A stretch of 64,000 nucleotides of DNA, taken from contig JAAPAO010000113.1 of the NCBI GenBank assembly GCA_013115145.1, positions 1-64,000 on the forward strand, in the 5' to 3' direction. The DNA comes from Perkinsus chesapeaki ATCC PRA-425. Taxonomy: Eukaryota; Protista; Perkinsozoa. Made by a program: the position numbers and the translations under genes. Of the stretch, positions 1 to 64,000 are shown one piece after another; the stretch's first letter is position 1; every line of letters starts with the position of its first letter. The notes beneath the pieces are model-generated. The model was given only the letters and a program-made list of their open reading frames with translations. It was not told where the DNA came from and did no database searches.

Positions 1-3000
1 CACACACCCAAACTCCTTTTTATAAGGCTTATTAATATATTCTTGTGGTTGGTTGCACCGAGACCGTCCACACCGCCGTGAGCTTGGCGATAATGGTTTC
101 CCAGCTGTCAGATTTGACGAACATTTCAGAGTTGCCCAGGACGTAGAGCCCCTCCTTAGCACGGGACATGGCCACAATAACACGGTTTTCTATACCAGTG
201 AAACCGATCTTGCGCGCTTTGTTCGACCGCACCAACGATAAGATAACGACCTTATTTTCTTCGCCTTGGTAGTCATCGATCGTAACCACGCGCGCACCCG
301 ACTTCGTGCCGTCCGGGCTTCTTCGGAGCTCCTTGTCCAGCATGTTTCGGATGAGTCTCTTCTGACCGATGTATGGCGTCAACAGAGTTATCTCCTCAGC
401 ACTGTACTGCTGTGTGCGCACCAAATAAAGCGCCAAACCCGCCGCAAATCTGGCCTCAAAATCGTTCCTCTTCGATGTGCCCTCGTAGGCTTGCTCTGGC
501 TCTCTGTGATCGACAAAATAAACATCGGCAGCAACCCCCCCGACTCGGTCGTAGTTCTTAACTCTGTCATGATCCAGCAAGCCATTCACATAAAAATGCT
601 TCACCAACGCGCTCACCTCCGGTCGCATTCTCAACTGAGTCGTCAGTCTAGTGAAGGGCACATCGACGTTGATTAAGCGCTCGAACAAGGATATGTCGAA
701 ATGGTTCTTCTTGGTCAGCTCGTACGCATTCACCTTGGGCCTCAGTTGCTGGTGGTCACCGATCATAACCAAATGTTGAAGGTTCGGTGATGACAAACTG
801 GCCACCAGCTGACACTCCAGCAGTTCTCCAGCTTCTTCAATGACAACAACTCTCGGGGCCAGACGATGCAGGAGGTCTCTGTTAAGAGCAGCATACGTAC
901 TGGTCATCCCGACGAGCTTAGCCCCGCGGCACGCTCGTAACGACAAAGCCTTCCTTTGTTGAGCGTGGGACTTCGCGAGTTCTCTTCCATCTTTATATAT
1001 CTGATGGAGCCTCGCCTTCATCGGTCCCTCTAGTGCTCCACCAACGGCCTCAAGGACGCCCCGTTTGTTCCTTCTAGAGCTCCTTCTGATCACCATCATC
1101 CCAGCGTCATGAACAGCATTGTGGCACGCCGCCGCAACAACGCGCGCGTTCAGCGACTCCTCTAATTTCGCGCGTATTTTCCTCTGCAACGCTGCTGCCA
1201 TCGAAAAGTCACTTTTCCATTCTTTGTTGATTCTCAAACCATCACAGTTGTCGCCATGTGGCCTATCGACTGGCCCCTCATCAGCAGCAGCCCGAGTAGG
1301 ATCCTGCACAACTTGCTCATCTTGCACTTCCTCAACGCCGCCACCACCAGCCGCCCAGTCATCCAGCTGCCTGTCGCCCTCAATTTGCTGTATTCGGTCC
1401 ATATCAATCTCACCCTCCTCCTCCCCATCTTCTATTTCCGGCTCGGGAATGGCGAATTCAAAAAGTCTCTTCACTTCGCGCTCCGCTCCGCCGACCATCA
1501 TCTCGTGCATTCCGCGCCGCGCATTTTCTGGCAGGGACCCGAAAGTCTTCTGTCGACTTGGCCTGTAGCCACCGCCGAAGTCAAAACGGTTTGACGTTCT
1601 CACTCGTCGGCCGCCACCGCCCTCCATTTGAACTCCCCAACGCTTCAGCAAATCCTTCTCGTTGTGGACCAACTCAACTTCCTCTTCCTCGAGCCAGGCA
1701 CGCAGCGCCATTACGGCGAACTCTGCCGCGTGGAAGCCCAACTTGGCGAAACTGGTGCGCCATCCTGGCGGCCTCAGGACTTTACGAAACAGACTGAACG
1801 GCAGGTAAGCCAACGCGCAGAGCAGCTGCGCGTCACCACCCTGGTAGAGAGCCACCACAGAATTCAAGGTGCGCTTGATGCCCATCAACTGATCACGGCA
1901 CTTCCTCCTTTTTTTATATTCCAAATGAGTCTCCTTCGATTTGAACCTCGGATGACATCTCTGAAGCTCCTCGTTGTCAGTCTGAGATCTTCCCCCAAAT
2001 CTCACTATACCGTTTATCATGAAGGGCAGCAAGTCCTCGAGCAACTGGTCCAGTGCATGGTTCGTTAGCGTGACCGCGAGTATAGGCTCATCGTAATGCT
2101 TGAAATCCAACACAGCACGGGCGATGCGAGAGAACTTGACACCGAGGTAACTTTTCCCGGTCCCCGGCGGACCTGAGAAGAGATAAAGATAACGAGGTGT
2201 AGTGAGACTCATCAGGCATCTATGATCTTAGCTATGCCCAAGACTTAGGCATATTCAACAATTTCAGGATTCACTTGAGAGTTCTCTACTGGGAAGTCAT
2301 TGGCTATGAAAAGTTGATAATGCTCCGGAAAAAGGGAACATTCCCGTAGAAATTGTTTAACAAATCTGCAGTAATACCGAGTAACGTTTTAACGGAAAAC
2401 TTCGCCGACTAGTGAACCACAAATGAGACCCGATCTCCGAAAAATCCGAGCATGTTTCGCGGAAAACAACATTGGAAATAACAATATTGCCACCTTGCAC
2501 GATCGCCACTGGTGTCTTCAATATGTACTTCATGGCTTCCTCTTGAGCAGCATCCAACTCGATAGGCTTCCCCGTCAACTTCGGCCATACAGCCAACGGG
2601 TCACTGACAACCGTTCCCTCACCAGCACCAACATAGAGTGGAGATAGATCAACCTTGGCAGCACGCATGTACGGCGGAGGGTCGACACTAGGCTCAACTG
2701 TGCCGAGAACAGCAGGCAATAGGGGCATGCCAGCTAGGAGATCCCCGTCTCGGAGGAAGTCGAAAACGGGCCGCTTTGCCATGAAGTAGTCGGGGCTTTC
2801 GAGCATGCAGTATTCAGATCGGAAATCAAAGCGGCGGAAGTTGTCGTCATCAAAGGCCAAGCCGACCGTGCCGCTGTTCGACTTCGTGCCGCCGGTCCTC
2901 TTTAGGTCGAAGTTCTCAACAGTTGCATAGACCAGGGATTCGGAATCCGCACGACCTTGAGGGGTGCCAGTGGTGGTCTTGAACAGAGCGACAAGAGAGC

Positions 3001-4021
3001 CGTAGATAAGATGACTTCCGAGAGTGAAGTCAACCGGTCTCGGGCAGACAAAACGAACCAGCACGAACGCCTCTGCTGTGCCCGAGACACCGAACGGCTG
3101 CTGCAGTGCTTTCACGTGGCTGTAACACATCGCTCGAGGGGGGATGCCCGAGTCGGTGGCCAAGCCGAGAGAGTGGACCAGAGCCTCTTTCAATGGTAAT
3201 AAGAATTCTTGGCGCAAACAGAAATAGTGGGTCGCTCTGTAAAGCAGGACCTCAGCTGGACTCGAGGCTTCCCACTTGTCAGCCTCGCGGTTCACCAGCT
3301 TCGACAAGGCCTTAGGTGGAACGCCTTCGTCTGTGATTTCCTCCAAGGACGGCATCAGGTGTTTCTCGTTCATAAGATTCTCATATTGCTCTTCTTCATC
3401 ACCAGCAAACTCCGTGACGCGACGCCGGTCTCGACTCGGACGAAAATTTTTTAGCGGCCCGCCGGATTTGTTGAATTCTATTTGCCTGAGGGTAACTTGA
3501 GTCATCTCTTCTCGTCAAGAGAGAGCCTCAGCCCTCTTGGCCAGCATCTCCACGGGCACCAACGTGGCCGCAGCCTGGTCAACTCTGCCGACTTCTACCA
3601 GAACACGCATGCAGCTGACCAGCGCCGCTTGGGATTGCACTTGGTTAACAAATGAAAGTGTCGACATAATTATATTAGCACTTAAGCATCTCAGTAGCTC
3701 GTCGAGTTTAGAATGGTCGAATGCAACAGGGCAGGTCACCAAAACTTCGAAAAGGACGCGGAGCTCCGCTACGGCCAGATCGCGCATGAAAAGATTGATC
3801 TTGTCTCGGAGAAGATGGACTCTATCAAGCACGAAGTCGGCGTTCTTATGGCGGCTAATGCTCCTGAGGAATCGCCCGGCTTCAGCAACACTTTCGATCT
3901 TATCACGATCAACCGGCTTCTCGCCTTCCTTCAACTTCACATGGGAGTAGCGGCAGGCATCGCCGTTACGACAATTGCCTCTGGCGAAGAAGTGGCAGGA
4001 GGGGGCCATGGGGAACCACAA
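1..4021 (-). CDS. ZNFX1/Hrr1-like Upf1-family (SF1) RNA helicase with N-terminal CCCH zinc finger; multi-exon, probably runs off the window at the left; in-frame TGA at 3515-3517
   Basis: N-terminus CHFFARGNCRNGDACRYSH (C-x7-C-x5-C-x3-H). Walker A VQG|PPGTGKS is rebuilt by a GT-AG intron 2493..2173. Further motifs: VTLTNHALDQLLE, GMTST, VIEEAGE (the EEA Walker B typical of ZNFX1), IGDHQQLRP, SLFERL, QLRMRP, LTPYIGQ, IDDYQGEE, NRVIVAMSRAK. Confidence 0.85.
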
Positions 4022-7000
4022 CTAATAAAGATAATCATAACGAGAAAGGATCCACAGCCCTTTTGATGATTCTGAATGTAATAGAAAGGTTCTGCAAGAC
4101 TTGTAGTTCATTTAGAAAGGCAAACAATTTTCAAAGAGAATATCTTCAAAAGACTCCTCTCTTTCAAGGCACCATTCCTGAAGCCTTGAATCAGCACTAG
4201 GATCCCCTCCTATGACTTAGATTCATATTTGTTTAGAGATCGAGTTGGTGTGACATTATTATTCACCAGCCTTCATGTATACTCTATGTCATGTGAAATT
4301 CAGATAAAGTATAGCTCCGTATGGCTCCAAAAAGGACTGCTTCTGCTATTTTACGTTATTCAATAATAATTATTGTATTTGTTAGACTTTTTACCATTCA
4401 TTAACTTAGTTACTATAATAATATCTTCAACTACATCACCAACTAATACCTTCGACTAGAAAATAACATACCATATTTCTCGACTATTCGTTAAATACGT
4501 TTCAATGCCGAAGCTAGCTGTGATATTCCTCACGTCAATACAGATACAGAACCTCTATAAGAGACGTGACTGTCGCTTCCACGTCTGACTATCAAGCTTC
4601 GTCCAGCCCGCCGGCCGCCTTCATTTAGGTGCGTGACACGGAGTTTTTTGACCACATTACTTTTGCACGCGTGCGCAAAGGCTGGAGCTCCTCAATGAAC
4701 TGAGATGGGTTGCACAGAAAGTTAGGTGGACCTTTCAACCATTCATTTACAATGGTAAGATGTGTCCCCATGCTTGCCTGAGCATCTTTCAACACCGGCA
4801 AACAAATGTTACAAAACAGTTTTTCAATTGGCTACTGTGAGGGCGTGCAAGGAGCACCATATGTAACAAGTTGTTATTAAGTCCGGTGCACATCAAGCCC
4901 AATATAGCATAACAGTTATTACACCACATAGTCAGGCACAATGCGGGCGAGCTGCTGCAATGTGAAAGGTAGATTCACCAGGGAAGTCGTTTTACCGAAG
5001 AACTTTGTAAACGATATAATCACTCAGGCATCGAGCGTAAAACAGCACGGAAACTCAGCGGAACAACCTTCGCGAAGTGTAACGGATCCCGGGCAGATAC
5101 CAGCGAGGTTCTTGACGGGTTTAAGAATATCGATCAGACACAATCGACTAGTAAAGTCTGAAGAACCATCAGTGTGTCATAATTCAATGTGTCTGATTCC
5201 GACACGAACACCAGACACTTGCGTATGTGAAATTGACATCAGATTGCCCGAGTCCATGAACGACTTTGCGCATCATCATCAAACATGCATGCAGATCGGC
5301 GCCGTCTGGAACAGGTTGTACTGAATGCCAGGCTGATGTGGATGGCAGGACCTGACTTAGGAAAATATCAATTAATACCAGTTATTGCTGCATTTCATGG
5401 TCAAGCGATGCCCACGGATCATGCGCCACCAACCGTTGCTAGTATGTCGGAAAAACCTACATTCTCTGAGATGAACGTTGCCGTGCAAACTTGGATAGAA
5501 TATAGGAACATGCTTATCGATAAACCGCGCACTTTGTACATCAAACGAGTCTGGTGCTCTGAGATCTCCATGACCTCGGTGAGTGTTGAAGTACCTACCA
5601 CAACACAAGTCGAGGGCAATCAACAAAAGCTAGATTATGACCGTGTACTGTAGGCGACATACAGGAATGCGTGATAGAGGCCGGTAGAAACTTTTTTAAT
5701 TTTTTTGTCAAGTAGTTCGTCATGCGCGACTTGCTATAAACCGAGCTCGTCCAGCTCCAACTACACGACAGAAATTCTATCCTGTAGTTGGAGGTGGATT
5801 CTATCATAGAATTATCTGTCCTCGACTAATAGGGGTCGACAAAAGGGGAGACAATTCCCAAATACCGTACAATTAGTGCAGGGTTACCGCTAGCCGAAAA
5901 TGCTCGCTGATATGAATATAATAACTCGTTTTCATCTTTTCTCCTCACTGATCGACTCCATAGTGTTCCTGTCGAGGTAATATCATACCAGGTGTTCTCC
6001 AATTCAACATAGGTTCGATCCTGTTGCTGTCCACCGGGTACGGATACACCGAATAGCTCGGTGGAGGCTCAGGAAGTTGTACTGGTGGCACCTGTTGAGT
6101 AGAGATACGTTCCTCGACCAACTTGTGAAATGCAATGTGGTAGGCTGCAAATGCGTGAGGTAAAAGAGAGCAATCTCGAGAGGGTGTAAAGAGAGGGTTC
6201 AATCAAGTTTAGCGAGGGACCCGATCAGAACAGAGCCATCGAGGGAAATGAAATATCAGGCCGAACAAGGAATCCATTTGGTGCTTCTTTCCCTCGCAGG
6301 AATGTATTTTTCAACCGATTCTCTTTAGTAACTTACCACTAGGAATAATTATTGAACCTCGAGGGACGCATGAAGATAGATGAGTCGCTGGCCCCTATTA
6401 GGGCCGCCGGAAGCTGGTATGCTAGGGCTGTATGTAGGTAGATAATAGCCTTGTGTTTTACGACCAAGTTTCAATGCTAGAAGGCAAAGCAGCTCGCTTA
6501 CTGTATGAACCTCCGCACCGAGAACGTATCGTTCAACAAGCTTCCTAAGATTCTCCGCCTCAGCTGCTACATGTTGGGCGTGCCGCGCAAGTGACATCGT
6601 GTGAGACGCAGCTCTTTGTGTGACCGCTTGTGTTACCTAACCCACGGGACTATGGACCGCTCCCCGCTAGTCTGGTGGGACCCTTTGAGATGTTCAACAT
6701 TATTATTTTGGCTGATTTTCTTACCTTCTGTGAAGTGTACGATCAACCATATAGGAAGCGCGCATTGGGCTCTTCGGGCAAATGTCATCCATCGCACACG
6801 TCAGGCAATTTTATGCTCTCCGAAAAAGGCCGATTTAGAACATTTACCCAAGGTCATTTGGCAGAGGAGGCTTGTTCCCAAGAGGGTCGTTTATTTCGAA
6901 GAAAGTATAGACAACTGGCAAGGGTTAAAGCGCCACCGAACTGGCCGCAGCTACAAAGCAATCAGCTAACTACGCGAGGTCTCGGACTCTGGCATGGCCC

Positions 7001-7989
7001 ATCCGCTGCAGAACAGGAAGGATTTGGGAGAGGAAGTCGGTAACACCGACACGGTTAATGTTCCCCCTCTCACTTTAGCAGCGCCTACAGCCGCCTCGCC
7101 TGCAACTGCCTTCTGTGATGGCACGAATGCTAGCTCTGGATGAACGAGGAGCTTATTGTTCTGAAAGCTCATATCGATCATTTCTCAACTCGCTGTCATT
7201 TAAGGGGGTACCCCACCTGCCAACTGGCTTGCAAGGCCAGATCAGCCCCGGGCATCTTCGAGAAGAGGTTTTGCAGTAGAGCATTTGGGCCGACCATAGC
7301 ATCGCGAAAACGAACAACAGACCTGTACTAGAATTAGCCAACTCGACTCCACCTTTCCGCTTCGGAATAGTATCACTGAATATTGAATTGTTGGACATTA
7401 CACAGGAGTGATTATACGAATGGGAATAAAACCTTGAATAAACAACAATAGTCTAACTCCTTCTAATCACATACTTTAGTAAATGTACAACTACTAAGCT
7501 TTATAACAAGCTAGAATGATAATTAGGGACAATTGTGTTGTATATATTCAACCTTTCAAAATATTCCACAACCGACTTCACTCGATTGATTCCAGACAAG
7601 CGTTGACAACGCATTCGTTTATTTCAGAGCCTTCTGGATTTGTTTAGAGAATTTAATGAGTCTGTCATAGCTTTACATTGATATGATTAATATATGCTCC
7701 ATATTGCTTTAAGTTAAAGCCTTCAACAGGAGGTGGAATCATTCCAACAGTGAGTGTGAGTGATGACCCGCGCTAAAAAAGTAGTCAAATCTACCTGAAG
7801 ACTTTCACCACATTGCGTAACTAAAGTGGGACTGGTGCCTATCCGAGTCAGTCTACCTCGTGATGAATCTATACTGCCCCCGGGGCAGTGCCCCGAGCGA
7901 CATGTCATGTCCACAACAACAAATAGCTCATCATTGAGACTAACCGTGGTCTGTGGGTCTTTGCAAGGGATTAGAGCCTTACAGTTAGC

Positions 7990-8815
7990 CTGGCTGTGAT
8001 CGAGATAATACAAATAGGATCTATAAGCTCAGTGTTGGAGGGGATAATCAATACCCGTTCTCGATGCCATTGGCAGTGCCACTAGAATACAACACGATTC
8101 GTGATGTAGTTTACAACATTTCAGCTGTGTCACAAGATGACTTTCTTGTCGTTAGTTCGAAAGCACCGATATGTTAACGCAGCAAATCTCCACGGAAGTA
8201 CACTTCCGAAGAGTGTTGAAGGCCACTACCAAGGCCACCATTATGCCTCGTAAGCCTTTGATGTCGGCGAACGCCGGAGATGTCGGTTGATCCGAGATCT
8301 AACCAACATCTACACGGAGATTCTTGACATCCTCGCGATTCTATTGTCCCATTCCCGCTTACACACAAATGGTCAAACACACAGAAGGGGACAATTGACA
8401 CAAACTATTGAAACAGAACGAATAAGAATCTTAAGAAAAAATCACAATATACTTTCGCAAAAATAACAATGAGCTCAATCGTGGTGATCATCAAACAGCC
8501 TGTTGCGCCCTCGCAGCCATCACCAGCCACTGTTCGCCGGAGTAGCTCCATCAAACTTCTCTACGGTGAAATGTCCTTCAAAAGTTGATCTTCCGGGCTG
8601 CCCGCCAGTGCCTTGGTCCTCAGCGCTGGTCGAGGCTTACTCTCCCTTGAGGTGGGGAATCTAAGGTCCCTCTGGAGTTCATCGTGAACTATCTTGCTCC
8701 TGGTGGTAGTGCTGCTGCTGTTTGTCACCGAAGGAATGCTCGCAGAGAGCTCTTTGAACCGGTTGTCGATATCGGTCTGAAAGCAGTTGAAGTTGAAAAG
8801 ATGTTGAATATCCAA
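7990..8815 (-). mobile_element. Possible decayed retroelement ORF1/gag remnant
   Basis: Broken reading frames with a degenerate knuckle-like H-SQAN-C end near 8000 and a coiled/low-complexity ORF 8561..8815, among AT-rich flanks. No intact domain. Confidence 0.25.
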
Positions 8816-10299
8816 TTATTATCATATATCCAATATCATACATTATAAACCAAATATTATCCAATATATTGTACTCCACTGCATTTTTGAAGAAATGAAG
8901 CTGCGGTGGAGCCTTTTCCGAATCCATCTACATTTTTCGAATATCTTCCCATCTTCCTCAAAGAAATCAGAATTTTCCTCCTTTTCATGCATTTCCCCGA
9001 CAAGTGTGTAAAACTATACCTACTACAAAGCTGCTAAACTTTACCCTCATCGTCTATCCTTTACAAGATCATATGACCTATTGCATTTCTAAGAATGGGT
9101 ATCCTTCGGGTATGTTGAAGGGTTATTATTCATCACTCTACGCTCAGTACTCAAGAAGCTCCGACAACTGTCAGACTCAAAGGAAATTCTGATCATTCGG
9201 TGAATTCTACGGAACCATCAACAACTGCATCGTGATGATGACAGGGTGTAATATTAGCTCACATCAAGCCCCGACGTATCTTGTTGATCTGTAATGAAGC
9301 ATCGACATGCAAAACCGGGTAAATAAGGAGGATTGTGAAGCACTGCGCAATGTACATTGTTGCACTCCACTCACAGTTGTATTTATTGAGTTTTCACCAT
9401 TCATTAACATTACTATAATAATATCTTATACATTAACAATTGATACGATAAGTCACTCGAAAGTGGGATTCATCTGGTCTCACTGTAAACTGCTTTACTG
9501 CATGGACTTGGATACTGTAAGAGATACAATGGAGATTACTCTTCTATAATATAATTATGATGACGATGAAGATATAGTTCATTCCGTCTGGGGACATTAC
9601 TGAATTCAGTCCAGGTCCATTGAGTTGTCTTAGATCGAATAATATATTAACACATTATATTGATATATTGACGATTGACCGTGTCCTTCGGTCCCTATTC
9701 CTCTACGAGCCAGAGTCTGTAGTGACCATAAGTCACGCCTCCCTCACTCCCGAAATATTGCTTTCATCAAAATAGTCGGGGACTCCAGTTCACTCTAGTT
9801 TACCTTCAAATAAGCAAACCCCATCTCGGTAACATTAAGAAGGTGCTCGAAATAATCGTGCAGATCCTGGCGTGTTTCCTCTCGCCATGCCATCACCTCC
9901 GACGTACTGTTCTGCAACAACCGTGATTCTATAGCAGCCTGAAAATGAACAAACCTCAACAACCAATCAACAATTATACCATTATTATGATCATAATATC
10001 ATACTGAAGAATTGTTCGCGACATGATCAATGCCGAATCCGAAAGAGCGCATTACATTACACCACGCGAGCGAGTAGAAGCTGCGGGAAACTACTATAAC
10101 TACACAACTTCTAATCTGCCCTCAGCAGCAGCCGCCCTAAATCCATCTCATCTTCACAATAATTTTCCATACATTTTTGTAACACCTATATTTCCCCACA
10201 GACCTACCGCCTCCTGCATTATCAACTTCTGAGTATCTCCTCTATGTGCCGCTATTGTTCTCGATGCTGCGATGTGACCGGCCATCACAGCGACAATTA

Positions 10300-10960
10300 C
10301 GAGGCTTATTATTGCTAGAACGGTCATCAAGGCCAGAACGGGCCTGTCTCGAATCGACCGCAGAGCTCTGAGGAGACCAACATCACAGACTACGCCTCAC
10401 CAAACTGTCTACGAATGCCTCAAACAAAGAGAATCAAGAAATAATAACCTATCACATCTCCACCACGACAGTACGTTCACTGATGATGAGGTCGGCGCCA
10501 AGATAGAGCAAGGAGGAATTCCCCGTTCGTTCGATGGGTTGTCTCTACATTATTTCTATCATACCAAAAGTCTTGTGCCGCTCCTGCAGCGACAGCTGCA
10601 GTCAACAATGAGCTCGGGCTGGTTTGCCAGCTTCCACTATTGGCAATGAACTAAATGAGCTCATTTGAAGTGAGTAAAGTTATCGTAGAATGCGAAACAC
10701 CGATGATTGATGAGGCATGGAAGGCAGTGAAATCAGCATTTTTGAGAATACTGGAAGAAGTAGCCTCTGTATCCTAGATCACCGATCACAAACCCTATGA
10801 GAACAGGAACCCTCAAGAAGCCTAACAGACACACTTTGCTACTGCAGCTCCCTTCGTCACTCGCCCTGTAATTAAATATCACTAAAGTACTTGAAAACGC
10901 TCGACATACTGCAACATTGCACGTTTCGACATAAAGGAGAGCCTGAAATTACTATGTCAG
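10300..10960 (+). mobile_element. Highly degenerate non-LTR reverse transcriptase remnant
   Basis: Frameshifted peptides SFDGL, KKPN, TRPVI and FDIKES occur in the order expected for PGPDG, IPK, RPISL and LDIKKAFD. Confidence 0.3.
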
Positions 10961-11058
10961 ATAATAACCATATACTCAGGAGGCTTGTGTGAATTAAAGA
11001 ACACCTAAAGCCTAGCAGCCTAAATCAATATACTACTGTTTCGTCACTCGCCCTTTAA

Positions 11059-11448
11059 TTATATATTGCATAATTCGACATAATGGAGAGTCAACTCTAT
11101 GCTCTTCAAAAGGACCTGCCCGGCCCCGTCTGCATTACCTGAGGCATCCCGTAACGAGACTTTCGCCAGATTGCAAACCTGACATAACAAGGGATCGAAC
11201 CAGGTACCGTTCATAAGGCAAACAAAAAGCTTAACCACACCACCAAATCCTCTCGTACCTCCGAAGGTCCCCAGTGGCAGGCCTTCATGCTCCGCAACAG
11301 TCTGCTTCTTAGACAACACCAACTCCAATTCCGATACACGCCGAAGCAACTTGTCGTTGAACGATTTCACCGAGGCTAGTTCAGCCTGACCATTGAGAGC
11401 AAATATCCACTTCCCTCGGGCAAAGAAATGAAATCCTCCGATCATCAC
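11059..11448 (-). mobile_element. Non-LTR retrotransposon RT remnant (domains 6-7)
   Basis: LRRVSELELVLSKKQT resembles W..GL.FS.EKT and GTWFDPLL resembles LGVWFDSKL. The YADD equivalent is lost. Confidence 0.5.
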
Positions 11449-13099
11449 TGCTGCTCAAGATTTACTGGAAGTGCAAAATATCGATATAAGAGCCCTTATT
11501 CCCAACCTTTGCCTGCCAAAGGCGATTCAGGGATATTGAAGATAGATAACACGGCAAAAATGGTAAAATTAAAATACAGCATTTGGAGATAGAGTTGATT
11601 TCGATAACCGAATGAAAATAATGAATTAATTACTGATAGAAAGTATAGATTATCTATGACGATACTAATGTTATCAATATACAGTATATTACTAGTAATC
11701 GATATATACCTATTTCATGAGATGGAGGCATTTTCCAAGCCCAGAGATATATTTTACGCTGTGGTGAGTTTTGAGTATCTTTACTACAAGTAACCCATAT
11801 CTCAATATAGATAAAGCCATGAAACCGTTCGTATTAAATTAATCCCTAAATAATGATATTCCCTCTCCCTCAGGGGCAGTCCGTTAAAGACCAATGGCAT
11901 GCCTCGAAGTGGAATTAATGACACTACATACAAGTGCCATGAACACTGAGAAAATCAACCATCCAGAAAATTTTACAAGATCAATCAATTTTACGTGAGC
12001 CCATCAAAATACATCTAGAAAGCTTTCGCAAATTCGCTGAGCGCTTTCTAAGTCATGTACACGAGAAAATTTTGTGTTAATCTCGAGAATAGCGGCACCC
12101 GATTGAGAGGACCGCTGAACCACCATCTTACTACCAGCAAAGTATCATTATTTGCCATCAACTCCCTTTGCATCACCGCTGATTTCTCTGCATCGGCCGA
12201 AAGTCTGCGAACGTGCACAACCAGAGGCACTCTGGAGGAAGTGGGCTTGGTGAAACGCTCCTGAATAAACATGATTGAAGATGGCGAAGGTAAATTGTTC
12301 AGTATACTGATGCTGACAGTTATTATGGTGATCTTCCTGTGTAATATTTTCTAGTATACTTTTCGGTGCGGTAGTAATGCGATAATGGTTCTAGTGCACG
12401 ATAACTCTGATCCGCGCACAAAGGGTCCCGGATTGATATATTAATGATACTTCTTCACGGAAAGCTAATAGTATCACTAGCCAGCAAGGTCACTGTAATG
12501 AATCTTCATTGCAGTTCTGTATAATAAATTCTCCGTATATACATAGTTCACACGAGTACGTTCGTAGGGGCACGAAGAATCCACCGTTAGTATATAATAC
12601 TAATAATCCCCCCAAAACCTGTATCATTATTATCATACAAGATTCCCGTAATGACTCCCTATCAAAGCTCTTTACAATAATATCAACACCTTCTATACCT
12701 CAACACACTACCTGTGTCAATGGGAAGTTGGCAGCGGTCATGAGCTGGCATGAACCTGTCCCTGCAGTATCCCACTTCATTGCCACCCAATCGCTCAATT
12801 CCTCTAGTGACCGCACTTGCAACTCATAAGGACCTTCCTTGTGCTGCCCCAAAACCTTAAAGGGTTTTTAACAACCTCTCGTTCAAAGGTAATTATTACT
12901 TTTAAAACAACATGCCTCGTGACATCAGGGCATCCGTCGGTTAGTTCCGGAATGGTCTCGGGCTGTGGACTGGTGCCGTTACAGTGTCTGTTGAAAATTA
13001 GAGATTTATTCAACTTATTATATTTGCAATATTTATTAACAGTTGGACGCAACAACTGCATCGGATAAATCATTATTATATGTCATTATACGTGTAATA

Positions 13100-13400
13100 A
13101 AATATAATCTATATGATTCGTTGAACATCAATTCTCCTGTTCCGAAACTAAACGCTCAAACACTAGCTCGAGATTTTCGCACAGAAGCCTTTTAACAAGC
13201 GCGAGTTAATGTAGGACCCGCTACCTTCGATAAAGATCTCCAGAATACTTGAGTGAATGATGATGCATTGGAAAATATTAAGTAACTTGGCGGTTGGCAG
13301 CAGTGTACAGTTGTCAATGTTAAAGGGAAGCTTGTTCAGATTGCAGTGCCCCCCCAGCCACTGAGCCAATCATGCGGAATGCGAGGACCAATACTTTCCA
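13100..13400 (-). mobile_element. Non-LTR (CR1/L2-like) RT remnant
   Basis: CNLNKLPFNIDNCTLL resembles W...LxFNVDKCKV, followed by GSYINSRL resembling GVIIDSKL. Confidence 0.45.
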
Positions 13401-13440
13401 ATAGCAAGTCGCCTAGGCTTCAAAATTGAACAATTTGTGA

Positions 13441-21827: not shown

Positions 21828-24800
21828 TCAATCTTCGAAACGTTGCTCATCAAGCGACTGTGCTAAATGAGCCAGTTCTCCGGACGATATACCATCCGCT
21901 CTAGCTGACGCAAAAACTCTGCCCTCGATGTCGCGCCAGACCAAGAAAAACCCATGGTAACTAAATACAAAAACAGAAGTAAAGATGTGTGCGGAAGCTT
22001 TGTTGCGCAAAGTTCCTCTTCCTCAAGTCATAGAAAGTACTACTCAGGCTGAATGACGCTACATTCAGCAAGAACCGGCAATGTCAGTGTTTCGGAGGGA
22101 GCCTCTCGCTAGACACTCTACTTGGTAGAGCCCATACCCTTACCCGGTAACTGGCAGATCTCCCTCCACAATCTCAGCTATGAAAGTATTGACACCACTA
22201 TCAAGTACGACCTTTCTTCCTGAGACGGCGCGGACTGATGCCAATAATAGAGAAGTATCTTCAAAACAACTTCACCATTGGACAACAGCGACCACTCACC
22301 TCCTCCGTCTGAATATCCATCGCTCATTTGCCGCGTCCCACCACCTTCTCGAGCCTCTTGGGACGCTCCGATAAGATCTTCAATTTCCTCAATTTCGCAC
22401 GATTGCGCGGCGTTTTCGCTGCCACTACTGAGAGTGATTGCGCTCACTGGAGTGATCTCTGTAATTCTCTGTATCCCTCCTTCATCTTCCATTGGCTGCG
22501 TGACAGATATCTCCGATGCCTCAGCCGTCCGAACCCTCTTGGCCAGTCGCAGTTCGCTGGGTTCTCCTGAACCACACGAGCTACTCTGCGGCCTCTCCTG
22601 GAGGGGCCCTGCGCTAACAGCTCTGCATTCCGTCCGGTCCTGTGATGACGTAAGCTCTTGTTTCACTGCAGGGGGGCAGTGAAGCATCGTCATACTCGTA
22701 CTAGATGGATGAATGTATGAAGGTACACCCCGATTAACATTCTGATTCGTCGGCCGTACTGTATTGGTTGCCAAGGGGTTTTGACATCCCATCGACGGAG
22801 CCATTTGCCCATGGTTATCATATGAGCTTGATGTAGCCGTAGACACTCGCTGCAGACTCGACCTTGATACATGATCATCATCACCGAATACAGGCAGAGA
22901 AGAAGCCCCTCTGGACAAGGTAGCTCTGGCCTCGCCTGGCTGGTGGACTGCGGAGCTCGCTACGCTATTAGACGGCATAGTCCCACCGAATATACCATCG
23001 TTCGGACCACTGTTGGGCATACCATTATGACACCTGTCTCTAGTATCGGCCATGGTCTGCGGGTCTAGCTGAGCTCTGGCTTCTCTGCCACCTTCGGTGG
23101 CTAGATTGGGCTGTGGCGCGGCAGATGCTGTCTGCGTGCTTGAGCGGGAAATCGGTTCCGAATCGGTGGGAGCAGCAAGTCGTAGAGGATCCGCTCGAGC
23201 TATCTTTTCCGAAAGTGATCGCTTATAACTGATCTGCAACTGTGGGCAGAATCCACCGAGGAACTTCACGTGACACGGATACAAAAGAACGCATGCCGCG
23301 CACACGTCGGGGGACCCTAACTAGAAAATGAGAGGACAGGCAGAGCTCGAAGCTCACCAGAGATAATTAACTTTGCTCCTGGCAACCTGCCAAGCTGCTG
23401 TGGTATCTCGTTGATAAAGACGACCTCTATCGCTGTTATGCGGCGGACCCCATCAGTAAGCATCATTTTCAAGACTCTGTTCTTGGAGCCGTTCGAGCCT
23501 GGCAGCAGGGACATAAGGAAATCAAATGTTACCCAGAAGAAACGCATATGAAGTTGGATTGGTCAGGGAGAATATTTCCTAACAAAATTTATATTGTATA
23601 GTATCTCCGCAGTGAGAACACTTTTCGGCCCCCGTGGAAAACAGTATTAATGCTTGAGGCCCGAGTAACGATGTACCTCTCGTAGCTGAAAGTATCTCGT
23701 AAAGTGGTGAAGAATGACCCTATAGCTATCACGAGGGACAAGACGCCCTGAAGGATCCTTTTAATGATCATAATACAATATATGAACGTCAGAATAGAAA
23801 TGCCACTGATGGGGTGAAATGCAGACGTTGAGGCGCATCCTCTTTACTTTCAGTTGCTTCGTCTATAACAGCGTTGGCGGTATCATCAGCGAAAGGATCA
23901 GGTGAGCTCGTTGTTGGTAGTTGATGAAACTTGATTGGCTTTGAGACGTCTACAAAATCTTCAATCATTACGAAGTGGCGACCTGGTAGCACCTACCATT
24001 GAAGGAGTCGACGACGAACGATCAGAGTGAACAGGACCGAGCTGGAATGTAACTATTTCATTAGTGTAAGATAAGCTCAATAATATCGATAACTATTCCG
24101 CCTTACAATATATCAGTTACTAATTGTAAATAATATATGAAGTGTCGTGAAAAGCTTACGTCCGTCTTTGCTTCGCTCAATCAAAAATGCTAGTGTTGGC
24201 ACACGACCTCAACTAGGTAAGATGGTTCACGTTCAGAATCAACCAAAACAACTATACTGAGATCTGAAGTCCTCATAGACTTCTAAAAAGGTTGATGTCA
24301 TTCGACAAATCCATTCAACACCATTGCAGAGCAATATATCGAATGATTAGTCCAACTTTTGGACACAAACTAGTAGGCAATCAAACGGCTACAGAGTGAA
24401 TGACCTACACCATCTTGTCCTAGTTGAGGCAAAGACCCCGCGGCTATACAGTCAGCTAGGTGACTGTTCATCAAAGCAGACAGCCCCGCATTTACCTGAG
24501 CAAATAAATTCAGATACTTCAACGTGGGCAACCTTCACAGAGTGGTAACCGGCGTCTTGCGTTAATTCTATGTACTTTATTTATTAAAGCGCGGCGAAGG
24601 CTGCCCAAGAAAATCAGCACTTCTTTTGATATCCTCGGGACGGGCACTATGTGTTTAAAACAAAGGAGTTACCGGAGGAGCTTTGATTAAGTTATGTTAA
24701 ATGTACTCTCACCTAACCCACTGCACTCACATCATCACCGACACTCTCAATCCACTCAGGCTTGGGCGACAGACCGAGCTCGGCGACTTTAGCCGCAAGC

Positions 24801-24835
24801 ATGCCTACCTCAGAAACTGATAGGACAGCAATCAT
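21828..24835 (-). CDS. RMI1: RMI1-like protein (DUF1767/RMI1_N OB fold) with long low-complexity region; exon limits approximate
   Basis: N-terminal GLSPKPEWIE, then LPGRHFVMIEDFVDVSKP and NRVLKMMLTDGVRRITAIEV..I..L...PGAKLIISG, matching the RMI1/TDRD3 OB-fold consensus. A large exon lies within ORF 22178..23305. Confidence 0.65.
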
Positions 24836-25148
24836 TTCGAGCCTGTGATAGGCTCTCAGCGTGGTGATTGTCTGTTTAGTGCGATGATGGCTGTGATTTT
24901 TCATACCGTATTTCTCTCAACTTCGCGATTCAAGTCACTCGAATAGGTTCAATTCTTTATCTTGATTTTGTCATCACCGAGTGTTACGTCTAACAACTTG
25001 AAACACAAGGTGCAATCCATACAGGAACTTTGTGTACATACTATGCTACTGCCGACAGCAAGAGTGAGAGAGATATACGAAAAAAAACACTGAAGTATCT
25101 TAGTGGCACTCAGTATGCCAGCAGCAGCAGCCGAGCTCGGTCTCATTG

Positions 25149-27715
25149 CTACGAGGAACCTTCCAATCGACGTAACGAGTCGAGGTCGGGATACCGCACT
25201 CGAAATCCTCCAATCATCCGCTCTGGTAACTCATCCTGGCATACAAGCAATAATATACCCATGCCTATGAATACTAATCCCATAGCTTCATCAAACTCAA
25301 ATTGATAAGTGTAAATCGATGTTGAAGAATTAACCAAAACATAGGCTTTGAATGCTTGAAATGCTACGAGTCCAACGACTTCCCATCATTGCTTTTGCGG
25401 CTTAGTTAGGCCACAAATAGTACAATATCTAATTTTATTTTTATGTTAGACACACAGTGTGTTTAAAGCCCGCCACCACTAGTTGTGGTTCGACCGGATC
25501 CAACGGAAGTTGCGATAGTTATATTGAGTAGTCTCACCCGTACTTTGTGCAACTTTCCAACAACTCGGTCCAAAAGTTCGACTATTAACTCACACACGCC
25601 TTAAATGGCCCTGCCAATCCATGAGATTTAACTGGTCCTGTAGTAGCGCTCAATGGCATACACAATGGGTTAGCTAGATACTGTTATTTTATAAGCATGA
25701 GCAGGGATAGTGTCTTTAATACTTACATCAGATTCACCCTCTATCACAAAACCTATATCAATAACAAGCTTCTTAGCGGCGTCGGTAACCTAATAAGATA
25801 CTAAACAACAGGAAGTCATCGAATGATACAAAATGTTAGTCGAATGATTCCATTCCGGCCGTCGGAATCCCTGGGGGTGCTCTAGGAACATATTTTGGGA
25901 AAGAAAGTCACCACCGTATCCCCCTATTTTAGCATTTTTCATAAGACCAGATGAATCCCTGCAAAGATTCTATTCCCCACATGACTCACCAATGAGACTA
26001 TATGTCGTGCCAATTGGCTTGAATAAACATCGATCGACACCTCCATATAGCGGTAACCATCAAAGTACTGCGTATCGATCTTAGTACCGATTATGGCAGG
26101 GGTCTCGCCAATAGCCTACACCAAGAACATATGGCGTTGCAATGTCAACTTAGGCTCGAGGTAAGGTGAAAAATGAACCGTAATTTCGTAAGATTCTTCC
26201 AAAAATTTCATTCTGTCACGGACAAGTTTAGCATCACGAAGTTTTCCCGAATTGATCTGAATTATTCCGTAATTTCCCAATCGCGAATTCCGGCCACAGA
26301 AGCTCGCCATGTGCATGCGTGCTTACTCGTTTCACAATCCAAGGTCCCTCAACAACACGGGGAATAACTTTCAAACGCTTGTTGCGCTCCTCGGTGTCCA
26401 TAGCAATAAATCGGTGGAATAGTCTAGCATAGGGCTGAAAGGGGGGCAAATAGAGGATCAACTAAAGAGGCATATCTTACTTCGTCCGCTGTGAAAATGT
26501 CACCACGAAGGTCTACAGTAAAAGTGAGAACGAACTGAACAGGTGTCATTTGCCAGTTAATAACGAATACGAACCTGCTGGTGGAATGATACACTCACTG
26601 CAGTGTTGAATCGTAATACTTCATGAGTCACTAAAACCGGAAGTGCACTTTAAACCCTCTCACAGCTGTGACTGTGTCCATATTATCAGTATAGGAATGT
26701 ACACTCACTTCTTGGGATTCTCCTTCCATATCCGATGAGCTTCACATCGACTATCATTTACTGCACACGGAACTGCTCGAGAAGTCTGGAAGGCGTCGAA
26801 AGATTCTACACCAACAAGCGCTATCATTTCACTTCGTAAAATATCGCTCTTCTGCGTCACCTAAGGTCATCAAGGCCGGTCCGCTGGGGAACTTTTGTTG
26901 GTCGTATTGATACAGATCGCCCCGAACGTTCATTGTTGTGCAATCGAGTCTGTCCCTATGGCAAAAACAACGTGTAGGATGCGCCGCCAGTGTGGTTGGG
27001 TTAACACCGACGAAAAAAAATGCGACTACGCTTCTTCAACAGAATTGAAATATACAATTGTATATATATTACTCTTATATATAGGCGATTTCTCTATGTA
27101 ACGATTTTCTTTGTTCAACCATTACTCAGAGCCTAATTCTAATATCATAATGATGAAGCATTAGAAAGAGCTCACGAAGAGCTTCAAGTTGGTACCTTAC
27201 TTCACTCGTAACTTTCACGCGCCCAAAAATATGAGGCATGGGCCATTTTTTTCGCATCACCCTGTATATTTTATATATTGCTGATTGTATACAATTGTGC
27301 TCTTAAAAGTAGTTGTGTAAGATGTATCCTCCTTTATCGTTCGCTTAGTACTTTTCTACTCACTACAGAACCCCACCAAAACGCCCCCCTGGAACTTATC
27401 AGCTCATAGTTAAGATACTCTCAACTCTCAAAAACATCAACGGCTCGGAATTCTTGCCATCCGGGAGACTCACCATGTGTTTTCAGCTGTCTCATCGCTG
27501 CTCCACTGCAGTACACCATGCGGGGACCCATCCCGACTGGCCGATGTCGATGAAGATGCCGTCGTTCCTGATAACAATGACCTGCCAGCCCCCAGCTATT
27601 CGGGCTGGCCCTCACCATAATAATGTTGCTGAAGATGACGTTCCCTTTTATCGACTTCCTCATCATCACCATTTACCGAGTCCTCAACACTGCCCTCCAT
27701 CGCAGGTGCAAACAT
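25149..27715 (-). CDS. EDR2 C-terminal domain (DUF1336) protein, copy 1; multi-exon, 5' end uncertain
   Basis: Exon peptides ENTW, TMNVRGDLYQYDQQKFPSGPALM, AHRIWKENP, WQMTPVQFVLTF, RNKRLKVIPRVVEGPWIVK, DELPERMIGGFRVRYPDL*. Confidence 0.8.
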
Positions 27716-28245
27716 ATGGTTAAACTCGTATACGAAAACTAAGCGGTACTATCTCTGACATAATCCTACCTACTATGTTACAGATTGCTAAGATCTACTA
27801 GATTAATCAGATATCCGATTGATCATATGAATCCGAACAGCTACGATCATCGGGGTTGCTCATGAGCTAGATAACGTCACTGGCTCCCTCTTGGCGTTAA
27901 TATCCTAATTTATTAGGTAGCCAAATATAGATACTTCACTAACAAGGTGCCCATGACCTAGACGAGAATAGGTCATCCTTGAATGTACTTGATAGTTCAT
28001 TTAATCTTTATGACTATACAGAATTCGTGCCAAATCGACAAAGCTCTGCTCAACTGGAAAACGCAACCATAAAGATAAGATAGATGCGAAAAGCTGCAAT
28101 TTTATGGCGCGTGAGAACTCGCCATAAAGCCCGTGATAAAGTATAAACAGTTTTTGGATTAATCTTACATTCGAAAAAATGGTCTACATTTGTCAAGAGA
28201 ATCTTCATGTCGACCGCGTAAGATACCAAATAGGTTAAATCAATG

Positions 28246-31200
28246 CTAACTCTCATCTGTCACCGCACCGCACTGCACTCGGCGTGTTAATGTCAAATCA
28301 GGATATCGTATTCTAAACCCTCCAATCATCCGTTCTGGTAGTTCATCCTAAATCGATCAGCTGGGCGAGCGCTAAATTCATGCATACAGTCTACCTCCGC
28401 TTGGCCTTCAATCACAAAGCCTACATCGATAACTAGCTTTTTAGCAGCACCCACAACCTGAACAACATCATATCGCATTAGTCAGCCCAACAGCAGCTCA
28501 TGCGGAAAATGTTCATTTCAAACGTAATGTCAGTTTCTCAAGCGTTTCAAGTCATAGTCGAAGTCATTGGGAGGATTAATTCCACCTCGGAAGATTCACA
28601 ACAGCATGGATAATCTTACCAGAGACAAGGTGTGCTTGGCAGCAACGCTTGAGAATACGTCAATGGATGCTTCGACAAAGCGATCGCCAGAGTGATGTTC
28701 TGTAATGAGCTTTCGACCGATAATGGTGGGCGTTTGGCCAACTGCCTGAAGTAGAAAAGCTCTACATGTTACTGACGATCAGTTCATGAGGGGAAGGAGT
28801 TGCTCCGAATGGCTTTCCACCAGAGGTAGACTGGGGACACTCAAGCGGGATAGAATGTCCTCCCTCCGGTCTGCGCACTGTAAATATTGTGAGAAGTATC
28901 CTTTAACGGTTTCATACACAGCTAATATACACCGCAAGTACATGTATATGAAGCATTGGCAACGCTGCTCGCCAGTCCTGTTGATGCGAGTATCTACCCC
29001 TACCCCCGATCGGTAACATCAACTTCTATCGCGGATTCCCCCCTCAAGTGAAATGCGGATCTTACTTTCTTAACAAGCCATGGCCCTTCAACGACTCGAG
29101 GGATAACTTTCAACTTGGAGTTCTTATCATCATCACCGTCCAACTCTATATACCGACGGAATGCTTTAGCATATGGCTGAAATAACGTCAGTGGGAATAG
29201 AACCAGGGTCAAAGGGTTACGAAACAACCTCCTTAACTATTAGACTAACCTTATCCGATGTGAAGAGGTCGTTATTCAAATCCACAGAGTACGTCACAGC
29301 GAGCTGCAGTGGAAACATCCTCCAATTGATCACGAAGTAGAATCTGCACAAATCCTTTCAGAATCCTCGACACTGCAATTGAAATACCAAAAAACCTATA
29401 TGATACTTTGAAGAAATAGAAGAGATAAAAGAATCTCCAAAACTGTTCCAAAAAAAGTCCTAGACTCGATTCCCTCAGAACTTATCCCGTCAAAGCAGCT
29501 TATACAAGCTGACACACAAGGTTCTCTTGTGCGAGTTTATTGAGCAATTCTAGGAAGCTTTCTCAATTTGCGTTTCCCTACCTCTCAGGGTTCTTCTTCC
29601 AGAGCCAATGAGCTTTACAGTGTGGGTCCTGAGTTGCACAGAAGATCTCTTTATCGGTGTAAAAGAGGTCGAATGAATCTAAAACGGCAATAATAGCTAC
29701 AATGTCTAATCACCACAATGCGAGCTTCTGTGAAACATTTTTGAAGTTGCCGCCGTGAGATGTCAAGAAATAATGGTGGTTCGGCCACCCTAACTTTGGG
29801 ATTCGGTTCACTGAAGCATTTCATAACGACGACCGACGACTCGCTAGCATTCTGCCCAACGCATACGTACAGATTATGCTCCAATTACTCCCAGTAATGG
29901 AACAACGGATGCGCACTACTACTAGATACTCATATACTATAATATTTTTATATGGTATGATATTTATATCTGTACTGTGATCTAAAAAGTTATAATATAT
30001 ACTTTAATAAATAGTAATAATAACAGTAATACTTTATCCATATAAATACATATATTTTATTAATAATATCCACAGCTTTCTCTCCTAATCTCCAACCACG
30101 AGGTTACTCATCAGTATACTCCAGATTCTCTAAGCTCGGGAGGACATACGACACGAATACCCAAGTGGAGTGGTTGCTATGCTTCAACTACAGAATTATC
30201 TTCATCATACTCACGGCGCAAAGTCTGTCTATTGGTTAAAGGGACTACCAACTACCGGATTTCCCGACTTGGCATATAAATAGATACTAGACACCCACCT
30301 AATCTCATGATAGCTTCATCACTTGCCTCCTTCAATCTGTCAGTTAGATAGCTCCCGCCTCTCACTTGCATCGTCGAACAGTCTATACAGTCCCTGAAAT
30401 ACGTTACCATATAGAATACCAACAATAAGGATATTATTATCCTGTTTCTATAGCATAGATCATAACCTACTATCGTTCCCTCATCCACCCTAAAGTGTTA
30501 TTTTTCTTAAATTGAAAAAATCGTTCATTCGAGAGAGCATATGACTCCCCGATCAAACTGATACATATAATGGATTTACCATCACCACCTTACCATGTGT
30601 TTTCAGCCTTATCATCCTCGCTCGGCTGAGGCCCCTCCTCACTATCAAGAATATCTTCGACTTTAATAACTGCCTCACCACTTCTGCTGACCTTTCCGTC
30701 AACTTCTTCATTCACTAATCGGTAATGTAAAACATTAAACGTCTCCAAGCTCACTTTTGCCGCTGTTTTTTCTCATTCTCCTGAACTTCTCCGCCTCACC
30801 GTCACTTTCCTCGCCTTCCGAAGCAGAGTAGTATTCAGCTTCATCCATTTCCAACTCCGCACCTAAACAACTCATACCGACTTCTCCACAAACGCTCCAA
30901 CATTGCTAACCTAGCGGAGGGAATTCAATCGGTTTCACTTGCTCCTCTTCATCTAGTGCCTCGGCGACCTTCCCGTCGGCATTCGAAGGCTCGGACACTA
31001 CAAGCGCCAACAAGAGGTTCCAACACACGTCGACGGAAACATACCTTTCGCAGCAGCAGAAGCCTGCTTCCGGTGTACCCAGTGAGCATGAACCAACGAG
31101 CTCGACAGGAACTCGGTAACGTCTTCCCTAAATAAAACCAATCAGCTGGTTCGGACAGAAGATAAGCTCAATGGTCAGATAAAAACACTTCTTTAGCTTC

Positions 31201-31732
31201 ACACTAGTGCACGGGCCAAACTTATAGTAAATAGTCAGTCGGTTACCTTCTGAGGAAGTTCGTGATCCAATCTGCGGTGTCGCTAACCCTTCGATCAGCA
31301 AGCGTGGTGCCACCTTCCATAAGACTGCTGCCAGATCGGCTCCTCTGACCCTCCCCAGCAGCCGACTTATCATGACGGTTATGATGGGTACTGCTACTAG
31401 TACTACTACCTGAACGAAGAACCACTGTTATAGTCGCCACTATGACACGCTATGGCGAAACCATATAACTCATTTTCAGAGCGCAAGTGCTTTGATCAAA
31501 CTCCGAGGTGAGAATGAATGAGCCATCAAGACCTCTCCACCAGGAATCGCGAACGTGTAATGAAGACCGAAAGACAGGAATTGTGTCGGCCCCACCAGAA
31601 GTTCTTAGGAACTCAGACTTGATGAGGTTCATTCGATGATAAATATTCAACAACTTACTTGTAGGGGGGCTGGTGGCAGTTGAACGAATGATGACCACAG
31701 TCTCTAAGACTGTAGGGAAGACTCCTCGACAT
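28246..31732 (-). CDS. EDR2 C-terminal domain (DUF1336) protein, copy 2, with longer acidic/low-complexity N-terminus; 5' end uncertain
   Basis: Exon peptides ENTW, TMQVRGGSYLTDRLK, FDLFYTDKEI..AHWLWKKNPERFYFVINW, KNSKLKVIPRVVEGPWLVKK, KKLVIDVGFVIEG, DELPERMIGGFRIRYPDL. Stop TAG at 28246-28248. Confidence 0.8.
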
Positions 31733-32158
31733 CTAAAAACGGTAGACAAATCGACGACACGTCAATGTATAAAGAGAGACGTGCTGTGGCAGCAGTAAGC
31801 ATTTAAAGAAGGAAGTAGTGACCTGAGCAGTGCTACAAACTGATTTCAGTGTATCATTAAGTATCGACTATCCCTTCAGCATTCTTTCGTTGGTTTAATA
31901 GTTTAATAATCCAGTCTAATCTTAACTTCCTTATTCTCATAATGAAGTATTATTATACACATTTGATAATATCTTTATAAATAATAAAGTGATGCTGGAT
32001 AATACGAATAGAAATGAAATTAATGAATCCTGACCGTCATAACAGATGGCCACGAGGCACCAAGAAAGAGGCTAAATTTCAACGCTCAGTGCTCAGATCC
32101 GAACCCTGTTGAAACGGCTCGGACAAGTCACCTCTGCACACGAATCAAAATTTCCATC

Positions 32159-32283
32159 GTGCTAGAAACTGTTCCCCTACGGCCAAGAATATGGCTTTAG
32201 TTCTCCCAAAAGTTCTGAGTGCTAGAAACTGTTCCCCTACGGCCAAGAATATGGCTTTAGTTCTCCCAAAAGTTCTGAGTGCT
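32159..32283. repeat. Exact 60-bp tandem duplication
   Basis: Lines 32161-32220 and 32221-32280 are identical. Confidence 0.95.
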
Positions 32284-35200
32284 CCGTCTCATTCTGCATG
32301 CTGCACTTCTCACCTCTGAAGGACATTTTCCGGATCAACATCACCTTCTTGCCATCGGTCAAGGAACTCTGCATTACAGAACGATACAGCCTAAAAGTAA
32401 ATGAATCACGACACTACAGGACTGGTTACCTTATGAACCGTTTCACCTCCAAGGAATCTATACAGCGGCACCAGATGAATCTTTATCAGCATTATACCGC
32501 GATGACGCTTAGCCTGACATACACACACATTCGGAAACAGACTTTTAAAAACAAGAATGTGATTTTCGGGAGGGCGGAGTAAATCCTCTGAACCCTGTGT
32601 TCCTCCGTGTATTCTACAATTGGAAGCTTTGAGTCGCGATAAAGTGGTTACTATTGCGATTCACTTTCACCAATACCCGTCATCTGCCTATTTAACGCAT
32701 CAAAGGTCGATGAGGTAAAGATATTTTCTAGCTTACCTTGTCCTTCTCCGCTCGTACAAGATACTGTCGTTGCACCCATGGGGAGAATGACATTACGACC
32801 TCATCAAGTATCTTTTCAAGTCGAACCGCCTGTTGTGTTATCCTCACATTATCGCCAGTATTCACTAAATTGCAATCAATAATAGAATCTCGTCGACTGT
32901 CAGAGCTCTACCCGCTCGCTGTATATGTGGTAGAGACTCTTCAACTTGTAGCTTCGCCCAGCTAACCAAGAACTTCAGTCGTTTCAAGCCTGATTGAGCG
33001 GGGAGCAATCGATGAAAAACAAAGACAACGATTAATCCAAAAACGTTGATATGCCGGACGCCGCTGTACCAACCGACAATATAGGATTGGAAGTACTGCC
33101 ATACAGGCAGGTGACCCCCTCAAAAAATATGATTTTCGAATAACCTTCCCAGGAAGCTGAATCTTTGGGCAACACATGCGACGTTCAAAAGGTCCTGGGA
33201 GTGAATTCCTAATGGTGAACGACCCATGATCATGATCGATAGGGCTGGCGGACAATCTAAGTTTAAAGATTCGGCCGTTGAATTCTTAGCCCCGTCTTTT
33301 TACTCGGTCGACCACCAGAAAGTATGCTCTCAACTTCACTCGATCTTCCTGAAAAGGGGAGAAGTACTGCAAGAAGTCATCCCTAGGGGGCCTTTAACTA
33401 TCATATTCAGTGAAATTCCAATATAGACAAGTTAAGAACTCGATTATTCTAATATAAATTGGAGGCTTGGCACTGAAAGTAATACATCACTCTAAGAATG
33501 ACAAGTATGACAGATATGTCCAAGTTACTTGGTACAGTGTATGTTTATGTGGTAAATGGTCGCAACATAGTAAGCAATAGAAGAAGGCTGTGGCCCTCCC
33601 TTCTCGAGAGTTTGAGTTAGATGACCGAACCCAATAATGAGTATGAGTAGCTGCTGTCCGACAGCTGCTGCTGATGTTGGAAAGATGCTACTGTTGCCTT
33701 CCGGTTACCCCCTGACCTTCCTTACAAGGGGTTGCCAAACAGGGTGGAAGAACTCGGTGAGCTGCTGGAGTGAAGTATTATAATTATACAAATTAATATC
33801 AACTAAGTTGGTCTAGTTAGATCTTGCAATGGTGTAGTTAAGAAGCAGGTTGATGATACCACAAAGCATAGCGAGTCTCCCTCTATAATTCGAGCCAATG
33901 ATCCACCACCACTTAACCGTTATGAACATAAACTATTATCCAATATTACCGTGGTGATGTCCCCCTGCTTTATTGTTGTTGTCTATCCTACTACTGCCAC
34001 TGCCTTCACTGCCAAATATGGTCTTACTGACATCACCCGAATGATCACTTGTACGCATGTCGCCTTCTGCCTGAGAAGGGATAATCATCGATAATTAGAA
34101 ATATAAACATATCGAGAATCACCATTCATACTTCATCTCCAACTATTGTCATATCAGTTATTATAATCAACGCCGACCAATTCTCAGGTTTACAATTCTA
34201 TTATTATTAATATTCCACCACATTAAGCGACGACGATTATTATGATAAACTAGGCTACCACCACGGGAACTCAATCCATCACATTTAAAACATAACCGTG
34301 CTAGCGTTCGAGCAGCAGCTATCACAGCTATAGCTGCTACTAGCTACTTCTTTGAAACAGGTGACTATGTGCTACCACTACTCGAAGGAACTTTGAAAAC
34401 GGCTTTCTCGGCTCGATGAGGAGGAGGAGATACGAGTTTCAATATTTCGGCAAGTACGTCCAGCAGTTAATGAAACGCTATGGAAAGGCCGCTTTCAAAG
34501 GCCGCAAAGGAAGCCTTAATGGAATCTCAAACGCCCTCCTTCTTAGCGGCCCAACATCTGAGCACTATGTAAACATAAGGTTAGGAGGAGGAGGATCCAG
34601 CGGAGAATCACACTGCTATGTCCGATCATCATTCACGAACTAGGCCTAACCCGCGCCCTCTATATTACAGCTTTAACTTCCCTCCTGCCTTTATCTCTCA
34701 TATACTTCCATGCCGTCCCAGCCCCTACAGCTGCAGCACCGGCTACTGCTAATGGTGATGCGAAAACCTACAACAAAGAACAACAGGAATTTAGTCTACT
34801 TAACGTGGTCGAACATGACCCAGCATCCACCTTCTTCTATAATCCCTACTAGGGACCGTTATTCATATTATAAAATGATTATATATGATTGATTCCTACT
34901 AATACTGGCATAATGACTATTATTCTAAAGCCCTTATCCGCTTCACAGACTTAACGAAAAGTGCAACTGCTGCTGCTCATAATCGGCATTATAATTCAAT
35001 TCCTATAATGACCAAGTTCACACACATTCATCGTTCACAGGGCGACAGCCTGTCTCGCCTAGCAATTGAGGGCAAGTTATTTCAGATACCGCCACCCTGA
35101 CGAACTCGGTGAGCTCTTTCTAAAGATCGTGAGCGATAACGAAACAAAGGGGAAGCTGCCTGATTATCGGCATGCTCCCCTCCTCCTTAAACTACCATAA

Positions 35201-36314
35201 AGCTTCCGACTGCGGCAGCAACTCCTCCTGCAGCCCCGCCGATATAACCTAAAATGGTAGTAGCTCTTCCACTGGTAGCAGCAGCGGTTCCGGTACTTTT
35301 CTGTTTTCCTTCATTCTTTAATGAGGCAAGATACTCCTGTTCATATTCATCGTCAGTATCCTTCTCCCAGCTTTTACCTACCAATATTCGATTCAGTTAT
35401 CCCAGTATAGCAACTGCCACCGCCAGCTGCAGCTGCTGGCCGGTCGCCTATCGAATTCGTATAGTCTATCGATTTACTATGTTCAACCAGCATTAAAGAG
35501 TAACATACCGGCCCCTTCTCAAGCCCCACTACTTCCTTTTCGCTTTGCCTTCTCTATCTGTGATACTATTTCCTCTTCTATCCGTTCATCATCCTTCCCT
35601 TGGTTAGCGTCCTCCTTTGATGACTCACTGGGCATTAAACTGCAACTCTGCACTGGCCTTTACGAACATGTGACACCTCTAGCACCTCTATTCACCCATT
35701 TTAAAGTACACCGTCCAAGTAAAGAGGTTATCTCACTGAAGAGCCTTCGATACTACTGATGCTGGGAAAACTATAACGCTTGATCGAATTAAGTTACTAA
35801 TGCAGAAGTTGAACTCATCAGTCTGATAGGAAATATGTAACAAGGACATATAAGGTTGTTGTTTTCCCTACAGGAATATTTCATCATCATTCACAACTAT
35901 GGGTAAAATGCGAATTAGGTGTCATGATTCCGCTCTCGCCAGGAGAACTTGTTGCCAGTGGACATAAAGATACCACCGCGGTCGACTTTTCAGCGCCGCT
36001 GGGGTGGTTTAGTTTGGGAAATACTCAAACTCAATGACATTATATTACATCACATCCTTATTGTCATGATAAATATTTTATTTATTTTTTCAACAGGTAT
36101 ATAAATCTAAACAAGTGATAATAAATACAACAGGTGAAGAGAGCCTTCCAATTCATTATTCGTCATTATTAATAATTCCCACATTTACGCTGCAATAAGA
36201 TAAGGCTCGAATAGCGTCACCTTTTCCTCAAAACATGCTCCTAAGGCGACATTTTTTAAAAATACGTTACAGAAATCCACCCCTGTGGACCTTTGATACA
36301 TATCAATCTACAGT

Positions 36315-37599
36315 TCATACTATCACATTGTCGAAGCCCAATCCCCAGTTGGTGTCCCCTTCCTGAACCAGCCTGACCGCAACCCTCTTGCCGAATCCAT
36401 CGGCGGTCTCCTCCCCTAGGTACAGAACAGGCGGATTGCCTCCACAGACTTTGATATTATCGAGCCTTAATGGATTTATTTTAATAATACTCTCCGCCGT
36501 CGCCAGAGTGGCTTTGATGTCTTCTTGATGATGATGATAACCAACAAAGAAAATGCAGTTTTCTGCCGGATTCTTGATAGCAAAGACATTTTCGAGCTTA
36601 ACAAAGGACATGTCGGAAAGAGACTCAAACAGGATATTGAACATTGGATATCGAGTTATCAACTCTACTGTGAGTGTCACTCTCCCATTGCCCATAGCGT
36701 TACCAGTAGTAAGTACGATATTCTTCGGATGCCTGGAAGTGGCGGGGCCTTGGCCAACCAAATGAGGAGGAGTGTCTACTTTCATAGGGCCTTGGCCAAA
36801 CAAATGAGGAGGAGTGTCTACTTTCATAGGGCCTTGGCCAAACAAATGAGGAGGAGTGTCTACTTTCATAGGGCCTTGGCCAACCAAATGAGGAGGAGTG
36901 TANNNNNNNNNNNNNNNNNNNNNNNNNNNNNNNNNNNNNNNNNNNNNNNNNNNNNNNNNNNNNNNNNNNNNNNNNNNNNNNNNNNNNNNNNNNNNNNNNG
37001 TCTACTTTCATAGGGCCTTGGCCAACCAAATGAGGAGGAGTCTCTACTTTCATAGGGCCTTGGCCAACCAAATGAGGAGGAGTCTCTACTTTCATAGGGC
37101 CTTGGCCAACCAAATTAAAAGAAGGAGCATATACCCCTGGAGTGGGAGAGGGGTCGAGGGGAACCGCACAATCTAATCTTGTGAAGACACCGGCCTTTGT
37201 TTTCTCCACCCTGTAGTAGAGCACAACCTTGCTTTCTTTATAACATATGACAACCTTATTCTTTCTTCCAGTTGTTTTGCTCGCTTGTGGTTCCCCGGTA
37301 AGATAATAGCAACGACCGAAATTATTAAACTTGGATAACGTAAGCGAGGAAATCTCCTTCAAAATGCCGAGTTGCAACGCATTGTATGTGCCGTGGATGT
37401 CATAGAAGGCAACCAGGGAATGGGAATTACCAGGTCCTGCGGACAACCTTACTCTGGACATTTCAGGCCAGCAAGTCCTAGTGTTATCGTTTGCATATCC
37501 TTCGTAGGTACCCAGTGGAAGGTCTCCTTCCTTCAAGGAGATGCTGCCAACAGCTCCATAAAGCGAGAGGCTCGCCAATAAGATACTTCGTGTGAACAT
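36315..37599 (-). CDS. Secreted two-domain protein with central 14-aa repeat (GQGPMKV[DE]TPPHL[VF]); single gene split by an N gap
   Basis: MFTRSILLASLSLYGAVGS is signal-like. The same 42-bp repeat lies on both sides of the gap, joining ORF 36700..37599 (N half) to ORF 36315..36887 (C half). Confidence 0.75.
36745..37112. repeat. Coding minisatellite, 42-bp unit (gtctactttcatagggccttggccaaccaaatgaggaggagt)
   Basis: About 6 visible copies flanking the N gap 36903..36999. Confidence 0.95.
36903..36999. other. Assembly gap (N run)
   Basis: Run of n characters. Confidence 1.
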
Positions 37600-38410
37600 T
37601 TATAGTGATAAATAACAATAAGCTAGCGAGGGTGTCCAATCAACCTATTGGGAATCTTATCCGGCAGTTTATTGATCCCCCCCCAGATAGGATCCTCTAC
37701 ACCGTTTCACACGTGGTAACAATTTATCAAAACCCTCAATGAACAATATCCTGGACCAGGTTTCATCACCATCTATGTGACTTGGTTAAGACCTATTTTC
37801 GCGCTGCAGAGGCCTTTGTGAAAGCCAGTTAATAAAACTTATTATGTTCCTATTAATTTCCGTTTTTGTGACACTCAACTTGGCCGCGCCTATAAATCAT
37901 CGTGCCGTCTCGCTCAGAGCAAGTTACTCTTCCTGGGAGAGTCTTCCACCACTGCAGGCATTCCAGTCCTTCCGGATATGCCAAGTTATTTGGAATTTCA
38001 TCTGGGCAAGATTTGACGTCTTCCCACTCCTATTTGGAAAATACCAACTTCAATTTTGACTAGTGAATAGAGGATACGATTCTCGTTTGGGAGAGTCCGA
38101 GATTCGACATGACTCATACTGATGATTCATATAGCAGATATGGCTCATCATCATTTCGAATAGTAGCCCATTTCATCCGGTAAAATCTCTCTCATCTCTC
38201 TGACCATTTCATAATTGTCTTTCCATCCAACCATTTGGTACGATGTCACACCAAAGCCGCTTCGCATTTTAGAAATCCAGGTTCATCCCAGCTAACGGTT
38301 CCCAGGAGGAAGAACTGCAGAAAAGCTTTCGAGAAGGGAAAGAACTTCACGCTATATATTCAGCAGAAGTATGCAGTATTTCAACAGGAAGGTTTTTCTA
38401 AATTACTATT

Positions 38411-38468
38411 GACAGGGTTCGAACCAGGGTCGCATTCATGGTAGCCGAGAAACATAACCGTCAGACAG
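38411..38468 (-). mobile_element. tRNA-derived SINE-like head, copy B
   Basis: Minus strand gacggttatgtttctcggctaccatgaatgcgaccctggttcgaaccctg has a B-box GGTTCGAACC and aligns with copy A. Confidence 0.45.
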
Positions 38469-38998
38469 ATTCGACTCTCAAAAATAATCTTTATTCAACA
38501 GCGTTGCTATTTTGATCTACTGCGTGAAGCCTAGAGTCTCGTGTCTCGATATTGGATATTGAATCCTAATGTTTCATTCTTTCTCCTTCTTCAAGTTAGC
38601 TAATACCATCAACTGGCTGCGCTCAAGGTTGGACGAAATGAAAGGCAATTATTGAAACGTGCCAACTTGTCTCTGAACAGCCGTAGCGGACGAAATATGA
38701 ACGAAGTAATTTGCACTGGATCAACAAAAAATGATAAGAGGATCGCCCAGCAGCAATGGGCGGGATACAAAGGATCAAATTAGACCCTCCAAATCCGTGG
38801 ACAAAATCCTTGTGGAAAGGGTCACGTTCGAAGTGTTACTCAGAGAGCAATATGATATAGACTTGAGTTGTAGAGCGGCAGCAGAGAGCTTTCTTAATAC
38901 CTTTATAAACCTATTGTGCAGCAGCAGTCACTTGATAAGTCCAGTTTTACAGAATGGCTAGGCTAGTCATTTGGTATATTAAGTAGGCTTATTATTAA

Positions 38999-41900
38999 AT
39001 GAATGCCGAACTCATATTTCCACTAATACTATTTTCAACCCTATCCATTTACGTATGTTATAATTTATACACATATGCTCGACACCAGACCCCCAAAAGT
39101 TCGTTCATTCTCTCATGTTGCGGTATGATACTATCGGTCCTCACATTGACCCTTGTGCCATATGACCTCAGCCGGACTGCCTCCCCCAACTCCAATGGCC
39201 TGGCAATATCGTGGCGAGTGACTTATTGGCTCTCCTTTGCTCTATCGTGGGTGGCATTTCCCACTATGACTCAATACGAAAAAGTTCACTCCATTAAACG
39301 GGCATTTCGTCGTAATATATACTGGCATATCTTGTACGCCATTATCGGTATTGTAGCTCTATTGTATCTTTGGTTCCATGGTGACCTCGGTCTCTCTGGT
39401 ATAGTTGGATTCATCTATGCTGCCTCGAATGCCTGGGGTTTGGTATTGGTAACATTTTTGATGGGTTATGGGTTGGTAGCTATTCCGCAATGGTTAGCAG
39501 TTCTTGCTAAGGACGAACGCTTAATACAAGCATTATATGCTCAAGCGGTACAAGGAAATGATGTAATAATGGAACGGAGATTTGGGGAAAATACGGTATG
39601 AAATTGGATTAGAAACCTTAATAGTGAGCTTAGTGCCTCACGTATTAATTATTTTTCGAAGCATCAATAATTTTCCTTGGAGATCCAAAGTTGAAGACAA
39701 AAAGATGATTTTCTTCATCTATTCAAGGTTGCCCTGCTGCGGGCCAAACCTGATTTGAGTTCTTCACTACTAGATGATATTCTCGCGATTTATAAGGAAT
39801 CTGCAGATGGTTATCGCCTTATGTGTGTTTGCTTAACAGGCCCGATTGAAGAGCAAATACGAGCTCACGGATACTTTTAATGCCTGCAAGAACATACCGT
39901 TATCGTCCATGGACGTGTCAGCAAGGGAAAAGGTGATACCTCGGGAAGTTGAGGGAAAGCCGGTATGAAATTCCCTGTAGACTAGTTCGTTGCTTGGAGG
40001 CTTTAGACATCGATGCTTCGAAAATGGTACAGGAATTTATCATCTGAAAAATCACTGTTGAGTGTTTGGAGTGCGCCTAGTCGAAAGCTATTGGTAGAGT
40101 AGTAGTACTGTGACTATCATCAGATGCGTGAAAGCGCGGAGTTCTTGGGAGTGTATTGGAATAGCCGTCGTAGTGACGATGATTCGTTCCACAGCATATC
40201 CAATGGAGACGAGGATCCTGTTGAAAAGGAAGAATCTGGTAATAGAGGAATGGGGGCTTTAAGATACTTCTAGGCGTGGGCCTTATAGGATTCATCGCTC
40301 ATGGTATAATGAGCGCATTTTGATTGATACGTATGAGACTGGTAAAGTGTTCACATTGTGATATGCCTGTGTTTTGCCTGGCTGAAGCTCAGAGCAGCTT
40401 TTGGAATTCATTGTTGAGTTACACTGTGTAGAGTCTACAGCTCAACAACAATCAGTTCCAAAAGCTGCTCTGATATACTGCTAGTTTGATATAATATATA
40501 GTATTAATGACGTATTATTCTTCGACACATACCATACTGACCTATAGAGGGATATACAATCTGGTATTAGAAGTGAGGCCTTCTACTGGAGGATACAGCG
40601 TTATCGTATATAATAATAGTAGATAATTATAGTAGTATTGAATCAATACGATCAATGACTTATTACTATCAGTAGTAATAAATCACTAATTATAAGAAAG
40701 TAGTTATAAGTCTTATATAAGTTATAAGAACTTATTATACCAAGTTTTATATAATCCCACCGCTTTCTAGTTTGGAGATCTCATCGCCTTGTAGGGTCTC
40801 CCCAAGGGGAAGCGTTAATTCCTGATAATAGTAGCCAACTATCGAGAGAATCAATAGAAGTATCGATGACCAAGTTGGAGGAGTCATTGGCTGAAGCACG
40901 GAGGGAAAATCATAGGTAGAGTGACAGGTGGGAAAGTTTATGAAGAGTACTTTGGAGGAAACTTAATAAAATTGGTTCTCAGTGGATTTCATTTGAAGTG
41001 GGAGTTTCCGATATCCCACAATGATACATGTTTTCAAAAAGGATTTTGAAATGTAATAGATTTCCCACTTTCCCACTTCTGCGTTGTTTGGAGAGGAGGC
41101 GACATTATTTCCCAATTCGGAAGGTTATTCGTATAATCATTATTTAAAGTGCTAAATTGTAGCCATAATGGGTACATTCAAGGAACACTACTCAATGGGA
41201 GGCTTGTACGTAATGGGAGACATTTGTCGGAAATCCAGTACGTTTCGAGGTTGTAGAAGTAAGTTCAACTTTGGAGCATCTTTTTGCATGCCCTTCTACT
41301 TCATTTTTCCTCATAACAGCTGACTTACACTTAGATGGTCGGATTTGGTCGATAAAGCTGTGAAGGTTGAAGATAGGATGTCTCGGCGAAGTGAAATGCC
41401 GGATAGGCAGGGTAGATGGGAAACCGTGAAGAGATATTTGGTACTAGGAGTCTCGGGAAGGCCCGGCTTGTTGCATATTATAGCTCGAGCAAGATCACTA
41501 GCTTCTCCGTGAATAGTCCTTATTGGCAACTTACCGGTGTATGATTGATGTCTGTAATCCTGTTGCTATATAATCTCTGTCTGTATCCAGAGTTGGTACT
41601 ATTTCTGTACAGTTTTCTAACCTCAACCATATGATGCTTGTTCTAAATGCGTATAGAAAGTAGTGAATATCACTACGCTCACGGAGCTTGTTTCACCATG
41701 CACGGCATGACCTAGCTGTGCAGAATACAGAAAGCAATTATTCCAGTCATTATCGACTTATTGTTAAGAATGTTGAGGTGCTCTTCATCGTTATCGTTTA
41801 GTGATGATATAATGTGTAGTACCAGTTTTATAGTGGAGAGAGCCGTGTAGCCTCCTGCCTGTATGTTAAATGTTTACAGTAACTATTGATAGTGGAAATG

Positions 41901-44900
41901 TTGTTGTAACGTGTGTGAATGGTATCATAGTTATTTGATGACCAGTGATAGTCTTAGGAATTCGGGGATCGGGTGACGTCAATATTGCGCATGCGTGCGT
42001 GACAGATAAATTGAACGAATTCCTTGCCATTAAATTCATAAATTTAGTCTCATCTCGGACTTGTATTAATTTCATGATATTATTGCATATAACTGATGGC
42101 TATCAGACTCGGGGCACAGTATAAAATTAATCTTAACCCGAAATACCCGTTTTTTAGCAGGGTATAATATTTTCATGTATGTATGATATGGTATTTTAGT
42201 TTACTGTCTATGATACAGTAACGTTTACACTCGTCCGAGGTGTATCGGGAATATGTGCCTTTTTGAGTGGAATCATTATAATTGGACAGGTAAAAAGGGA
42301 TGCATATTACTAGTAGTGTCCACGGTTCTAGACTTACCTTAAATACTCATTTTGGTGTTATTGCTCGTAAGTAGTATATCTAAAGATATAGATGTAGATA
42401 AGATATTTATGTATTATCGTACGTTTCTATGATATTATAATGTCTAATATATTTTACTCATGATGTAGAATCCATTTAGGCTGTCAGATGGCGGATAACC
42501 ACCGTCGCCTTGAAAAGTGCGTTTTGCGTCCTTATTCGCATTTAGGCTTTCTTGCTGCTTGTCTTTGATATCGATAAGAACGATCACCAGCTGGTTCTCG
42601 ATGGAAATGCTGACGGAACTTGTCGATAATCTTCTGTTTGCGCCAATTCAAGCTTCATTTTCAGGCTACTCAGTTTTGGTCCTGGAGGTGGCTCAGTCTA
42701 TTAGGAGTTGGTTACGACCGGATTGCTTGGGTGCTAGGGATTGCTGAAAGTAGGTCATCAACCACATGGATGACTAAGTCGGTAGGCAATGCAAATTTCC
42801 AGCTTTTTTGTGTGGGGAAATCTTACAATACCCATGCTTGTGGAGCATGATGATTTTCTGAACATTGTCTCGTTGGCACAGAATTATGAGTGCATCCAGT
42901 GAACTTCGTTAACTGGGCTGGGTGGTTTGAAGGGGGCTTCCACAGGTCATGGGTGGATAATTGGACTTAATTCTCCACTTTTAACTTCTTTATGTTCATA
43001 GATTTTGAAAATCCAAGAGCATAAGAAATGGGAAGAAGTGAAACTGATTTTTCTCTTCCTTTCAGGCGAAGGTCTCTCTCCATTGAAAGCCACGACGATC
43101 CTTCAGTTGGCAGCTGGCGCACCGTTCCTTTATGTGGTCGGTTGTTCTTATTGGTCACTTTTTAAAATAAAAGTTAGTGGAGCTTATGGGCTATATACTC
43201 ATCACCATACTGACACGTAAGTTCGCGTAGGGAGCGGTATCCACGGAACACTACCATTGGAAATATCTTACCATAGTGACTGGCACATTTCAGCGGATCT
43301 ACCGAATCCGAAGTCCGTTCTCATCTAGGATGCGTCCGCTTCTTGAGTGAGTGTCAGTTTCGAGCCTAACACGGCTATGGAATAATTTCTGCTGGGTGGT
43401 GGCCTATTTAAGACATCAGTCACCGAAATGAATTCCGAATATTCGAATATCGATCCTCGGATTTGGTGAGTTCGATTGGGTCGATTGGCTTCAACAGCGG
43501 CTCATAATATGAAGTAGATTTAATCATAACATTATAATGTAGTACGCTATATCGTTCCCATACAACTAAGCAACGAACCATGTGCAACACGGGCTCACAA
43601 TGGGGGGAGCCTCCCAGTCGAAGTGGGTTTCGTCGTTTGGTAAGAAGCAGCTGCTTGCCTACGATAGTCACTTCCGCCGTATGAAAAAGCTAAACGCTGA
43701 GGATAATCTTTTCAGGAGAGGCGGATTGCTCGTCAAGAGCCTCTTGACAAGAGGGGCTCATTAATATTGAGCCAATATTCTCTCTCCACTTCGTGGTGTG
43801 CCTCGATACCAGACACAGCGAGAATACTTGTATGGACCAGAGCACTTCGGGGAGCCAGAACAGTCGTGCGAGCTCAAGGCAAGCACGCGCAGTATTCTCC
43901 GTGCGCTTCGCACTCGGTGGTCAATGACTGCGCAGCTGCGCGGGAGCATGCAACGCATATTTTTGCGAATATGAGTGGCCTGTACCAGTGAAGCAACCTC
44001 ACCTCCGACGGTGAGATGCACGCTACCGCAGTTAGGCCTGTCAGGCCCACCAGTCGGCACATGACCGTCGAAGGGGCTCGCAGCGAGCCTTTTACATGGG
44101 GCATTCGATGGAATGCAAGCCCAAATAGCTCGTTGTGAATCGAGTCCTGGTACCGTGCATCCTCTATCTCCAATCGCAGTGCGACTTAATAACTTCCGGA
44201 GAGTACTCGATGTGCTTGTGCACCTAATTGGTCCAGACGTTAAGTCTTGTGTATTCGATATGAAGGGAACCCCAGTCGAGGAAGTGTGGCCTTCTCCATT
44301 TTGGCTGCCAACTATCTCAAGTTGGCAGCTCTTAAGCTGCGGACGTGAATAGATGATGCAATCAGGAGATAGTGTTTTTCACGTGGTGCTCTCCCGCATC
44401 CTTGTGAAAAGCTCCTGTGAACCTGAGAACTACTTACCTAAACCTGAAACTCGTCACTAAGTTTCCGCGCTTCGTTCTGAGTTTCACACTCGAGTTGATA
44501 TATGAGTATTATAGTTGTCGTGATCATCGTATCATAGTTTATGATGATGATTGGTGTGGGGTGTACAATCTAGTGAAGTGAAAATTCACAGTTGTTAAGG
44601 GAGGACTGCATAGCAAATATACATTTTCATAGATGATTTTTAGCACGGCATATTGGTATAATTCATAAGTAGAAATTATAAATATATATAATTTTCTCAT
44701 TTATTATTGATAATATTGCTTTTGGATTCACCTTCATTATTTATCCATGTTACATGAACGGTGCATCTTTCCTCAGAATATCTCTACTATGGTGTTCATC
44801 AATGGTGGCACGTTTAAGCTTTCCGCTAGCTTATAACTATCTAAGGCTATTACGGATACCTGATACCGATACGACATATGGTAAGAGGGTCTTGTGATGG

Positions 44901-45826
44901 CTTGCCACACATTAACCGATCCCCGGATCATTGATCGATGGTGGGAAAAGAAAATTTTAAGATTTTTCCAGAAAATTGTGGGATATTTTTACGCTGCATT
45001 GAGGAGGGGATCTTATTAAAAGAAGCGATGAGGTAATTTTGGAGGTCCACCAAGGAAGCCAGACAGATATATTAAAGTTCTTGGTTCAATCGACTATGTG
45101 ACATAATTTCGTGTTCAGGTCGCTTGTTCGGTCGGCCGATCTCCGCAGCTCCCATAATTGGTGATGGTTTTGTTACATACTTTCCTCTGCTTGTCCTGGT
45201 AAGTATCGGAGCATTGCAGAATATTTGCGGAAGTAGGCAGAAGTATGGGAATTGCGATCGTATTTCTCCTCTGATACACTCGTCAAGTGCTTCCTAAGTG
45301 GGCCTCCTATTTCGCATTTTAAAATATGTAACGAAGTTAAGATTGAAGTATCGAACTCGTGGTAGACGGTGATAGCGTATGTTGCCAGTCGACAGTCTAG
45401 GCTGGAATAACAACGTGTATGGGTGAATTATTGCCATTAATCTATAGCTGTTTCAGCTTTACTACAATTCGAACCAAACTGCTATGCAAATTCGCTTGAA
45501 TTTGATTTTGTACGCAACTTCGCGAAACTCGAAAGACGTCCCAATCCCAAGTAGAGGTTCGATGTAAGATGGGATTGTCGTCGTGTCAGGTGTTGGCGGT
45601 GCTTCAACTGACTAATATGTATCAGAAGGTCATTACTTGGCTGGGCCTGCAAGATGTGTTGGAATTCGAGGACAGTGGGATGAAGCATGATGAAGCGGTT
45701 GTGGATGAGGTATCTTTGGCAATAGTCATTCGAAAGTGTGGATCGATTTGCTTTTTCGGGTATCATAGAAATGTAGAACTTGCGTCCGAAGCGGGACGCC
45801 GAGTGATATCGGGTCGGCCGCTATAG
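38999..45826 (+). CDS. LMBR1-family (LMBRD2-like) multipass membrane protein; many exons, large introns, 3' end uncertain
   Basis: LVPYD, WRVTYWLSFALSWVAFP..QYE, AASNAWGLVLVTFLMGYGLVAIP; later exons YWSLFKIKVSGAYGLYTHHHTD, ISLLWCSSMVARLSFPLAYNYL, PIIGDGFVTYFPLLVL, NMYQKVITWLGLQDVLEFED. Confidence 0.8.
40780..41560 (+). mobile_element. Degenerate non-LTR RT remnant inside an LMBR1 intron
   Basis: GSPQGEALIP (PQG motif) is followed after a frameshift by SIDD (YxDD-like). Many stops; AT-rich flanks. Confidence 0.3.
43780..44000 (-). mobile_element. Possible non-LTR ORF1 zinc-knuckle remnant in an LMBR1 intron
   Basis: Cys/His-spaced peptide ...SHDC...PKCSGPY..SRC resembles clustered CCHC knuckles, but is degenerate. 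Confidence 0.25.
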
Positions 45827-47249
45827 AGAGTGGTGTCTCAAAAAGATACCGGCAGTATTACGTGTACTGTACAATTTGTACGCTAGAGTTGGGCAGGATT
45901 CATACTGTACAAACATAAAGCGTGAACAATTCTATGCCTAAATTCAGACCTTAGTTCATCGACTTTCGCGTGACTATCAACGTTCATTAGGATTTAATTT
46001 ATTCGTGAAATTGAAGATACTAGTCTCGCATTGCAAAGAATCGTGATACACGTAACGAGGGCAACCCAGGAGCTACCTGGTGGGGTCTTGAGGATCTAAA
46101 AGGACGATGCCTATTAGGCATGGAATCGTTCTTTTAGAGGCTTTTTAGTAAAAACCGTAAAAACTTTTCACGGGGTTCATAGCACGTAAGTCAGAAGTTC
46201 TAGGCATTGCGTTAAGAGTGCACCACTCATAAGTTAAGTCCAAGTGCACACCCGAATGGGGGCCGGATGAAGCCCTGATGCCCAAGCTCTCATCGACCGG
46301 TTTCTGGTATGTTTATCGAAAGCAAAGCTTGTCTGCTTATTTAGGGGCAAAGACTTATCAAACTGGAACGGTTAAAACGAGATATTCCGCCAGTTGACCT
46401 TTATGGAAATATCGAAGAAGATGATCTCAGGTGGTTATTCAAGCCAAAGCGTGTTTAACTTAGGTTTGTTTCGGGTTTTGGTAGTTCTACGTCGGCCTGT
46501 TAGGTATCTACGTGCAATGCCATGATATGTATTTAGTCTCTTATTGACACAAGTTTTTGGTTTACCAAATCTGCTAAAAGCTCCTCGTCTTTCGTGATGA
46601 ATTTTTTTCCAAATGAGTAAAGTAAAATTGGTGCATCCCTTATCATCCTTTCTACTTTGGAAGTATATGCTTTCTCCAGCACAAATCTCGATGACTGAGT
46701 CGATCTGCTGAGGATTGCTATTCCTTATTATTTCTTCCTCACCATACATCTCGTTGTCATTCGTTCATTTAGCATTGTGGTTTATATAACATGCAGGATA
46801 ATAAGGGCATAGATCCCTCTATTTGTTGCCTATTACTGTATTGGCCATTCCTGTATAGTATGTACACTAGTATCATATGCCAATGAAGATGCACCCGTTG
46901 TTGCCCACTATAACACATTTCTACTGCTTGCAGGTTACAGCTGTCACAATCGTTATTGAAGGAGGGCACGGATAGTAGAACGTGAAAGAGAGAAGAGTTC
47001 GTTGAATTTGCTTGCTACTGTCTACTCGTCTTTTTTGTGGTGTTTACTTTCTGGAAGCTTTGCCTGTCGGTTGCTCAAGGGTATTATTAAAGATATAATA
47101 AGCTTCTCGAATTCATCGCCGCCGTGAGCAACTTTCTTTCACTATGAAGGAATCCTCAAAGTGTAATGCTTCACACAGTGCCAGTAGGTTGAAGAGCCGG
47201 GTTTCGGGTTCGCCATATTTCCGGGTTTGTGTAGTCGTTTCTTATTATA

Positions 47250-50200
47250 ATGCCACGACGCCCTCTCTTAGTTTTGGAAGGTACCGAGGTGGACCAAACC
47301 GTATCTGGAACTTGGAGCATGTAAGAATGATTACGCTTTCTTCATCCACAAAAAGTCCAATATTATATTATTTACCAAAACCCACCAAAAGGCCCATAAG
47401 GGGACCGTCTAATGGATCCAAGCCTCAGCAGCCACCTGTCACAGAGGCTCATGAAGGCACCGCACCTTTCCGTCTGTTTAGAGGCAAGATCGTAAGCCCT
47501 AAACAACGTTAACGAACGAGGGACCAGTTAGACGTTAACCGCAACGTTAAGCAGTTAATATTTAATTAAATATATATAATAATTAACTATTATATGCAAA
47601 CATTTGATGCATATAATATTATACATACTTCAGTCTTATTTAGTATTATCAGCAGTCTCAGCAGTATGGATGAACGCGTACCGCTGCTTCTATTTTTACA
47701 AATTTTCGAGGTTGAATAATTATCTTCGCCATTCGCCATTCTACGAACTTTACGGTCAAGTTTTCCGCGTTTCATTTCCCGAGTTGGCCGAGTCTTGTTT
47801 TTATTTTATCCTTCCTTCAGCGCTGATGATGGTACTCTATGTCACAAACAAACAGGCATTTCGATTGGTCAAAATGGTCTGAAGGACGGCCAACGAGAGT
47901 TCAGTATCGACCCTGAAGACATCGAGGTAAGGAATCAACCCGAATTCTAATTTTGCATGGAGTGATTTGTCATTGATATTTTGCTTGTTTGGGAGCTAGT
48001 TTGGGAGCAGGCTCGAATCGCAGAGTAAAAGGTTCGGGTAGATTTCTGAGATAAGGTTCTCGACCTCCGTTCAACGGGGAATACTTTTCAACAATTTTGG
48101 TTAATTTTCAAATTTAAAACAGTTTCCTTTCAATTCGCGGTAAAGTAGCGCACTCATTTCCCGTGTCAGTAGTGCCTTGAATTCACTCCCTTCTGACGGC
48201 ATTCCATGAACTCTTTGAGATATCCAACTTCAACTTAATAAGCTCCTGAGGCCTGCAGCATCGCTTCGTTCGTCGCTAAGTCGATAACCATATATCTTGT
48301 CGAATTTGATCTTCTCTCCCCGCTCAGCGAGTCCTCCTACGGGAGCAATTGAATATTCGATTATAGCCTTTGTTGTTGTTTTTCAGGTGGATGATGATGA
48401 TTGCATTCTGGGTCGAGGGGCATGTGGTATAGTCACCAAGGCCGTCCATGCCCGAACAGGTGAGACCAAACTTATTACCTTCGAAAGCTGTATCGAAATG
48501 TACAGTTTATCATCACCTTGGAGGTTGAGGCCATTCTGCTAGTGCCTTGCGATTCGATTGTTTTAGTATGAACGCCATAGGCTAGGCTTGAACTTTTAAT
48601 TGGCTCTCGACGGTCAACTTATAGGGAAGCTTCGGGGATGGTAAATGGATGAATGTCAAGTGCGACTGTCTTCGCTGTGCTAGAGCACAGTTACAACGCT
48701 CGCTCGTAAGTATGCACCGTACTCCTATTCGATGAGCATGTTTTCTATTCGACGAGTCCCTACTACGCACGATAAGCTATAACCATTTTGCTGTCTCTGG
48801 GTTGTGCATAGTTGGGAATTCCATCAAGGAAGAAGAATGCGCACTGTGCCCTCCTAGTGTTGATGATGAGCAATTTTCTAGGTACTTGGCTCGCCATTAA
48901 AGCAGTGCGCGTTGAAGATAAGGAGAAGCGAGCTCAGTTAATGACGGACATTCAGGCAGGAATCTTTCGAGTGCGCAAAGATACGCTCGGTATTCAGGCA
49001 CTTATCATGGCGCAAAAATGCGAGTTTTTGGTTCAGCTTTATGCAGCGTATGTCCACAAAGCAAGCGGATGCGTAAGCTGATCGATTCGCTTCATCTGCA
49101 GGTATCGAAGTAGGTTCATGTAGCACTGGAATTAATGGACCGAGGGTCGCTGGAGGACTTTACTAAAAAGATTCCTGGAAAAGTGTGGCCAGAGCGAATG
49201 CTAGCAATAGCAATGTGGCAGACGGTGGAGGGTATCAGGTAGATTAAGATATCTAAGTCGCGGTATTTCGACTTAGGCATTTACATTGTCATCATGCTTT
49301 ACATAGAGATATCAAACCTGGTAACATTTTAATCAATAGTCGAGGTCAGGTGAGTTGGATGAAGGAAGACTGCGTCGCGGAAGTTCGGTAAATTTTTAAT
49401 AAATTTCGAGGAATGGCGAATTTTCCTGGAAAAAATAATACAATACGAAATGGCTCGTAGATTTTCTAGCGTTCCGATCGACCTGATGTGGTAGAATTTT
49501 TCCCAGTTGGGACTCGGTGATCGGCATACCCGCACAGATATCTTTAGGTCAAACTAACCGACTTTGGAATTGCAAAGAATTTGAATACAACAGTTGGATT
49601 ATGTAACACTTTCGTCGGTATGAATCCGTTGCCCATTTCTCTTCATTAGTGTGTCTGTCAAGGTACGGCCACCTATATGTCGCCTGAGCGTGCAATAGGG
49701 CAGGATTATACGTATCCGGCTGATATATGGTGAGGAAAGTATCGAACATGTGTTCGCATGGGGGAAGAGGAAATTCGAAAAAATTTTTTAAAAAAATCTT
49801 TCCGGTCGATTTGCGCTAAGGAGTGCATCGCTGTTGACATTGAATGGAGTGAGCTGAAGATACAGCTCCCGAGGCGCTCAGTTAATGAAGGGTTATTGTA
49901 ACTTGCTCAACTTGATGCGATGTCGTCTGCCTCGGGGATAAAATGCATTACGCGAACAGCGCTTGTCCGGTCTCTCTAGTGTCTAAGTGTCGCCCTACCT
50001 AGCCGAGGGAGCATGCGCATGTTAGGCTATCGTAAATCCTTCCTCAGGATGTCTAAGCCAGTGAAATTCTTGGAAAAATATGTTTTTTATTTTTTGGCCA
50101 GCGAGTCATCTTGCCTTACGGAAGTGTGTTCCTGGAGTTCCAATAGTTGTTTTTGGTGGAGAGTTGGCAAAATAAATAATGGGAGGGAAAGACCCACCGG

Positions 50201-50657
50201 ATGGATCCCTCTCGGGCACAAGGTCCCATGTTATGACTCTGTACTGATTCCGGCAGGTCAGTTGGTATGGTGGTGTACGAGCTGGCTACCGGGCGATATC
50301 CATTCAGCTCTATCAACTCCTTCCCAGCGCTTTTTGATTGGCTATGCAACAAAGACCCGCCGAGTCTTGACTCACATTTGTGATACATCCTCTTTACCAT
50401 CACCTTCAGCGCCACTCTCAGGTTTTCCCCCGAACTGTGCGAATTTGTCTCGCAGACTTTGGTGAAGGACCCGGGCTCCCGAGCGAGCGCAGATGATCTA
50501 CTGAAAGGATCCTGGCTGGGCCCAATCGCATCAGTAAGGCAAAACTCAAGAAAGGTCGTCATGCGATTCTCATTAGGGCGATCACGAAGCTGTGAGACGC
50601 GAATTGAGCGAATGGATGGCTTCGATTCTATCAAGTGGGGATACAACACATTTATAG
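47250..50657 (+). CDS. MAP kinase kinase (STE7/MEK family); ~11 exons, first exons uncertain
   Basis: ILGRGACGIV, AIK, VALELMDRGSL, HRDIKPGNIL, VKLTDFGIAKNLNTTVGLCNTFVGTATYMSPER, ADIWSVG, ELATGRYPF. Candidate docking motif MPRRPLLVL. Stop TAG at 50655-50657. Confidence 0.92.
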
Positions 50658-51438
50658 TTGTTCCCGACGACAGGCGCAGCGAATTTTGTGCCAAAGCAGC
50701 CCAATTACCCCTTATTGCGTTTTCTATTATTAATTTAACCGTATTATTGTAAGTCTATATTTTTGAGTGCGCGGTTCCTCTGGCGTGGTTTTGGAGTGCC
50801 AACTAAAGTTGTGTCGCCTTAACACATGGTTTAGTCTTGTGTTTGACGCGGCCTACGAGAGCGGGCTGGGGATCGTGGCTGGAAAGTTGGTAACAGCATC
50901 TGCATGGAGGGTAAATGAATTATAGCTCCCTCGGCCACAGCAGCAATGTGAAGCGCTATATTCGAATTTTATGGACTACTATATAAAAAATAGAAGCATT
51001 AAATATTAGTATTATAAAGGAAATTGTATAGATACGTGAATTGAAGTATGTAGTAATATATTAATAATAGCGCAAATTAGAAATATGAGAGCAGATCGAT
51101 CCGGAAAATCGAATTAGCATGAGAGCATTGCAATGAAGATACATTCAGCAAAGGGAAGGGGATGAGGGGCGTGACGATATGATTTTTCGGCTTCACGTGC
51201 CGCCAACATGTCCGCAAACACCTTATTTTGAGGAACTTCCTGAGAGTATCTCGGAGACTTAACTCAAGCTCGTCGTAGGAAAAGGTTTGGACTAGGGCGA
51301 ATGCCTTAACTTGCCTAGACACCTCAAAAATCGGGCATATTTTTATTAGGCTTTATTATCATCACGTTATAATTTACTTATTAGGGATTGTAGGCCTGAT
51401 AGGGTGTTATTTGTGGAAGTAGGAAGTGCTGTTTTCGG

Positions 51439-51990
51439 GTGGATGGTGACCTTGCAAAGTTGTTGCCTTCCGTGGGACCCATAATGCTTTCACTGCCTTT
51501 GGCATCGCGGAAGGACTCACTTGATCCGGAATTATGCGACAATCCAATCGAGAGCGACGAGGATACCGGCAAACTAGCTGAATCTGATGAAGAGCGGATA
51601 CGTGTTGCTCACAAGAATGCAATTAGGAACAATCGAGCAGTATCATCAGATTGCACCGAGTCAACCGAGGTGCGCCGGCGGTTATCTGATAAATCAGTGT
51701 TGTTCCACAACTCAACGGGAGTCTCCTTTTACAGTGCGGAAACTCCTGGTAGGACTGTCCTTAGCACGAGCATGCCTACTAAAACGTTCGATGGAAAGTC
51801 GGAATCGGTACATGTCGAAAGACGACGATGCCTTTCTGAGGACATACAAGAACTGCTGCGTGCGACAAAGAGAATGACGGTACCTCGGAGTCATGATGCT
51901 TCGATTCGAGTATCTCCTAGAGCGAAGATCTACGATCCTGCTATGGCGCTGAGGCATGCGGTAGAGAGGATGAGACGTTATAGCGAGTAA
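51439..51990 (+). CDS. Hypothetical protein, terminal exon (upstream exons unresolved)
   Basis: 183-codon open frame of charged/Ser-rich composition with no recognisable domain. Confidence 0.4.
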   Translation: MDGDLAKLLPSVGPIMLSLPLASRKDSLDPELCDNPIESDEDTGKLAESDEERIRVAHKNAIRNNRAVSSDCTESTEVRRRLSDKSVLFHNSTGVSFYSAETPGRTVLSTSMPTKTFDGKSESVHVERRRCLSEDIQELLRATKRMTVPRSHDASIRVSPRAKIYDPAMALRHAVERMRRYSE

Positions 51991-52612
51991 AAGATTTGTA
52001 AGTTCTGCGATATACACATTGTTGATTCGATCTTGTACACTTTACTATTTCATAAACTAGTCGGCTCGCATAATTCGTATCCTTGTTAGCCGCAATCTGA
52101 TGATAAATATGAATAAGGCATAATGTTAGAAGTTCCTTAGAATAATTGTCCAGTCGAAGTGCAGCACTGTGTCGAGTTGACATCTTCGTTTTGGCAAACT
52201 TAAGTCACTTAGCGCAAGGGGATTAGGTTCGGCCCGCATATGGGCTTAGTTTGATAGTAATGAAGAATCGGGAGATATTAACTGTACGGGACGACTTTCA
52301 GTAGTAACTGAAAACCCGTAGAGGATCTAGGCTTAGGGGTTGTTCTAGATGATGGTGTGGCGTCGTTAGACGGATGAGGTGTAGAGGGAGTTGAGTCACT
52401 TATCGAATCATGAGGGATCGCGGCCAAAACCGAGATAGCTCTACATCGCATTTAGTTCAGAACTCGTGAACAAGAACTCTAGAGCAGGTATGACAGTTTC
52501 AGGCCTTGTCCTCCCCGGACGGCACACAAGTATTTTAGGGCGCAGCGCTATCATTGATTAGCGGAGCGAAGCGTTTCATGAATATCGTTTTTGTGATTTA
52601 GCTGGTTACTTG

Positions 52613-55600
52613 ATGAGTGTCGACTCTTCCTCCTCCTCTGCTGGTACTACCTTTGCTTTATGGAACTTGATTATACGGCCACCAAGGCGAGAATATGATG
52701 TCGATTCTTTGGGACCGAAAAGATTCAAACTGCATGGTAAGTAAAGAAACAGCTAGAATCTATGTGGACGGGAATGGAGTGATGGAAAACTGTTCAGATG
52801 ATATGACATGCCGAATTTAATTGGTTGATCTTGTATGATCAATGTTAATAGTATAGCGGCTTCTGAGCAACTGGTGTTCTTTGGAATCCTTTTATTAGGG
52901 GATCTTGAGATAATGAAATGATCGGAAATTGAGAAGTGACTCTTATTAATTTACTGCAAGGCTGGCCCTGCATTGGCAGTATAAATATAAAATACAAATT
53001 TCACCCATTATTAAGTATTATACTTATTATATTCCTGATCGTAATACTGTTATGTCGCTATTCGACAAATACGTCACTTTCTGTTGGTCGACATTTTTGC
53101 ATGTACTCTTATGAGCTTTTATTTTACTCCTACTAGACTGGTCAAGTCCGCCAAACGATATGCTAATAAAATAATATATTTAGATGACGATGGCTCCTCC
53201 TTCTCAGGCGTTACCTGTCAACGAGATGATTTCACCGTGGAATCCGCTCGAGATCATCGTCTTTGTTGCTCCTTATTTGTCCCTCGAGGGTTGAGGGATG
53301 ATAACGTCTCCTATCCCTGCGTGGTTTATATGCACGGAAATGCAGGCTGTCGATTGGAGGCGCTGCCGTTGGTAGGATTTGAACCGGGGGCCTTCTGATT
53401 GGAAGGCAGGTCCCTCTCCTCCTTCCGCTGGGGATCGCGCTATGTTGCTTTGACTTTGCTGGTTGTGGTCTATCGGATGGGGAATACGTATCGTTGGGGT
53501 ATTATGAATGTGAAGATCTTCACAGCGTGGTGGAGCATTTGAGGAAGCTGCCGAGTGTTGGCGTTATTGCACTTTGGGGAAGGTAATGATGAGGGGATAG
53601 GAGTAAAGGGAAATGGAATGAATAGAATAGCTTATTATTATTGAGTATTAGCCCTGTAATAATCTAATACTTATCTCACTGAACAAGCTATCATATAAGC
53701 TTAGTCCTTCACCGTTTTTGATCTGGAAGTGCTTACATTGTTATGACCAAAGCTATGTCTAGGCGACCGTCATGCTACTGTATAATACCGGGGTCCTTAT
53801 TTGGCAGCTTTGTCCGAAGGTTTAATGAACGCGATCAATCTCCGGCAATCGGCTTGGTTGGTGATGATACAGTACCATACAATATCACTCCCTGGTCGGG
53901 TGGTGGAAGATGCACTAAAACCCGTATTCTTAAGCTTCATTAGAAATATTGCTGTGTTGTCTGCATACGGAAGTTTCGGAATGGGAATAGCAGATCAACA
54001 AGACAGCAATGGCCATATCGATTCTCAGATCAATGGGAGCGGTGACGGCGTTGCTGTACGCATCTACTCATCATGACCTTGCTGGCGTCGTCGTCGACTC
54101 CCCATTTTCTAATTTGGTGAAGTTAATACAGGAATTGGCAGTATCGGAATATGTTGGCTTGAAGGTAGCATTATCCTCAATACGGGCAGGTGTTCATTTG
54201 GTTCCGTCCTACTTGAATTGATGGCACACAGAGGACGCTTATGAAATATTTTATAGAAAAGGATTGAGCCTCGAATAGAAAACCCGAAACCCGAAAACCC
54301 GAATGTAGAACATCTTGCTAGTTTGAAAAGCGTTACACTTCGAGGCTTCTCCAACGCTTCCGACGGCAATGCACTCGCGTGACTTATTATATATCTCCGA
54401 TAGACGAAAGTGAACACGACAAACCCCTCCCCTGCTCGAGGGCCGTGTGTTTAGGTGCCAAGTTGGTTGCTTAACGGTATGTTATCAGTAGTGTCGATGA
54501 TTGTGAAGCAAAAGGCGGATTTCGATGTCTATGATGTGTCACCAATCGACTGTGTGAAGGAGGTGAATGATGATGGTGGTGGGTTGATATGGTTCTACTG
54601 GCTACGGGATTGGATTTGATGGCATTTCGAATGGGTAAAGTTATCTGAATAGCTGTTGTCGCGGATTAATTGACCTTTTATAATGAAATAGTATTCTTAA
54701 CAATTGATAAGCACCAAATAATGGATATTACTAAATTATTTGACTATATCAAACTGCATTTACTGCATCAGTTCGTCCGCTCTATCAGGCTCATCTTCCA
54801 TGCATATTTCTATGCGCATCGTCGGATACATTTGTACCACCACATCACTCGAGAGAGCTCTATGATGGCTATGGTGGAGAGGATAAAGTGATGATACAAC
54901 TCGTGGGAGATCATAACACACCGAGGAGATTGGAGGATATGAAGCATGCTGCGACGTATCTTTGCACGTGCGAAAGATTCATAATAGGTCGACTTGATGA
55001 CCATTGATCGATTTAGGTGTTTTCTTACTGGTGTGTCATTTCGTGATTGTGCAGAGACGTTGGGATGGAGTGAAGAAGCGGGGTTGGCGTCGAATACGTG
55101 GATGGCTCTGGAGCAGCAGCAGCCGATAGACGAACCATTTGCATCTGCCTGTGAAGCTTGTAAGGCCCTCTGCGAGTAAGGGATCGGTTTCTGATGAATT
55201 TCAATTTGAATCTGAAATCTCCAGGTGGGAAGACTGCAGGGTGCAAAGATGTCGATTAATGCAACGAGATGACGGTTCGATTCCGTCGACCATATACGCA
55301 TCATTGCAACTACCTTCGAAGAGAGGGGGTGGAGGACTTTGTGTGGTGAGACACAAAATGGCAAATAATAATCGCTTCGCTCCGCTAGACTGAATTTCAT
55401 TGACTACTTTGCTCCGCTTGATTTTTGTTAGGTTTTGAGAGGGAAGTCTGGAGGAATGAAGACTTTGTTTTGTCTGATTATTCCTCATCACGAGCGGAGC
55501 GATGCAGGCTTCGACGATTGTCAACAGCTTTATCTTTTAGAGAAAGATACCAATTCCGTAGGCATTCGTGAAATAGCGCACGCTGAGTTGCGCACTGTGA

Positions 55601-56220
55601 AGATTCCTGAAGATTCTTCCACCGAGGTGGGGCATGTTCAACTGGAAGTGTATTGATGAGCATTTCAGTTGGGATACAGTGGATGCCCTCAACCACTGTT
55701 GGTTTGTCTAGCATGGTCCCCTCTACCAGAGGGCTGTTGCACTTTGAGCCTCCTGATTGATGGCTCACCACTGGTCTCTTGTGAGAGAGCAGATGACATT
55801 CAAGCAACCCGAGCGACGTGCTGGTCATTTGTGGTGAGTTGCGCATGCGTGCAAATATGAAATCGGTCAAGTTTGTAGGTTAATGAGTGTATAGACGATT
55901 TGTGTCGATGTTGTGTCTGTCTTGATATGGCCTTCAGACCATATGAAGAGGGGGAGCGATGGCAAGACGACGACGATACTGGTGCAGGAGGGCAAGCGAA
56001 TTCGATAAGAGATAGCGAACAGCTCATTGGTGACGAGCTGCTTCTTTGTGAAATTGCGAGCGAAGCGAGGGCGGAGCGAAGCAGGAAGTTCATTACCGTT
56101 GCTGAGACCCCGTCGACCAGCGGTTCGCGAAGTGGCGTATCGTTCGAGGAGGAGGACTTCCCTGAGATTGAATCAGTCGATATGCGAATGAATACGAATC
56201 AGTGTTGTATCGTCATGTGA
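52613..56220 (+). CDS. Alpha/beta hydrolase (ABHD/YqkD-like serine hydrolase) with long C-terminal extension, probably ending in CaaX
   Basis: LIIRPPRREY..LG; YMHGNAGCRLEA; FDFAGCGLSDGEYVSLGYYE; nucleophile WGR|SMG; VVDSPF; catalytic SDTFV and GDHNTPR. The last exon ends NQCCIVM*; its linkage to this gene is inferred. Confidence 0.85.
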
Positions 56221-56307
56221 ATGTTTTGTATCCCCATTAGCATTTAGTCGTTGACTTCGTTGTTGTGTGTATTCCATCGGCATGAATCTGGTGAGTGTTT
56301 CGACCCC

Positions 56308-56786
56308 GAATTCGGTGATGAGTTTTCGGAGAGGGTTTTCCAGTTGAGCTATAGGAAAACGCTTATTTCGGCGGGTGGGGAGAGCGACAGTTATATAGAC
56401 GAAATAATAATGAATCTTCAATAAGTATTGTGTACGGTGCAGTTGTGAAAGCGTATGCATTTCCAGTGGTATAAATCGATATGAGGTAATGAGGCCTCTG
56501 AGCCTCTATCGTTCGTATTTCCCCAATGCGAGGAGTTTAACGAAAATAATTTTGAAAGTTTGGATAATATTAAATTACTATTTATAATATATTTTCTGAG
56601 ATTTCGTTGCGTGTGCTGGGGAAGAGTAAAAGAGACTAACAACTGTTGTGTCATAGGAAATAAGTCCGAAGATGCCTAGTTGAAAGAGTCTATACTAGAG
56701 ATGACATACTAGTTATTTTTCGAGCATAGTTTAACAGACTCTAGCAACGCCGCGGTTTGAAGCCCTGAAAACTCGTCACCAAGTTC
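56308..56786. mobile_element. MITE-like non-autonomous element with ~22-bp imperfect terminal inverted repeats
   Basis: 56308-56329 gaattcggtgatgagttttcgg matches the reverse complement of 56764-56786 at 18/22, all transitions. The interior is AT-rich. A third TIR-like copy lies at 44443-44466. No clear TSD. Confidence 0.4.
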
Positions 56787-56998
56787 CCACAGGAAGACAC
56801 TGTTTGATTCTCCAGGATGTGAAAATCGCTATTTAGACATCTAAAATAGGAAAGATATTTCAGCAATGCTATAGGTTCATCGCTTATTTCCAGGGGAACT
56901 TTGCATACATAACGGCGCGCTCATTTTGTTTAGCATTGAGTTCTTATTCAGTTGTTGTTGTTCACTACCCTGTTTTTCTTCTTCCTCTACTACTGGCT

Positions 56999-57997
56999 AT
57001 GAATATTCTGGGCTACTCGTTAAGCGAAGTTGCGATTATCTTCGCTAATTTCACATGCAATGTTGCATTGGTAAACTCAGTGAAGTATATCCAATATACA
57101 TTACATTATCCATATCCACTTCTAATAAGTGCAATGCATATGATATTTTCATGGCTAGCATGTGGTATATATGTTAAATTTAATGTACCTGCATTAAGAG
57201 AATATACATTTGTACGTTATATGAAAGAAGTATTTCCAGTAGCTGGTATGGCTAGTTTAAGTATTGGTTGCGGTAATATGGCACTTAAATATATATTCCC
57301 ATCATTTCATGAATTATTACAACAAACAAGTCCAGCAGCACAAGTATTGGTATGCGTACTTATTTATCATCAAAAATATAATCTACCAACATATCTATCA
57401 ATGATACCTATCTGTGGTGGTGCTATTATGTGTTCTGGTGGCGAGGTTAACTTTAATGCCATTGGTGTATTCTTCTCTATCTCCACTGTCATTACCAGAG
57501 CCCTCAAGAACACTATGCAATCTCGATTAATGACTACCTCATTTACCAGCATCGAACTACTTTACGTGCTTGCTCCTGCAAACCTGTTCTTCTTCCTCAC
57601 CGGCTCATTTATCTTTGAGGGCGTCTTTGAGCCTGTCAGACAGCTCATCTCCACACCACACGCTCTGGTGGCAGTGCTAATATCTGCGCTCCTTGCGTGC
57701 ACTTACAATCTGTTGGCCTTCAAGATGTTGCAAGTTCTGTCACCAGTAGGCGCTATGGTTGTACACACCCTCAAGACGCCAGCAACTTTGGTGGTCTCCA
57801 CTCTTTTATTTGGTAATAAAATCGGTTTCTTGCAGGTGGTCGGTTTTGTTATCATCACTGTTGGTGTTTATTACTACAAGAATTACGGTAAAGAGATCAA
57901 GCCCGATGATTACCAAAAAATCAACTACAAGACCGGAGGCGATCCTGACGAGTTCGACCTTGAAATGGCGGACCGTAGGGAGTCTCCTCGGAACTAA
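56999..57997 (+). CDS. Triose-phosphate/nucleotide-sugar transporter (TPT/SLC35E-like DMT), copy 1, intronless
   Basis: 332 aa, multipass. KY..YTLHYPYPLLISAMHM, GNMALKY, CSGGEVNFNAIG, YNLLAF..LQVLSP...VVHTLKT. Confidence 0.92.
   Translation: MNILGYSLSEVAIIFANFTCNVALVNSVKYIQYTLHYPYPLLISAMHMIFSWLACGIYVKFNVPALREYTFVRYMKEVFPVAGMASLSIGCGNMALKYIFPSFHELLQQTSPAAQVLVCVLIYHQKYNLPTYLSMIPICGGAIMCSGGEVNFNAIGVFFSISTVITRALKNTMQSRLMTTSFTSIELLYVLAPANLFFFLTGSFIFEGVFEPVRQLISTPHALVAVLISALLACTYNLLAFKMLQVLSPVGAMVVHTLKTPATLVVSTLLFGNKIGFLQVVGFVIITVGVYYYKNYGKEIKPDDYQKINYKTGGDPDEFDLEMADRRESPRN
57066..57481. repeat. 416-bp block 100% identical to 58867..59282
   Basis: Line-by-line comparison at offset 1801 shows no mismatch. 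The flanks are diverged. Confidence 0.95.
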
Positions 57998-58799
57998 AGC
58001 GCCACTGCAATCATCCGTTCTCGTTTGCTGCCGCTCTGTAAATAGTCTATTCTACCGTAATGCAACGTTGCCCTGCTGTAGCTCCGGCAACGAAGCATGT
58101 GATGGTTACGATTGTTGTCGCAAAGGTTGTTGCGCACACGTGCAAGTTTAGAATAAGATTTGTAGCTTATATCCTTTGGAAAGTATCGGTATGCTGTCGT
58201 TGTTGGTACCAATAATATTTCTCTACTATAATGATATGATTTTTGTTATCATCGGCATCAGTATCGGTGAAAGTCACCAGCGAGGGCGCAACAAGAGGCT
58301 AGCTTCGGTAGCGGGGTGCTTATTCGGGTACCGTTCATCGGAGGGGGACAGAGTTTGTGTCGGTTTTATCATGAAGAGGTGTGATGGGAAGTACGGATAG
58401 CACAAATGAGTTGGAGTGGTCCGAAAAATTGTTAAAAGAATGCAATTCTCGGCTCCTGAGCAAAGTGCGCAAACTGCTACTTGGTCGTTGCTCGAGCACC
58501 GTATTTAATTCCAGTGCAAAAAAGGAAATGACCTCTACTGCGTGTGGAGCGCTGTGGTTTTGTGGAGCATGTTCCGAGGCTCCGGTTGCGGCTAGACGGA
58601 TGGTGTTGAAGGTAGACCTCCGAGACTAGGGGCTCTGGGAGAACATTGAAAACGCACTAATTTTCAAAGCTTGACGTTGCGCGACAGGTGGTAGTGGATT
58701 TGTCCAAGTTAGGTGGATGAGCTTGTCGTGGGGCTAACTGATTATACTCGAAATGCATGCGACGTTCGATGGTGTGTTGTCAGTTTTAATATTATTATT

Positions 58800-59831
58800 A
58801 TGGTGGTCCTTGGTTACACTGTTGCCGAGCTTGGAATCATTCTAGCATGCTTCACATGTAACTTATCATTGGTAAACTCAGTGAAGTATATCCAATATAC
58901 ATTACATTATCCATATCCACTTCTAATAAGTGCAATGCATATGATATTTTCATGGCTAGCATGTGGTATATATGTTAAATTTAATGTACCTGCATTAAGA
59001 GAATATACATTTGTACGTTATATGAAAGAAGTATTTCCAGTAGCTGGTATGGCTAGTTTAAGTATTGGTTGCGGTAATATGGCACTTAAATATATATTCC
59101 CATCATTTCATGAATTATTACAACAAACAAGTCCAGCAGCACAAGTATTGGTATGCGTACTTATTTATCATCAAAAATATAATCTACCAACATATCTATC
59201 AATGATACCTATCTGTGGTGGTGCTATTATGTGTTCTGGTGGCGAGGTTAACTTTAATGCCATTGGTGTATTCTTCTCTATCGGTGCGGTTATTACACGC
59301 GCTTTGAAGAACACTATGCAAGCCCACCTTATGACGGTATCTTTCTCCACCATAGAGCTCCTCTTCGTCCTTGCTCCAGCAAATCTTTTCTTCTTCATGG
59401 CCGCCTCGATAATATCTGAGGGCCCAATCGAGCCGATAGGGAATCTCTTGAAGTCGCCCGGTGCATTTATCGCTGTTATCGCCTCGTCAGTGCTGGCCTG
59501 TTCGTATAACTTATTGGCATTCAAAATGCTGCAGGTCTTATCGCCTGTCGGGGCGATGGTTGTTCACACGTTAAAGACACCGGCAATGCTGCTCATATCC
59601 TTCATGCTATTTGGTAACCAAATTGGTATTATGCAAATTATAGGGTTTATTGTTATTACTGTTGGCGTTCATTATTATAAGAAGTATGGGAAGGAAATTA
59701 AAGATGATGATTATGTTGTCGTCGGCAGCAGCAGTCCGAAGGGCAAGAGGGAGCTCGATGAGTTCGACCTGGAAGGCAATCACGATGCGGAAGTTAAATC
59801 TGTTTCCAGCGACCTAGACGACAGTATCTGA
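58800..59831 (+). CDS. Triose-phosphate/nucleotide-sugar transporter, copy 2, intronless
   Basis: 343 aa with the same motifs as copy 1 and an acidic DEFDLE cytosolic tail. Confidence 0.92.
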   Translation: MVVLGYTVAELGIILACFTCNLSLVNSVKYIQYTLHYPYPLLISAMHMIFSWLACGIYVKFNVPALREYTFVRYMKEVFPVAGMASLSIGCGNMALKYIFPSFHELLQQTSPAAQVLVCVLIYHQKYNLPTYLSMIPICGGAIMCSGGEVNFNAIGVFFSIGAVITRALKNTMQAHLMTVSFSTIELLFVLAPANLFFFMAASIISEGPIEPIGNLLKSPGAFIAVIASSVLACSYNLLAFKMLQVLSPVGAMVVHTLKTPAMLLISFMLFGNQIGIMQIIGFIVITVGVHYYKKYGKEIKDDDYVVVGSSSPKGKRELDEFDLEGNHDAEVKSVSSDLDDSI

Positions 59832-59949
59832 GAGCAAGGTTCTTTCGACTCGTATTATTTCTACAACTGACGATGTAAACTGCCCAGTTGATGTTAGCGG
59901 CAGCCATTAGCTTATCTGCAGTAGGATATGATAGTCTTGGGTTTATAAG

Positions 59950-64000: not shown

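What the first reader, a model, noticed from the sequence alone, without database searches (positions are those of the whole stretch)
57066..59282. Identical 416-bp block in two transporter paralogs is A/T-saturated at synonymous sites: RIP-like, homology-dependent mutation?
Seen: 57066..57481 equals 58867..59282 exactly, while the flanks are strongly diverged. By hand count, only ~5 of 108 non-Met/Trp codons in the block core end in G/C (~5%), versus 32 of 58 (~55%) directly downstream in copy 1. GC3 recovers toward both block edges, and the protein stays intact. Known: gene conversion explains identity but is usually GC-biased; fungal RIP/MIP targets duplicated sequence of roughly this length or longer with C-to-T changes. 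Inference: a duplicate-sensing deamination or methylation process plus conversion and purifying selection may operate in this non-fungal lineage, consistent with the A/T-eroded TEs. Caveat: the short-unit coding minisatellites here are not A/T-eroded.
Basis: partly seen in the sequence, partly recalled or inferred. Interest (0 to 1): 0.85.

Follow-up and report, generated by a model that had tools for sequence, protein, structure and literature searches.

The report
AT-shifted gene-conversion tract in transporter paralogs
In the clam parasite Perkinsus chesapeaki, two neighbouring transporter genes and a third copy keep overwriting one another over the same ~0.4 kb, and in that stretch alone nearly every silent codon position has become A or T, the opposite of what gene conversion usually does to base composition.

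Summary
Window 57066-57481 equals 58867-59282 exactly (416 bp). GC3 is 17/130 in the block and 5/108 in its core, against ~0.53 in the flanks (p~1e-13).

The window is Perkinsus chesapeaki. The genes are tandem TPT-family transporters A and B.

The block is a long-lived gene-conversion tract:
- A and B are also identical over the same codons in P. marinus and P. olseni, while the block differs between species.
- Trees group the block by species and the downstream half by paralog.
- A second P. chesapeaki sample has near-identical flanks (1 difference in ~2.8 kb), but both blocks are replaced by a version with 17 differences. That version belongs to a third copy, A3.

The AT shift is limited to the tract and varies by lineage: GC3 is 0.13 in P. 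chesapeaki, 0.36 in P. marinus and 0.54 in P. olseni. A3 is AT-rich only inside the block. The single-copy paralog C has normal GC3 (0.52).

A RIP-like mechanism is not supported. Transversions are as common as transitions at 4-fold sites, the RIP indices are negative, and the copies are identical and intact.

Best reading: recurrent non-allelic conversion with an A/T-favouring bias, plus purifying selection on the protein. The conversion is shown; the bias mechanism is inferred.

Other first-stage notes of this scan report AT-shifted homogenised tracts in at least 10 other families on other DNA of this genome. I did not test them.

The parts
56999..57997 (+). Gene A, a TPT-family (PF03151) sugar-phosphate/nucleotide-sugar-type transporter of 332 aa. 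It starts at MNILGY, as do its P. olseni and P. marinus orthologs.
   Evidence: ORF and Pfam hits. Orthologs P0002 and P0003. RNA contigs cover its 5' context and 3' half.
58800..59831 (+). Gene B, a tandem TPT-family paralog of 343 aa counted from MVVLGY.
   Evidence: ORF and Pfam hits. Ortholog P0001 in P. olseni and the second gene of the P. marinus locus.
57066..57481 (+). Homogenised (gene-conversion) tract, copy in gene A, codons 23-161. It encodes the first half of the transporter.
   Evidence: Exact identity to 58867-59282. It groups by species in the tree. It is replaced as a unit in a second strain.
58867..59282 (+). Homogenised (gene-conversion) tract, copy in gene B.
   Evidence: Exact identity to 57066-57481. 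In the source sample it is a single 416-bp unitig at 2.4x the flank depth.
57092..57439 (+). A/T-saturated core of the tract in gene A, codons 32-147, with GC3 5/108.
58893..59240 (+). A/T-saturated core of the tract in gene B, with the same sequence as in gene A.
57998..58799 (.). Spacer between A and B. GC is 0.47, composition is normal, and it is not homogenised.

Best explanation
The 416-bp block is a recurrent non-allelic gene-conversion tract. It is shared by two tandem TPT-family transporter genes, A and B, and by a third A-like copy, A3, which is either a paralog or a very divergent allele. A3 is seen in other samples of the species. Conversion has kept the first half of these genes identical within each Perkinsus species since before the species split, with a right boundary fixed at codons 160-161. 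The second half evolves separately as A-type and B-type. This part is shown.

In P. chesapeaki strongly, and in P. marinus partly, a bias coupled to this conversion favours A/T over G/C whatever the mutation type. The cause could be A/T-favouring correction of heteroduplex mismatches or A/T-biased repair synthesis. Each new A/T variant at a silent site then tends to spread to all copies, and G/C variants tend to be lost. Purifying selection blocks amino-acid changes. Silent sites therefore run to ~5% G/C in the most often converted core and less so at the edges. This part is inferred.
For: Conversion.
- A and B are 100% identical over codons ~31-150 in P. chesapeaki, P. olseni and P. marinus, while the block is only about 71-93% identical between species in 15-codon bins.
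- The block tree groups by species (100/100). The downstream tree groups by paralog (100/99), with A3 sister to A.
- Two P. olseni isolates differ at 16 block sites that A and B of each isolate share. One isolate has 6 A/B differences not yet homogenised.
- Sample X2 has 1 difference in ~2.8 kb of flank but 17 in the block. The block depth of 272.4 equals 75.1 + 76.3 + 120.7, the depths of three left contexts.
- 15 of those 17 differences are the A3 transcript's version.
- An RNA sample shows a mosaic block.

Link between AT shift and tract.
- GC3 is 0.13 in the block against ~0.52 in the flanks, p~1e-13. In P. marinus it is 0.36 against 0.50, p~0.01.
- A3 has GC3 0-0.17 inside the block and 0.33-0.87 outside it.
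- Single-copy paralog C has GC3 68/131 = 0.52 in the homologous segment.
- G/C-ending codons sit at the tract edges.
- Lineage-specific silent changes in the block run 20 G/C-to-A/T against 2 the other way. In the flanks the counts are 13:8 and 10:8.
- Two block versions 4% apart both sit at GC3 ~0.12, which points to a maintained state.

Bias by base class rather than by mutation type.
- At 50 4-fold sites the window has A30, T18, G1, C1.
- Sites that are C in P. olseni are A 9 times and T 7 times here.
Against: - P. olseni converts the same tract yet has normal GC3 of 0.54. Conversion alone is therefore not sufficient, and the bias must differ between species.
- No bias was measured directly.
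- The polarity of changes on the P. chesapeaki branch is uncertain, because the flank distances suggest, only weakly, that P. chesapeaki lies outside the other two species.
- Silent sites are near saturation, and counts are small.
- Silent divergence in the block is not higher than in the flanks, which argues against a strongly mutagenic repair version of this explanation.
- A/T-biased conversion has little precedent in nuclear genomes; converted regions are usually GC-enriched (PMC2720389).
- Only this one locus was tested here.
Confidence: 0.55

Rival explanations
1. A RIP/MIP-like system. A process that senses duplicated DNA deaminates or methylates cytosines in both copies, giving C-to-T and G-to-A changes. 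Conversion then re-homogenises the copies, and selection removes damaging changes.
For: The A/T shift is confined to a duplicated stretch of roughly RIP-competent length. Where P. olseni and P. marinus agree, 17 of the 20 G/C-to-A/T changes at all silent sites are transitions. T and A are gained about equally at third positions (57 and 56), so both strands are affected. Other first-stage notes report the same shift in other duplicated families (untested).
Against: Most of those transitions are forced by 2-fold codons. At 4-fold sites, C in P. olseni corresponds to A 9 times and T 7 times here. (CpA+TpG)/(ApC+GpT) is 1.36 and TpA/ApT is 0.90, neither RIP-like relative to local background. The copies are identical, with no nonsense or missense scatter. 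The same duplicate is untouched in P. olseni. No branch-length excess appears in the block.
Confidence: 0.08
2. An old A/T-rich tract that is merely carried along. The block became A/T-rich once, in an ancestor or from an A/T-rich donor. Conversion only copies it among A, B and A3, with no present bias.
For: Majority-rule reconstruction of the three-species node gives block GC3 near 0.3, below the flanks; this is my own tally of the pattern counts. P. marinus and P. chesapeaki share many A/T sites in the central part. A third copy does act as donor.
Against: A3 is not A/T-rich outside the block. Two block versions 4% apart (about 0.15 per silent site by my rough estimate) both hold GC3 ~0.12 instead of drifting toward the genomic ~0.5. 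At the 12 4-fold sites where P. olseni has G/C and both other species have A/T, the two agree only 7 times, near chance, which suggests parallel shifts rather than inheritance (small n). Third positions still carry orthologous signal, so a foreign origin is excluded.
Confidence: 0.15
3. Selection on the sequence itself. A/T-ending codons or an A/U-rich mRNA segment are favoured in the first half of these membrane proteins, for example for translation pacing, membrane insertion or low mRNA structure. Conversion spreads the favoured version.
For: The shift is strictly at silent sites and the protein is highly conserved. The codon choices are consistent within families: GTA, GGT, CCA, GCA.
Against: The P. 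olseni orthologs and the single-copy paralog C, with the same fold and segment, have normal GC3. The trough follows the conversion tract and its edges rather than a structural feature. A/T-ending codons are not rare in this genome, where GC3 is ~0.5.
Confidence: 0.12
4. Assembly artefact. The identity comes from collapse or mis-join of two diverged copies.
For: Short-read graphs collapse the block into one unitig.
Against: The unitig depth is about twice the flank depth in the source sample. In an independent sample it equals the sum of three contexts exactly. Transcripts carry the block with gene-specific flanks. Three other assemblies, of two other species, show the same identical tract.
Confidence: 0.01

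Closest known systems
Segmental concerted evolution of paralogs by non-allelic (interlocus) gene conversion, e.g. mammalian pairs converted for over 100 My (PMC2720389). From my own knowledge: Plasmodium falciparum Rh2a/Rh2b and human RHD/RHCE.
   Same: An identical tract with diverged flanks. In the tract, paralogs are closer than orthologs. Orthology is preserved outside it. The state persists across speciation, and the tract is mosaic and polymorphic between strains.
   Different: The converted tract is depleted of G/C at silent sites, not enriched. The degree differs sharply between sister species.
GC-biased gene conversion (gBGC)
   Same: The composition shift is limited to the recombining tract, acts by base class (G/C versus A/T) rather than mutation type, and is strongest where conversion is most frequent.
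   Different: The direction is opposite: A/T wins. It acts between paralogs, possibly in mitotic repair. No meiotic recombination data exist for this organism.
Repeat-induced point mutation (RIP) and MIP of ascomycete fungi
   Same: Duplicated DNA of a few hundred bp becomes A/T-rich.
   Different: Here transversions contribute, there is no CpA/TpG depletion, the copies stay identical and functional, and the same duplicate is unaffected in P. olseni. It works unlike RIP, and membership is not supported.
Recombination-associated mutagenesis (error-prone repair synthesis or damage to single-stranded DNA during double-strand-break repair; yeast literature, from my own knowledge)
   Same: It would tie extra mutations to the tract that is repeatedly resynthesised.
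   Different: No excess of silent substitutions is seen in the block relative to the flanks. A purely mutagenic version predicts a longer branch.

Membership tests
Concerted evolution by non-allelic gene conversion | Within the tract, paralogs of one genome are more alike than orthologs of different species. | tested here: met
   A and B are 100% identical in each of three species, against about 71-93% identity between species in 15-codon bins. The block tree groups by species at 100/100.
Concerted evolution by non-allelic gene conversion | Outside the tract, orthology is preserved (A with A, B with B) and copy number and arrangement are stable. | tested here: met
   The downstream tree has A and B clades at 100/99. 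The tandem A-B arrangement between the same neighbours occurs in P. olseni and P. marinus.
Concerted evolution by non-allelic gene conversion | Ongoing transfer: tract variants move between copies within a species. | tested here: met
   X2 has 1/2781 flank differences and 17/412 block differences, and both genes carry the A3 version. P. olseni isolates have 16 co-varying sites.
GC-biased gene conversion signature | GC3 of the converted tract is elevated over the flanks. | tested here: not met
   GC3 is 0.13 against ~0.52 in P. chesapeaki, 0.36 against 0.50 in P. marinus, and 0.54 against 0.54-0.65 in P. olseni.
RIP (repeat-induced point mutation) | Only C:G-to-T:A transitions. | tested here: not met
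   At 4-fold sites, C in P. olseni corresponds to A 9 times and T 7 times here. Where P. olseni and P. marinus agree at 4-fold sites, there are 3 C-to-A changes against 2 C-to-T.
RIP (repeat-induced point mutation) | Dinucleotide signature: TpA/ApT high, (CpA+TpG)/(ApC+GpT) low. | tested here: not met
   The values are 0.90 and 1.36 in the block, against 0.82 and 1.19 for the whole window.
RIP (repeat-induced point mutation) | Copies are mutated independently, which yields divergence and inactivating changes. | tested here: not met
   The copies are identical over 416 bp, the ORFs are intact and the amino-acid sequence is conserved.
RIP (repeat-induced point mutation) | A RID/Masc1-type cytosine methyltransferase is present and the process acts premeiotically. 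| not tested
   No query sequence was available from the tools. No sexual cycle is described for Perkinsus (my own knowledge).
TPT family of the drug/metabolite transporter superfamily (PF03151) | A Pfam TPT domain above the gathering score over most of the protein. | tested here: met
   A scores 110.2 bits and B 97.3 bits, against a cut-off of 30.

The most novel reading that the evidence does not exclude
Perkinsus chesapeaki, and to a lesser degree P. marinus but not P. olseni, has a genome-wide process linked to homology or recombination that drives every paralog-homogenised tract toward A/T. This would be A/T-biased non-allelic gene conversion, or a duplicate-targeted mutator unlike RIP. 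It would be the first clear nuclear case of conversion tracts being A/T-enriched, with a natural three-species contrast for finding the repair factor responsible.
Probability: 0.4. Interest if true: 0.8.

Novelty: new variant of a known kind. Interest (0 to 1): 0.62.

Why it matters
Converted regions are used almost as a diagnostic for GC enrichment (PMC2720389). GC-biased conversion is also a leading explanation for base-composition landscapes.

Here a tract is demonstrably converting now, and its silent sites are ~95% A/T in an otherwise ~50% GC3 genome. The same tract is normal in a sister species. This shows that the direction and strength of the composition bias attached to conversion can change between close relatives.

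If the other flagged families in this genome hold up, Perkinsus offers a tractable contrast for identifying which repair activity sets the bias. P. marinus can be transfected and CRISPR-edited (PMC8062965, listed).

There is also a practical point. The shift defeats gene prediction: both genes are annotated only from an internal Met, which omits the whole A/T-rich half.

Tried and rejected
- Assembly artefact: rejected.
- A/T-rich third donor gene: a third copy, A3, was found, but it is A/T-rich only inside the block, so this is rejected as the source of the composition.
- Low GC3 as a property of the protein segment: rejected. Paralog C has 0.52 and the P. olseni orthologs 0.54.
- RIP signature: tested by indices and by the 4-fold-site spectrum, and rejected.
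- Strand-specific (RNA-mediated or transcription-linked) deamination: third positions are T 57 and A 56, so there is no strand asymmetry.
- Embedded structured RNA: no Rfam hit at E<=0.1.
- Other long dispersed repeats in the window that could serve as a replicate: none.
- Block-only protein search: it returned only the two truncated gene models and a mis-modelled P. olseni gene.
- Scan of metagenome contigs for more transcripts: blank.
- The search of earlier findings by sequence: blank.
- Literature searches for gene conversion in Perkinsus, A/T-biased conversion in nuclear paralogs and non-fungal RIP: no precedent found.
- Independent replicate in another P. chesapeaki family: not possible. 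No window gene belongs to the families flagged by other readers, and the tools gave no route to those contigs.
- Amino-acid-level A/T pressure specific to the block: not seen. GC at positions 1 and 2 is 0.395 against 0.406-0.409 in the orthologs, a gap no larger than in the flanks.
Full report
**1. Observation**

Window 57066-57481 and 58867-59282 are identical over exactly 416 bp, and the identity breaks at the next base on each side. At the same 1801-bp offset, upstream sequence is essentially unrelated. Downstream sequence is 60-75% identical.

Both copies lie at base 68 of two + strand ORFs. Both ORFs match the Triose-phosphate Transporter family PF03151, at 110 and 97 bits against a cut-off of 30. 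Comparison with orthologs places the starts at 56999 for gene A (332 aa) and 58800 for gene B (343 aa).

GC3 excluding Met and Trp is 17/130 in the block, against 90/166 and 91/174 downstream. Fisher p is about 1e-13. G/C-ending codons number 5/9, 5/108 and 7/14 in codons 23-31, 32-147 and 148-161.

GC at codon positions 1 and 2 is unchanged. The block is the lowest-GC3 stretch among all long stop-free frames of the window. It is also the window's only long dispersed repeat.

**2. Organism and orthologs**

The closest proteins are from Perkinsus olseni (82% and 75% identity) and P. marinus (75%). The window's own truncated gene model maps to P. chesapeaki assembly GCA_013115145.1, contig JAAPAO010000113.1, at the same coordinates as the window.

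The tandem A-B pair sits between the same neighbours, an alpha/beta-hydrolase gene and a 2OG-oxygenase/GTPase gene, in P. olseni. In P. marinus the hydrolase gene is likewise upstream, but the gene called downstream has no Pfam hit on record.

**3. The block is a long-lived, still active conversion tract**

In a codon alignment, A and B are 100% identical at the DNA level over codons ~31-150 in each of the three species. The block itself is only about 71-93% identical between species in 15-codon bins. The longest identical runs are codons 24-161 in P. chesapeaki, 33-160 in P. olseni and 18-161 in P. marinus. The right boundary is therefore conserved to within a codon.

Maximum-likelihood trees make the point formally. 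The block groups by species (100/100). The downstream half groups by paralog type (100/99 for each clade).

Two P. olseni isolates differ at 16 block sites, and at each site A and B of one isolate share the same base. One isolate still has 6 A/B differences.

Reads give direct evidence of recent transfer in P. chesapeaki:
- In the source sample the block is one 416-bp unitig at depth 289.5, against flanks at 109-126.
- In an independent 2022 sample (X2) the flanks show 1 difference in ~2.8 kb, but the block unitig has 17 differences.
- The X2 block depth of 272.4 equals the sum of three left contexts: 75.1 for A, 76.3 for B and 120.7 for a third context that departs from A just upstream of the start codon.

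**4. The third copy, A3**

Cluster members of the truncated A model led to a transcript contig, L008, encoding protein P0013. Its 5' differences match the third context of X2. Its block carries 15 of X2's 17 differences.

Outside the block, A3 is A-like: 77-93% nucleotide identity to A, and sister to A at 100/100. So in X2 both A and B now carry the A3 version of the tract. An RNA sample has both versions in the first part of the block and only the A3-like version in the second part, which is a mosaic.

Whether A3 is a separate locus or a very divergent allele, and whether the source strain has it, stays open. The block depth there is 2.4x, no A3 flanks were laid, and no gene model for it is on record.

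**5. The A/T shift belongs to the tract, not to the protein or to a donor**

- A3 has GC3 of 0-0.17 inside the block and 0.33-0.87 outside it.
- The single-copy paralog C of the same genome (L005) has GC3 of 68/131 = 0.52 in the homologous segment.
- Across species the converting tract has GC3 of 0.13 in P. chesapeaki, 0.36 in P. marinus (0.07-0.14 in codons 61-90; p~0.01 against the flanks) and 0.54 in P. olseni (not different from the flanks).
- Silent changes unique to P. chesapeaki run 20 G/C-to-A/T against 2 the other way in the block. In the flanks the counts are 13:8 and 10:8.
- Changes unique to P. olseni in the block run 20:0 the opposite way, which may equally reflect parallel shifts in the other two species.
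- At the 12 4-fold sites where P. olseni has G/C and both others have A/T, the two agree only 7 times. This is near chance and hints at parallel shifts, but n is small.
- The two P. chesapeaki block versions differ at 15 silent and 2 replacement sites (A65S, V72I), yet both have GC3 ~0.12. The state is therefore maintained rather than decaying.

**6. Which mechanism**

A deamination or RIP-like process predicts only C-to-T and G-to-A changes, a dinucleotide signature, and independently damaged copies. None of these is seen:
- At 50 4-fold sites the block has A30, T18, G1, C1. Sites that are C in P. olseni are A 9 times and T 7 times.
- TpA/ApT is 0.90 and (CpA+TpG)/(ApC+GpT) is 1.36, like the local background.
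- The copies are identical and intact.
- The same duplicate is unaffected in P. olseni.

Third positions gain T and A equally (57 and 56), so there is no strand asymmetry. Silent divergence in the block is not above that of the flanks, so a strongly mutagenic process is not indicated either.

What remains is a preference by base class, A/T over G/C. It is confined to the converted tract and strongest in its most often converted core. This is the form expected of biased gene conversion, with the sign reversed. An alternative is repair synthesis with an A/T-biased error spectrum.

Selection on codons or mRNA is less likely, because the orthologs and paralog C lack the shift and the trough follows the tract edges. 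I commit to conversion with an A/T-favouring bias plus purifying selection. The conversion is shown. The bias is inferred, and its molecular cause is unknown.

**7. Comparison with what is known**

Segmental concerted evolution is well known. The literature I could search describes converted regions as GC-enriched (PMC2720389). My searches found no report of gene conversion in Perkinsus, of A/T-enriched nuclear conversion tracts between paralogs, or of RIP-like processes outside fungi.

The finding is therefore a new variant of a known kind.

Other first-stage notes of this scan, on other DNA of the same genome, report A/T-shifted homogenised tracts in at least ten other families. These include an aminopeptidase array, tandem IDH genes, a DCAF8-like pair, ACSL paralogs, SLC37-like and MFS transporters and SDR paralogs. 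I could not reach those sequences, so they remain leads only. If they hold, the phenomenon is genome-wide.

**8. Limits**

- Only the one read-laying run returned assembler contigs, not reads.
- Polarity on the P. chesapeaki branch is uncertain because the flank distances suggest, only weakly, that it lies outside the other two species.
- Silent sites are close to saturation.
- Several counts are small.

Noticed in passing
window 57401-57997 and 59202-59831: The public annotation models both transporter genes only from an internal Met (MIPICGG...), as proteins of 198 and 209 aa. The whole A/T-rich N-terminal half is left out, probably because the gene predictor rejects the atypical codon usage.
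   Followed up: partly
L008:149-1132 (transcript contig, JGI sample 3300016757); left context seen in X2 and X6 upstream of window 56995: A third A-like copy, A3 (protein P0013), is absent from the annotated proteins of the source assembly. It is present in an independent DNA sample at 1.6x single-locus depth and in RNA. Whether it is a paralog or a very divergent allele is unresolved.
   Followed up: partly
L004:2554-3550 and L004:6001-7037: In one P. olseni isolate assembly, both the A and B orthologs carry 1-2 nt length differences that shift the reading frame near or after mid-gene. These are either assembly indel errors or real disruptions.
   Followed up: no
window 57449-58161 (run X8): An RNA data set labelled as a different organism (organism B) holds a 713-nt contig identical to gene A's 3' half. 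It also holds a block contig whose loose end is the reverse complement of the A3 leader. This suggests mislabelling, cross-contamination or a chimeric contig.
   Followed up: no
window 19771-20337, 36690-37166, 32159-32278: Tandem repeats lie inside long open frames. There are about 18 overlapping registers of a 21-nt unit and seven of a 42-nt unit. There is also a perfect 60-nt tandem duplication. None is A/T-shifted like the block.
   Followed up: no
window 32-3505 (- strand): A large Upf1-like/ZNFX1-type helicase gene (AAA_11, AAA_12 and ZNFX1 domains) lies at the start of the window. An LMBR1-like membrane protein exon lies at 38999-39601.
   Followed up: no
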